Assembly: GCA_010405405.1 (NCBI GenBank)
Contig: MU004237.1
Coordinates: forward strand, 1,809,345 to 1,873,344
Direction of reading: 5' to 3'
Length of the DNA stretch: 64,000 nucleotides
Source of the DNA: Microthyrium microscopicum
Taxonomy: Eukaryota
This document shows positions 1 through 64,000 of this stretch, piece by piece. Under the pieces are notes generated by a model, which was given only the letters and a program-made list of their open reading frames with translations, had not been told where the DNA came from and did no database searches. Positions within the stretch are counted from its first letter, which is position 1, and each line of letters opens with the position of its first letter. Position numbers and translations under genes: made by a program.

Positions 1-827
1 GATGTATAAACCATGCCTCCCGAACGATGAATACGATATAGCCACGCCTTCCACAAAACTTATGCCTACTTGCTAGCAAGGCAGTTATCATCGTGGCGTT
101 CTACCACGGAATTTCGCTTAAGGTCATACGGGCGACTTCTCCTGTCGTAGCTGCAGCTTTTCGCTTGAGCATACTAGTTGCGCTCTGAATCTCAACCTCA
201 CGGGATTGTTTAAGCCTCTCTCACACGCATCAAATGTCCTAATCTTATCCAGCATACCACGTCAGTCAAATTCAGTCTCTTCCACCGTCAATGACTAAAG
301 TACGCCTAATTATAGACTTAACAATCGAGTATGCGTCCGATGCTACATGCAGACGAATTTTACTTCCTGCAGGAGTATAAGGAACCAACGCCACGAGACA
401 AGGTTTCGAAAGACGACCAAGGTAAAACTCGAACATTCATTCTCGACCATCATCGGTTCATTGTCTTGTAATGTCTCTAGAGTGCAAGGGTTAGTCCTAT
501 CATGAAGAAGCAGCCTGAACATCAAAAGAAATCTTTCGGCTATTCACCATGTTCAGCCTCGTATCATGTCGGGGAGAGTCATTGTCAAGCGTCCTTCATT
601 CTCTAGCGTAACTACAGCCTGATGGGATAGTTCTCTTCTGGGAGAGAAAAGAGACGGCAGAACAAACGGCAGAAAGGAGCGGCAGAGGATGAATATTCTT
701 CAGATACTAATGGTTACCTAAAGGTACCAAAGAGATATAAAAGGACTGGTTGGTCGTACGTGCTTTGATAGATCAAGACTTCAGAACTCAAGCAATTATA
801 TCTACTGTCATATCTCGGTAAACAATC

Positions 828-2842
828 ATGTTACTGTCTACTAAAGTCTTCACTTATATTCTTCCATTTGCTAGTGCTATATCCGCTAGTTATCTTCCCG
901 ATGTGTCTTATGCACAGGGACCAGATCTCGTAAAGAGACAAGTTCTTCCATCTTGCAACACTCCCGCCAACAGAACTTGCTGGACGGCTGGCTTTGACAC
1001 CAGCACTAATGTAAGTTTATCAACTCTAACAATTCTCCAATCATATGGCTGGTGCTCTGAACACTTCTGTTCCAACGGGGTAGAATGAAATATGAATGGC
1101 ATTAGTTTCCGCTGCCAACATCCCATGAAGATTATATACTGACGATTTTCCAGTACTACCAAAAATGGCCAGCAACAGGTCAACAACTCACATATGACTT
1201 GAGAATTACAAATGGAACCTGCAATCCAGATGGACACAGCTCAAAGACTTGCTTTCTTGTGAATGGCCAATATCCTGGACCTGCGATTCGTGCTTCCTGG
1301 GGAGACTCCGTCCGAGTCACAGTTCACAATGATTTGCAAATCAATGGAACTTCTATTCACTTTCATGGCTTGCGCCAGTTCCAGACATGTCAAAATGATG
1401 GCACAAACGGAGTGACAGAATGCCCTATAGCTCCTGGAGAGAGTCGGAGCTACCAATGGACGGCAACAGAATATGGCACGTCTTGGTATCATAGTCATCA
1501 TTCGGTTAGCGTTCCATGCCTCTGCTTCGAAGCCGATTTCCTAATTGTCGCAGGTTCAATACAGTCAAGGTATTCTTGGTCCTATCATAATCGATGGCCC
1601 AACAACTCAAAACTATGACCAAGATCTTGGTGAGTTACCAAGACCATTCCAATCAATACCGGAGCCCAATCTAATAATGCCTTAGGCGCTCTACCATTGA
1701 CTGATTGGTACTATGATGATACATTCATGCTCCTCTGGAGAGCTTTGTACGGAGGCGGAGCGCCACCCCCAGCACAGAACGTTCTTGTCAATGGCAGCAT
1801 GATCGACGGTTTTGGCCATGGCAAGTATTCTGTCATCAACGTGGTAAAGGGTCAGACATACAAACTTCGCCTCATCAACGCTGCGACAGACACACTGTTC
1901 CATGTATCAATGGATAATCATCCATTCACTGTGGTGGGCGCAGATTTTGTTGCCGTCGATCCATATCAGACGACAGATCTGAAGATGAACATCGGCCAAC
2001 GCTACGATATTGTCTTCACAGCAAACCAGACGGCCTCTAATTACTGGCTTCGTGTTCGACCCGGCGCTGCCGTCTGTGGATCACCACAAATATACAACGC
2101 TACTCACTCAGATGTAGTCGTTGGCGCCATCCTTCGCTATAGCGGAGCTCCCGCAGCAAACCCGACGTCCACTGGCTATACTATGGCAGCGACTTGTGAA
2201 GACGAAACCTACTCCAACCACCTCAAGCTCAACGTCCCGTCCACCACATTTGCAGCCCAAGAGAAGCCAATCGACATAACTCTCGGAACTGGCCCCAAAA
2301 ACATCGCAAACTGGTTCATTAACGGCAGCTCCCTCGACGTCGACTGGCAGAATCCCACCCTCGCCTACATCTTGAACGGTACAACCAACTACCCCAAGTC
2401 CGAAAACGTCTTCCTCATGCCGCAGGCAAACGCATGGTATTTCTGGGTCATCATCAATCCTGCAACACCACCACTGCCGCATCCAGTACATCTGCACGGC
2501 CACGACTTTTACAAGTTGGGCTCTGGAACTGGGCCATTCCCAGGCGTTTCAGCGCTGAACTTTAACAATCCGATGCGAAGAGATGTGTCGACGTTGCCGG
2601 GTAGTGCGACGGGCGGATGGTTGGTTTTTGGCTTCCCGGCTGATAATCCAGGTGTTTGGCTTACGCATTGCCATATTGCATGGCATGTGTCTGAAGGATT
2701 TGGCATGCAGTTTGTGGAGCGTGCTACGGAGATTCCTGGGACGATTGGGCAGGTTGATGAGTTTAATCAGGGTTGTCTCGATTGGAGGAATTATTGGAAT
2801 AAGCCAGGTCGTCTGGGAGTTGATGAAGACTCTGGTGTCTGA
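828..2842 (+). CDS. Secreted laccase / multicopper oxidase (AA1), 4 exons; introns 1011-1153, 1505-1553, 1630-1685
   Basis: Signal peptide and KR pro-site; copper motifs HFHG, WYHSH, HPVHLHGH, HCHIAWH; C-terminal DSGV (ascomycete DSGL-type); GT-AG introns with branch sites join the ORF pieces in frame. Confidence 0.95.
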
Positions 2843-3138
2843 TGCTGTCAGGTACCGTTACCAAGTTCGGTTGTGTTGGGACAAGGCGTTCAGGTATGAT
2901 GGTTTTTTGTTGGGCTGACATAGGATTAACCAAAACGTTCTTTTTCTTTAATGCCGTTTTGAGGATATTCGATCTTGATCAGTTAGTGTTCAGTGACCCA
3001 GAGGCTCAAGTTAGCATAATCAGATATGGACCTAGTCACGACGCATGGAGCCTACACAGGCTTAATAGGCAACACTGCAGCATTGCTGATGACTTGCCAC
3101 CCAAATCTAGGGAGATACTAACAATCCAAGAGCTATGC

Positions 3139-3351
3139 CAACGGCACGGCAAAATAAATGGCGTACTCCCATCAACTCTAATGGCGCCCAGACGCTACGG
3201 TCTGTTATCGAGTGCTTTATTTGCCATAAAGGGCGTTCGCATTGGGAATATTTATTAGATACGATGGGGATTAAAGCACCTTTTGGTTAGCAGCGCTGGT
3301 GGTAGCCATTAGAGCTGATGGGAGTACGCCATTTATTTTGCCATGCCGTTG
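3139..3351. mobile_element. MITE, 213 bp, 47-bp TIRs (CAACGG...CCGTTG), 6-bp TSD CTATGC
   Basis: 3139-3185 is the reverse complement of 3305-3351 with 2 mismatches; CTATGC at 3133-3138 and 3352-3357. Confidence 0.85.
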
Positions 3352-3775
3352 CTATGCGTTCGTAGCTTTCTCAACGTATCTGAAGGTGAAAGATCTTGCC
3401 TTGAATTGCACTAGTGAATAGGGGTAAGTTAGTGGCGAGACTCGGATCCGATCTCGGGATGTGGTCCACCAGTGCCGCAAGGACCCGGTGGCCACCCGAC
3501 TACTCACTCAACGGCGTAAGCTTCGCTATTCCCTACTACTCGTGAGGATATTGAAGGCTGATGCACGAAGTGATGGCCAATCCGTTCGCTGAACGGATGG
3601 AAGTCGACCCGAAAGCCGACATACGTTGAATTGAGACGACCTGGTGGGCTTCGTCACCAGATTCTGTAACCTGTTAACAAAGGAGCTTCAAGACAGCAGG
3701 ACCACAAGCCGATTTCTAGGAAAACACATTGACTGGTGTGTTTTAACTACAAGAAAACACAGGCTCAACCTCCCG

Positions 3776-6301
3776 ATGTTCCAATGTGGAGTATGCAAAT
3801 CCGGATACGATCGATCGGACCACTTGATCCGACATATTCGAAGTCATACCAAACAGCGTCCATTCGTTTGTTCAGTCTGCACGAAAGGCTTTGCTAGACA
3901 GGATCTTCTGAAACGACATCTAGGAACCCACAACAGAGACGAATCAACCACGTCTGATAGGGAGACTCCTGTCATCAATCAATCAGGACGACCAAGTCAA
4001 CGCGTTCAGCAAGCATGTCGTTCCTGCGCGGCAAAGAAGCTGAAGTGCTCGGAGCTAAAGCCTTGTGGGCGCTGTATAGAAAAGAATGTTCGATGCGAGT
4101 TTGAAGCAGAGGAAGAAGTGTCAGGTGAGGATGAGACTATACAGCATATCACTGAGCTGCTCCCGTCACAGCCAGGAGACAATTCGTTTGATCAACTTGG
4201 GCAGCCTACGGAACAAGTTGTTCGATCTGGGCTCGAGTTCCAAAATGGCCCTTTGGAGTCCAACGCAGCTCCATCTCTGAAGGCGAATATGCAAGCAGAC
4301 CAGTTGTATACATCTGAAGACGACTTCATGACTGGCATTCTGTATGGGACTTTAAACATTCCAGATATTGGTGAATTTCTACAACAGGATTCGGAATCAA
4401 CACTTGGAGACCTTGATTTCTCATTTCTGAATGAAATGAACTCATTCAACTCCAATCCCCAAGTTTCTCTGCCGTCACTGTCACCAAGCTCCTCTTCAAG
4501 TCCTCAACCAAAAACCGTGGGTTTTGGCAGAGAAGCCTTCCGCAAATCTAGCGTCCACACCAGCTGGGAACCTAGCCTTGACGACAATCGCAGGCTAGAA
4601 TATCCGAATTTGATACTTCAAAAGAAGCTCATACCACAAGATATTCGTTGCTCCTTTGACAGCTCTCTGCTTCGGAGCAAAAGCATATCTTTGCTAACGA
4701 GAGACCGGATTCTGGCCATGATTTTGCGTTCATCATGTAGTTCAGCTACGGAACGTATCCTCAGGTCTTTCCCTTCACTTGAAGTGCTCAATGGTCTTAT
4801 ACAAGTCGCTTTTTATCACATGAGCGAGAATCAAGTCATTCCATTCATACATGTCCCTTCCATTGATCTCGACAATCAACGACCTGAATTTCTAGGGGCT
4901 GTCATAGCATATGCATCTGTTTATTCTCCTTCCCAGCCAGTACAAAAATTCGGATATGCTCTACAGGAGATAGTACGTGGATCAATATTAATATTGGTAA
5001 GACTTATGTACAGTGTCCAGATGAAACACTAAACTTTCCAGGTTGAAGAAAAGCATTCTACACTTCGAGAATCCGGAGTCTGCCAGGCTTTTTACATCCA
5101 ACTTGATCTAGCGTTGTACAGCTGCGTTAGTCGCAAGATGGAAATGGCAGAAGGCTATTCTATGCTAGGAACCACCATGCTTCGACATGGCAAACTGCTT
5201 TCTGAGGAAGCTTATTCCTCTCCAGGAAAAATCTTGGCAATGCCAGATCTTACCATTCAGCAGAAGTGGCTCATGTGGGCCGAACAGGAGACTCAAAAGC
5301 GGCTCGGCTACTTTGCTATGACTCTGGATGCGCATAACTCGATTGTCCGGAAGACCAAGACGCTCTTTTCCTATGCAGAATTGAGAGCACCTCTTCCTTC
5401 ATGCAAACAACTTTGGGAAGCGGAGACAGCGACCTCTTGGCTTAACATTCTGCAACAAGATGTCCAAATGCCAATTGAGCAACCACTCTCCTTATACAAA
5501 ATCCTCCGCCAACCACAGCTCATTGCCCCCCAAAAGTTCAATATAGACATGAAATCCGCCTCGATCATTTATCTAGCAGGTCTCTGGTCGTTGATCTCCG
5601 AATATCAGCAAATGATCTGCATTATCCCCAGCACACAACAAAACAACGACTTCGTAATGAACTCAAGACATGCAGACCTAACCTCCAATCTAGAATTGTT
5701 CAAAATTGAGTCTGCCAATCTTGGAGCGGATTTCCCTGAAGTGTTGATTCAGCAAGAGCTCATGTCACTACATCTAAATGCTCCCCTATATTCGCTCTCC
5801 TATTTCGTCGGGATGGGAAGTGAGGTAAAGGCACAGAAAGCATCACCTACTGCCCATCAATGGTTTGAGAGCCCAAAGTCTCGTGTCGCATTATGGCATT
5901 GTGGGCAGATATTTCGAGCCGCTTGGCTTTTCAAGCCCAAAAAACTTGCTGAGATACACGTCCTCGCTCTCTACCAGGCTACGCTGGTTTTATGGGTCTG
6001 GGCTTTACTTCGCAAAGCGCAAGGAAATCTCACTGCCTCGAGCAAAGAAAGGGTCATGCTGGACGGTGAAGAGACACTGATGACCACGAAATTCCTAAAG
6101 TCATATCCTGCTGAGCCAGGTCTAACCAGTGAATCTGGTAGCTTTCTCTCGTTAGATAACCCAGTGATAGCTCCTGATATCGCAAACGCGATCATTCAAA
6201 AGAACTGGAACTCACAGCAGATGCCGCGGACGGCAGAAGAAGCATCACGAATGCTGCAGAGCTTCTCTAGCATATGTAGGGAGAAATTTGATATTCCCTG
6301 A
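3776..6301 (+). CDS. Transcription factor with two C2H2 zinc fingers, a Zn(II)2Cys6 cluster and a fungal-specific TF domain; intron 4997-5041
   Basis: CGVC..HIRSH and CSVC..HLGTH fingers; CRSCAAKKLKCSELKPCGRCIEKNVRC; PFIHVPS and LPSCKQLWEA motifs; the intron joins the two ORFs. Confidence 0.92.
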
Positions 6302-6365
6302 ATTTCATCGATTCGATTGAAAATGCGGATTCGCTTCTATTGATTTCAAAACATCCAAATCCTAT

Positions 6366-6890
6366 CTAATACTGCCATTCATCAATAAGCTTCTTCTCCC
6401 CAACATGTACAGCATCCGCGGCAGCCTGTATGAAAACTACCCAGCGTGCCCATCCATTATTCGGCGTAACATTCACCCAACCATGCATCGTAGCCCTCTG
6501 CACAAGGCTATCGCCTGTTTTGACGACCCTCCTTTCGCCCGAGTCCAAATGTACTTCAATTTCACCTTCAATGACCACTAGAACGTCCAGTGTCATTGTT
6601 CGATGCATTGGCGCACCACCGACCCCCGCGCCAGGCTTCAGCGACATGAGGCAAATTGATGTGCCATTGTCCGGGCAGATGCGACGAGTGGAGGAGAACA
6701 TTGGTTGTAAGCGATCATGTTCATACTGCCCGATGTCGTTTTCAGTGGAGAGATCTATTGGAAATTTGTGGCTTGAGTAGATGAGTCGGATGTCGCCGAT
6801 TGGAATGTCTCTCTTTGCTGGCCGTTCTGTGAGTTTGTTGGAGAATACTGCTTTTCCTTCGGCGTTGTGGGTTGTGATGTGGAGAGACAT
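6366..6890 (-). CDS. Cupin-2 domain protein
   Basis: HITTHNAEGKAVF, MHRTMTLD..V.EGEIE..LDSGE, GDSLVQRATMHGW cupin motifs. Confidence 0.9.
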   Translation of the reverse strand: MSLHITTHNAEGKAVFSNKLTERPAKRDIPIGDIRLIYSSHKFPIDLSTENDIGQYEHDRLQPMFSSTRRICPDNGTSICLMSLKPGAGVGGAPMHRTMTLDVLVVIEGEIEVHLDSGERRVVKTGDSLVQRATMHGWVNVTPNNGWARWVVFIQAAADAVHVGEKKLIDEWQY

Positions 6891-7183
6891 GTTGCAACGA
6901 CGAGTGACAGAGACTTTGCTGCTTTGGGGTAATTTGAAGCAGTGTTTCTGGAAGGATGAGTGCTGGAGAGAGGTGAGGCCTTGATTCTGAAGTATTTATC
7001 TCCCTCACATCGGCTTGTGGCCATCCTGTCAACGCCAGATCGGGTCCTCCACTTGGATAGATGTCCGGCATTTTCGGGACCACTTCGAAAGTTTGCGTAT
7101 AAAACTGACAGGCAGCCGGTCAATTGAAAACACTCAGCAACAAACCTCCGTCATACCAGAATTTTCTCAATACAACATTCATC

Positions 7184-8009
7184 ATGGAAACTGTCCTAGT
7201 CGTCGGCTCTACCGGCAACATCGGCACAGCAGCCGTCAAAGGTGCTCTGAACGCCGGCTACAAAGTGCTAGCAATCGTACGAAATTCGACATCCGCGAAC
7301 AAGTTATTTCAAAATGCCGGAAAGGAAGGTATAACCACCGTTGAAGCCGACATCATGTCCGACAATGGCATCCAGTCTGTGGTCGAACAAGTGACGGCCG
7401 GCAAACTTCCCGCATTCCAGCATGTATACTCAACTGGTTAGTACTCTTCAGTCCACAACTGCAGCCATGTGCTGTGCTAACGAGCTTTATAGTTGGCGGT
7501 TTATATGAGGAGACTGCCTTGAAGAACGTCACCGCTAAACAGATGCGTGACGCAATGAATCAAAATTTTACACCAAATTTATGTAAGGCTTCGAAACAAT
7601 CCATGCGATGCCATAAAAAAGCTGACGTATAGCAGACGCATACATTGCTACCATTCCCTATCTCTTGGAGCAGAACAACCCGAGCAGCACCTGGACGTTG
7701 TGCACAGGTGCTCAAGGCGACTACGGATTTCGCGCCGTGCCTGCCATGACGGCAGGGTCTTTGTTCTCCATGGCAGTATCGGCGTGTCGTGAGCTTCACG
7801 AAACGAATATCCGCTTCAACGAAGTTTACCTCGCCTTCCGAGTTGAAATTGATTCCAGCGCGGAGAAGTCAGCGTCAATGAAGGCTTCTGACTTTGCGAA
7901 GAACTATCAGGCGATCTTGGGCAATACTAGTGTGAGAGGATGCCGTGTTCGAGTGACAAATCATGAGGAAGTGACGAAGTTGAACTATGCACCGAAGTTG
8001 GATTTGTAG
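7184..8009 (+). CDS. NAD(P)-binding short-chain dehydrogenase-like protein; introns 7437-7492, 7583-7635
   Basis: N-terminal Rossmann motif VLVVGSTGNIG; splicing restores one continuous frame. Confidence 0.85.
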
Positions 8010-8023
8010 ATATATGTCCATGG

Positions 8024-8605
8024 TCAAGATGGGGTCGTTTTCATGAGGTCCATCAGATCCAATCCAAATCCAGTTGTTGAGTTGGCGTCAGATTTGCTCT
8101 TTGCTAGCATAGAATGCAAACTACTCTGTCTTTTGTTTTGCTGCTGTTTCTGTTTACGACTGAGTTTGGCTTGATTTTGCTTATCTTCCAGAGTCGCAGT
8201 TCCGGTTGTGATGGATGGGATCGGTTTGACAGAACCATCTCTTCCTTGTCCACGTCGAGCTGCTGGCACTGACAAAGGAAGTGCAGTGCGTGACTTGAAT
8301 CCACAAGCTCTACAATCGAAAATTACTGCCTTAGTCCTTGTGGTCGAACACGTGTCCGAGGAGCTTTGTCGTGTTCCTCGAGTTTCTGATTGAATGTGCA
8401 TGCCGCAGCGTTCATTGTCAACAAGGCTGCCACAGGAACCACAGGCTGCATATGTTGGAGTAATATCATGCGGCGAGTCGAAAGCCAGTTCCGAGTACTG
8501 CGACCGCAAATGCGCTGAGACAGCTGGAGATTTCGGTAGCAAACATCGTGACGCCGCGTCCAGGAAGCGCATTCGCGTCGCGACTAGATCATCCTGCTTT
8601 CCCAT
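8024..8605 (-). CDS. RNase P/MRP subunit of the Rpr2/Rpp21/Snm1 family
   Basis: RMRFL..AS..L...SP.VSAHL N-terminus, two CxxC pairs (CGSC, CRAC), basic tail ending GLDLMDLMK. Confidence 0.75.
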   Translation of the reverse strand: MGKQDDLVATRMRFLDAASRCLLPKSPAVSAHLRSQYSELAFDSPHDITPTYAACGSCGSLVDNERCGMHIQSETRGTRQSSSDTCSTTRTKAVIFDCRACGFKSRTALPLSVPAARRGQGRDGSVKPIPSITTGTATLEDKQNQAKLSRKQKQQQNKRQSSLHSMLAKSKSDANSTTGFGLDLMDLMKTTPS

Positions 8606-9063
8606 GATGGAAGGCTTTCATTGCAATCTTGAAAAGGCTCGTGACATGTCGAAACGTAGGAACAAGAGACGAAAACTTTTGTACGCTTCTGGAGGTGGTG
8701 TTGGAGAAAGGTGGGGGGCTAGGTAGCACCACTACAATACAACCACCATTGAAGTCTCTTAAGCCAGCTTGCTTCATCTATACTTTCACCTGTAAATCCC
8801 CGAGTCGATCCTGGGGTTCGGCAAGCTAAGGCAGATCCTGTTATAGCTAGCGACTTGTATTTGAGGTGCGCAAGTGGCGCTAGTCCAGCGAGGTCTCGAC
8901 AAAAAGCACGATCTTTCCCTCGAGGTTCAAACAAGCAGTATCAAACTTGATTGCCATGAATCACTGCGACATTTCAGCGCAATCTTTTTGGATTTCTCCA
9001 GAATCAAGAAGTCCGAAAGCTGTCATTCCATCAGACTCTTAACCGTCTCGTCGCCAATCAAAT

Positions 9064-10771
9064 ATGGACGCCAATACCGAAGCTGTGCGAGTAGCCGTAG
9101 AAGGCTGCGTAGGTCCATCCTCCATCGAGTTATACCAACCACTAACAAAACCCTCAGGGCCATGGCAAACTCGACGACATCTACGCATCAGTCGCCCACT
9201 CTGCCGCGCTCAAGAATTGGCCCACCGTGGATCTGCTCATAATCTGCGGCGACTTCCAAGCAACCCGCAACGCCCAAGATCTCAACACCATGTCCGTCCC
9301 CATCAAATACCGCTCCATGGAAGATTTCCACAAGTACTACAGCGGTGAAAAAGTCGCCCCCTATCTCACCATCTTTATCGGCGGGAATCACGAAGCAGGC
9401 AGCCATCTACGCGAACTCTATCATGGGGGCTGGGTAGCGCCAAATATCTATTATATGGGTGCAGCGGATGTACTAAGCGTAGGTGGTCTAAGGATTGCGG
9501 GCATGTCGGGGATTTGGAAGGGCTTTGATTATCGAAAGGGGCATATTGAACGGTTGCCGTTTAGTCAGGATGAGGTGCGGAGTTTTTATCATGTGAGGGA
9601 GATGGATGTACGGAAGTTGTTGCAGATTCGGACACAGGTTGATGTTGGGCTGTCGCATGACTGGCCGGATGGGATGGAGTGGTTGGGGGATTATAAGCAT
9701 TTGTTTAAGATCAAGGCGCACTTTGTGGATGATGCGAATAGTGGGAAGTTGGGTAGTAAGGCGGCGACGTATGTGCTCGACTGGCTACGTCCTCCGCTTT
9801 GGCTGAGTGCTCATATGCATGTACGATATACGGCGGTCAAGAAGTTCGAAATGCAGGCACCAATCGGTGAAGCAAGCAACGCACCAGGGAAAGAGGCGAC
9901 CCAAACAGCAAATGCCTCAGCCCCGACTGAGCCAGAGACCAAGAACGAGGACGAAATCGACCTTGATATGGACATGGACGACGTTGATATCACTGAGCCT
10001 ACAGTAGCAGAACCTACGAAAGTAGACACGCCTCCTGCAGCAGTCCCAGAGGACATCCGCGCCCAACTACCCTCCTCCTTCGCCGCGCCCACCAAACCCA
10101 CAAACCTGCCCCGACCAACCGCAATAGGCAATACCACAACATCGTTCCTAGCTCTCGACAAACTCGTGCCTAATCACCACTTCCTCCAGCTCCTCGAAAT
10201 TACACCCACCACCCCATCTACCTCACCAACCACAACCCAACGGCCCCTAAAACTAACCTACGACCCCGAATGGCTCGCCATAACCCGCGCCTTCGCTCAA
10301 CACTCACCCCTCCAACCCTTCCCACCAGATCTCGGCACAGCCCACTACGCACCCCTCATAGACACAGAGAAATCGTGGGTTGACGAGCACATCACGTCCA
10401 AGGACAAACTAGTCGTCCCAGAAAACTTTGAACTCACAGCACCAGTACATGATGTGGAGTCTGGCGAGCGTGTAAAAGGCATGCCACGCGAGTACAGTAA
10501 TCCGCAGACGATAGCGTACTGTGAGATGCTAGATATACGGAACTGGTGGCATGAGGAGGAGGAAGTGCTTGTTGAGCGGTGGAAGAATCAGCCGGAGGAG
10601 GAAGAGGAGCAGGGGCATGGGTTTAGGGGTGGTAGAGGTGGTGGGAGAGGACGGGGACGAGGTCGTGGTGGGCAGGGAGGAGGGCGTGGGCGTGGGCAAG
10701 GACGAGGAGGTGGTCGGGGAGGGCTAGCGGGATTTCGAATTGGACTTGCTGGTGGGCCGGATTGGCGGTAG
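9064..10771 (+). CDS. DBR1: RNA lariat debranching enzyme; intron 9109-9157
   Basis: VAVEGC|GHG, GDFQ, GGNHE, SHDWP, SAHMH, FLALDK, YDPEWLAI motifs; RGG-rich C-terminal tail. Confidence 0.96.
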
Positions 10772-11082
10772 CTGAATTGAGGAGATAGAGTAGTGTGGTG
10801 TTTCTCATGGGTAGAAGTTTAGCGTGTGCTGTTTAGCCAGCGTATGATAAATGCAGTACCTATGAAAGAGAAGTTCAAGTTCGGCACAGTCAATTCATAA
10901 TCGTTATCATTACTATTATTTATTACTACGATAAATATATCGTTACAAGGTATGCACATCCTCCTGCATCCAAATCAGTTCTGCCATATAAAGCAGCGTA
11001 GTCTTCTCATGAGCCATCAGTACTGCTCAGTCTCTAGCGACTACGCGACGCTTAGTTGTAATCATACACATCATAGCCTCCC

Positions 11083-11722
11083 TCAATCAGCCCTGCCCTC
11101 CCCAATGCCCACCGGTCTCAACCGTGCCATCTCAGCACCCTGCTCACTTCTTTTCCGTCCCGCAAACAGCGTGAACGCACCATTCTTCTCACCCGGGCCA
11201 TCCGATAGTCTGGCGAAGAGACCTCGTTTGCGTACTAGTGCTGGCTCGTCGAGAACTACTTCTTCAAAATGACTCTTCTCCTCCTCCCATTTATCGCTTC
11301 GTCGCTCAAACACTGGGGTCCGTGCAGGCGTATTTGCAGAGCTCTGAACAGGTTCACGCGCCCCAATGTCAAAAGATCGTCTATAGCTATCGAAAGATTC
11401 ACGAGAAATGCGGAAAGGCTCGGTATCGTCTAGTGAGTGTGTAGCGGAACGGGTAGAGGAATTGGATGTTGAGGGCCAGCGGGTTGGACGGATTGGGGAG
11501 TCGTTTGGCTGTGCCATAGATGTTAGCTAACAGTCGGGAAAAGAGCGTAGGCGGAAAACGTACCGGGAGAAAAGCGCCATTGGAATCGATGTCGTGGAGT
11601 TGGACTTCGATTGTGGGATGAGGATGATCAGGCGTCGACGTTCCAGTTGTGGGTGTGGATGTGAATGCGCTAGAATCACTATGCTCGAGAGTGTTGCGCT
11701 TGAAGGGATTTCGGAGTGGCAT
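11083..11722 (-). CDS. Conserved fungal hypothetical protein; intron 11509-11563
   Basis: MPLRNPFKR start; GTACGT..CTAAC..CAG intron joins two ORFs; EPFRISRESFDSYRRSFDI block. Confidence 0.75.
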
Positions 11723-12330
11723 TTTGTTGGGTTGTTTGTTGACTAGATATTATGGGTTTGGATTAATGGTTAAGATATGGGTTTGTGATGATTATGGGCA
11801 ATATGGGTTGGAGTGACAATGCATTGTATAACCTCGAAGGACAGGAAAGGGATCATGATGTTTTCATCGAAAGTTGGCAATTCGGCAAAGTCGGAAGTTG
11901 TGGTCCAATGCAGGACGTCAGTGGTGATCTGCGACCACGATTGGGTGGCTGTGAAGTTGCATCTCGTTCCTGGCAAAATCTGATGACCTGCTGCCAATTC
12001 CGAGATATTTCCTTCTTGTTCGTATTTCGTATTTATCGCATCACCGAAAAACTGTCAGTTTTAGCATTTTCTGCACTACATTCTGAATTTCTGATGAATT
12101 TCAAGGGTCTGCTAGCCGCAGAATCTTGCACGAAAACCAACTTACTCCTTTTCAGATAAGCAGCTGAAAAGTGGTTGGTGATGTCATACATCGCGGTTCG
12201 CGCCGGCAACCGAGGCGATTCGACCCTCTTGTTAGGCAGTCAAGTTCGACTTCATCTCCAAATGAGAGTTCTTGCGAAATCCATACTGAACTCTTTGCCC
12301 CCGAAGCTCTGATATGATTCAAAGGCCACA

Positions 12331-12687
12331 CTAACATAAACTCTGTAGAAACACAGCTACCACCAACCAAATCGCAACAGTCCATAAAACCCCATTTCCA
12401 CCTGTTCTACCTGCACCCGAAGAACAGATGACCACAGCCGAATTCTCTTGCGCATCAGTCATCCTACCTTGCCTACCCAAGCAATCCCTCAATTGAGACT
12501 TGATTTGGCCAACAACTTTGCAGTAGATGTTACAATCGTCCTGGGCTACGATATAGTCCGCGCCGTTACAGCAGGCGTGCATGTCGATGCTTGCGTTTTG
12601 GTATGACTGGATTGCTATACCGTTGTAACGAGGTGTAGTGATATTGATAATGATATCGAGCACGAGGTACCGTAGCTTTTGTTTCAT
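12331..12687 (-). CDS. Small Cys-rich, probably GPI-anchored protein whose 5' end is interrupted or replaced by a MITE (may be a pseudogene)
   Basis: MHACC..DDCNIYC..LRDCL..C pattern and hydrophobic C-terminus; the first in-frame ATG lies in the MITE TIR. Confidence 0.55.
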   Translation of the reverse strand: MKQKLRYLVLDIIINITTPRYNGIAIQSYQNASIDMHACCNGADYIVAQDDCNIYCKVVGQIKSQLRDCLGRQGRMTDAQENSAVVICSSGAGRTGGNGVLWTVAIWLVVAVFLQSLC

Positions 12688-12888
12688 TTGCACGTTTAAT
12701 TAAGCCTATTTGGGATTTCAAATTTAGGCTTACCAATATATTTCACCAATGATAAGTAGAGGTTTGATGTTTCACGTGTGAGCAAAAGGGACATTTCCTA
12801 CACATAATATCGTAAAAGATATTAGTAAGCCCAAATTTGAAATCCCAAATAGGCTTAATTAAACGTGCAAATGAAACAAAAGCTACGG
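12670..12888. mobile_element. Tc1/mariner-type MITE, 219 bp, ~65-70-bp TIRs starting CCGTAG, TA TSD
   Basis: ccgtagcttttgtttcatttgcacgtttaattaagcctatttgggatttcaaattt is mirrored at the right end; TA at 12668-12669 and 12889-12890. Confidence 0.92.
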
Positions 12889-13098
12889 TACAGTATTAGG
12901 ATTCTTGAAGATTCTCTGCCTTACTTGAACCCTTCATCTCTTTGTATCAGAGCACGGCGCAGCGGCGCAGCGGCGCTTATGGCTTTCATACCCAACATAT
13001 TCTCTCCAATATCGTGCCAATGGATTTATCTATATTCTAGAGGCTAAGAGCCAACAACAACAGATCAGCCTGGGTACTGTCCTATGCCGCATTCTGTA

Positions 13099-13325
13099 CC
13101 GTTTTCTGACTTTGAGTTTACGCATTCTAGCGCCGGATTTTACGGTGATGGAAGCTTTTAGGCCTGCGCCAAAAGGGGCAAAAGGGGGTATCTAAACTCT
13201 TTAAAGGGACAACTTATGAAACTTTGTAGAGGTTTCCTCATAGAATTAGGGGTATGAAAGCCAATTAAGCCACCAATTTGGTCCAGCCCCGCGCTAGAAT
13301 GCGTAAACTCAAAGTCAGAAAACGG
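13099..13325. mobile_element. Tc1/mariner-type MITE, 227 bp, perfect 35-bp TIRs starting CCGTTT, TA TSD
   Basis: ccgttttctgactttgagtttacgcattctagcgc and its exact reverse complement at 13291-13325; TA on both flanks. Confidence 0.92.
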
Positions 13326-13379
13326 TAACTCAGAGTATCGCGCGCTAGCAATACGGCGGCTAGACCATGTATAGGATTA

Positions 13380-13790
13380 CCTAAAGGTTGGAGCATTTAA
13401 AATACAAATCGGTGTATCACTTTGTAAAAGCCTTCGGGCCAACGTTCATCGAGCCTCGACATCCTGTTCAAGAATGGATTTGTTACTTTTCGGAAGTGCA
13501 AAGATGAAGTTGTGGTTGTGTCATACAGCGTCCTCGGCGCCGAGAGTCGCCCAACTTCATGTCCAGTCAACTTCATCTCTCCTTTTGCATCACAACCTAG
13601 ACAAGCACTTTCCAAGTTCCAGCAGCTCGAAAATACAGGTAGAAGGATATTCATGGTACAACCCTTGGGCCATCAACTTGAACTCCCCCTCCAAGGCGCT
13701 AGAGTACCCAAAGTTCTTGATATAGAGCAACAAGCTCAGGGGTAGCTGAGCTCGAGTTTCGTGGCCTCGAGTTTCTAGCTCTTTTAAGCT
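13380..13790 (-). pseudogene. Possible decayed coding remnant, family unidentified
   Basis: One minus frame reads protein-like (LPLSLLLYIKNFGY...LARRLLQSDTP) but carries about four TGA stops; lies next to two MITEs. Confidence 0.25.
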
Positions 13791-14392
13791 CTGTTGTTCT
13801 ATTCGTACTTGTAGAGGTGTTTTGGTTCACAACAGTTGCAATAGACTTGTACGAATGTCGAGTTGCCAGCCTTTTGATAGATGGTCATTGCTACGAACAG
13901 CTGTTTGTGTTGCAAATCGAATCAATGCTATCGACTTGTTTGCAGAATGATAACAGATATTTTAGCTATGAGAGTATTTCCTTCTAGCTGACCATCGAAG
14001 TCTGGATAAAGCCAAGAGTGGGAGGATCCCGCACTTGTTTATTCGCCTCCTGATCGTATCGATATGATTCGTCCTCGACCACGATGATATCGTTCAGAAT
14101 CATCCAATTCGATCAGGCTGTCGAGCTAATCGTCAACTAGAATCGAAATCTGCTCTTGGAATACCATGATGATGGTTGAAATTTACCTCAGCGGTACCAA
14201 TATAATGAGCTCCTTGAAGAAGGGGCACCGGAACTCCCATGACCGTACTGAACTTCATCTTTGTAACGAGCCATCTTCAGGTGAGATTGTACATTACAAC
14301 AATACTTTCGACAGATCACAATCACCTTTTTCGTACAAAAACTCTTTTAGCAGGCGGTTGCTTGGTCGCTCCTCGATTCCTGTTTTCACGCT

Positions 14393-16675
14393 ATGCGTTC
14401 TTCACTTCTGTTCGCGGCATGTACATGTCTATGGACCCTCGTTGCGGCGCAAGAAAGTATAGGAGGCCACTCGGTCGGCGGACATGGCCATAAACACATG
14501 CACAGTCGAAATGTCAACCACGACAAACCTAAACCCAAGGCCAAGAAGCGTGAAGCCAAGAAACAGCCTCCTGTCCCTGGAGCCAACTCACAACAAAATG
14601 AGCACAATAGGAAAATCGGAGCAAAGAAGCGAGGTACAGAGAAGTATGATTTCTCATCTCTGCTTTGGGTCAAGAACGCGTCTAAGGTAGCTGCTAAATC
14701 TCATCCAAACAGAAAAAATGGAGCTAGAAAACGATCTTTGCCGAAGTATGATTTCTCATCTCTGCTCTGGGTTAAGAACATTTCCAAGGTTTTGAGCCAG
14801 CCTCATCCAAATCGAAAGAATGGAGCGAAGAAACGAGAGATTGGAAGACGCCAGACTTCCACAGATGGTTCGTGTGGAGCGGGAGTTGGTACTTGTCCTG
14901 CAGGTCAATGCTGTTCAGCTTCTGTAAGTATTATGACTTCGCAATCGAGCTTAAAGCATAGCACTGATCGAATCAGGGATGGTGTGGCGTTGGTATACAG
15001 TATTGTGCTTCTCCAGATTGCCAATTGGACTATGGTCCAGGCTGTGATGCCAACACTATACCTCCTGGAACCACAACCTCAGGTGTAGCAAGGACACAGT
15101 CAACATCTCCGAAGATTCTTTACGGTGGTGCCGGAATATATCATTGCACAGTATGCATTGTCAACACACTCAGATTCTGTGTCTAACATGCTACAGGTCC
15201 CTGGTACCATTGCCATAACTTATGATGACGGACCATACAACTATACAAGCAACGTCTTGGACTTGTTCGACAAATACAACGCAAAAGCCACGTTCTTCAT
15301 CACCGGCAACAATCTCGGAAAAGGCGAAATTGACGACCCATCCACCCCATGGCCAGCCATAATCAAACGCATGGAAAGTTCAAACCACCAAATCGCCTCA
15401 CACACTTGGAGTCATGAAGATCTGTCCGAAATCACAGCCACGCAGCTCCAAAACCAGATTTATTACAACGAAATGGCTTTCCGCAACCTTTTAGGTTATT
15501 TCCCAACCTACATGCGTCCACCCTACTCATCATGCACATCCGCCTGTTCAACTTTCCTCGGTACAGCAGGCTACCACATCTGCTATTTCGATCTCGACAC
15601 TGAGGACTATCTGCACAACGACCCAACGCAAATCCTTGTCTCGCATCTCGACGTCACTGGCAACTTATCCACCGGCAATAATCCTAAAGTCAATTCATGG
15701 CTCAGCGTCTCTCACGACATTGACTATGAGACGTCGTATGACTTGACGGAATTTATGCTCAAGACTTTTACGACCGCTGGCTTCAACATGACAACTATAG
15801 GCGACTGTCTCGGCGATCCCAAAGCAAACTGGTATCGTACGGCGGGAGGCGCCGCTGCATTCACACCAAAAGCATCAGCAACTTCATCTGCTGCCGCAAA
15901 TGCTACGGGCACAACAACAGACGGATCCTGTGGTGCCGCAAATGGTGGCTCATGTGCTAATTCCGGCTTCGGTAATTGCTGCTCAGCAAGCGGATGGTGT
16001 GGAACTGGGACAACGTACTGCGGTGATGGATGTCAAGTTGGTTACGGCACCTGTGGAAACTCCACCGCTACCTCAACCTCAGCAGCGCCAGTCAGCACAA
16101 AAGTCTCCACTGACGGGACCTGTGGCGGGACGAATGGCTACACCTGCACAAACAGTGGTTTTGGCAATTGTTGCTCAGCCGGCGGCTGGTGCGGCTCAAC
16201 TTCCGACTACTGTGGTGCAACCTGCCAGACGTCTTTCGGTACTTGTGGCTCTTCGAGTGTCGTTTCATCTGCTGGTGTGGTAGTCTCTTCTGCTGGCGCC
16301 TCTGCCGTTGGAAAAGCATCGTCAGTTGTCGGTGGCCTTGTCTCATCAGCTGGCACATCAGCGAGCACTACATCAGCGACATCGAAATCCAGCTCTGTGA
16401 CATCCTCTTCCTCGGCAAAAACAACCAGCACCACATCGTCCACGACATCCACGACATCAAAGACCTCATCCACCACTTCATCCACTGCTGCAGCTAGTAC
16501 ACTCAAAGTCAGCACGACCGGACAATGTGGCGTGGGCACTGGACTGACGTGCAAGGGATCCACCATTGGCACTTGTTGTATCCAAGCAGCGGACTTGGTT
16601 CCTGGATTGTGTATGTCTAGTATATCGTGTACGCTAATGTCTGCGTTTTGCAGGACGGCTTATGGAACTTGTTAA
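14393..16675 (+). CDS. Secreted CE4 chitin/polysaccharide deacetylase with several CBM18 (hevein) domains; introns 14924-14976, 15151-15196
   Basis: Signal peptide; TYDDGP, HTWSH, MRPPY, SHD CE4 motifs; CG..C..CCS..GWCG repeats; Ser/Thr linkers. Confidence 0.93.
14633..14836 (+). repeat. Two tandem 102-bp (34-aa) coding repeats, each ending in a tribasic site
   Basis: gaagtatgatttctcatctctgct at 14641 and 14743; KYDFSSLLWVKN...HPNRKNGA(K/R)KR occurs twice. Confidence 0.9.
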
Positions 16676-17088
16676 TTTGATAGAGTATTGAGGACTGGAA
16701 TATGAAGATGGGAGGATTTGTATGTTTGGTCTCTCGTTAAATTGATATAGCAATTACGAAATAAAGAAGAATCTTTTGATGTCCACTGCCTTTCTGACTG
16801 CAAGCTTCTGGAAAACCGGGACCATCACTTTTCGTTCAGCCTTATGCAGGGCGTGCATTTCGAAATCAGCTATTGAGTCCCCTATTGTTGCCATAGCAAA
16901 CTGCAATTGCCCAGAGTTTGGTGAGAAGTGACGGATAATCTTGGAGGTGTAAAAGCATCATCTTGCCTTCCAAAGTTTTTTTGACCTTCCAATTACCCCA
17001 CTGTGTTCTCTGCCAACTCAATAACTCGACCATTTATATTGGAATTACATCTTAGGTACCAACCCATCTGGAAATTTCAACGACGGCA

Positions 17089-18456
17089 ATGTCTCATCCA
17101 GAGACCGCCATCCTCTATGCCAGTCCCGACGATCGCATCTTTGTGATCGATATACCCACCAGCATCCAACTCGCCCAAGGACGCACGCAACGTCTACTTT
17201 CGCAAGAACCACGCGTGACACCATATCCATCCATTGAGCCAAAGACCGCTAAAGCTCGTACGAATGTTCTTGAGAGTGGCCAAGGTAAGCATTTTCCCAG
17301 ATTGGGTTCGAATAGTCCTCCAGTCAGTCTATAGCGACTACAACGAATGTTACAAGAACAACTTACTGTTACATTTCCATCAGATATATCCCTCTTTACT
17401 CTATACAACATCTATCGACCTAGACTAACAACCACAGGCCTCCTAGGCGACGACACAGCCCGCGAAGCAACCATAACCAACGCTCTCACCCACATATCCA
17501 ACCTAACCATCCCATTCCTCCACCCACGAGCAACCCCAAAAACCCACCCAAAACTCCCACCCACCCTCTTCCCATCCCTCCTAACAGCCGCCCAAACAAT
17601 CCACGCCGCCACAAAACCAAGCTCCTCCCACGACAAAGCAACCTGGGCCCCCTGGACACCACACCACATCAACAACACCGACTCTTCCCTCCCCTTATAT
17701 ATCCGCACACCACCACCACCGCCATCCACATCTACCAGCGATCATACCCCAACAGTACAAACATTCACCCTCCCACCAAACTCAAGCACAACCCAAACAA
17801 CCCTCCCCCTCCCAACCCCAACCCACGCCCCCACACCCACCACCGGCTTCCACCTAATAACCCTCGACGCCCCGTGGCCGAACCGCTCCGCCCGCCGCGC
17901 ACACCACTATGCCACCACGCGGCTCAAGGATGTGCGGACGTTACTTTCCGGCTTGAATTTGGATGCGCATATGGCTTATGATGGTAGGACGGTTGTTGGT
18001 GTGTGGGTTACGAATAGTTTGGCTGTGAGGGAAATTGTCTGCGGCGAAAGCGAGGGAAGTATGAATGGAAAAGGTGGTGGTGCAGGCGATGCGGGCTGGC
18101 TAGCAGAGTGTGGATTACGGGTATTTGAAGAGTGGGTTTGGGTGAAGACTACGAGTGCAGGAGAGGCGGTTTGTAGTGTGGAGAGTGTATGGCGGAAACC
18201 GTATGAGATTTTCGTGCTTGCGAGGGAGTTTGATGGTGAAGAGGGTGAGGAGGAAGAGGAGGTTGTTAGGAGGGTGATATTTGGGTGTGCGGATTTGCAT
18301 TCGCGGAAACCGCATTTGAAGGAGTTGTTGGAACGGGTGGTGGATTTGCCGGATGGTTATGAGGGGTTGGAGATATTTGCGAGGGGTGCGACTGCTGGAT
18401 GGCATGCCTGGGGAGATGAGGCACTGTTGTTCAATTGGGATGGGTTTTGGGAATGA
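17089..18456 (+). CDS. MT-A70 family (METTL4-like) adenine methyltransferase; intron 17285-17437
   Basis: IDIPTSI..AQ, LDAPWPNRS, VWVTN, EEWVWVKTT, RKPYE, HSRKP, LEIFAR, GWHAWGDE motifs. Confidence 0.9.
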
Positions 18457-18586
18457 AGAGATTGTATTATTATATAGTGTGTGATTACTGCTTAGCGATG
18501 GCTTGAGAAAGCATGTACTAGTACCTGAAAATACCCATTAGCATAATGATCATCAACAATTTGAGATAGTTTGATGGGTTTGTGTG

Positions 18587-18663
18587 GTTGTCAGGTCTCC
18601 AAGGAAATACTCTACATAAAAGTTCGGAAAGAACGCAGCGATTTCTTTTTTCTCATCATCCAA
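18587..18663 (-). ncRNA. Box C/D snoRNA, U55/SNORD55-like, with an additional 5.8S guide
   Basis: C box ATGATGA (18659-18653), D' CCGA, D CTGA (18594-18591); TCGCTGCGTTCTT is antisense to 5.8S AAGAACGCAGCGA; CCTTGGAGAC is antisense to LSU GTCTCCAAGG. Confidence 0.85.
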
Positions 18664-18819
18664 AGGATTGGGGCGGAAAGGGTTGAGCTTACCTTTCTTG
18701 TCAACCTACAGGTTGGGATATCATTCATTATCTGCCAGTAGAAAGTGTTAGTCAAACGCTCACAGACACAGTTTTGTGCGACGGCTATGTTGATATGCCA
18801 CAGACAGCAATTGCTATCT

Positions 18820-18974
18820 TGAGTCAGGCTGTAAGTTGTTAGTCATTGGCCACGTCAAATGTGACGGGATTGCATACCTCATTAAATCAGAATTTTCAGT
18901 GTTGATAATATCACAGAGGAAGTGTTGTTTAGGCACGACCAAATCAAACAGTGTGAATGTTGATCATCATACAA
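18820..18974 (-). ncRNA. snR51: Box C/D snoRNA, snR51 homologue, interrupted by a 49-nt intron (18877-18829)
   Basis: C box ATGATGA (18970-18964); ATTCACACTG-t-TTGA(D') fits LSU Um2729; after splicing CTGATTTAATGAG|C-CTGA(D, 18827-18824) fits SSU Am100. Confidence 0.85.
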
Positions 18975-19070
18975 GGCAATGTGTTGCGTTGAGAAAGACT
19001 TTTTACTCACTGCTCCAAGTTAGCAGATAGTCTCGCAAAGCTTGAAGCAAAGATGGCATGTTGAAGTTTG

Positions 19071-19200
19071 AAAATCAGCTGACGAGTTCTCAACAAGTAC
19101 TTCCCGCCCGTCACCCACAGAGTTTGTACGCTCTGATACGAGGAGTGGGAGCTAAGGGGTACACATCTGTCCGCCCGTTCGTTCAAAGTTCGTCATGTAG
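19071..19200 (-). ncRNA. snR70: Box C/D snoRNA, snR70 homologue
   Basis: C box ATGACGA (19196-19190), D CTGA (19078-19075); ACGGGCGG-a-CAGA(D')-TGTGTAC is antisense to SSU GTACACACCGCCCGT (D'+5 = yeast Cm1639); lies between snR41 and snR51 as in yeast. Confidence 0.82.
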
Positions 19201-19301
19201 AAGGTTGGTTGGGGTTGAGGAGTTGATGATGGCATACCTATCGTCAACAATGTTAGCTTTCAATCTTGGCATGGAGAGAAGAAATCTGTGCTGTTTGTTT
19301 G

Positions 19302-19393
19302 CGGTTCATACAAGGCTGAAACTTATGCAGGAAATATCGACATGGAAATTCAGGACGAGGAATGCCAATTCACGGTCCGGTATAATCAAAACC
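19302..19393 (-). ncRNA. snR41: Box C/D snoRNA, snR41 homologue
   Basis: C box TTGATTA, D' CTGA (19353-19350), D ATGA (19309-19306); TAAGTTTCAGCCTTG is antisense to SSU CAAGGCTGAAACTTA (D+5 = yeast Gm1126); TTCCTCGT before D' fits Am541. Confidence 0.85.
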
Positions 19394-19539
19394 AAAGAGT
19401 GTGTGGAGAATGAGATGGGGAAAAGCTTACCTTTACAATTTAACTACGTGGCGGGCATGGCGACAAGGACTGAATGAAAGCTCTATAATAGCGTTAGCTG
19501 ATGCAGAATGTTGCCAACATGAATGGAAAAGAGTTGAAT

Positions 19540-19616
19540 GAGTTCAGAGTAATTCTAGAGTTAATTATGCTCCTCATAATTTTTAGGAGTTGGATTGTTA
19601 TACGTTCATCCTTGTG
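19540..19616 (-). ncRNA. Box C/D snoRNA, U45/SNORD45-like, with a probable second LSU guide
   Basis: C box AGGATGA (19612-19606), D box CTGA (19547-19544); CTCTAGAATTAC is antisense to SSU GTAATTCTAGAG (D+5 = human Am159 equivalent); AACAATCCAAC is antisense to LSU GTTGGATTGTT. Confidence 0.82.
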
Positions 19617-20164
19617 TGGGGAGGGTGGAGATGGCGGTGTCGACTTACCAAGTCTTTGTGAGTAAGAAAAACATGCTCTAGAGCTTTCGTATCAATGGCC
19701 AGCCATGATAGCGATGACAGGGCCAAATGCGCTGATGGCAAGTTGGTTGGAGGCAGTGGATGGTGGAGTGAAAAAAGTTTGGAGCTGGGGCTTCGTGGTG
19801 CTGAGGTTGGGGAAATTTCGGAGAGCGCTAGGCCATTTTAGACTTAGCGTCAATCGTTGACTTCTAGTGTAATTTCCTGGTCTCGGTCGTAAGTTGTAAC
19901 CATCTGACCATTGCAGTATCAAGACGAACAAATGGCCCTCGTGTAATTACCATTCATGTGGGATCGTCAATATTACAGTATACAGATGAAACATATATCA
20001 CTAGGCTATCATTTAGTAAGTTGCTACTAACATAAATTTTCCCAACCATGGTATCAAAATCTCCTAGAAGAGCAAACAGCCACCCAAACCGTGACCCATA
20101 GACCATCCATCGCAGATCCAACGCCGAACGCAATGCATACCATTTTTCACATCCCTATCATAGC

Positions 20165-21554
20165 TCAATTCGTCAACAGATCTCTCACACTCATACTCCG
20201 CCCACCGCCAGCCTGACCCTGCCCACCACTCGCAGAAGCCGAACTCGCACTCCCGCGCTCACTCCAGCTCCTCCGATCCGTATTCAGCAAAAGTAACGCC
20301 GCCGTCGCCTCCTGGTCTTCACTCTGCGGCGCGATGACCGGACTTGTCAAATTCAACGGCGCAAAACCTGAATGCGCATGACTCGTAAACACAGGACTTG
20401 ACAGCGCAGACCCCGCGCCAGTAGGCGGAGGCGGTAGATAGGCATATGAGTTGGCGCGTGTATGTGGACTATGGCTCATTGGTGGTAGGGTAGGTGAGAT
20501 GGATGGTAGACGGCGTGATGATTGTTGGGGTGGTTGAGGGTGGGAGAATGGGTTTTGCAGAACAGAGGGGTTTTGCTGCGTGTTTTGCTGCGCGTTCTGC
20601 TGTGCAGTGGCGAGGACTTGGCGGATTGGTGGGAGGTCTTTCATGTCAGTGTCTTGTTGGTGGACGACGGATGAGGAGCGTGTGGAGGGATGGGTTGATG
20701 GGTGGGTGGGGACGGATGGGCATTGGTCGTGTGCGGATTTTAGGTCTGAAAGACAGGATTCTAGGTAGCGCATGTATTCGATGCTGGCCTGAGAGAAGGG
20801 TTAGTCTCAGGTAGGAGTAGGAAGGTAGGATAGGACGTACTTGAAGGATGGCGAGTTTGTGCATTTCTTGGCCCGTACATGCTGGTATCATATCTTTCAA
20901 GACGCCGAATTCTTCGTTCATCTTGGATCGTCTTCGTCGTTCGATCAGGCTGTGGGCAGTCTTGCGGGCCATCTTGCGGCCGGCGGCGGTGTTTGGTGGA
21001 CCGGATGGTTGTTTTCGTTTTGTCCCTGATGGAGGGTTGGTACCAGTGGCTGTTATAGTTGTAGTAGTCGAGTTCTTTGAAAGAACGACCGCTGGTGCAA
21101 TCATGGTTTGTGATTTTGAACCTCGAGTATTGGTGGATTTGGTAGATATCAATGGCTCTGTAACTTCGTCTTGTTCGTTCCGCGGTCTCATCTGAATTAT
21201 TTTACGATTCCTGGTTGGAGGAGGTGGTAGAGTATAGTCCATTTGTTGAGAGTTTGGTCCATTAGAAGCACTGCTTTTACGCTTAGAGGTACTCGAATTC
21301 CTTGCTTTTGGCCCGGATGGGGGCGGTGATACAGGGGAATATGAAGAGTCGGAGGTTTGATTTCCACTCGATATGATTGATGGGGTACGAGTATTTGGGG
21401 TACTTGAGATAGCAGCTGGCGGCAAAGCAAAAGAGCTATCAACTGGAGATGCTAGAGATACAGACTTTGCTTGTATCTCCGAGGAGGGAGCTGGTGTTAA
21501 AAGTCCAGCATTGGATGCTGAAGAAGCAGCTGCAGAAGTTCTTGGTTTTGGCAT
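20165..21554 (-). CDS. bHLH transcription factor (possibly SclR/UrdA-like); intron 20789-20840
   Basis: KTAHSLIERRRRSKMNEEF..LKDMIPAC..HKLAILQ|ASIEYMRYLE; C-terminal MSVRDLL. Confidence 0.92.
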
Positions 21555-24174
21555 GGTGAATATATGTTGGTCAATATCTCATACGACAGAGGTCTCGGCC
21601 CAATCGATGTATCCAAAAACTCGTTTGATAGAAGGCTAAGGTGGTGTGTTGGAGTAAGTGGCGTTGAAGTATCAATTCGTCAATCTTGTGGGTTATGGCG
21701 CCAGAGGAGGCAGTATTCAGCCGCACAGCAGTGTAGACGATCTAGTTGGAGTAACAAGGCTGAGATGCGCTATTGACTTGAGAGATCACTGATGAAGAGG
21801 ATGAGTATGGAAATGAAGAGAAAGATAATTGCAAGCAAAACGATTTGAAGCAAAGACTAAGGCAGAGGGGCTGAAGTTAGAATAGTTGAAAAGCTATGGG
21901 GTGGAGTGTCTGGTGCTCGTGTGAGCTTGGTTTGGAGAAGTTGAGGTGCATTCTGGACGACACGCGACACATGCCATAACCAACGAATTGTATTGGCTGA
22001 CGGAATTGATGCATGTGTTTTCGTAGATGGAGGCGTGGGGTACATTGGTGTCTGGATTCGCCAGTTTTCTCTCTCTGTCCAGACCATCGACATCTACTCC
22101 TATCAAATCCATTCCCAGCCTTGGACCAAAAGGTCGCATGGTCACATATTGCTGGGAGATTGGATAAATGACCTCAACTGTCCTTACTGACTCTAGATGC
22201 ATTACTGGCGGTGCGGCGTAACATTTAGCCAGTCGCAGATGCACGATGCCTAGTTCTCTATCAATAGACGTTCGCCTCATGCAGCCGTGAATAATAGCTC
22301 TTCCATCTCTGTGAACTCCTGCAACCTTCAATAGTTGATCGGCGGGATGACAAGCTCCATCGTGGTGTTGGAGAAAAGTTGATTGTCTCCAAAGCACAAG
22401 CGTGGGCTAAAGGCTTGTGCTCAAGTCTCGACCTTTCTACCGGAACTCATCTTTACGTAGATTCGGTTGTACGAAAGCCAATGCAAAAGGCACGAGATCA
22501 TCTGTGCGCCATTGATATCCTTGGACCCCGGTGGCTTTCGCTTGGCATTTTGATGTCCTTCATTACTACATCCGGATAATGCGATACACCTATAAAGCTG
22601 ATTGCGCATACCTTATTCTCGAGTTCATTGCTTGTACTGCTAACTGGAGAAGGAGCAACTCTCGAAAGAATAAGAGGCTCTGTCTTTGCCCCAATCAAAT
22701 CCAGTAAGACTCTATGGAACAAAAGAAAATCAAAGCCAGAAGATGGAAAGCACAACACAGGGCTGGGTTTGCACCCAGACACGTGCCTGGTATTTCCGCT
22801 GGTTACGTCTCAAGTTAAACCTGGGAGCACGCAAATACTTATCCATTGATCTTCAGGGCACCAGCGCATTGATCAGGTTCAAAGAAACTAATTATCTCAA
22901 TTTGGAAATGAGTCTAGCCAGTTAGGATGTGCAAAGAAAAAATCAGTCGACAACGCGAAAAGTTCAGAAACATGTTTCGCGCTTGAAGTTTGAATGATTT
23001 TGCTTGCCATTTCCAGGTCTCATAAACAGCAATCGTTACTTCAAGTCCACGTGCCAATTGGGGGCTGGTAACTGCGCTATCGGCGTCAGTTTGCCACGCA
23101 CGACTCGAGATGTTGGAGATAGCAGAGCAGCAGCAGCAGATAGGAACGATGATTCTTCAGGGTTCGAAAGGCAGCATCAGTAGTAAGGTGCGATGTAGGA
23201 CGATAGGCTAGCCACGTCGCAATGATGACGGGAAGCGGATGTTTGTTTATATGGAAATCAGGATGTTTCTTTCCTTCTGGAAATAGAAGAGATTGCAGTA
23301 TCCAAAGTTTGTATGCAGACCTTCCAGGAAAGTGGTTGTGATGGAAGAGGTGGATGGCCCCCTTTTAGTACCGCTTCCCCTCATCCGATGGCCTTCCATA
23401 TTTGCGGTTGCCGTCAGAGGCTGGGGAAGTGGATAAACTTGGAGAATTATGGAAAGGCTGTATGACATCTTTGTCAGGAAATCTAGCATTGTTTATTTGC
23501 AAGCTGAGAAAGTTGTTGGTACTCACTCTTTGGAGCAAGATGTATGCCAGGAACCTTCATACCTTCAGCTGTACTCGGTACCAGATAATCAAAGACATGT
23601 GCAACTGTAGTAAAGAATCACTAGATGGAATAGAAGGGGATGAAAGATTTATTTGGGCTCAAGCTCGACGCGAATCCTGAGAGCGATCCGACAATTGATA
23701 GACGTTGGTTGCAACTTGCAAGCAAGTGGGCAGGTACGGAGCAGCCCCAGTCAACCCTGATAACGAACCCCCGAGTCCTGAATCTCTCATCCTCCATGTC
23801 CCTCAAGCTGCTCACTGCTCACGCAAAACTGCTCACTCGCACCTGAACATTGTCACCATCATCGTTAACCCTCCCTGCACTACTTTTCTGCTCTGCTACT
23901 CCTTGAACCTTTCAAAGACTTAATCTGCTCCTTCTTCCCTATCAATTCTGCTCCTACTGTCCCAAGCTGAGCCTGTTTACCTGTCCCTCTCCCGCCATTC
24001 AGCCAGTCTTCCAACTCTCATCCTCCATCTTTCTGTCATCACCACCACTGATCAACTCTCTCGGCCCATTCGTATTATTTCTCATACAATTACTCTCCTG
24101 CGGCCTTCTCTATCACCACAGTCTTACGACTCACTTTATTACCTCACACGTTCATCATACACATACTACTTGAC

Positions 24175-24864
24175 ATGGCGTCATCATCGCAATCCAAGGG
24201 CATATCATCCGGAGCCATAGGTGTTCCGGATCAACCTCTACATCCAACTCAAACTGCTACTTCGTCCGGAGCAGAAAGAGGTCTATCTACAAACGCTACT
24301 TTGACTGGAGCAGAAACCGGTCAAACAGGTCAAACTGCAGGTACTTCAATAACTCCCATCACCAATGCCCCAGCACCCGCACGCTCAAATTCCAGTGCCA
24401 TTTTACCGGCAACTGATGCTCCACCCAATCCCTCTGCTCCCACAGAACCCATCAAACCAGGTGATGCCGCAACAATCCGCATCAACCTGCTCCTCACCAC
24501 TGGGAGTCGTCACCCATTCACCATCAACCTCAAGTTTCTTAATAGACGAGACATCAAGGCTGAAAACAATGACCCCTGGAATATCAGTGTGTATGACATG
24601 AAGAGTCTGATTTGGCATGAATGGTTTGAAGAATGGGATACTCGTCCAACTTCACCAGGCTCCATTCGTTTGATTTTTCTCGGTGGTCTTTTGGACGACA
24701 AGCTTGCTCTCAAGGATTGTCGTCTCAACCGGAATGAAGTTAACGTTGTCCACATGACTGTCAAACCACAGGACACACACGAAGAAGAAGAATACAAGAG
24801 CAAGGAGCAAAAAGGCTCTGGAAGCAATGGTCGAAGCAGCTCCGGCTGTTGTGTCATACTATAA
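24175..24864 (+). CDS. Membrane-anchored ubiquitin-fold protein (MUB/UBL3-like)
   Basis: LLLTTGSRHPF, IRLIFLGGLLDD, VVHMTVKP; C-terminal CCVIL CaaX box. Confidence 0.9.
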   Translation: MASSSQSKGISSGAIGVPDQPLHPTQTATSSGAERGLSTNATLTGAETGQTGQTAGTSITPITNAPAPARSNSSAILPATDAPPNPSAPTEPIKPGDAATIRINLLLTTGSRHPFTINLKFLNRRDIKAENNDPWNISVYDMKSLIWHEWFEEWDTRPTSPGSIRLIFLGGLLDDKLALKDCRLNRNEVNVVHMTVKPQDTHEEEEYKSKEQKGSGSNGRSSSGCCVIL

Positions 24865-25659
24865 AATTGATGACTATTGCTAACAGTGTTTTGATTGCAG
24901 TGCCAGTGCAGACAGGATCGGAAGAGGATAAAGGAGGGGAAAATCAACAGTCGGATGAGACGCCCTCCGGTCCCCACCGCAGCAGACGCTGGCTTTGCTT
25001 TGGACGAAAGGCCAACTCCTCGGCTGACAGCTCACGATCTACCCCTGACCCCAGACGCAACGCGGACTCTCCATCAACAGACCAGAAACCGGGCTTTTGG
25101 AGTGAGGTCAAAAATGATGTGCGAGCCCATCATCAGCGAAAAGAGCAACAGCGAGAAGACGAGCGACGAAAATTTATTGCGCGGGTAATGCGAGACAACG
25201 CGGAGAATGAAGAACGTCGGCGCGCATAGCAGCGGCCGTTAGATGAGGAGCAAGCAGCTCTACAGCAAGAAGAGAATCGGCGAGGAGATGAACGGCGAGC
25301 AGAACGAGATCGAGCAGCTCTAGAGGAACCGCATCTACAGCGAGTTGCAGCTCAAGAGCGAGCAGCTCAACAGCTGGCTGACCAACAGCAACGAGATCAA
25401 GAGCAAGCAGCTCAACAGCAACGAGATAAACAGCAAAGGAGGCGTCGTTTGCCAGGCTTCAAATCCCTAACAAACACAACACATCGCACAACCGGTACCC
25501 CCGGTCAGCCTACGCCAACCCGACAGCGACTCAGGGACTTTTTTCGCAATCATCGCCCATTAACCCGTCGAGAGAAAGATGATAATGACAAAGACAGCAA
25601 AGACAAGAACGACAAAGGCGATGACAAGAACCGCCCTGACAGCAAGGATGATGCCAACA

Positions 25660-25830
25660 CGAACAACGATACTACCGGCAATGCTACCACCGGCAATGCT
25701 ACCACAGGCCATGATGCCAAAGGCAGTGACTCCGATGGAAACAACACTACAGGCAATGACTCTAGAGGCAATGACTCCAATGGAAGCAACACCACAGGCA
25801 ATGATTCCAGAGGCAATGACTACAAGGGAA
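25660..25830 (+). repeat. Degenerate 15-bp tandem repeats encoding GN(D/A)xx pentapeptides
   Basis: ggcaatgctaccacc, ggcaatgactctaga, ggcaatgattccaga units. Confidence 0.75.
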
Positions 25831-27169
25831 AAGGCAAGCAACGCGCATATCCCATCAGGCCTGATTCCTCCGAGTCGCCAAATCCCTTCCTAGCACCAGA
25901 ACATTCTACGGGACAAACCCCACAGGGGCCAATCGGACCTGTGTCTGATAGTGGTTTTGACTCGGAGAACATGTCAAGGCAGCGTCAGCTTGTCGAAGGG
26001 GATCGTCTCGTTCTCCCAGGAGAACCAGACAATGTTGATGAGGACCCGGATGCGATCACTGAGGTGGACCCAACGATCGCTAGACTTCCCAGAATCACAC
26101 TTACTGATCCGGGTCCTGTTCCGGGTCCGAATGGCCTACGAATTCTCGAGCATGAATTCACGATTGAAAGCATGAGGTAAGTAGTCTTGTTTGTCACTTC
26201 TCATCGAATTGTCAAAATGGTTGCATTGTCTACTGTACAAGCCATGCTAAGAGTCCTCTTGAATCTGCCATGGAGCCTGTCACAATTTGCATACAAGAAA
26301 AGCAAAACGACTAGCCGAAGTTGCTACCATTTTTTCCATCACTGCCGCTTTTCAAATCTCAGCAGATTTGGCGCGTTTGGATTGCGGATACAACCATAGC
26401 GCCTGTCATACATTTGCAAAGCCAATACTAACAGATACTAGGGGTGCTCCATTAGAACGGGAGCAACTGGCACAATATAGGCGGGGCGAACTCCATCCAT
26501 CGCAGATTGAGCTCATGTCTCAACGCATTGCTTCAGCTCCAACTTCCGAAAGTCTAGATGCTACCCAACGGACCCAGATGGGGATTCCATACTTTCCAGC
26601 GCATGATCGCGCTTTGATTGAGTTTTTGTTCGTGGAAACCATAGACCATCAACTACCCTGTACTCCTCAGCGTGCTCTGGAACGAAGTCTCAACTATATG
26701 CGTTACCGTCACCCCAATACCTTCTGGTCATACTTTGATGCATCAGTTGGAGCATCACTATCTTCGCCTCCAACTTCAACAGCTGCTGGAGCGAGTTCCT
26801 CTCTACGGCTATCACCTGCAGAATGGCAATCGGTATCGCAGTCCTTTCAACGAATTATCTCGGCAGGAGTTCCACTATTACGTCGTCGTTCATCTGCTAG
26901 ATCGTCATCGGCAGGTCCTTCAGCGGTACGATCAGTGGTAAGAGCTCCAATCTCAGGACCATCCAACGCAGGACTCCCACTGCCAGAACTTCGTAGAGAA
27001 CTTGGAGCATGGGGACTTTTGGAAGGAGAAACAGATTATGAAGTGCCACATATTATACCACCACCATTTCCTGAAGGACCGTATGTATCGCCATCAACTG
27101 AATCGACATCAATTAGCTCGGGCTGGGTTGGAACGTCAACAGTTGGATCGCCGGTAATTGGATCGCCAC

Positions 27170-27610
27170 GCGCATCAACTGAAGGGCCATCAACTGCAGT
27201 AACTGCACCAGCAGCTACTACTGCGCCATCAACTGAAGGACCATCAACTGCAGCACCATCAACCGCGGGTCCTTCAACTGCGGCTCCTTCAACTACAGCC
27301 CCATCAGCTATGGCGCCTTCAACTGTAGCGCCATCGACTACCGCGACAGCAACTGTGGTACCTGCACCGGCGGCACCAGCAATGACAGCATCAGTACCAC
27401 CAGCGGCTACGGGGTATTTCGATATGGGGCCGTCGACTGCAGGACCACCAACAACTGCAGGACCACCAGTCGCAGGATCATCAACAACTGCAGGACCACC
27501 AAATACCGCGCCAGCAACTGCAGCACCTGCAACGGCGGCACCAGTAACGGCAGCCCCAGTACCACCACCAGCTACAGACTATCCCACCATGGGCTCGTCA
27601 ATTGCAGGAC
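27170..27610 (+). repeat. Degenerate 15-bp repeats encoding (A/E)(G/A)PST and AAPAT pentapeptides
   Basis: Recurring ccatcaactg and ccttcaactg units. Confidence 0.7.
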
Positions 27611-28705
27611 CTAGGGCGCCACCACCACCCGGCAATCGAGGTGGATCTGGTGATGCCCATCACGACTCTTGGTGGTCAAACTTCTCCTTCGCCAGAGCAG
27701 CATCGCAGCTCTCATATAGTCGTCTATTCCACAGTCCCCGCTACCTTCTCAAGCGCAATCAGACAAATCAGACCAACTATCAGACTCCTCAGCCAACTCC
27801 AGGCGTGGTCTACATCTCCAAGATATCACCCAAATTGGACCTGCCCACTGCAGTTACCACGCCATTGGGTCTTGAAATGGCTCCGCTTGACAACGAATGC
27901 TCTATCCGTGTTCTCAGTGATGCCGAGCTGGCTGGTCTGCAACAGGATGGTGGGTATGGTCGAAGCCGCACTCCGATCTCTTGTGATGAGGTCTTTGATT
28001 CGATCCTCATGTGCTACAAGCGAGATGTTGCTTTGTTGCATGCTAGTCGACCTGTTGGATTGTGAGTAGGTGTTGTTTAACTCGGAATCGGGGTTATATT
28101 GGGTTTTGATAAATTCGCTTCATTCGCCATTGTCAAGGGATTTCTGTACACTTCAGTCACTCTCTGTCTGTTTTCATGTTTTTTGTTTTGTTTTGCTTTG
28201 AGGTTATTGGTCATTCGTCAGCTTGGTGTTTGGGAATTGAGGGATCTTACATGGTGGATTACATTATTCTTCGTTTGGTAATATGCTTTACTCAGTCAAT
28301 TCATTCACATTCCTTCAACTTTCCCGTTGACGTGACATGTTTTATCGCTCTGTGTGTGTCGTCTACAGGTCCTAGGTTGGTCATCTGAACGATTTTCAAC
28401 CTGTCTGATTTGATGGAGTATTGCATCAGGCTATCTGCCTTCTTACCTGATATAATCGGCTACTGGACACAAAAAGTTTTTTCATCGTTCATATATGCAC
28501 CGCAAGAGATGTTGGCTAACGGATGATGTAAAGATGGGGACCAAGTATACTCACTACATTCACTGATACATATTCTGCTCCGACTTGACGTTTAACGTGA
28601 TATATTCACTCGCTTTCTATCTGCCTCGCAATCTTCATTTCTCTAGACATGAACAACCCCCTCCTCTCTCCCTTCATTTTCTCCTCTTTCCTCTCATGCC
28701 TCAAC

Positions 28706-29238
28706 CTAAGAAATCCGCGCCCCCTTAACCATCTCACTAAACAAACTCGGTCTCTCCCTCATCTCCTCCCCCGCCCCAAAAACATCCTCCCACGCAACCT
28801 CCGTCTCCTTCCCCATCAATATATCCTCATGCACACTCTGTCCACCCCCTGGCAATCGCCCCAGCACAGCTGGTCGCCAGCTGCCGGCGCGCACGGCGTT
28901 GAGTTCCATGGCGCGTTTGATGGGTGCTGCGAGGCCGTAGGTGTGGCGAAGCGCTGTGGATGTCATTTGTTCGCGCGTGGAGACCCAGGCGGTGAGGCGC
29001 GCTTCGAGGGGGTGGGTTGAGTCGAGGGAGTTATTGGTGTGGGAGGTGCATGTGGTGGTGGGGATGCCGGAGATGGGTGCTTCGGCGATGGAGGCGCGGA
29101 GGGTGTCGTGGACGCCGGGGGCGGAGGGGGCGGATAGGAGGGGGGTTGTTTGGGTGTTGTGGGGTTTTGTTGGGACGATGCGGATTGACTGTGTGATGTT
29201 AGTTTGATGATGGTGGGGATGGAGGGGAGATGGACCAT
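28706..29238 (-). CDS. UMP1: Proteasome maturation factor; ATG-only first exon, intron 29189-29235
   Basis: M|SIRIVP..SAPSAPGVHDTLR..HPLEARL..LRHTYG..PIKRAMEL..VHEDILMG..WEDVF. Confidence 0.9.
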
Positions 29239-29914
29239 TGTGATGATGTTTTTGAGGAGTTGGTCTAAGTGTTCTTGGAGGGTGTAGATGTAGAAGAGGT
29301 TGTACGGGCAGAGCCGTGTAGTGGTTGTGAGAGATTGGTGGTGTGATGGAGATGAGTTGGTGAGAAGAAGATAGAGTTGTGGTGTTGAGCTTGAGCAGGC
29401 CACCATGAGCTTCGTAGACGTCTGGTTGAGAGCTCCAACAGGGTTGCTAACGCTGTCAACCCTAATCCTTCGGTGCTTGAGCTAGGGCCGCATTGAGCCA
29501 ATGAGCATGCATCGCGGCCGCGACTTGAGTAGCTAATTGATGAGGCGGCCTTGACCGTCATCGCCAACAATCCTACAATCACCATACACATACACCACCA
29601 CCCGGCATAACCATCAACCCAATTCTCCCGACTTCACGTTGCTTGACCAGGCGACCAGACTCCAAACCCGTCACTCAGAGACAGTACATCGCCCAGATCG
29701 ACCGGATCTCTTTGATCGCAATCAGCCTAAATATCAGGCAACGTTACAACGTTTCTCAAGCCTACGAAACCTCATACAGCCATTGAGATACAGAACTTAC
29801 CCTCTGCGGGCCAACTAGCCGCATTGGCGCTCTCTTTCTGAGGCCCAAGAGCCTCCATCTGCCTTGATCCGGGTCGATATCAGATCTTCCGTGGCTCCAG
29901 CTCATGTCGCCTGG

Positions 29915-32900
29915 ATGCTACCGTTAAACCCATACCTGCGGGCATTTTTTCGGAGCAGTACACTACCCTCCCAGTGCTCGCCCGTATCTCAACACGTATG
30001 CGCTACTCTTGCACTTCCAAGACTCGAGCTGGAGTTTGTTTTCGAGGATCTGACAAGGCTGACATGTGATCTTGACTTTTAGGTTCTTCTCGTGCCAACT
30101 ACCGAATACCTTTTCACACACCGCGATCGCGATACTCAAGTTGCATATTCAGATCTTGCAAATTCGGAAGATTTTCTTGCTAGCCATGTTTTGCGTGTCA
30201 GTGGGCCCTCCCCATCGTCGGGGGGAAAAGAGGGGACGCCGAGTTTGCGCGAGACGAGGGGGAAGGCGAAGCAATATACAACACTCAATGGACGAACGGT
30301 GATATTGAAGGACTCTTTTATCTACAGCAACAAAGGTAGACACTGGGGCTTTGGCATGCTGCGTTCGATAACTGACCAGTCTGTACAGGTTTTAAACATC
30401 TTAGTCAAGCGCAAGTCCTTAGCGATGCGATTTTCATTCCCGATACCCCTGAACAGCAGCCATGGGTCATATACTACATATCGCGACCGCTTGTTGGATT
30501 TGCGGAACCCATTACATACAAAGCTGGTCAAGTCAATACAGTCGCTTTGGCAGATGCGCTCAAGTCGCCAACATCCCCGGCTGGACCTGCCACTCCCAAG
30601 AAGATAATCAAATCATTCACGGACTTGATGAACCAGTTTCCAATGATATCTCGACAAATGCAGCCAGGGCTGGAGCGGATCTTTAACGAGTTTAAGCGAG
30701 AAATCGAGAAGCCATTACCATCATTACCATCATCCGGGTCTACTGGATCAGAGTCATCTCGCAAGTTGGCCAAAAGGAGAAATTCAATATCGTCGATAAC
30801 TAGTCTATCAAACTCAACGCATAGTGCTGTTACAAGTGAATTGAATGGCGCCATCTATCATTCCAGTTTGGAGTTGTCCCATATGGAGGAGGATTTGCGA
30901 CATTCGTTGGAGATCGCGATCACTGCGGCAATAGATCTCTTTCAGATGGTTGACAAGCAACAATTATCACTCTTGGGTTCAAGCACCGATCTAACTGGAG
31001 CCATGGTGGAGCGAATGATTGAACGATACGTAACGGAACATCTTCACGACACTATGCTCTTTCCTCGGATATGTACGTCTCGAAAATCCGAGGATTCCGA
31101 ATTGGAAGCACGAGTACGACAAATGGTAGACATTGATATATCTCAAGTTGGTATCTCGATAGAAACTGGAAGAGCAGGGAAGCGAGAACTAGCTCTCAGA
31201 CTCGCTTCAGGGGTCAACATTTTCAAGAACATGGGTGTCTCTAGCAGTCCGCAGGAGATGCTTGACATTTTGGTTGAAACCGAAAAAGCAATAACACATC
31301 AAACGTCTCCAAAGAAGCAGACGAATGGTGATACCGAGTCAGGTTCTGAAAAGAAATATGCTATTATGGCTATCAGTGCTGATACTTTGGTCTCATTATT
31401 ACTAGTTGTGGTTATCCGCTCACCAGTACGACACTTACAAGCTCGATTGCTGTATATGCGACATTTCATCTTCATTGATGATGTGGAGAGCGGCGAGATT
31501 GGATATGCGCTTAGCACGTTTGAAGCGGTTCTGTCATATCTTTCCCATGATTCTAGTGGACTTCGGAGATCTAGTCTGCGGAATCGCAGGCTATGGCGCG
31601 CAACAAAAGATGGAAAGATACCTGATATGCGAGAGATCCTGGAACCGGACGTTTCATCGGATGCAAATGAGTTTGCGGTATCATCAAATCCCTCAACGAC
31701 TGACTTGAAATCCATGGCTGGTACAACCTTGGACGACAATGCTTTCGCCCCGATTCACAGTATGGCGGCAAAAACAAACGGCTCACTCAATCATGTCTTT
31801 CCTTTTCAGAATCACACAATAGTTCCAGATATCGAGGAACCTTTACCCTTGGAGCCTCGACCAAAAATCAAGAAGAGAGTGTCTGTCCAGTCTCGCAGTG
31901 CTTCCATATCATCAGTCTCCTCGGTCCGATCAATACCACTAACAATAAACTCTATATCCTCCAATTTCGATGGAGACCTGTCCATGGAAACTCTAGCTCA
32001 AACTCAAGGGCCAGATGGCGAGTCTGTCCTCATGATGGCCATACATAGCCGTCAAGCAAAAGCGCTCAAATATCTCCTCAACCTTCACACCTACTTCCCT
32101 ATCAACGCCGTACTTGATGACGAAAATAACGAGTCCACAACTCTCCTCGGCGCAGCAATGCAGACTGGCCATCGACAGATTACAGATATGATTCTTAGTT
32201 TCATCATCGACAATACCGATGACATGGACGTCCTCAAAACCTATCTTGCAAGACAAGATGATAATGGGAGATGCGCTGCGCATTTTCTCTTTGACTATCC
32301 CGGTCTTATGGCAAAGATAGGAGATTATGTTTCCTGGCGACTCAAAGATAAGAATGGTCAGACACCACTTTTTGCTTTATGTCGATCATATGATCATGAG
32401 GAGTATAAGTGGATGGTGGAGACTGCCATAGAATTTGCAACCAAATCTCAGCGCGATGGCGACCGACTCCGACTGAGTGATCACATTGATAATAAGGGGA
32501 ACACATTGCTCCATATCATCAATGAGCCTTCATTAGCTGCCCGGCTACTTCTTGAATGCGATTCGGATGTCAATGCCGCCAATGACAAGCATTTTACGCC
32601 ACTCATGGTTGCTAGCAAGTATGGAAGAACTGAAATGGTACGCACGCTATTCAGTGATCCAAGAGTTGATCTCTACGCAAGAGATCTACGAGGTCTTACA
32701 GCCGTCGAGCTTGCGAAAGACGACGAGGTTCGCAATCGTATAGACGATCTAGTTCTTCTAGGCACACCACCAACCTTTGATCAACGCATAACGAGAGTTG
32801 TTCGTTCATATTTTGTCGAAGACGGCACAGTACGCTTCATCATAAAATCTGCTGCAAAGAATCCGAACTCAACCGTCACAATCACCACTTGCCGCCGCAC

Positions 32901-33927
32901 TCTTATCGATTTTGAAGATCTAGCTCGTTGGCTTGGTCTCGAACTTCCAGCCTCTTGGCTTCCAAAACCAACAGGCTTTCTCTCCGCCTTCCTACTGCCA
33001 TCCCGTCCATCACGAGCCGTCGCACGCGATACTCAACTCCGCCTCGACTCATTTCTCCGCATCCTACTATCCCACAGCACCTTCTCCACCCATGAAATGG
33101 TCTGGGAATTCTTCCTCGTTCCCGATATGGATCCTACCATCCTAGCCGAACGCTCCAAAACCAAAGCAGACCTCCGCACCGAAATGGTTCGTGACGACTA
33201 TGAGCCGTCCACAGATCTTCGCGAAGTCGAGCTTTTTGTCGCATACGCCCGCGACTCTGTCCGCGCTCTCCTATCTGCTAGCAAATCCGTCTCCCGTACG
33301 CTCAACGCCCTCCGCACTGCCCAATCTGATCTCGCAGACGCAGTCTCCCTGGCCGGCACACACTTTCTAGCTCTTCCCATGCTTGCACCTCCTCATGCAG
33401 GCGCTATCAAAGCTATGGCTGCAACACTCCGTCTCCCGGATTTTGCGCCCGCTACTGCTCTTGCGTATGACTTTGCTGCAATCACATCCACCATCGCCGC
33501 TCTCCTCGCTGCACTATCTCGTCCCACTGATCTGATCGCACGCATCTCCGCCGCCCAGCGCGCAACGGATCGAGCAGCGCAGAGCGTTCGGCGGGTCCAC
33601 GAACGGGCTTGGCCACTACACATCGGCCTTCTGGACGATGCGCGTGCCCGCGCCAAGGCCGAGGCCACGAGTAAGCGAGATCGTGCGGCCGAGGCGGTAG
33701 ATGGGCTAGGCAAGGAGTTACGATACACGCAAACTGTCGTGGCAGGCGAGATGGCGGGATGGCAGGAGGAGCGGGTGAAGATGGGCAGGGAGGCGGTTAA
33801 GAACCTTGCGAGGAGGATGCTAGTTGTGGAGAGAGCGAGATTGGAGGGCTTATTGAGAGCAGGACGAAGTGTAGGTGTTATCTTTGGGAGAGATGGACGA
33901 CGGGTCAAGGAGGATAGTGAGCCATAA
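29915..33927 (+). CDS. VPS9-domain, ankyrin-repeat and PX/BAR-like protein (Vrl1/VARP-like); introns 29996-30082, 30336-30388
   Basis: MLPLNPYLRAF start; SADTLVSLLLVVVIRS..GEIGYALSTFEAVL VPS9 core; GQTPLF, GNTLLH, FTPLMVA ankyrins; PX-like RRTLIDF..WEFFL. Confidence 0.9.
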
Positions 33928-34153
33928 GCGGCCTTTGCTTTAATGTTCGCTGTATATAATTGCTGCTTGGGGTTTTTGGCGGGAGCGATGAATGAAACGC
34001 TTTTACGTTCTGGCTTGGGTCTATGATATGGAAGTTCTCGGTCTTCTTTAACCTCAGACTATACGAACGAGAAATGCTAATTACAATGATGAACTAGCTC
34101 TCAGCAATAACCGACATCGCTCCTTGATCATGTTGTTTCTCACGTCATATCAA

Positions 34154-35979
34154 CTACATCCCCTTCGCACCAGCAACCATCTTTGGCGGCACGCCCTTCC
34201 CCATATACAACAAAGGCCACGACGTCCTCGCCTTCTCATGCTCCCCTTCATTCGCATTATCCGACTTTGGCGCCATATCCTGCGCCAACTTGGCCGGTGC
34301 TCCCTTCACTCGACACAGCCGTCCTTCTTTCACCTCCATCAAATCCGCATTAATGCCTGGCGTCACATAGAACACAAAGTCAGGATCCCACTTCGTCTTC
34401 AGTTCCGCCAACTTTGCGTAATTCGCGCCCCAGAAATCATGTTTCCAGTTTGGATTCTTAACACTCGCTTCATTCACGTACGCGCCCATATTCGGCGAAA
34501 TATCCCGCATAGCTTGGAGGTTTGGCTCGCCTGCCGCTGCCGCAGCAATCATATGTACATACGTCTTTCGCCACGCCGGTAAAACAGACGTATTAGGATC
34601 GTTCTTCAACACTGCACCGCCGCCAGTCAAATGATTGCGTAGTTGGGCATTTGGCAACGTGCCGATGGCTTTCTCGAGCGCTTTCGCGAGATCTGGATGT
34701 GTGAGTTCGTCGGCTCCGAGGAGACGTGAGTCCATCGCGATATTTCCTTTTGCCATGGCGCGCATTTCGCCTGGCCCGTGACGGCGGACTAGATGGGCTG
34801 GGGGTTTTGGTGGAATGCTGCTGGATTGTCCGCCGTCGCCGGATTGGAGGGAGCCTAGGGCGGTGGTGTTTAACACGGTGGGTGGGATCTTGATGAGGCT
34901 TTTCGCGTTTATGCCGGGCATGGCGGTCATTTTCGCAATGATTGGATCCATGGCGGCGATGATGGCGGATGCGTTGGCGAATTCATTGGGGATGAGCCAG
35001 TTGGCGGAGAGCGCGTTGCGGTGGATGTAGTAGTAGCCCTGGATCCCGTTCTCCTTGTTGAGGCGAGGGAGTTGGCTGAAGAGGTAGGCGGCCGGCGTGA
35101 AGATGGAGTGTGTGTCGTCGTAGTCGGTGGTGTTGAGCCAGAAACTGTAGCTTATGATTTTGGGAAATGGATGGACTTTGACGGTGGCTTCTACGACGAC
35201 GCCGAATGTGCTTGGTCCGCCGCCTCGAAGGGCCCAGAAGAGATCTTGGTTGTTTGTTGGGTTTGCGATTACGAGGGAGCCGTTGGCGGTGACGACTTTG
35301 TACTCTAGGACTTGGTCGACTCCGAGTCCGTAGTAGGAACTCAGGGGTGCGTGGCCGCCTGATTGTGCCCAGCCGCCGGCGACGGAGACGGAACCGTGGG
35401 CTGCGCCGATTGCGTAGAGATTGCTTGGTTTGAGAGCTTTGTTGAGTTCGTCGATGGTGATTCCTGCGCCAATGGTTACGGCTGCTTGCTTTCCTGCGAT
35501 GGGCTTGATTGTGTTGACCTTGGTGGTTTTGTCAACTGACTCTGCGCCTTTTGGAGTCGGTTGAAATGATTCAAGAATACGAATCCCTTTCAAGTCGGTG
35601 ACGGACAGTCTGATACCTGACGGGGCATCATTTCTATTATGTATGAGCTTGTGCGTTCGATGTGCTATCTTCAAACTCACCGAGCGACATAATCATGGCC
35701 ACTGTTGATGACACTGAGCCTTACATTGTGCTTTGCAGCAAATTTCACAGCAGTTTGAACATGAGGAACTCTGGAAGCTTCAAATGTATAATCTGGTGCA
35801 GTCCAACTTTTTTGAGGACCTCGTGGTTCATTGCCCTTCAACTCGGTATTCCATACATCCACTGAAGGCCAATCGGAATCAACCGAAAGCTTTTTGCAAC
35901 CTTCCGGCGCTGATGCTGCTAATGCTGCTAATGCAGAAGATATCAAAAGCCAACATACTACAACACGAGAGCAACACAT
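34154..35979 (-). CDS. Secreted FAD-linked oxidoreductase (BBE-like/AA7); intron 35634-35680
   Basis: Signal peptide; NSGHDY flavinylation His; GGHAPLS..GLGVDQV, DLFWALRGGG; AYVNEA..FWGANY..LKTKWDP. Confidence 0.92.
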
Positions 35980-36617
35980 CTTAGCAAGTATGAAAGGAAT
36001 ACTTCTGAATGCAGTTGCTTGCCACTGCAAATGTGGACTTTGGTCTTATATTGTGAAATTTAGCTGTATGCGGTCCAAAATCTTGTCTTTGCCTATAATG
36101 GACTTCATTGCGAGAAGTATATAGAGCAGTTCATACATGGATGTGGCTAGTCGTACTCAACCCTTTCCTAAATGGCTCGGGTGGTTAATATAATTATATA
36201 AATAGTTCAACAGGAAAACAGCAAACTCCAATCAATTCACCCGTGGATAAAATAGGTTTGATCATGAGTTCTGGACGGTTGAAGAAATGTATGTGTAGAA
36301 TTCATAAACAGTTCAAGTTATAAACAAGATATTGTGAAGTTTCTGGTGCATATCCAGTGCTACTATTGTGCTGCCGTCTTGGTAAGAGAGATTTTGTGTG
36401 TTGCTTTCTTCACTGCTCTAGTGTCGAAGCTTTACACATTTGAGTTTGACTGCTGCAGTGACAGTGCCAGGAGTTTAGACCATTGCAGGCTCAGTTTGCA
36501 AAGCTACCGGCGGGCTATGTTTCTTGACTTGATTTCCGGATTTATCGATAACCACTCCACTGTTCACCACTGAAAATGGTTTCTGTCGCCTGTTTTTCAA
36601 CCTCTGAGGCGAAGTAC

Positions 36618-37664
36618 TCAAGGATCAAGACATTGACATTTGTCGTCATTCGTATCCCCAGGCCCTCTTCTCGCAACCAAAGCTCCAAATCCTTTCCCAC
36701 AAGTCTCAGCAATTCTCGGATAATGACAATCCCACAAAATGCCATACGACCGTTCCAAGGTATGACCAAAATAGGGGTTTTCGACAGTATCTTGGAAATT
36801 TTCGTGGTGATAGTCCGTATGTATAGGATGATCCATCTCAGACTCGAGTGTATCTTTGAGATATTGATATATTTTTCTCGAGTTCAATTGAACTCTTCTC
36901 CTTGAAACGACGATCTGCCCAAGATAATCGATCGCAATCTGTGCCGGGCAAAATTCTTGTTTGACAAGCGTGTAAATCTCCTGTATTCTTGAAAACCTGC
37001 GCTCCTTGACCCACGGATCGTAGCAATCCTCACTCGAACAAATCTCGTGAAATCCAATGTTCAGAAATCCGGTGTTGGGTCGGAGATAGTCGACGAGTTT
37101 ATCTCTTGCATTGTCGTGATGGTGTAGTTCGGCTTGCATGAACAAATTGTGATCTGCTAGGTCCCACCAGTTGTTGATTATGTGTGTGAAGTATGCGCCG
37201 GCTTCACGGCCACGGTTGGGAATTAGGAAGACGTTTTGGGTTTGGAAAACCATGCGGAGCTCGTCCAGGTTGGCTTTTTCGTCTTTCACGTAGATAAATG
37301 TCCGTATTCTGGTATATACTTTCATTGCGTCTAATGCCTTTAATTCGGCCATTTTTTTACGAACTTCGCGTGTGTCTTCTTTGTAATAGCTGATGATGAA
37401 ATCGAACGTGTGGGTCAGATCTGGCGTTTCAAGTGGTTCGTTTGATTCGAGAGATGCCGACGGTTGAAGGGATTGGTCTACATCAGAGAAAGGCGTATTC
37501 GTAGGGGTCGGAAGGTCTTCAACAGATGTCGATATATTGGCATGTAGCGATGCGAGGTAATGTGAGCCGGTGAAATGAGGAGCCCAACTGGATTGGAAAG
37601 CACGGAAAAGAAAGAGTATGGCTGCGGCCAAAGGTATGAGCTTTTGCCATGATGTGATATACAT
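36618..37664 (-). CDS. DUF3431-like type II membrane protein
   Basis: N-terminal TM helix; FIYVKD, PNRGRE...YFTHII..W..LADH.LFMQA, FGHTLERSY. Confidence 0.75.
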   Translation of the reverse strand: MYITSWQKLIPLAAAILFLFRAFQSSWAPHFTGSHYLASLHANISTSVEDLPTPTNTPFSDVDQSLQPSASLESNEPLETPDLTHTFDFIISYYKEDTREVRKKMAELKALDAMKVYTRIRTFIYVKDEKANLDELRMVFQTQNVFLIPNRGREAGAYFTHIINNWWDLADHNLFMQAELHHHDNARDKLVDYLRPNTGFLNIGFHEICSSEDCYDPWVKERRFSRIQEIYTLVKQEFCPAQIAIDYLGQIVVSRRRVQLNSRKIYQYLKDTLESEMDHPIHTDYHHENFQDTVENPYFGHTLERSYGILWDCHYPRIAETCGKGFGALVARRGPGDTNDDKCQCLDP

Positions 37665-38510
37665 GGCTGTCTACGCTCTTAAATTGAGTCTATTCAGAGT
37701 ATTCGGACTGGTAATGTTTCGCAAATATCGATTGTGAAAAGTGTAGCAATGAGCAAAAGAATGACTGGAAGATTACTTGACGACTTGACGACGTGGCAGA
37801 CGATAACGATACATTTCAGGCTGATAGAACTCCCAATGACAGTTCAGTCGAAAAATGCAAGACGCCGGAAAGAGTGTGGGATCAAAAATGGCCGAAAGCA
37901 TAAAAGATGTGATGGTCAGCCTGAGGGAAACCACCATCAGTAAGTACCTCCCACATCCTAAGATATTAACAGCCACGCAACGACTAGGGAATTAGCATTT
38001 GCAGATTAGCATAGCAAAAAGCAATAGTCGCATTATCAGGGCCGAGTTCATTTCCATCATTTCTAGAAATGTCACTTTTGTAAGACTGATTTGTCTCATT
38101 TGTGAAGATCACCAATGGTTCAGGAGGCCACCAACGGAAGCGCTATATAAGTGCAGATGTTGGGTTGGCGACTGGTAGGGCGGATTCAACCGATGAGGCT
38201 GAACTAACAGGACAAGTCTAAGCACTCTTATACTTCATTGGTGGTGGCGCTCTCAAAGTGTGGGCCCGATTCTACGTCGAGCATGAGTGGCAGCATGGCT
38301 ATCCTTGGTTCCAGATCTCGACCTAGGTGACTTTTAGGAGATCTATTTACTACGCCACAACAACCACGTCTTTTACCCCCTTTTTACTTTAAGGAGCTTT
38401 GAGGGGAAAGTCAGCCCAGTGGAAGAAGTGTTCGCCAGAACTTTGTAAAAATGGAATACAGATGGTGATGCTTCGTCGATAGCCCAGTGGATTTCGTTAC
38501 ACTATCTGAA

Positions 38511-39868
38511 ATGATAACCTCCTTCGCTCCATCCACGAAGGGCTCCAATAATGCCTACACGTTCCTCTTCGTCCTTGTGATATTGATCACAGTCTATTCG
38601 TACTTTCCCTCACCAGTACCTGACAAATGGCAGTTTGACGCAGCCAAAGATGGGAGAAACTACACCCTATCTGCCGAAAAATGCGACCAAGCCTTTCCTG
38701 GCTTCTACCACGAGATCGATAGAGCACTTAAGTGGCATACAGACAACAAGAAGTCGCTGAGTGTCGACGATGTTGCTGAAGCTTACACTCGGGAGAGCAT
38801 TCGTGTTGTCATATACGAGCGACAGGTAACATTGCTTTTCATAAATCCATCATTTCGTCAGCTAACGTATTGTCCGTATTGTAGATGTACATCATCGACG
38901 AAGATACAGGACCTCATAAAAATCGAGCCGGCTCTATCCTCCTTACCATGAACCGAGCTATCCAGGGCTACAGCGGCGACGTACCGAACGTCGAATTCGT
39001 CCTGGCAGTTGGCGACGGGCCTTCAAAGCCAAATCAATGGGCCCTTACCAGAAAACTGGGTGATTCGAAACACGACTCGATATGGGTGATGTCAGATCAT
39101 GGCTACTGGTCATGGCCAGTCCCTCTGCTTGGCGAATATACTCAGCTGCGGAAGGAAGTGGAGGTTGCTGAGCCTTCGTGGAAAGACAAGATACCGAAGC
39201 TCGTTTGGCGAGGTGTTCTTGGGAATGCGAAAGTCAGAGATGACTTGATTGCGGTGACAAAGGGCAAGGAATGGAGTGATGTTCGTTCAATGACTTGGGC
39301 TGGTAAAGGAGGAACGGAGGGAGCTACCAAGGAAACGGAAGATATTGCGCTTCATATGGTGGAGCAGTGCAACTACAAGTTCTTGATGTACACGGAGGGT
39401 TTGTTACATCTGCAGTATTTGATACAAGTCGTTGCTAATTTGTTTCTCCCAGGTTCCACATACTCTGGACGATTCAAGTACCTCCATCAGTGTAACAGCG
39501 TCATATTTACCCATGAGCTCGCTTGGGCGGAATTACACGGCTCACTGATGAAGTTCGATGGACCAAATCAGAACATGGTACTCGTCAAGAGGGACTTGTC
39601 AGATCTCGAGAGCAAGGTTCAAGAGCTATTATCGAATCCAGCAAAAGGTCAAGCGATTGCCGAGAACAACAAGCGAGATTTCAGGGATAGATACTTCACC
39701 CCAGCAGCTCAAGCTTGTTATGCTCGCAAGATGATTTACAGCTGGTCCAAGATACAAACATTCAAGCCAGAACTATGGACCAAATCTCCAGCTACGGCTG
39801 CTCATCCACAGAGGATGACAACACGAGGAGAACCGTTTGAGACTTGGCTAATTAAAGCGCTTCTTTGA
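38511..39868 (+). CDS. Glycosyltransferase family 90 (CAP10-like); introns 38826-38884 and 39399-39452; start uncertain
   Basis: N-terminal TM helix; C..AFPG..EI, DHGYWSWP, KIPKLVWRG, CNYKFL..TEG.TYSGR.KYL..C.SV, RDRYFTPAA.ACY. Confidence 0.88.
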
Positions 39869-39926
39869 GTTTGGCATTTGATCACTGCAATAATGAATAA
39901 CAAGAATTGTCAATGTAAGAATTATT

Positions 39927-41291
39927 TCATGGTGCTTTTCTACGACGACATATCTTTTCCATAAATCTTGCGAATTCAACGGATTTGTTATCTACAACCC
40001 GCATGAACAGATCGGAAATCCAGATATTGAAAATGCCCATAATAGCAATCTCGGCTAATATAGCAGCGATATTCCGAGGCCATCCTGTACCAGTAGCTCC
40101 AAAAAATAATCTGGTGTGGTATGCAATCCTTTCTCTCCACAGCATAGGGAAACATCCATGCATAATATACAGAGAGTATGAGATGTCTCCCAGATACTGA
40201 ATTGGTTCTGCCAAGAAAGGTCGCTGAAATATGGGTACTCTGAACAAACTCTCGATGATGAGCATCGATGAGAATACAAACCAGAAACATAATGGAACGT
40301 CCCAATTGCCGTGAGTGAGATATATGGCTGGAGTATATGGGTAGAGTTGGCCAAGAACGGGAACATCGGGCGTATCGATCGTCGACCATCCAGCAAGGTA
40401 AAGTCCAGCAACAAGAGCGCAAGTCCAGAAACAGGTATTGAGAGACTTGAGGCCTTCCGAAAGCTGAGGAGACCAGCTGCGTTTTGTAGACATCTCGTCC
40501 AGCTCATCTTCCTCTAATGCAGCTTCTACTTCGGCAATGAAGATTCCTCCAATGAATTCGGCAGGGCCCCATTTGCCGGCACAAAGTGAATGGTAGAAGA
40601 GTATGACAAGGGCCAGCATGCGGACTTGAGTCTTGGCTCTTGATAATCCCAGGATAAGGAGGAAGAGGAGTAGAGAACCGGCCATTTCGATTGGAATCGT
40701 CCAGAGAAATTTGAGATTGTAGTCCATTTCATCCCACCTCCACAAGTGAACGAGCAAAGTCAGACGATTCCAGAGTCCACGACCAAGACCTGGGTGTATG
40801 CCGATAATGACTGTCCACTCGAGATAGACAAGTCCCACGATACAAGGTATAAAGAGTCGGAACGGTCGTCTGAAGATCGAAGAGAACAAGGTTTCGGAGA
40901 GCTTTTCAAAATTTCCTTGTCGAACCAGTCTGACGTGCTTGATTGATAGGACATATCCAGAAATAACGAAAAAGATATGCACCATTCCCGGGCCTGAATA
41001 GATCAATCGGAAGATAGGCAATTGTGTAAAAAAGTTGATTTCTGATCTGCCATATGCTGGCATCAGCCATCTGGCATCGCTCATGACCGTGTGATAGAAG
41101 AACACAAAAAGAGCTGCCAATCCTCGCACGCCATCAAGAAAAGAGGTTTTATGTAGTTTGCGTACATTGTCGGACTTTCGTATTCGTTTCTGTATGAAGG
41201 AGGGTAGAAGGAATAGCAGGGTGCTTTGAAGATTTCGTGACAATGCACCTCTCGAGGCCGATTTCGAGGATAGAGAAAGATAATTAGACAT
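39927..41291 (-). CDS. Acyltransferase family 3 membrane protein
   Basis: LDGVRGLAALFVFFYH, FFVISGYVLS, RRPFRL, LWTIPIE, YLGDISYSLYIMH. Confidence 0.92.
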   Translation of the reverse strand: MSNYLSLSSKSASRGALSRNLQSTLLFLLPSFIQKRIRKSDNVRKLHKTSFLDGVRGLAALFVFFYHTVMSDARWLMPAYGRSEINFFTQLPIFRLIYSGPGMVHIFFVISGYVLSIKHVRLVRQGNFEKLSETLFSSIFRRPFRLFIPCIVGLVYLEWTVIIGIHPGLGRGLWNRLTLLVHLWRWDEMDYNLKFLWTIPIEMAGSLLLFLLILGLSRAKTQVRMLALVILFYHSLCAGKWGPAEFIGGIFIAEVEAALEEDELDEMSTKRSWSPQLSEGLKSLNTCFWTCALVAGLYLAGWSTIDTPDVPVLGQLYPYTPAIYLTHGNWDVPLCFWFVFSSMLIIESLFRVPIFQRPFLAEPIQYLGDISYSLYIMHGCFPMLWRERIAYHTRLFFGATGTGWPRNIAAILAEIAIMGIFNIWISDLFMRVVDNKSVEFARFMEKICRRRKAP

Positions 41292-42160
41292 GGCGTAGTT
41301 GAACCGCTAAAACGAGTGTATCAAGAATCAAATATCATAGCCGCACAGTGTACCGCACAATGGCTATTGACAGAAGGCGATGTTCTTCTTTGAAGTTCAT
41401 AACTCTACCATCCAAATCTCCAAGCGGGCAGGATGGAAAAGGGGGGTAAGGAGAATCATTACCATTTGGCATTATCCATTATTGGACTAAAATGGTTGCT
41501 CTTTTTCGATCAACGCCTTAAGCTCCGGATTTACGGCCGATCCGGCACTAAAAAGCCTAAAAAACAATAAACATGGATGAATCATGGATAGGGGTTGGCT
41601 AGGGGCGCCACCGCTAAACAAGGAGGGAGGCTCTGCAGTCCTGAGGTTGCATGTCTAACTTCACCAGCTTGAGTGCCTTTTATATGATCAAATAGACATG
41701 CATCAATTTTCGTAATGTGATGATTGTACTTGTGATACAGCTGCTAGACAGCTCCTCACCATGGTTTTTGGCTTTCGGAATCGGCCCGCAAGGTTTTTGT
41801 GTGCCTAACGGGTACTACCTAGAAAGCCTTCGTGATCGGGATCATTCTGCGAAATGACTTAGTAAATTAGCTGCGTCCGATTTCAATTGCTACAACACCC
41901 GAATAACATTGTATTGTTTCTGAAGTATGGCCTATGAGACGATCTATACGAGGACCAGACAGGTAGGTTTTCCCCGGCTTCTGAGGGGTCTTAAATGGCA
42001 CAGCAGTCAGATATGATAAGAGCATGGAAAGAACGGCAAAATGTGATTGCTATTGCATGAAATTCTGGCTACGATGCTGTTGCGCTAAAGGCATACTCTA
42101 TGAGAAGCGATGCAACGAAATCCACCGTCAGAACAGCACGTATGTGTTTCAGAGCATCAT

Positions 42161-42736
42161 TCAGTTCCCATTTACCATAAATTTAACGATATCCTCACAG
42201 ACCAACTCGATCTCTTCCCAAGTATCATACTCTTCCTGTGGCACTTCAGCCCCTCCCTCTCCAAATAAGGCACTTTTCATCTTTCTCGTCCACTTCAGCT
42301 TCTGGGGCTTTGCCTTCAACCTAAAGACATGATCCTTCTTCCGCTCGGCGTAGACCAATGGATCACACAGAGGATTCACAGCGTCAAGAAGAGATGTAAT
42401 TACCAGCGGCTTCCCGGGATGCAGTTCCAAGCAGTCAACTTTGAAAACGCCAGGCTCGCATCCCCATTCATCGTCTTCATTCTGGGGTGGTTGGAATACT
42501 TCATCTGCAGTTTCGTCGTACCAATTGAAAAGGTTTAGGCGAAACACCTCGCAGAGAATTGTGCCGCTGACAGAGTTCCATTGTCCTTGGTTGTGGAGAG
42601 TGATAGGATGTGGGAAATTGAGAGTTGCGGTTACGACAAGATACATGTCTTCATTTGTGCCGGATTGGTATGTTTCATGGGTTGCTTGAAGGTTTAGCTC
42701 GAGCTTTGGGTGTGTCTCCATCGTCGTCTTTTGCAT
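42161..42736 (-). CDS. Hypothetical protein
   Basis: 191-aa ATG-initiated ORF with globular composition; no family recognised. Confidence 0.6.
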   Translation of the reverse strand: MQKTTMETHPKLELNLQATHETYQSGTNEDMYLVVTATLNFPHPITLHNQGQWNSVSGTILCEVFRLNLFNWYDETADEVFQPPQNEDDEWGCEPGVFKVDCLELHPGKPLVITSLLDAVNPLCDPLVYAERKKDHVFRLKAKPQKLKWTRKMKSALFGEGGAEVPQEEYDTWEEIELVCEDIVKFMVNGN

Positions 42737-43369
42737 ATATCAGTATCATTCGTCCACTGGAGTGGCAGACTTACTCTACTCAATGTCCAGAAGAAGTGAA
42801 GTAATCAGATGGATAAGTGGATGAGCGTGATCTTCTTGTTTGCGATCATGCTGTTGAGAAGATCTTACAAACTTCAACTACCCGCGTAAGAGGTTTATGC
42901 ATGGTCTAAGCCTACCCAATTGCGTAAATTTCTAAACAACTAACCAACAGCACGGCTGTGAGCAGTGAAAGATCTTTCAAGATGTGTCATGACTCACGTA
43001 TGGTAACATGACCAATCTAGCTTAATGCAGTAGTGCGCCTTAATCAGTCTTAGCAACTCGATCTTGAAGTACCTCATTCAATATGATATATTGTGCTTTT
43101 CTCAACTCACATCCAATTCAATATACCAAGATATGCGGAGGTGATTTGATATACGATGGCCAGGAGCACAGCGAGCTAGTTACTAACGACCATCTTCACC
43201 TTCCGTCCTAAGATCGCAAGTTGTCATATTGAAGACTTGAAAAGGATTCGTCCGGTTCAGTTGTACACATGATTGTCGCCCTCTGATCCACTTTGAAATT
43301 GATTCCAAAATGCCATGTTGCTCTTCAGCGACTGTAGAAGGAAGAACAGCATCGATCCTTCGTAACGCG

Positions 43370-44577
43370 GCAGCGTAGCCATTTGGTATGCCTGGTTTAG
43401 TCTTTTGTCCGATCATTCCAGCCGCGAAATCGCCAAGCAAGGAATCGTAGTTCCCCTGACATTGACCCTTTGACGGATTGGCAGATGGTAGTATGCACGA
43501 GGCGCCTTCAAGACGTCCTGCGCTGGATAAGTGATGTTATCTAGTGTATATGCTGCTGCACTAGCAGTGGTGGTTGGCAAAATGCCGGAAGCATTCCAGT
43601 GATGGAAGCTGCTGATCCAACCATCTACATCTGAGGTCAAGTTGCACAGACATGGTCCATCGCAACCATGGTGGTTACTTTTGACGATTGAATCCCAGAA
43701 GCTACGGATCTCGGGCGCATCTGGTGTATCATATGACTAGAAAGTTGTTAGTATATCAAGAACTATATATATCTCGTATGATATAATCGTCCGGACATGT
43801 CATACAATTGAAAAATAGACAGATCTCCTTACTTGTACAAAGCGGGAGATAATAAGCCGGAGCTTATTAGGATAGCTCGCAAAAAAGGACACCATGTCAG
43901 AAAGCCGTTCCATCGTGAATAAAAGCTATTTCCAATCATCTCGAGTCCCTAGCAACGTAAAAGAAGGCATCCCGCATTGCGAGGCGTTCTTTACAGTTCC
44001 CCGATACAAAATGAAGAGATCAATAAAGCCAGTCGTCTCAGAAGAGTAGTTTGCGCGGCCCAACAACATGAGCTATCCAATAACACCATGTTCATAATGA
44101 TTGCTTGTGCTAAAATTCGTCTGCGTCAATTCATTGAAGGCCTTGGATTGCCATCTTGATTGAATCAAAGCCGAAACGTTCTACCCTGGACTCGCAAATA
44201 TGCTATCCATCAATGGCTCGACGATGATTCGCTTGCGGTAATCAACCAAAGACCGCGCCTCTTACATTCTGGCGGTCTGACAGGTACAAGTTTAGCTGGC
44301 CTAGGATCGTGAGCCATACGCTTTCTGGTCTGATGACAAAGTGGTGGTTCGAAACCCAGGCATCGATGACCCCGTGGACGAAACTGTCATGCGTTGGATA
44401 GATACGTTTGTCTATTGTGACTTTGGTGTTGTTAGCATCGAGGTCAGCCAGCCCGGGCAAGTTGGTGTACATGTTGAGAAATAAATCAAAGGTCGAGGAA
44501 GCGGGTCCTGATTTCGCCTCATATTTTCTGTGGCAAATAGTTGGTGCCTGGGATAATGGTGACTGAGGAGACGACAT
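43370..44577 (-). pseudogene. DUF4419-family pseudogene
   Basis: SFVHGVIDAW..HHFVIRPESVWLTIL.Q, CGMPSFTLLGT.DDW and DGWISSF motifs; frameshift near 44245; in-frame TAGs at 44181, 44073, 43926; a further frameshift near 43440. Confidence 0.8.
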
Positions 44578-45471
44578 GGCTGAGGAATAGTCTGATGGTG
44601 AATTGTATCAGAGACGGTATCTTGTGTTCGCTGTTTTCTTTGTGGCTTACAGCTTGAGTGATGTTGTAAACGTTCAACGTCACTTCAGAGCTCTAAAAGA
44701 CGGCGGACGACTAGTGATCTATATCTGATGTGTAGCATAGCTAAAAGTTCGGCCCCAAAAACATTCTGATACTTTGAATACCATAATCAGTCATATCAAT
44801 TTCATACTCTCAGCCTTGTGACAAGGCGTTGGCACTTCTCCTGCAAATAGATCACTGCCCCAAAGATGAGTAATAGATGAGAATCCTTCTGAATCCTTCA
44901 ACGACGGACGAACACCTTGAAACATCACAAAACTATCCAAAAAGCCAGATCAAAAGCAACACAAAAATGAATTAAAATATATTCCCCACCAGCTAAAAGA
45001 TATAAAATGCATCATCAACCATCCCATCTACCCTGCCAAAAAGCCATCATAGCAACGCTCAAAATACATCCACAAACGCTCAAAGTTCTCCAAGAACGTC
45101 TAAAGTATCATCATCTGACCTAGAAAATAAAAAAGAATATACAGATTGTACAGTGGAAGAAATGTATTATGTTCTGTTTTTGAGTGGTGTTTCCTAGTGA
45201 TAGGAAGTGTGTGTCTTGCGTGTAAGAATAGTTCGCAATGTACAGTGTAGTTTTTCTGTGGTCGTAAAATTTCGTCGTGATTGTTGCGAAGCCTGATAGC
45301 AAGTCGGAAATGCTTGGTTGATTATATAAAAATGTGAAAAAGAAGAATGTAGAAAGGGTATCGTTGAGTGTTCAATGGTTCAAACTGGCTTTGCTGTACT
45401 GCGATAAAAAATCCAAATAAAATCCAAAATCAAAGGAGTGAATCGAAGGGAATGTAAAGTTGGTGGTCCTT

Positions 45472-48400
45472 CTAAAACGGCTTTCCCTCCATAAACGCCG
45501 CTCCTGGCTGTGTGCTCATTGGCGGCATGTTCGCACGTATCTCCTTGTGGTTCCTATAATGCTCCATACCTCTTGGCAGCTGTACATTACTCGTTGGCGC
45601 GGTCGTCGCTGGTCGTTCGGGCAGATATGTTGTTGATGGCAATAGTGGTCCACCAGCATCCATGCCGAATTGCACTTGTTCTGCCGTCATGGCTGCGCGG
45701 ATCGCTTTTGGGTCACGCGGAACGCTGTTTTGGTTCTTGCGGGGGGCTGCGTAGGTTGTTGAGGGGAGGAGAAGCATTGGCGCATCGGTGGCGGCGTCGA
45801 GGGATGAAGATGCGTGGTGCATTGTCATGGGCGGGGCGCTGCCGACGCGCTCAAAGGGCGGTGGGTCGTGATAGGCGTGGGATTGGAGGGTTTCGTAGGG
45901 CGCGGGTTGGGTGGACTCGTAGGGTGCGCGGTATTGACGGCCGGGAGAGGTGCCGCGGGTGCGTGAGGCGCTGCGGTCTGGTGTGAGGCGGTCGCGGACA
46001 CCGCGGAGTTTGCTGGAAATGCCATTGTCGGATTTGAGGGAGGGTGCAATGCTTGCTGCGTCGGCGCTGGGGACGCGGCGATGGCCCATTGGTGGTGAGG
46101 AGTTACCGCCGCCGAGGGACATGTGTGGGTGGTGAAAGGGAGGAGATGCTTGGGGTGTAGCGGCACCAGTGAAGTTATCAATGGCGATGTCAATCACGCC
46201 GGCGTCGCTGGTGGACATATGCGAGACAGGGCGGAAGCCGACTTGCATGGCGCCGGGGTCAGCAAGATGTTGGAGCTGAGGGAGAACGTTGCCAGAGTGC
46301 TCATCGACCATGTCTACGCCAGCACCAAGGACAACAGGCTCGACAACGACGACACCTGCGGGAACCGGTGGAGGTGGTGGAGGAGACTGGACAATCTCAT
46401 TGAGTGATCCCATACGAGAATGAACTCGAGCTTCATTGCTGTTTTGACGGCTGGCGCGACGTCTGTGGTCAGATGGCTGCGGATTATACTTCTCCGGTGG
46501 TGCAGAGGCAGCTCGGCTAGGAGGTTGAAAGGTGGAAGAAGGCAGCGTAAAAGTCGTCGAAGGAAGCATTGGCATCTGCTGATCGTATGGAGAAGGTTCT
46601 GTATGCGTGATACTAATCGGAATCTGAGGAACTGCTGGCGCTTCCTGCTCATTATGCTTAGGATGTCGCATTGCTCTTGGAGTAGCTGGAAGACCAACTT
46701 GACGTCGTTCTGCGTGTGGATCAGCAGTATGGCTACGGATCATCTCGTGCTCTGTAAGGATCCGAATATCAGAAGCGTTGGACACGCTGTTCAGACGGCT
46801 GTTATGCATCTCTGGGTTGACGGTTTGGCTGCGCATTGAATCCCATTCGACAGGCGACATTGGGAAGCCTTGGCTTGTTGCTGATCGAGGAATTCGAAGA
46901 TCATTGGGATGTGGGATAATCGGCGCATCGTCTTTACGAGCCAATGAACGTCGTCTAGCCTCGAGTTCCTCCTGGGCAAGATTGCGCGCCTTGTTCCGAA
47001 GTGGAGCAGAACCTTCCGAGAAGTCGGTTTGTAATCGTGGCATAGCCGGTCGAGAAGTCTGTCGTGACCCAGTCCGTCTTGGGGGCGACTCAGCACGATA
47101 ATCAGCCGGTTTCGCGCTTTGAGACCGAACTCGACGAGGAGCAGTATGATCAGGCGAAGGACCACGACTCGTACTAGTTCCTCTAACTCTCGATCTCAAT
47201 CTATCCGGAGACTGCTGTTGTCTGTTCGAACTGGTAGCTCTAGCACGAACTTTTGCACCAACACTCTGTTCACGCGGTTTCCGTGCTCGAGACTGGTCAC
47301 GATCGGCACCACCAATAGTCATAGAGACTGGTGAGCCAGGAGAGTGACGAGATCCCATGTCTGCAGCTCGGCTTCGTCCACGACGACCAACGGGCTCATC
47401 TGGGCTGACAGGGCGACTCTCAGCGCGCTCTCGTCTGACACGCGAAGCTCCTCGAGTGCCTTGTCGTGGATCAACAGACTCTGCACGTTGTTTCGTAGCT
47501 CGAGATGAGGTGCGGCCATTTCCATGGCTGACAGAATTTGCCTTGTTTCGTCCGCGTCTAGAGTTGGTTGTATCCGTAGTCATTCTTGACATGGTGCTTT
47601 CCGTTGGGGATGTGATACCACGATAAAGTCTCTCTGCATCCGCATCGTCTCTTGGGAACGCCGAAATCTGGATTTGTGGATCATCAGGCGACATAGAAAC
47701 CGGTGAAGAAGGAGAGCGCTTCGGCGGCTTGATGTAGCGTCTACTTCCAGTCTCTGAGGGCGCACGACTGCGACTCATGGTACGAGATTCTTTCGGTTGC
47801 GGTTCTGCTTGGCGAGCACTAGCTTCAGCACGATACTGAGCGTTTTCAGCTTCGAGACTGTTTATATACTCATCCAACGAGCGTATTTTGGCACTCATGG
47901 GCACATTGGCATCTCCAAATGCAGGACTCCTGGCACCTTGTCGAGACATCATAGGCGAGGCGGTCTGATGAGAAGTGCCAGTCTGGAAAGAAGATACTGA
48001 GCTTCCGCTGGGTAGCGATGGGTCGATAACAATAATATCATTTGTTTCAAGCTGTAGGCCTTGCGGCTTTCGGTTTTGTGATCCATTGCGGGTACGACCT
48101 TGAGCTCTCTGTTGCGTGAATACTCCAGATGCAGGCGAAGGTAGATGGTCTTCGTCATATCTCCTATTCGGAATCAAGAGATTTTGCTGGGCGCGTATCT
48201 CACGAGCTGATGACGGTATCGCGGTTCGAGCGTGATCATTGACAATTGGCGTGACGAGTTCATCAACCCAGCGGCCTCGTGATGGCATTCTTCGGCTTGT
48301 AAGGCCACCTGGGGTTGCTGTGACTGAGGACATTGGCTCTCTAAACTGAGGTCTCGAGCGACCGGGAGCAGCTGAATACGTTTGATCCATTGGCGTAACA

Positions 48401-51014
48401 CCATCTCGTACCATTGGTGTCTTGTCATCACCGAGTGCAGAGCGAGGAAGTTTGCCTTGCTTGCCGCTGAAATCGGTGATCAACTTCAAGCCTGCCGATC
48501 GAGGTGCGACTCGCTTTGGTAGTGGTCCAAGGGAAGACGATGGGCTACTGCTGTCCGCCGGACTCATTCCTGGACCCATATATTGCATCTGCGCCTCATA
48601 TACAGCATCTTTGGCAGCAGGTGAGAACCACTTTTCGCTCGACTCCACACTTGTGCATGCAAAGCATCGTACAGCTAGCTCTGGTTGTTTCTGCTCAATA
48701 GATTGCTCGCCCCAAAGTCGAACAAGATGGGATTGTCGTTGCCAATCATGTGGAGTCATCAGACAGCACAGAAGAACGGCTTCAACATACAGCTTGTTGG
48801 ACACGTAGATTTCGATCGCCTCATGGATTTCGCCGAGCCCAAGAAGGATAGCAACAGCCGGATGTAAATCGCCTTTCTCAAGAAGTCTCTGAACAAACGC
48901 GTCACCGACCTTCTTCTGCGCATCGCCACCTACAGCACTCAGTGCGAGCAACATCCAATCAGAAGAAGTCATCGACTCTGATCCAACCATGGATGCCGCG
49001 AGATCAGCACCAAGATCGCCGAGCCATTTTGCTAAGAGAACAGCACAGGATGAATTGGGCTCGTGAAGCGACATCTCCTCGCGAATGAGCTCTTGAACGT
49101 CTCCATCCCAACCAAACACAGTTTTGAACATCTCCTGTCGCAGCATTTCTGGTGTGCGTGGTCCATCTGGATATCGTGGTGGCCGGAAAGGAATGTCAGA
49201 TAGCCGCGCCTTGACGTGAGGAAACAAATCGGCAGGTCCAGAAGGTTTGACTTCCTGTGGACTGCGAAGAACTTCTTGCCGTAGCTTCGATGTCCGCGAT
49301 TTGCGCGTACTACTGGCTACAGAAGATGTCGATGAAAACACCGTTGTGCCACCACTTCTCGTCGATTGCATTCCAGGAGATTGTGGTCGCAGTCTTGAAC
49401 TCGAAGCACGCTCATATCGATTAGGATAAACCGGCTTTTGCTTTTCCCGGTTACGATCAGAAGCGCGATCAGAATTCCGGGAAATGTTGGACGATCGACT
49501 CGATACCGGGCTCAATGGGCCAACCATGTCCCTCTCTTCCTGCTCCTCTTCCGATTGCTCACTCGCTGATTCATCGTTCGCAATTCGCTGCAGTGGCGAC
49601 ATCAGTCCATATCCTTCACCTCCTTCACTGCTAGCAGCATCCATATACAATGGCAGATTATTACTACTCCTTTGCTCCGCAGGCGGTTGATTTATCGGCG
49701 GCATCCGCATATGATCCGTATCCGTCATCGGCGGGCTCGGCGGCAACGTTGACGGAACATGCTGTACATTTCGCACCAACATCGGCGTCCCATTTGGATT
49801 TAAATCATACTGCTGCACCGTATGATTTCTACCAATCGTAAACAGCACCGCTTGTGGTCCGTAGTTTGCGATTCCAACCACACCCTCGATCGTCGGTACG
49901 GATTCGTATGTCACCTTCTTCGTCCTTACATCCCAAGCAAGTGTTTGACTATTGAACAACGCATTAGGTTGAGCTCTCTAAAATTAGGCCGTAGACGCGC
50001 GATGGTTACACAACATGGCGCGCCTAAAGACAGACTGCAAGGGGCGGAATATATTATTTGGACAACTCACCTGTCGATAAATTGTACGATTCGGCCATTC
50101 TTTGACCAGGCGAACCAGCAAGGCCCTGCTGTACGTTCCATGCCGCCTTGCTGAAAGTTTCGGATTACGGATGGTGGTTCACCATTGGCGGACTTGGGTA
50201 TGCTCCAGACGCGAAGGTCGCCATCCATGGTTTGGGATGCTAACATGTCGGATTTTGATTTTGAAGATGAGCCGTGCCAGGCGAGTTCGTTGATTGGAGA
50301 GGGATGCCGTTGGGTGCTGAGAGTGTGGATCATGGTGAAAGTTGGATGGAGGGCGGCGATGAGGATGGAACCATTAGCGTAGCCTATTGCGAAAGTTCGG
50401 CAATCTGTTGAAGGTGCTAATGCTGTGATGGGGTCGTATATTGTTTTTCTAGAGAGATGTTCTTTTGTTGTTGGGTCGAACAATATGATATTGCCCTGCT
50501 CGTTTCCTAAAAGTTGTTAGTAAAAAGTCTCTGTATGATGAACTTTACTAGACGTACCAAAAGCGATTTCTCCATTCTTCATCCACGATGCAACCCTTAT
50601 TTCTTCATAAGAAGCAAAACGCGCCAACTCTTCTCCGCCTATTACATCCCACACGATCGCCGTTTGACTTGCATCGTAACTGACAGTCAGTCTCCCAGCT
50701 CCTCTATCACTAACATTATCGACCTTGATCCAGCGCACATCCTCCCGATGTCTTTCGAACCTCCGATCGATATCCAGGGTATCATGATGTAAGCACAGAA
50801 TGACATTGAGCTGCGCATATAAAAAATATGAAGCCGTCGCCGCACAAGCTTCAAACATTGAATCATTTGAAGGCGTTAAAGTCGGCCCTGCCATGGCGCC
50901 ATAACTACCTGAAGCTGCACTTGGTCCGCGAGGTCGATCGGAACGGTTGCCTTGACTTTGTCGCGACTGGCGCGAATTTACAGAGTTGGAACGTTGGCGC
51001 CCGTAGTGTGACAT
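45472..51014 (-). CDS. Large WD40-repeat protein with a Gemin5-like helical/TPR region and a long disordered tail; introns 50507-50557, 49949-50070
   Basis: AIVWD, LRVWS, LAWD WD repeats; DWMLLAL..QRLLEKGD.HPAVAILLGLGE..EAIEIY region; introns join three ORFs in phase. Confidence 0.88.
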
Positions 51015-54000
51015 GTTGGTGGTAGTGCTCCCTCAATGGGAATTTGCAGACTTGTTGGACTCGAGTCCGTGTCCACGGGGGGTAGATGGGATAACCGCAC
51101 GATTGCGGGAAGAAGATGGGTTGAAACCAGCGGCGAGGTTGGTTGCAGGAAAACACAATGCGATCAGCTTTTTACGAAAGTGCAAGTGGTTATGGCTTTT
51201 GTGAAATCAGGTCCTGCAGCGCGACGCTGGGAGGGGTTACGCCGCGTTCAGTACCGGACGGAGTATTAAACAACGGCGCAGAGCATTGGGTTGGATGTTT
51301 CTTTTTGTTGGACTGCTTTCCCTGGGTGCGGCAGCCTTCTGATGCAATACAACAGGACCGGGTAATACTGCTGCAGGATCAGTACCCGTTGTAGATGCAG
51401 AGATGGGCTCTGTCGAAAAGCTGGAGGAATCAAGAGCGATTGTGGCTGGGAAGAACGTGTAGAGAAACGAGAGATCCCTGCTTGATCCAACTGCAGGGCG
51501 TTTCGGTCGGGTATCGATTAAGGCGAATAGGTGGGATGGAAAAGAATGCAAAAGAGGAAGAATAGGTGTACGAAAGGAGAAATGGGAACACGGCGGCTAG
51601 AGGTAACAGCAAGATTGAACAAGTTGAGAGTAAAGAAAGAGAATTGTTGGTGCTGAGCAACAAAATGGAGACAGTTGGGTGGAATCACAGCACGGCGCTT
51701 AATAGTGGTGACCAGTTGGAGCAGCAATCCGATTCGACCAACGAGGGGTGACAAGACAAGAACACAGCGAATGAAGCGGTAACTAAATGCACTCGACTTG
51801 CAAAAACGACTGGGGACGTGCTGACGGATCCAGGAACTGCAGAATAGTACAAATGAACTGCAGATATGATGTTGTATTAAGCCTCGAGGGTCGAGTTGGT
51901 GAGAGTTGAGAGACTCGAGAGGGCAGGAGATGTAGGTAGTGGAGAGAGTGGCAGCATGGGTTGGTTTTGAACGATTTCCAAATGCTTGACGGGCCGCACC
52001 AGCTACACGGACAAGTTCATTTTTACTTGACGAACCAAGAGCATTTGTTCTGGGTTGATGGACAAGCTTAGCAGCAAGAAAAGAGCTGCAATGCTGTTTG
52101 TGTGCGTACTGCACGGCCAAAGCCACGGTGCAAAGATGCAGACTGCCTCAACAATTTGCAGCCAGGAAGCCTGCAAATCCCATGATGGATAATCGATGGC
52201 ATACAATCCACCAACAAGAGCATCAGAATGACAGCCGCGGTTGATAGAAGCTCAGCGAGACCCGATGGTGGCCGAGCGAGGCGTATAGTCTAAAGGATGA
52301 CTTGCCGTGAGTTGCGGAGGCGATTGCGACGGCTTCTTCTTCTTTGACGAAGCATTTCATGATTCTCTCTCCAGACTTGGATTCTGCTTCAACGGGAGTC
52401 TGTGCAGCTCGACTCGTGCCGTATGTTGCAGACCCAATCACAGCCCGCAGACATGGAATTGCTAGGATGTACTCCCAGACCACTTGCAAATCCACACTGC
52501 CCGCCAACTGAGAGAGTGACCAAACACAGCGACAGCCTCACTCCGCCAGGGTCCTCGCCGTGTTGGTCCAAGGGCCTTGTTACAACTGTTGCTGCCAATG
52601 GCCAAAGAGAACCTCCAACATCAAAAACGACTTCAACTGGATGCTGACCATTGCTCTCCTTTTTGACAAAGATTGCAAAGAAGATCAAGTGAAGTTAGGA
52701 TTGACCACGAGGCCGCTATCGACGGACACGACGGGCCAGTCATCCGTCCCATAATAATTCCATTGACCAATTCAATCTCGGGCCCCGCTTGTGCACCGTT
52801 AATTCCCAATACCGTATCTCTCCAACGACTTTGACATTTGTACCAAACTTCAACAACTTACTCAAGCTACTACTAGTACCCAGTACACATCTCAGCGTTC
52901 CCACACGACAACAAGTCACGAACCGTTATTCAGAAATAGACCTGTCGGAGAAAACTACACCTCACCTCCAACGTCCAACTAGTCCACAGACAGGTCCGCG
53001 GCCCTGCCGATCATCCTTTGGGCCTGACTAATTCACTAGCCTCCCCCATTCTTTATCCTCCATCTGCATCTTTCTGCGTACCAAACATGTACCAAGTAAA
53101 CTTATCCAACATCCAACTCGGGCGAAGCCGCATGTCAATAATACAACCATTATTGTGCAGTTGCACAGAGAATAACCCGGTCCACGGGGCTAAATTCTCA
53201 AAATCCTCCCAATCTCCACGGACCACTTACTCATTGCAGACAAACACCATCACACAATCCTCCCCAAATAGGCAGTCCAGCAACTTCCGCTGACTCTGTC
53301 TTGCTCTGGTAGTCTGTACTACAATGCTGTACCTTCAATGACCAGTCCATTGGATATCCCACCATGTACCATCCACATGCCCTCCATACTCCAAACCTCG
53401 CTTCAATGCTGCTGAGGGGCAATCAGCGCACAAGAAACAACATCCCCCCATCATCACGAAATTTTAGAAGACCCCTTCCAAAAGCAAACAATCCCTACCT
53501 AGCTGCCAGATATCCCTTCGTCCCGTAAGATCTCACATACATACCTACATACTTGTTGACCTTCCCGCTGAGCCCTTACGACTCCTTGCAAGTAGCCAGG
53601 GATCCTTGGGCCTGTCCTGTTCGTTCCCAACGGTTTGGAATTTTCTCTTCAGGTTTTGGTCGAGTCACTCGCGGAGTACCTATCTAAACTGCGTATTCTC
53701 TTGTACTTGCCCCATCTTCCAAGTACAGATGGTCAAGGAAAAGATAGGAGGGAAACTCCTCTTACTAGAAAATTGATAGTACTTTGTCTAGCTCAGTGAT
53801 GGCGTGGACTAGCAGTTTTTGTCGGCTCTGTAAGAACTAAGTAATAAGGATAGTGTCAAAGTGCTGGGATCAAGTGAATCAATGTCATACATGAGCTTCA
53901 GCCAATGAGAGGGAGGGAAATGCTTGATTGGCTATTTTTACTTGGTTGATTTTCGTGGGTATATAATCTAGGGGGCGGTTTGGTGTTCTCCTATAATTTG

Positions 54001-57000
54001 AGGTGTATCAATGATTGTCAGGTGGAGTTGAAGTCAATTTAGGCTTGAGACAGTTTGTGGTAGATGGTCTGGATTGGAGAGAGACATGTCTTTTGTCTTT
54101 CAGCTCTGGAAATGACTTGCAATGCGATTACATTCGAATTGTCGGGCAGAAGTCTACTTTATCTTATTATATCACGGTAGGAGAAATATTGGATGATGAT
54201 TCCCACGACTGAAAGAGAAGAAACGGATAGATTAAGAGGTAGATTTTGGCGTGTCTATCTGGGTCCAAAGGGAACTATTCAAGAACTCCAGCTTGCGATT
54301 TTCAGACTCTAGCTTACCATGGCCGATACTTAGACTGCGAATTGCGGAACCTCTCTTGTAGCAGAGCACTCTTCTCAAGTAGTGAAAGCAACTCGGAGAC
54401 CCGGCTCTCATGTTCGTGTCGCTGGGACTCGAGAGGAGCTAAATGGCCAGTGAGTACTTCATCCACATCCCCTTCTAACGCTGGTGTACTGATACCTTGG
54501 CCACCCGAAGGAGATGTTTGCTGTATCTGATGGGCGCGATGTGCCTTGTCCTAAATCGGATCAGGCTGAGATATTCACGAGATCTGGAAGAAATCCTATC
54601 AAGCAACTACTTAGAGCCTTTCCGCCAACAGTGGAAGAGCTGATGTATTGGGTATTGGCAACCAGTATGAGGCTCGATGCATTGCAGTTAGAGTCCTTAT
54701 GTCGATAACAAATATGGCAGAACAGTGCGCGCAAAGAGAATAGACACTTCCCAGATCATGTTTACATGGCAGCTTTTCCATCTTTCAGGAGCTTGGGAAA
54801 TGTAAATCGTCACTCAAGACATTGATGCCAGTTTCTCGGAGTACTTATCGATTGCCATGATACACTAGTCTAGGGTTGTAATCCACTGAATGTCCGTCAG
54901 TCGGATTGCTCTCCTAGACGTCAAGACAGTAAAAAAGCAAAACATTGTTAGTTATCGACAGAGCAGATCAAAGATGGGGTGTCATCGACAATGTGTTCTC
55001 TTCACGCGGAATCCGGAGGGCAAATCATCCACGCGTGGTATGTCATAGTGGGAAACTGGAACCACGATGTTCAAATATCAAGAGTAGGGAATTTGTGTCT
55101 TAGGAGTGGCAGGTAAAGTATCAGTACTAGTACAGGTATGCAATATATGCTGTCTCTCCTTTAAGTAACTGCTATGTACGCACATCTCATTTTTATCGTC
55201 TCAAGCCAAGAATCTTTCAAAATCCGGTTCAGATGCGGTATCATGAAAATGGATTTCACCAATTGCCTTCTTTTGGACGTCATCAAGACGACTAGTTATA
55301 GACTCGATTGAGAAATGTGTCTCCGTGAACTTTGACGAATGATATCCTACTTAAAATGAAATAAGCGAAAATACTGATTCTTAGGTAGACAGTCAGTCAA
55401 CGTTCAGAAATTTGACAAACAGTTCAAATACACAGTCTCGCCATCTTGTTGAACTCTCGGCGGAATTAAAGAGGCTGGACTTTAAGGAGCTCTGACAATG
55501 GAATTGTATTTCTTAAGATAATAACTAGTGTTCAGTATAAAAATAATACATATCTCGCAAACATCTATTGATTTTTATATTCAGCTTTTATCACAACTTG
55601 TCCAACACATTTATTGTTTTCCGTTGTGCAGTAAAACCTCTCAAATTTTATGATTATCAAAATTCAACCTTGCAGCATATATACACACAATCCGCAATAT
55701 TTTTCTGTCTACTAACAAAACAGGTGGCCCCGTCTGTCAAAGATCATGTTGTTGAACTCAGATTCCTTCTCATCTTACTAAGTCAGATTGAGGGCCAGAC
55801 TAAGAAAGTCCCAACAGATAGTGATTACACTAGTCTTAGACGGGCAAAGTAAAATTATGTAAGTCTGTCTGGGCCAGCAGTAATTTTCGTACCTGCCTGA
55901 TCTACAATTCCCGTTGTAGGTTAGGCAGGGAGCTTTTTGCTGGGCAGGTGTTCGATTTCGGTAGAGGTCTTTTCTTGTTTTGTTATTTTTTTGGGTTTGA
56001 TGAATTGCAAGGTGTTAGTTTGCATTGAATTGGTGTTTATTTTATTTTTTGAGATGTTGTGGAGGAGGTAGTGGAATTATTTGTGTGCCGGAAGGTTTTG
56101 ATATTGACTTATTATCTGAGAAAACTTTAAACACTGCGTGTTATTTCAAGCAACCCCGAAATGATCTTTGAAAGGTTTTTGAGTGTGGAAACATAATCGT
56201 AGTATATGAAAGTTGTCTAGATATCATAATTATTAAGTCTGATGAAGCTTCTACTTTTAAATATAATGATGTTCGGTGACTTACACTATGAAGTTGCCCA
56301 CATAAGCACCTTTGATTGTTTGAACGCTCAGCCTGATTCAGTTCATTTTCCAAAAATCGAAAGCTTCTAAATCATCACGCATTGCATTGCTTTAAGCATC
56401 TAGGTAGCGCTCCTAATCACACTATGTATGTAGGTAGTATATGTAGTCGATAATGCCGGGCAAGCTTCCCACGCACCTTGATACAAGGCTTTCACAACAG
56501 ACAGTGCCGGATGGAGTCTATTTTGAGTCATCATTTGACCGAGTAATGCAGCAAACGCATCCAGAATACCCTCCTTTTAATAGGTGTTGGAAGTAGACGT
56601 CCACATACCTTTATGATTAGTACTGGGGTCGTAATTGGATGCCTCCATTATGCACCTGTCAGCGGTCGGCGCCTTCCCTCTAATTATTCACCAATAACGG
56701 CAAGATTATACGCGACCTGTGGTTTTTCAGCCCCAAACATATGTGCAGGGCAGCAAAAATGGACAGCGAACATGTGGGAAGACCAGCCACCCTTAAAGGT
56801 CGTCCGACTGCTTTGCTGTGGAAATTTCCAAGGCTGCCAGACCGCAAACAGTCACTCGATTAAGCATCAATATTTACTATCAACTTCACCCTCCTATTAT
56901 TGTATCAAGCTCACCATTTGCTCTGGTGATTGCGGGCGGTTCAATCTCGAAAGCACTCAAGAAGTCATTCTCGTCATCATTGATTATCTAGCCTTGCCTC

Positions 57001-57136
57001 CACTGCTCCAGGTGGGCGACAAAAGATTTGCATGTTCCAATCTGTACATATGTAAGTATTTACGTGTCATGGTAGTCATTTATTGTTTTATTGAATTCTT
57101 GATAGCGACAGATAGGCACACTGGGTTTACAACACC

Positions 57137-60105
57137 ATGGAACCATCCGACATAATAGCCGAGGAATCACAGCTTGGAATTTCGCCGCCTAATAGATCCG
57201 ATCTCGATGATTTCGAACGGTATATAAAAAGCGGTTCAATTGAAGGCGCGAAAAAATGTCTTGATTCAATTCGGGCGCGTGGCGGGAATGTCAACACCCC
57301 ATTGAGTACGATAGGAGACACATTGCTGTGGTGGGCAGCATTTAGAGATAATACGGACACAATGCAGTATTTGCTTCAGCAAGATGATGCTGATGTCAAC
57401 GCACGCGACGACACGAGGCAAACTCCATTGATGGTGGCTGCTAAACTTGGAAATAACAATGCGATGAATTTCCTCCTGGATAGAAGCGATATCGAAATCG
57501 ACTGGCAGGACTCCTTGGGCGAAACTGCACTAATGCGCGCAGTGGAATACGCAGAGATTGAAACAACAAAACTCTTACTACAATATGGCGCACTTCGTAG
57601 CCCACGAAATTGGGAGGGCCTGACAGCAATTGGACTGATGCTGAAAAACAAATCGGAAGCCGGGTCGCGGGCGGAATTCGAAAGTGAAGCGGGCTGGACA
57701 GATTCTCACTATGAAAGATATCCAGAGATCCGAAAGATAATGACAGAAATACCTGGTTCGCCACTACCCCCTTCGAGACTGCAGGGGAATGTTACAATGG
57801 ATTTGAAATTGGATCGAGCTTTCTATATACATTCTGTAGCGCCCAACGTGCTAGGGATCAACCACTGGTCTAGCCTATTAGTCCTACAACCTGACATGAA
57901 ACTTATATATGATAAGTCAAGGTACAATCCGAACGAGTTCTCAGAACAAAAGACCCAGAGTGGTCATTGGAAATGGATTCATGTTCCAGCTAACAACGTA
58001 AGTCTTGTGCCGCCCGAGAAACTCTTACTGACCCGAAATTAGATCCTTTGGGCGAAAGTTAGTAGCAAGAAAGGATCCAAGTATTTGTCTTGCAACTAAC
58101 ATTTTAATGCAGTGGGTGGCAGAGTCTTTGACCGCAGCACATGCTGAAATTGTAAATAACGATACCAACATGATAGCCGAGATTGATGCAGCTGTTACTG
58201 AGGTCAATAAATCTAGATGTGCTCGTCAGTTCCATTGGAAGACATTCAAGAGTGACAAGGGAACTTACGATTGTTGTTCGATAGTGGTAGGTTATGGGAA
58301 CGTCGTTCTCTCTTTCCGTTTTGGCAGATAGTGATATCATGATATGGGGCTGACTTATCGTATAGCTGCCATATCTCTCGACAGAGTCCGAAGACTTCCT
58401 TGAATATGCAAGAAGCTCCGATGCACCCCAAGGCGCCGCAAAAGTAGACGAGCTCGTCAAAAACCAGCCAATTCGATTCAAAGACCTTGACAGAAGAGCT
58501 AAGATTGCCGAAGCGAATGGCGCTCCATTGGGAGTAAAATCATTTTCGCAGGGAACCAGGATGAATCGTTACATGCACAATCCACAAACACTGGATCGAT
58601 TTGAGTCTTCAGTCCCTGGCGGCGTAGATGAACGCGACGCAGATCAAGTACTCTACCGGTTCACTAACGATCAAAAAGCCACCGAAGTGCTACGGAATAA
58701 GGATTCCAGTCCTCACCTATTAACGGTAGGCCAGCTATGGCTCTGGAAGATTAACAGTAAGTCCCAGAAGCGGATCGCAGCGGACCGTCTGACCTAACAT
58801 TCACCTAGATATAGTGATTACAGCTTTTCCAAAACCTTGGTCAATTCAAAGTGAAGATACATTACGCCTACGAGTAGAAACCGCTTGTAAACATGGGCTC
58901 ATCAAACAATCCAAGGATCTCGTAGATGTATTAACAAGTATGTGCTTAAAGCTACCGGATGAACCTGGAAGCTGGGGTCTTCCTTCTGAAGAGAGCTGGA
59001 TAACAATTTTCGAGAAGAGTATTCAGAAAGCAGTGAGTAATACCCGAGCTCGTTACCGTCATGTCGACGCTGACCAGAGAGTAGAGATTTGAAGAAGAAG
59101 AACACTTAAGAAAGTTGGGTAAGTGAGCTATGTCAGGAATTTGCATGAAGGTCTAACGACGATTATCAAAGGTGCGGATTTAAAGGCAAAAGACTCGGAA
59201 ACACTTTATAACATTGCGAGTGAGGTCGAAGCGCTCCGAAAGGCCAAGGACATCAGCGACGAGTTGCGACTAATTGGCCGCGTCTATGAGATTCAAAAAC
59301 TCGTCATCCAGGCGAAGCACGCCTCGCTGCAGGAGCCAGATGAGGCAAGTGTGCAGAGAGTAGAGCTTCTAAAACGACAGAGAGAGAAGCTCAATAGCCT
59401 AAAAGCAGATGCTGCCGCAGTTGAACGTCGTGTGAGTACTATAAGAACCGCATCAAGTTACCTCAAGCTCATTATTCGCAGTGGAACCAGCTTTTAGATC
59501 TCAAGCAAAAGCAAGGTAGCTTGGAGCAAGTGCGACAATCGGTTATACATGCTAAAGAACTGGCCATACAAAACGAGGAACTCGTCAAGCAGACAAAGCA
59601 TTCGGCCGAGCAGGCTGATTTCTTAGCGGCTCTCGGGGTCAAGGCGGATGAGAGAAATTTGGAGAACGAGAGACAGTCAGCTTATTTGTTTGTATTCACA
59701 ATCATTACCATTATATTTGTGAGTATATCGGCCAGGATATCAAGGGATACTCTAACACAACTTCCAGGCGCCTTTGAACTTTGTCGCTGCGTTCTTTGCC
59801 ATTCCTAGTACAGACTTCCCTCAAATGGGCTCTGGTAGCGACCAGAAGGTGAACTGGGACACAGGAAGGATTATAGGAGGTCTTGGTACGTTTTGGATCC
59901 TGTTCAGGATTCCACAAAACCGAGATAAACTGACTGACATCGCACTATAGTAGCATCATTGATTATCACCTTTGCGCTCATCGGTATATGGTACGCTGTC
60001 CTGCATTTCTATAGCCTAGTGTATGGAAAACGACGACAGGGAAAAAAGGCAGCTGGTGAAGCCAGTAAGAACATAGCAAAAGCAGATGGTCAGGAGCATG
60101 TATAA
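57137..60105 (+). CDS. Ankyrin-repeat protein with a C-terminal CorA-like two-TM domain, about 10 exons
   Basis: GDTLL, QTPLMVAA, GETALMRA ankyrins; WIHVPANN, VGQLWLW, KDISDEL..I, LLDLKQKQ, FVFTIITIIF|APLNFVAAFFAI; nine GT-AG introns traced in phase, including a 15-nt exon at 58043-58057. Confidence 0.85.
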
Positions 60106-61477
60106 AGACAGACAAGCTAAATCGGTCAATCAGTCTCCATTCCTACTCCTCATAGCGTGCCACGGGGTTTGAAGGAAATACCTCTAGGCACTGGCTTCAG
60201 AGGAAAGAACCTCTACACGATACTGAAAGCACTTTCCTAGACATTGCTACAATGCCTATATTTTGAATTATATCAAAGTTATGTCGACATCATGGCAATA
60301 TTATCGAAATCATGTTGCTATTATAATATCGAGCCGGTACCTAGTACGTATTTCCTATACCCCTCGATCTACCCCATGGTAGGTACTTAGGTTGGTAGAC
60401 ACGAAGAGATGGTTTTCGTAGGTTTAATGAAACGATGAGATACATATAGCCTTTAAGAAAATCCTTGAGCTAGCATGATTACTATTGCTTCAGCGATGAA
60501 TACACCCAAACCTAGCATGTGATTGCTCTTAGACCCTCTCTACCTATATTCTTCTCGGTGTTTAGGTATGAGCTAAATTGGCTAATCAACAGCCTAGATT
60601 TGATATGTCTTTGGGACCAACCAAGGCTAGCATCGATCGTCCAAAGAACATAAAATATTCTTTGAGCATGTTTGGATAACAAGACCATAGAAAGACCTCA
60701 AAAGGTGAAGGGGAGGGAGGTTCTAGGTGCAACCACATTGTAGGTTTGGATGTAAGGAAAATCATTCGAGTAAAGAAGAGAAGATGTGTTACAGTGAAGT
60801 ATATTCAAGGGAATCAAAGGTTTGACAACTAGGTATGTACCTTTCAGCTCAGTTTAAACCCTTATTCTAACCTCCAGCAGGCATACTTGTTGTGTTGATA
60901 ATATAATTTTCCGAGTTCAGTTCTAGGCAAGACATAACCACCAGCTTTCATAGTCGTTGGCTCTCTGAAGCTTTAATCCTAGGTGGTCAATAATAACTTG
61001 AAGTTAGACTCCCTAGGTTTACATCTATGTTCTACATAGTATCTGCTACTTCGAGGTAAGTTATAAACAAAAATAGGAAGGCAAAAGCTCACAATAACAT
61101 GACTGTTTTAAAGCACCCCTTAGAATCTGCTATAATCCCCCGTAGGACTTTATAATCTCCTACATTGTGGAAGTAATATAGTAACTATAGCGACAAAATT
61201 TAGCCTACAAATAGAACAATGAAGTAGCTTCCTTACAATACATAGTTCATGAGGCTTTCAAGAAGTAAAAATTACTACTAATAAGATAACTTGTGCTTAA
61301 TATCTAATCTATAAGCTCGCGATATTCTGTCCTCTCTTTACCCGTAACTCTAAAGCTATTAAGCAAATATATTCTTCGTCTCCTCTGATGCCTAGAAAGA
61401 CAAAGAGCTTATTGGTTCGCTCAAGTAAAACTTAAGGTAAGGAAGCTAAGAATGAATGGGTGGTTGAGGCCGCGATA

Positions 61478-61623
61478 CCGAAAACTTCTGTTGAAAAGTA
61501 ACATGCTAGCGTGGTTTTTCTTGCAGGGGGCGCTGCTTATTTAGGGGATTCCCGCTATTGCTTAGGGACAAAACGTCGCTAGAAAACCACGCTAGCATGT
61601 TACTTTTCAACAGAAGTTTTCGG
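61478..61623. mobile_element. Tc1/mariner-type MITE, 146 bp, ~41-bp TIRs starting CCGAAA, TA TSD
   Basis: ccgaaaacttctgttgaaaagtaacatgctagcgtggtttt and its exact reverse complement ending at 61623; TA on both flanks. Confidence 0.92.
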
Positions 61624-62788
61624 TATGGGCACTTTGGACGAAGGGGATTTTAGTAGATACTTTGGTGTGATTTCAGCACCGGTCCAATAACATTAGAATC
61701 ATTATCACAACCACCATAATTAACACCCCAAACAGCACCTCCACCATCAAATCCATCCATGATTCCATGTGCACCAATACCCCCCCAAACAATCCCATCA
61801 CACCAGAAATCAATATCAAATTCCAAAATCCCCAAATTAGCAACACCCAAAAAGCCCCCATGATTGGCCACCCACCCGCGCCCCGTCCAAATCCCACACC
61901 AAAACCTAACCACTCAAATCCTCGCCTCGAACCAAAAGCACATCTACGGCCCCTGATTCGCCCAGTACACAGATTCCCCACACCAATCCCACAAAGCCAC
62001 CAACAACCCTCAGGACGAAAGAAGGAAGCGGAAAAGGAATCAAGGCCCGCCGCCCGTCTCCTGCAGAAGCGCCTCAAGTCCTTCAGATGCACAAGTAGAT
62101 GGAAATAGACATTGTAGGGAAAAGCTTCGTTATGGTGATGTTAATAATGTGATTCAAATGCTAAACTAAAAGTTCCACGACCGGTAAGGTTCTGTGGTAA
62201 AGTGCTATGCTAGGGGTATCATAATCGAAAATGTAATCAAAATGAACCGAAATCGGTAGTGCAAAATGCTGAAAGAACCGAAATGCTTCGGGGAATCTTT
62301 CCCAACCTCTATCCAAAAGAAAGCGCCACTGGAGGCGAAAACGCCACAGAATTTCCAGGGCTGTGGTTGTCCCACGCCTCAATTTTGCTTTTTGGCAAAG
62401 GGGTAGACCGGGGAAGTGTGTTCCCCGACCCGTGGGCAAGCCTAGGGACCGTTGGCTGGCCCGTAATCTTGCTTTGAGACAGGGCGTTTGGGGGTTGGCT
62501 GGTCGCTGGGAGGAGGTTTTGGTTGACGGGGAATAATTGGCGACGGTGGAGGGAGGGGACCGTGCTGAGATCCGGAGAGTTGGTATCACGATTGTGATGG
62601 AGAAGTTGTATGTGTGTGGCGAAGACGCGTTTGGTTTGGAAGGACGCGTTTTTCTTGTGGCAGTGTGATACTGCGAGGGATGTTGTTTGCCTCTGGTTGT
62701 GCTCTGGAAGTGAGTCACATGTGATTGTGGTTTGTGAATTGTGTGATGTATTTGGTAGAGTCGGCGACCAGCACCAGCTGGAAATCTT

Positions 62789-63301
62789 TCACTCTGGAGC
62801 CGCAATGGGACACTCGGAGATTGGTGTCATGGGCTTGCCCATAGGACGCGATTTCTTGGAACTGCGTCTTCGTTTCTTGAATGTTGGTTTTGCTGGCGCG
62901 AAGAGAGGCATAAGAGGTACTGCGGCTGGTGGTAGAATGTAGTCGCGTGGTGGTGCTGGTGCTTCATCGAGGAATGGCACGTCGCATTCGTCTGCGAGAT
63001 CTTCTGGGAAGAGGTCGAAATCGCTGATATATGAACTTGGCGCGTTGTTGTTGCTGCTATATGATGCTGCAGAGTCGCTCGCTTTGAGTGGTGGGCTCAA
63101 AGAATTTCTTGAAGGCCAGGATGGGAATGCGCAAGACATGCTGGTCTTGTATGAGCTGCTGCTGGTCCAGGTGGTGGAATTTGTGGAGTAAGTACTTGAT
63201 ACTGAGGATGCAGCAGAATTGTTTGAAGAGGGTGGTGAAGTGCTAGGCCATCCAACACATATGGGTGAGGATGACTTTGGTGAAGAACTGAAAGACTGCA
63301 T
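62789..63301 (-). CDS. Ser-rich conserved fungal hypothetical protein
   Basis: 170-aa ORF with SCAFPSWP and SSYISD.DLF motifs and a basic C-terminus ending PMTPI.E. Confidence 0.7.
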   Translation of the reverse strand: MQSFSSSPKSSSPICVGWPSTSPPSSNNSAASSVSSTYSTNSTTWTSSSSYKTSMSCAFPSWPSRNSLSPPLKASDSAASYSSNNNAPSSYISDFDLFPEDLADECDVPFLDEAPAPPRDYILPPAAVPLMPLFAPAKPTFKKRRRSSKKSRPMGKPMTPISECPIAAPE

Positions 63302-64000
63302 TTTGGGCAGTGGCGTTGACTGATAGTCAGGTTGGAAATCCGGGGATGGTAATCCGGAGATGTTTTGTTTATAATGTACTAAGCAGCAGCAAGGCTGTCA
63401 GTAGGAGAAAGCCGGACCGATATGATGGCGATGGATGACGTGAAGACTGGAGTCGGAGCTAGCCAACAGATCTCGGAGCAGTCCGCAGTTGGTTGGTGGG
63501 CAAGGCTGCAGCTGAGAGAGAGCCTTGGAATGGTTCCGCAGGGTGGGTGGCGCAGGCAGATTGACAGGATAAACAGGATTTACTGAAAGCGATGCTAGGC
63601 AGCTGTAACATTTGTCGGGCGGAGCAAGGCAAATATATGTTGGTGAGCTGACTTGAGAATCCGGGGTGGTTGGATTTGAAGAGTTGTTAATAGGGGCGAG
63701 ATCAGGAGGAAGACTTGGGGGTTATTTGAGGCAGAGACAAGGCTTGTTGTGGGAGCAAATGGACTCTTGATGTGACAGAGCTTTGGCGTTTGAATCAATA
63801 AATAATGTGAGAGTGGGATGTGACCAAGTCAAGTCCAAGGGAGTTTTCAGCGTGGGACTATTGTTGTCTCGCACATGGGGTTGGTTTTTTGGCACGGGTG
63901 AGTACTGTGGACACCTCGGAGTAGTTGAGTCTTGAAGATTGATAACAATCAGACAAGGTCAAGTAAGAACAAACGTGAGAAGGAGCAAAGCAAAACAGGA

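Follow-up and report, generated by a model that had tools for sequence, protein, structure and literature searches.

The window, i.e. the whole analysed stretch of 64,000 nucleotides, contains an apparent gap between two protein genes, in which the first-pass annotation had placed five box C/D snoRNAs within five consecutive introns separated by tiny non-coding exons.

Organisation and expression of the locus

The locus spans 19733-18457 on the minus strand, with a helix-loop-helix gene (PF00010) upstream and a convergent MT-A70 gene (PF05063) downstream, and the cluster is present in a single copy in the genome. Five box C/D snoRNA units were found on the minus strand from 19612 to 18591, each within a spliceosomal intron, in the order U45-snR41-snR70-snR51-U55 and with ten predicted guides against the rRNA of the same genome (Table 1). 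The U55-like unit is presumably equivalent to human U55. Its name was taken from Luo et al. (2013). Six introns were delimited, leaving only two internal exons of 51-52 nt (exon 2) and 39 nt (exon 3). Introns I and II abut with zero bases between them, the end of intron I directly meeting the donor of intron II (a zero-base exon), introns II and III overlap by one base, and the sixth intron, intron B, lies within snR51. The claim of five intronic C/D snoRNAs on the minus strand with complements to rRNA was borne out by the boxes, the guides against own rRNA and the spliced contigs. The five introns with tiny exons had to be redrawn as six introns, those of snR41, snR70 and snR51 having no exons between them, and only the two small exons were retained.

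Expression data consisted of one public run, taken to be RNA by guess, kept as contigs and unstranded, which may not be independent of the genome assembly. The joints of this run look intron-like in four genes. Its contigs were compared over 17000-21800, with the stretch 18732-18918 lacking cover; they gave four GT-AG-compatible splicing outcomes in the host and, besides the host joints, one intron joint in each neighbouring gene. The coding potential of the spliced host, examined over the exons of 85, 51 and 39 nt plus the initial 325 nt of the last one, is low: one ATG frame is closed with 22 aa, and one is open with 68 aa and starts inside the antisense MT-A70 coding region. No exact copy of a Homol-D-type promoter motif lies close to the start of the host. 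The contig runs unbroken through a 37-nt stretch that resembles an intron just after 18524, and this candidate was rejected. For annotation, the locus represents a single-copy gene with about ten predicted rRNA methylations, which pipelines for protein genes would not name.

Table 1. Positions of the host exons, introns, snoRNAs and guides within the window (sites in own-rRNA numbering)
Feature	Positions	Strand	Remarks
Host exon 1	19649-19733	-	Contig joined to exon 2; 5' limit is the contig end, not a mapped start
Intron A (166 nt, GT-AG)	19483-19648	-	Joint 19482/19649; carries U45-like snoRNA
U45-like C/D snoRNA	19544-19612	-	Own-rRNA complements; in intron A
U45-like D' guide	19599-19589	-	LSU G3505; N. 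crassa 26S-Gm2875
U45-like D guide	19560-19549	-	SSU A154; N. crassa 18S-Am154
Host exon 2 (51 nt in mature RNA)	19432-19482	-	Joint 19432/18731
G19431	19431-19431	-	Exon-terminal for introns I and II; putative opening base of a rebuilt donor of intron III
Intron I (193 nt)	19238-19430	-	Joint skips 193 nt, introns II and III retained to 18919; carries snR41
snR41-like snoRNA	19306-19389	-	Rfam Afu_455 and snR41 below gathering score; in intron I
snR41 D' guide	19366-19355	-	SSU A1680
snR41 D guide	19325-19311	-	SSU G1177; N. crassa 18S-Gm1122
Intron II (228 nt)	19010-19237	-	Sequence, with presumed separate removal; carries snR70
snR70-like snoRNA	19075-19196	-	Rfam snR70 sub-threshold; in intron II
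snR70 D' guide	19178-19171	-	SSU C1746; only 8 nt
Intron III body	18732-19009	-	700-nt joint 19432/18731; carries split snR51; donor presumably completed by G19431
snR51 5' part	18878-18970	-	C box and three guides; in intron III
snR51 D' guide	18958-18949	-	LSU U2844
snR51 second guide	18902-18892	-	LSU U2839; CTGA box 18890-18887
snR51 third guide	18890-18878	-	SSU A99; needs intron B removed
Intron B (49 nt, GT-AG)	18829-18877	-	Predicted from sequence, which also offers a branch point; between SSU A99 guide and D box
snR51 3' part	18824-18828	-	Spacer base and terminal D box; matches the 3' end seen in relatives that lack the intron
Host exon 3 (39 nt)	18693-18731	-	Between two joints of one contig record
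Intron C (168 nt)	18525-18692	-	Joint skips 168 nt; carries U55-like snoRNA
U55-like snoRNA (Rfam Afu_294)	18591-18659	-	Above gathering score; in intron C
U55-like D' guide	18641-18629	-	5.8S A43
U55-like D guide	18604-18596	-	LSU C1829; 9 nt
Last host exon, start	18457-18524	-	Unstranded contig continues into convergent MT-A70 gene

Guides and their support

Target sites were assigned by the D+5 rule on the rDNA of this genome (L001/L002, G000:C18:8203-14609), and the own-rRNA numbering includes insertions. The SSU match of this rDNA measures 1963 nt against 1831 in the model, and that of the LSU 3969 nt against 3401; the excess represents insertions, which are probably rRNA introns. Terminal C and D boxes were found together with antisense elements that end one base before box D or D'. 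LSU G3505 was counted by hand because the D' box of the U45-like unit is atypical, with two of its four bases off the consensus. Together with this box, the 8-nt guide of snR70 and the 9-nt D guide of the U55-like unit are the weakest. The four extra sites proposed by the first-pass annotation (SSU A154, LSU G3505, 5.8S A43 and LSU C1829) were recovered by the D+5 rule, while its list had omitted the D' guide of snR41 and the second 25S guide of snR51. Ten further own-rRNA matches of 8-9 nt in the region were treated as chance. The interior of snR70 (19104-19112, minus strand) holds a second 9-nt copy of the guide complement with no D-like box after it.

Five combinations of a guide of at least 11 nt, one base and a D-like box are present in the region. 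Its 500 dinucleotide shuffles contained 0.16 such combinations on average and never more than 3. The counts of 6, 5 and 4 obtained at 10, 11 and 12 nt were reached by none of the 500 shuffles, and the best of 110 other tiles of the window contained 3, 1 and 1. A cut-off of 9 nt is weak, with 8 observed and a shuffle maximum of 7 (300 shuffles). The Rfam check suggested in the first-pass annotation succeeded for one unit only, as the U55-like unit alone passes its gathering score (Afu_294, RF01506; 49.2 vs 43 bits; match 18588-18663). Sub-threshold matches, standing in the expected order, were obtained for Afu_455 (42 vs 48 bits) and snR41 (39.7 vs 50) at 19301-19395, for snR70 at 19058-19200 (24.6 vs 55 bits, E 0.031) and for snR51 at 18875-18974 (32.4 vs 44 bits); the U45-like unit has no Rfam match at E up to 10. 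The orthology of the snR41, snR70 and snR51 units is thus based on their guides and order and not on Rfam scores. An accidental occurrence of these motifs in the gap between the genes would agree with the narrow difference at 9 nt and with the mostly sub-threshold Rfam scores. It is refuted by the shuffles at 10, 11 and 12 nt, the spliced contigs, the order kept in relatives and the publication of the cluster, and its probability is considered negligible.

Related loci and published clusters

Metagenome contigs were scanned with the D guide of snR41, which gave at least 113 stretches, at least 80 of them with wide flanks. In 62 of the 113 listed stretches, representing 53 distinct loci, the snR51 guide lies downstream; the other 51, too short or different, were dropped. 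Among the matches listed, 41 distinct loci are covered on both sides, of which 29 have both the U45 and U55 guides, 9 only U45, 1 only U55 and 2 neither. The D' guide of snR41 is kept in 36 of the 53 loci among the matches listed, in a register pointing to the same A. Between snR51 and the U55-like unit, L016, L063 and L033 hold a sixth intronic C/D-like unit, which has a 13-nt guide to own LSU 2832 in the first two and an 11-nt guide to own LSU 2808 in L033.

The five-member cluster, its abutting introns and intron B are already published for filamentous ascomycetes, as cluster III (Luo et al., 2013; PMC3596301). The main text of that study describes U45 and U55 introns flanking snR41-snR70-snR51 in nearly all Euascomycetes examined, an intron-intron-intron block, and intron B in snR51 between the antisense element and box D. 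The present locus resembles it in the five members and their order, the non-coding spliced host, the two missing interior exons, intron B and the removal of intron I first. In contrast to the abutting introns reported there, introns II and III overlap here by one base and the mature host loses one exon base. In Neurospora crassa, according to the available text of Liu et al. (2009; PMC2780460), the U45-like CD17 of cluster III targets 18S-Am154 and 26S-Gm2875 and has no yeast homologues, CD9 targets 18S-Gm1122 and CD6 26S-Um2687, and 5.8S-Am42 was verified by primer extension. Within the same text, the targets of cluster III (CD17, CD9 and CD6) and of CD29 are as here, whereas CD6 is regarded there as exonic and given a single guide; the 5.8S site, here in the U55-like unit, is attributed to CD29, and Um2682, here in snR51, to CD49. 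The novelty that the first-pass annotation had implied for the flanking U45 and U55 units is therefore not sustained, the first study having already described both and the second the U45-like unit. Its description of snR41-snR70-snR51 as a conserved fungal cluster agrees with the main text of Luo et al. (2013) and with the relatives, and the non-coding host and the names of the units are supported by the joints, the guides, the order and the match with that study.

Probable stepwise splicing of the middle block

The locus is very probably the host gene of fungal snoRNA cluster III, with stepwise removal of introns in 5'-to-3' direction, a rebuilt donor and release of the intronic snoRNAs. Intronic C/D snoRNAs are released by debranching and trimming. 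After splicing of the non-coding transcript the snoRNAs would be freed from their introns in this general manner, and for each of them 2'-O-methylation of rRNA is predicted at the fifth base upstream of box D or D'. Introns A and C are removed in the ordinary way, their joints having been observed. In the middle block, intron I leaves first, exon 2 being joined to the intron II donor as was observed; intron II would then leave at the CAG ending 19010, placing G19431 before the remainder of the donor; removal of intron III would finally carry G19431 away, as in the observed final product. Intron B would be removed from inside intron III, so that the SSU A99 guide meets a D box, as its sequence and the intronless relatives suggest.

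One base, G19010, belongs both to the acceptor of intron II and, as its G, to the genomic GT donor motif of intron III. G19431 is present in the contig from which intron I is spliced and absent from the fully spliced contig. In the latter (one contig of one run), the 700-nt skip from 19432 to 18731 starts at G19431 and reads GG, not GT. Record lengths of 30+42+1086=1158 leave no letters between 19432 and 18731, and the sum of the bin depths is reported as the expected 559.9, where 561.1 would result if G19431 were kept, which fits a piece of 30 and not of 31 bases. The contig over 19010 agrees with the genome letter for letter and without gaps, so that a base lost in the assembly alone does not explain the shared G. 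As in nested splicing and in donor-interrupted stwintrons, the upstream G needed to complete the external donor is missing from the final product in this one contig. Most simply read, G19431 comes to stand before the remaining donor bases once introns I and II have left, and the donor of intron III is thereby rebuilt. As exon 3 starts with A, the reverse order of splicing cannot restore an acceptor here. Use of the GAG that ends at 19013 as an acceptor would leave an exon of 2 bases; it was rejected, the mature contig having no letters between.

EST evidence for 5'-to-3' removal is given in the main text of Luo et al. (2013), where skipping from one donor is named as also compatible. Applied to this locus, the cluster would be real and its middle block removed in one step from the sole exon-adjacent donor to any of three acceptors, with no rebuilt donor. 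The only intermediate among the contigs of the run is the one lacking intron I, and contigs drop rare forms; that an intermediate lacking intron II was not seen in them would be in line with removal in one step. However, a direct splice from intron I to intron III would skip 699 nt and keep G19431, so that the observed 700-nt skip without the G would need a GG donor, and removal in one step is considered highly improbable. Joint removal of introns I and II followed by intron III is possible and yet still requires the rebuilt donor. Stepwise splicing and one-step skipping, the question left by Luo et al. (2013), are thus separated by a one-base mark in the mature RNA.

Junctions were also compared across the 53 distinct loci by crude patterns, in loci that are related and do not count as independent events. 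Among the matches listed, junction I/II reads YAG|GY in 50 of the 53 loci and junction II/III does so in 42; a shared-G II/III junction occurs in 0 of 53, and 11 of 53 fit neither pattern at II/III. These relatives suggest that the shared G may have arisen when an AG|GT junction lost one G.

The shared-G junction is a new instance, on thin data, of a known mechanism. Among stwintrons it would presumably bear the label [D1,2]. Splicing of Candida cluster II is reportedly the subject of work by Mitrovich et al. from 2010, to which Donovan et al. refer. Nested splicing (negative-size exon) and recursive splicing are described for that cluster in the available text of Donovan et al. (2016; PMC5033589), where, as here, a G is common to an acceptor and the next donor and is regenerated from the last G of the upstream exon. 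It is, however, another cluster in another fungal group, and the reverse order works there by means of a downstream one-base G exon. The available text on donor-interrupted stwintrons (PMC8469720) likewise corresponds in that the donor of the external intron III is broken after its first base by an internal intron; the internal part here differs in consisting of two abutting snoRNA introns, within a non-coding gene. Searches by title and abstract start, with most subscription papers outside them, found in print neither a shared-G junction in cluster III nor a combination of stwintron and snoRNA. The main text of PMC3596301 has no mention of snR67 or overlap, and its figures or supplements may cover such a junction; the available parts of PMC8413462, PMC4138321 and bioRxiv 2024.10.08.617225 contain nothing of this kind. 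The locus lends itself, as a natural reporter, to the study of ordered splicing and to tests of a putative target switch by intron B.

Guides of snR51 and intron B

Removal of intron B from the sequence creates a 13-nt guide with a D box, and three guides together with two D boxes may be present in snR51. It is tentatively proposed, as a possible though doubtful reading, that snR51 in many filamentous ascomycetes has three guides and that splicing of intron B selects one of two alternative D boxes. The unspliced RNA of 84 nt would end at the first CTGA and address two neighbouring 25S uridines, whereas in the spliced RNA of 98 nt this CTGA would lie within the 18S guide. At this locus, the order imposed by the rebuilt donor would delay the removal of intron III and give intron B time; if true, the modification of rRNA would be coupled to the forced order of splicing. 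That the extra 25S guide and intron B belong together in this way is offered as a hypothesis that was not found in print, and searches by title and abstract start, which leave most subscription papers outside, gave no three-guide or two-D-box snR51.

Among the matches listed, intron B is found at the same position with a matching exit in 36 of the 53 distinct loci and is cut by the contig end in 2; it is absent, with the guide joined to the D box, in 9, and in the remaining 6 the 18S guide is either truncated or at another place. Of the 53 loci among the matches listed, 31 have the U2839 guide: it occurs in 29 with intron B, in two (L050 and L060) as split snoRNAs, and in none of the 9 intronless loci. 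The association between U2839 guide and intron B is only suggestive, because the loci are related and do not count as independent.

Several relatives differ in the architecture of snR51. In L033 and L034, intron B lies three bases further upstream than in the window and its removal gives the same sequence, an apparent case of intron sliding inside the guide. L067 seemingly has two introns in snR51, of which one separates the second 25S guide from CTGA and the other the 18S guide from the terminal D box. In L050 and L060, two successive introns downstream of snR70 divide the three guides of snR51 between separate snoRNAs: the first has the 25S pair and the second the 18S guide, still with intron B at a shifted position. 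In L024 the 25S and 18S guides of snR51 stand about 300 nt apart as separate units, the 18S one without intron B, and L055 and L065 resemble it.

The own U2839 is taken to be 25S-2724, from the 5-base spacing and the yeast numbering. The available text of Canzler et al. (2018; PMC5824354) predicts 25S-2724 as the D-box target of snR51 (CD_6) in Onygenales and part of Dothideomycetes, which is the same extra target, but makes no tie to intron B or to an overlapping 18S guide. Other carriers of the guides were searched for in the genome by pattern, which gives floors and no proof of absence: for the U2839 guide 1 exact and 18 one-mismatch places were found against 10 control matches, and for the A99 guide 1 exact and 3 one-mismatch places against 11 control matches. 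An Rfam scan of 9 of the 19 other U2839-guide places gave no match, the snR67 model has one match of 15.6 bits in the genome with no C box nearby, and the other exact A99-guide match has no consensus C box within 150 nt upstream.

Both 25S guides of snR51 match overlapping rRNA sequence, and 22 of the 53 distinct loci among the matches listed are without the U2839 guide. The snoRNA could hence be an ordinary one with two guides, whose complement to U2839 is a by-product of the overlap with the U2844 region and whose unspliced form gives nothing functional. This is rated as unlikely, as the 31 loci with the guide, among the matches listed, keep a single base after it and then CTGA, or in L067 the donor of an intron, and L050 and L060 retain it with CTGA in one snoRNA, the A99 guide and intron B being in a separate downstream snoRNA. 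The prediction of 25S-2724 as a D-box target of snR51, in the available text of PMC5824354, also argues against it, as does the outcome of the pattern and Rfam searches, in which, as floors, no other snoRNA-like carrier of the U2839 guide was found.

Neighbouring features of the window

The gene of the MT-A70-family methyltransferase (PF05063; 17285-18456, plus strand) ends 68 bases from the last splice site of the host. One unstranded contig spans both this gene and the host, so that the two transcripts may overlap at their 3' ends. A polysaccharide deacetylase with chitin-binding domains (PF01522, PF00187) is encoded at 14351-16675 on the plus strand, and the 5' frame of its gene contains a near-duplicated stretch of about 30 residues. 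Short tandem peptide repeats are found at 25560-25893, in the plus-strand frame 25230-26180.

Follow-up and report, generated by a model that had tools for sequence, protein, structure and literature searches.

The window analysed here, a 64-kb stretch of Microthyrium microscopicum DNA taken at its full length, contains a region that Rfam models recognize as the snR41-snR70-snR51 cluster. The matches of this cluster were located as follows:

19301-19395: snR41/Afu_455, Rfam match below threshold
19058-19200: snR70, Rfam match below threshold
18875-18974: snR51, Rfam match below threshold
18588-18663: Afu_294, the only Rfam match of the cluster above its threshold

The snR51 model (RF01214) scored 32.4 bits against a gathering threshold of 44. 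This shortfall arises because a 49-nt intron parts the guide from box D and displaces the last model positions: the alignment covers box C, the D' guide and CUGAUUUAAUGA, and the final positions are lost where the intron begins. Nevertheless, both snR51 guides (the Um2729 and Am100 equivalents) and the neighbours snR41 and snR70 were found. Like S. cerevisiae snR51 (RF01214), the gene of the window agrees with the model consensus in box C, in its D' guide ATTCACACTGT and in its D guide CTGATTTAATGA, lies with snR41 and snR70, and has a CUGA inside the guide. The two genes differ in setting, polycistronic in yeast and within a host-gene intron in the window, and in the spacer, which is A-rich in yeast whereas the window has there a predicted 12-nt Um2724 guide. 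That guide gave a local match to the snR67 model (RF01177; in S. cerevisiae the guide for 25S Gm2619 and Um2724) of 21.8 bits (E 0.014, 201 bases searched) over model positions 65-83. These are the only positions that align with this separate gene family, although the D guide, its box and the predicted target are the same in both. Aligned in full, the snR67 model reached 19.5 bits against a threshold of 55, and the Gm2619 guide is missing. Judged by its guides, boxes and synteny, the predicted locus belongs to the snR51 family and shares only a target with snR67; the best explanation is that it is the snR51 orthologue of a filamentous ascomycete, of the Afu-277 / Nc CD6 family. A protein comparison placed the DNA in Ascomycota, and it is the nested intron and the snoRNA matches of A. 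fumigatus type that point to the filamentous group.

As guides we accepted antisense elements of at least 10 nt that end next to a D or D' box and place a known methylated nucleotide opposite the fifth base; target sites were taken from the identity to snR67 and from the literature. All features of the snR51 locus are given on the minus strand of the window:

18972..18980, minus strand: terminal (external) stem, 5' strand, ATTGC and CTTG, just upstream of box C
18964..18970, minus strand: box C, ATGATGA, aligned with box C of the Rfam snR51 model
18949..18958, minus strand: D' antisense element ATTCACACTG, equal to the snR51 model consensus, for the equivalent of yeast 25S Um2729
18944..18947, minus strand: D' box TTGA, one spacer base after the D' guide
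18911..18916, minus strand: C' box CTGTGA (core GTGA), 8 bases upstream of ACACTG
18891..18903, minus strand: third antisense element AACACTGAAAATT, for the equivalent of yeast 25S Um2724, followed by CTGA
18887..18890, minus strand: internal CTGA, candidate alternative D box whose four bases also open the Am100 guide
18878..18890, minus strand: SSU Am100 antisense element CTGATTTAATGAG, aligned with the D guide of the snR51 model and continued by C18828 after splicing
18829..18877, minus strand: predicted nested intron of 49 nt, GTATGC ... ACTAAC ... CAG, the 'intron B' of PMC3596301
18824..18827, minus strand: distal (terminal) D box CTGA, after which comes the 3' strand of the terminal stem
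18810..18821, minus strand: terminal (external) stem, 3' strand, CAAG, a 3-nt bulge and GCAAT, which pairs with the 5' strand

This is the layout of a box C/D snoRNA, with box C at the 5' end, CUGA at the 3' end and a terminal stem that joins them. In the stem, CTTG (18975-18972) pairs with CAAG (18821-18818) and ATTGC (18980-18976) with GCAAT (18814-18810), and these pairs are present in the minimum-energy fold of the unspliced precursor. A donor, a branch site and an acceptor lie between the Am100 element and box D, so that the Am100 guide adjoins the distal D box only once the 49-nt intron is out; the fifth base upstream of the distal CTGA would then be the same T as in yeast. The original prediction had described this nested intron and the distal CTGA (18827-18824) in the same way, and its reading of ACACTGAAAAT-T-CTGA agrees with the minus strand, with ACACTGAAAAT at 18902-18892, T at 18891 and the internal CTGA at 18890-18887.

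Three antisense elements were therefore found by the definition given above, two equal to the snR51 consensus and one equal to the snR67 consensus with the same spacing. The third had been put forward as a guide of the Um2724 type in the D+5 register, and it bears this out: positions 18903-18887 are identical at 17 of 17 bases to positions 65-81 of the snR67 model, which comprise its D guide and D box (consensus AACACUGAAAAUUCUGA). With a guide and a one-base spacer as in snR67, A18895, five bases upstream of the internal CTGA, is predicted to face the Um2724 equivalent. Six bases of the third guide, ACACTG, overlap the target of the D' guide. In yeast, deletion of snR67 abolishes Um2724 methylation, and the pairing of snR67 weakly overlaps that of snR51 (PMC8053091); this weak overlap fits the ACACTG common to both elements of the window.

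RNA evidence on the host gene came from one public run, listed as guessed RNA and stored as contigs, three of which are identical to the window. Their joints place the intron around Afu_294 at 18689-18522 and remove the snR41 intron at 19430-19238. A fully spliced contig joins 19432 to 18731 without ambiguity and skips 700 nt, and snR51 is therefore intronic. In a second contig the first intron is out and 19234-18919 is retained. One contig of this run stops at 18919, and none covers 18732-18918, the part with the predicted nested intron and 3' ends. The intron that holds snR51 is the following:

18732..19010, minus strand: outer host-gene intron III, with an acceptor CAG that ends at 18732 and a joint seen in an RNA contig

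Its donor, GTGAGT, is regenerated from the exon base G19431 and TGAGT (19009-19005). Exon 1 has G19431 as its last base, ahead of GTAAGC. Removal of 19430-19238 at the first joint leads directly up to GTATGC at 19237, and TGAGT comes right after the second acceptor CAG, whose last base is 19010. G19431 is absent from the contig with the 19432>18731 joint, which fits a third donor regenerated from the last G of the exon plus TGAGT. This contig is direct evidence of recursive splicing with loss of one exon base (19432-18731, minus strand). A single donor that chooses among three acceptors, which the available text of PMC3596301 leaves open, was rejected as a misfit with the loss of G19431. The host is a non-coding snoRNA gene with three abutting introns, and snR51 occupies the last of these. 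At 19483, immediately past TATAG and a branch-like GCTAAC (19483-19500, minus strand), a high-depth contig departs from the window, and at least one further upstream exon of the host gene must therefore lie outside the stretch compared with the run.

Both the host structure and the nested intron have a published precedent. Luo et al. (2013, PMC3596301) described three abutting host introns spliced stepwise and, in the intronic snR51 of Euascomycetes, a nested intron B between the antisense element and box D. The window has the same intron in the same place and the same intron-intron-intron arrangement of the host. The available text of that paper treats intron B as an example of intron gain only and differs from the present account in having no internal D box, third guide or isoforms.

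Homologues were collected by scanning a metagenome collection for the D' guide and the Am100 guide, both exact and 35-65 bases apart. At least 116 stretches were obtained. One of them (L017) has no box C and was dropped, and the other 115 of the 116 listed are snR51 genes of the same layout. Between box C and the internal CTGA they represent at least 84 distinct sequences (83 metagenomic ones and the window), an arbitrary sample to be counted as distinct sequences and not as independent lineages. The matches listed fall into these states:

Nested intron and third guide: 35 of 84 distinct sequences
Nested intron, no third guide: 33 of 84
No intron, no third guide: 12 of 84
Cut by the contig end, no third guide: 3 of 84
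No intron, third guide: 1 of 84 (L061)

The 12 bases before the internal CTGA lay outside the search pattern. Conservation of the third guide in relatives was one of the checks on which the original prediction had staked it, and the outcome agrees with it: among the matches listed, the 12-mer, ACACTGAAAATT, is identical in 34 of the 84 distinct homologues, has one change in 2, two changes in none, three changes in 1 and at least four in 47. The single changes are A to G at the first base and T to A at the eleventh (same matches). In the 36 guide-bearing sequences among the matches listed, identity amounts to only 38% in the upstream 8-mer, 39% in the 5' flank and 27% in the intron. When the variable part was clustered at 80% identity, 38 clusters were obtained from the matches listed, 16 of them guide-bearing and none mixed. 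Such bimodal conservation of the 12-mer amid scrambled flanks argues that the third guide is real and under selection; as far as these sequences tell, it is a discrete state kept over deep divergence.

These counts also dispose of the simplest alternative, i.e. that the sequence next to the CUGA is complementary by chance, the CUGA itself being present for other reasons. The 11-mer ACACTGAAAAT alone is indeed not rare, since with at most one mismatch it has 2 matches in the 64-kb window where 1.93 are expected. Against chance stand the exact 17-base identity to snR67 in the right register and the 12-mer itself, identical in 34 of 84 homologues and in none with two mismatches among the matches listed. 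Conservation refutes this reading, to which we attach practically no probability. The significance of the third guide thus comes from its position and conservation and not from the rarity of the 11-mer. A second exact copy of the third guide was not found within the 64-kb window.

Homologous nested introns are present in 68 of the 84 distinct homologues among the matches listed. Those that are complete measure 46-68 nt and end in AG, one base and CTGA, in phase, with a single CCGA (among the matches listed). Because of this in-phase AG-N-CTGA, the same base of the Am100 guide becomes the fifth from box D after splicing, as in yeast. The predicted distal D box is also under selection. In 34 guide-bearing sequences among the matches listed, the duplex between the 5' flank and the distal 3' flank has a mean energy of -8.3 kcal/mol and a z of -2.75 versus shuffles; the z was -1.0 in 34 sequences without the guide (among the matches listed). 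In the same comparison with shuffles, a stem that closes box C with the internal CUGA showed no such signal in the matches listed (z -0.50 in 34 guide-bearing sequences and -0.32 in 34 without). We consider it very improbable that the short RNA alone is functional and that the Am100 guide survives as a relic along with the nested intron and the distal D box. Such a reading would account for the snoStrip and N. crassa annotations, which in their available form take the internal CUGA as box D, and for the Rfam snR51 score below threshold (32.4 versus 44 bits). Yet the acceptor-N-CTGA stays in phase despite an intron that cannot be aligned (27% identity among the matches listed), a strong covarying terminal stem is found at the distal box, especially in the guide-bearing relatives among the matches listed, and A. 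fumigatus yielded a 100-nt cDNA with an 18S Am97 target (PMC2377427).

Some differences in intron signals were observed between the two kinds of homologue. The weak acceptor AAG is commoner with the third guide (18 of 37 distinct sequences versus 2 of 37, among the matches listed and uncorrected for kinship); counted by cluster it occurs in 8 of 14 guide-bearing and 2 of 12 other clusters, among the matches listed, which may reflect shared ancestry. The branch sequence is CTGAC rather than CTAAC in 19 of 37 sequences with the guide and 5 of 37 without it (among the matches listed, kinship uncorrected). Donor strength showed no clear-cut difference between guide-bearing and other introns among the matches listed. 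In the window, a helix of 8 pairs, 3 of them G-U, can form over the nested donor between TGCCTTGT (18978-18971) and ATGAGGTA (18882-18875); this pairing has an energy of -7.5 kcal/mol and a z of -1.4, and it is not conserved in relatives.

The interpretation must account for two D boxes, one of which is also part of a guide. One CUGA cannot be a strand of the kink-turn and at the same time pair with 18S rRNA, and two RNP forms are therefore most likely. Besides, if the third guide is a methylation guide, for which its conservation and exact register argue, there must be an RNP with box C closed on the internal CUGA; in the spliced RNA the distance of 19 bases between the target of the third guide and the distal D box would be too great for methylation. 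We thus favor an alternative choice of D box that would give two RNP forms, of which only the Am100 form would require splicing, and we give this reading an even chance of being right. In both forms, box C, the D' guide and the D' box would target the Um2729 equivalent. The short form would use box C and the internal CUGA, with the 3' tail trimmed off, and would act on Um2729 and Um2724. The long form would be spliced, with the terminal stem closed on the distal D box, and would act on Um2729 and Am100. Nested splicing and assembly on the internal box, 9 nt ahead of the nested donor, would probably compete in time, and the Um2724 form as such would need no splicing. Binding of the internal box by the core, two 3' ends and Um2724 methylation by the snR51 RNA would follow from this arrangement. 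The conservation of the 12-mer (34 exact, 2 with one change and none with two among the 84 sequences of the matches listed), together with the 17/17 identity of guide and box to snR67, speaks for two forms; against them, the short form would have no selected terminal stem. The original prediction of two forms is accordingly sustained in that the internal CTGA cannot be the D box and pair with 18S rRNA at once, and weakened in that a terminal stem is found at the distal box only. The internal CUGA exists in yeast snR51 as well, and we know of no short form there.

A stricter version, which takes up the original proposal, would have the internal D box used only by unspliced RNA and the distal one only by spliced RNA, with the nested intron existing or being kept to set the ratio of the two. 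The part that the Am100 guide needs removal of the intron holds, but the third guide is also kept without an intron. The case is L061 (a metagenome contig of 1109 nt; match at 401-475), which has all three antisense elements and no nested intron, so that its RNA would run uninterrupted through two CTGA boxes spaced by 14 nt; its terminal stem has 8 bp. An unspliced RNA need therefore not be a precondition for using the third guide. Nor does the nested intron appear to exist for the sake of a switch, since 33 of the 68 distinct intron-bearing homologues among the matches listed are without the third guide, and PMC3596301 places the gain of the intron in the ancestor of all Euascomycetes. What favors a strict switch is the position of the nested donor, 9 nt after the internal CUGA, where U1 binding and snoRNP assembly should, we infer, exclude each other. 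The pairing of the 5' flank TGCCTTGT with ATGAGGTA across the donor in the window (-7.5 kcal/mol) and the enrichment of AAG acceptors with the third guide (18/37 versus 2/37 among the matches listed) point the same way. However, relatives do not share the stem across the donor (z -0.5 among the matches listed), the AAG association is uncorrected for phylogeny and the intron of the window itself has good signals (ACTAAC, CAG). The strict switch is thus less likely than the alternative choice of D box, and we regard it as unlikely. Still less probable, in our view, is that the 49-nt intron splits the output of the gene between an LSU guide form (Um2724) and an SSU form (Am100) with kinetics setting the ratio. 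In that case the short form would arise by core-protein assembly on the internal CUGA, or by release of the 5' exon after the first step at weak AAG acceptors, and completed splicing would give the long form.

The main rival to two forms is that the long RNA alone is functional, that ACACTGAAAATT is an auxiliary docking or chaperone pairing on the same LSU region and that the CUGA is kept for Am100. We hold this to be rather unlikely. The internal CUGA is fixed by its 18S target in all snR51 genes, that of yeast included, extra base-pairing elements are common in box C/D snoRNAs (PMC3116282), and selection of a terminal stem is seen at the distal box only, all of which suit an auxiliary element. 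Such an element should pair beside the target and not on it, however, and the six bases ACACTG overlap the D' target, so that both elements cannot pair with one rRNA together. Furthermore, the invariant spacing to the CUGA puts a known methylated U exactly at the fifth base, and the Um2724 guide has moved between fungal snoRNA families, with some lineages predicted to carry it on snR51 only (available text of PMC5824354). Extra base-pairing for the D' guide was also considered as the main reading and rejected because both elements share the six target bases. A kink-turn of the C' box with the internal CUGA was rejected by inference, as the guide would become a closed 20-nt loop.

Two forms, as we favor, can be compared with the snoRNAs reported from other fungi. 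For snR51 of Onygenales and some Dothideomycetes, 25S-2724 was reported as a conserved interaction of the D box (PMC5824354), and the snR51 / CD_6 family of that work has the same third guide, with the internal CUGA read as box D. It differs from our reading in that its available text mentions no nested intron, distal D box or Am100 guide for these RNAs. From A. fumigatus, Afu-277 was obtained as a 100-nt cDNA in 4 clones; it clusters with Afu-455 and Afu-294, and its predicted targets are 26S Um2706, 18S Am97 and 5.8S Cm47 (PMC2377427). Its third target thus differs from that of the window, 5.8S Cm47 instead of the Um2724 equivalent, and Um2701, which corresponds to Um2724, was assigned to Afu-380 in the same species (PMC2377427). 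N. crassa CD6 is a 76-nt cDNA, called exon-encoded, for its D' target 26S Um2687 only; in the available table of that study no snoRNA is given for the Am100 equivalent, and Um2682, which corresponds to Um2724, is assigned to CD49 (PMC2780460). Afu-277 and CD6 are orthologues in the same cluster that together match the sizes of the proposed long and short forms: by our estimate from relatives, an RNA that starts at box C and stops shortly after the internal CTGA would measure about 76 nt, and 100 nt would fit the spliced form. The 76-nt cDNA, on the other hand, comes from a species whose snR51 has no reported third guide, which implies that a short form can be a by-product. The genome of M. microscopicum may also hold a redundant Um2724 guide, as other fungi have such guides in Afu-380 and in snR54, which guides the Um2724 site in Sordariales (PMC5824354).

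Among known systems, the closest functional precedent, going by the available text of van Nues and Watkins (PMC5389607), is the alternative C'/D' folds of yeast U18, snR48 and snR13, each proposed to form two differently assembled snoRNPs. As proposed here, one snoRNA would there make two snoRNPs that methylate different nucleotides. In U18, snR48 and snR13, however, the shift is of 1-2 nt within one target region and involves the internal C'/D' motif, whereas in the spliced RNA of the window 14 nt would separate two D boxes of terminal type, whose separate guides serve different ribosomal subunits and one of which depends on splicing. A literature search gave nothing relevant on an internal or alternative D box, a third guide, a stwintron with a snoRNA or RiboMeth-seq in filamentous fungi, and no isoform model that joins the internal box, the third guide and the intron was found in the text available to it. 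In its available text PMC3938493, on partial Am100 methylation in yeast, contains nothing on box usage. The nested intron, the Um2724 D target of snR51 and the three-target Afu-277 were therefore known separately, and their combination into a form with dual D boxes, as predicted here, appears to be new.

If both D boxes are used, one gene would supply two guide RNPs that share one guide, with one RNP for each ribosomal subunit. The ratio of the forms would then be tied to the splicing of a tiny intron, a simple way to vary rRNA methylation. Should the kinetic split be true, the stoichiometry of the two methylations would be set by the spliceosome, with ribosome heterogeneity in many filamentous ascomycetes as a consequence. 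The locus also bears on annotation. SnoRNA finders and cDNA entries that end at the internal CUGA (N. crassa CD6, snoStrip CD_6) overlook the Am100 guide, the intron hides the D box from models derived from yeast snR51, and, across Pezizomycotina, the spliced Am100 guide is probably absent from snR51 annotations that stop at the internal CTGA. It is moreover a clear example of how the Um2724 target moves between snoRNA families by way of a CUGA already there for another reason.

The remaining parts of the snR51 RNA vary more among the relatives. The position of the D' box is occupied by TTGA, GTGA, CTGA, ATGA or ACTA in the matches listed. The spacing of 8 bases between the C' box and ACACTG recurs for AUGA in several relatives, e.g. 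L006, and ranges from 6 to 10 among the matches listed. A hairpin between D' and C' covaries in most relatives among the matches listed, often with the loop GTAACGA or TAAACGA. At 18943-18917 (minus strand) of the window, it is recognizable only by its 5' half and loop (GGTCGTGCC TAAACAA), and the C' box that follows has GTGA and not ATGA.
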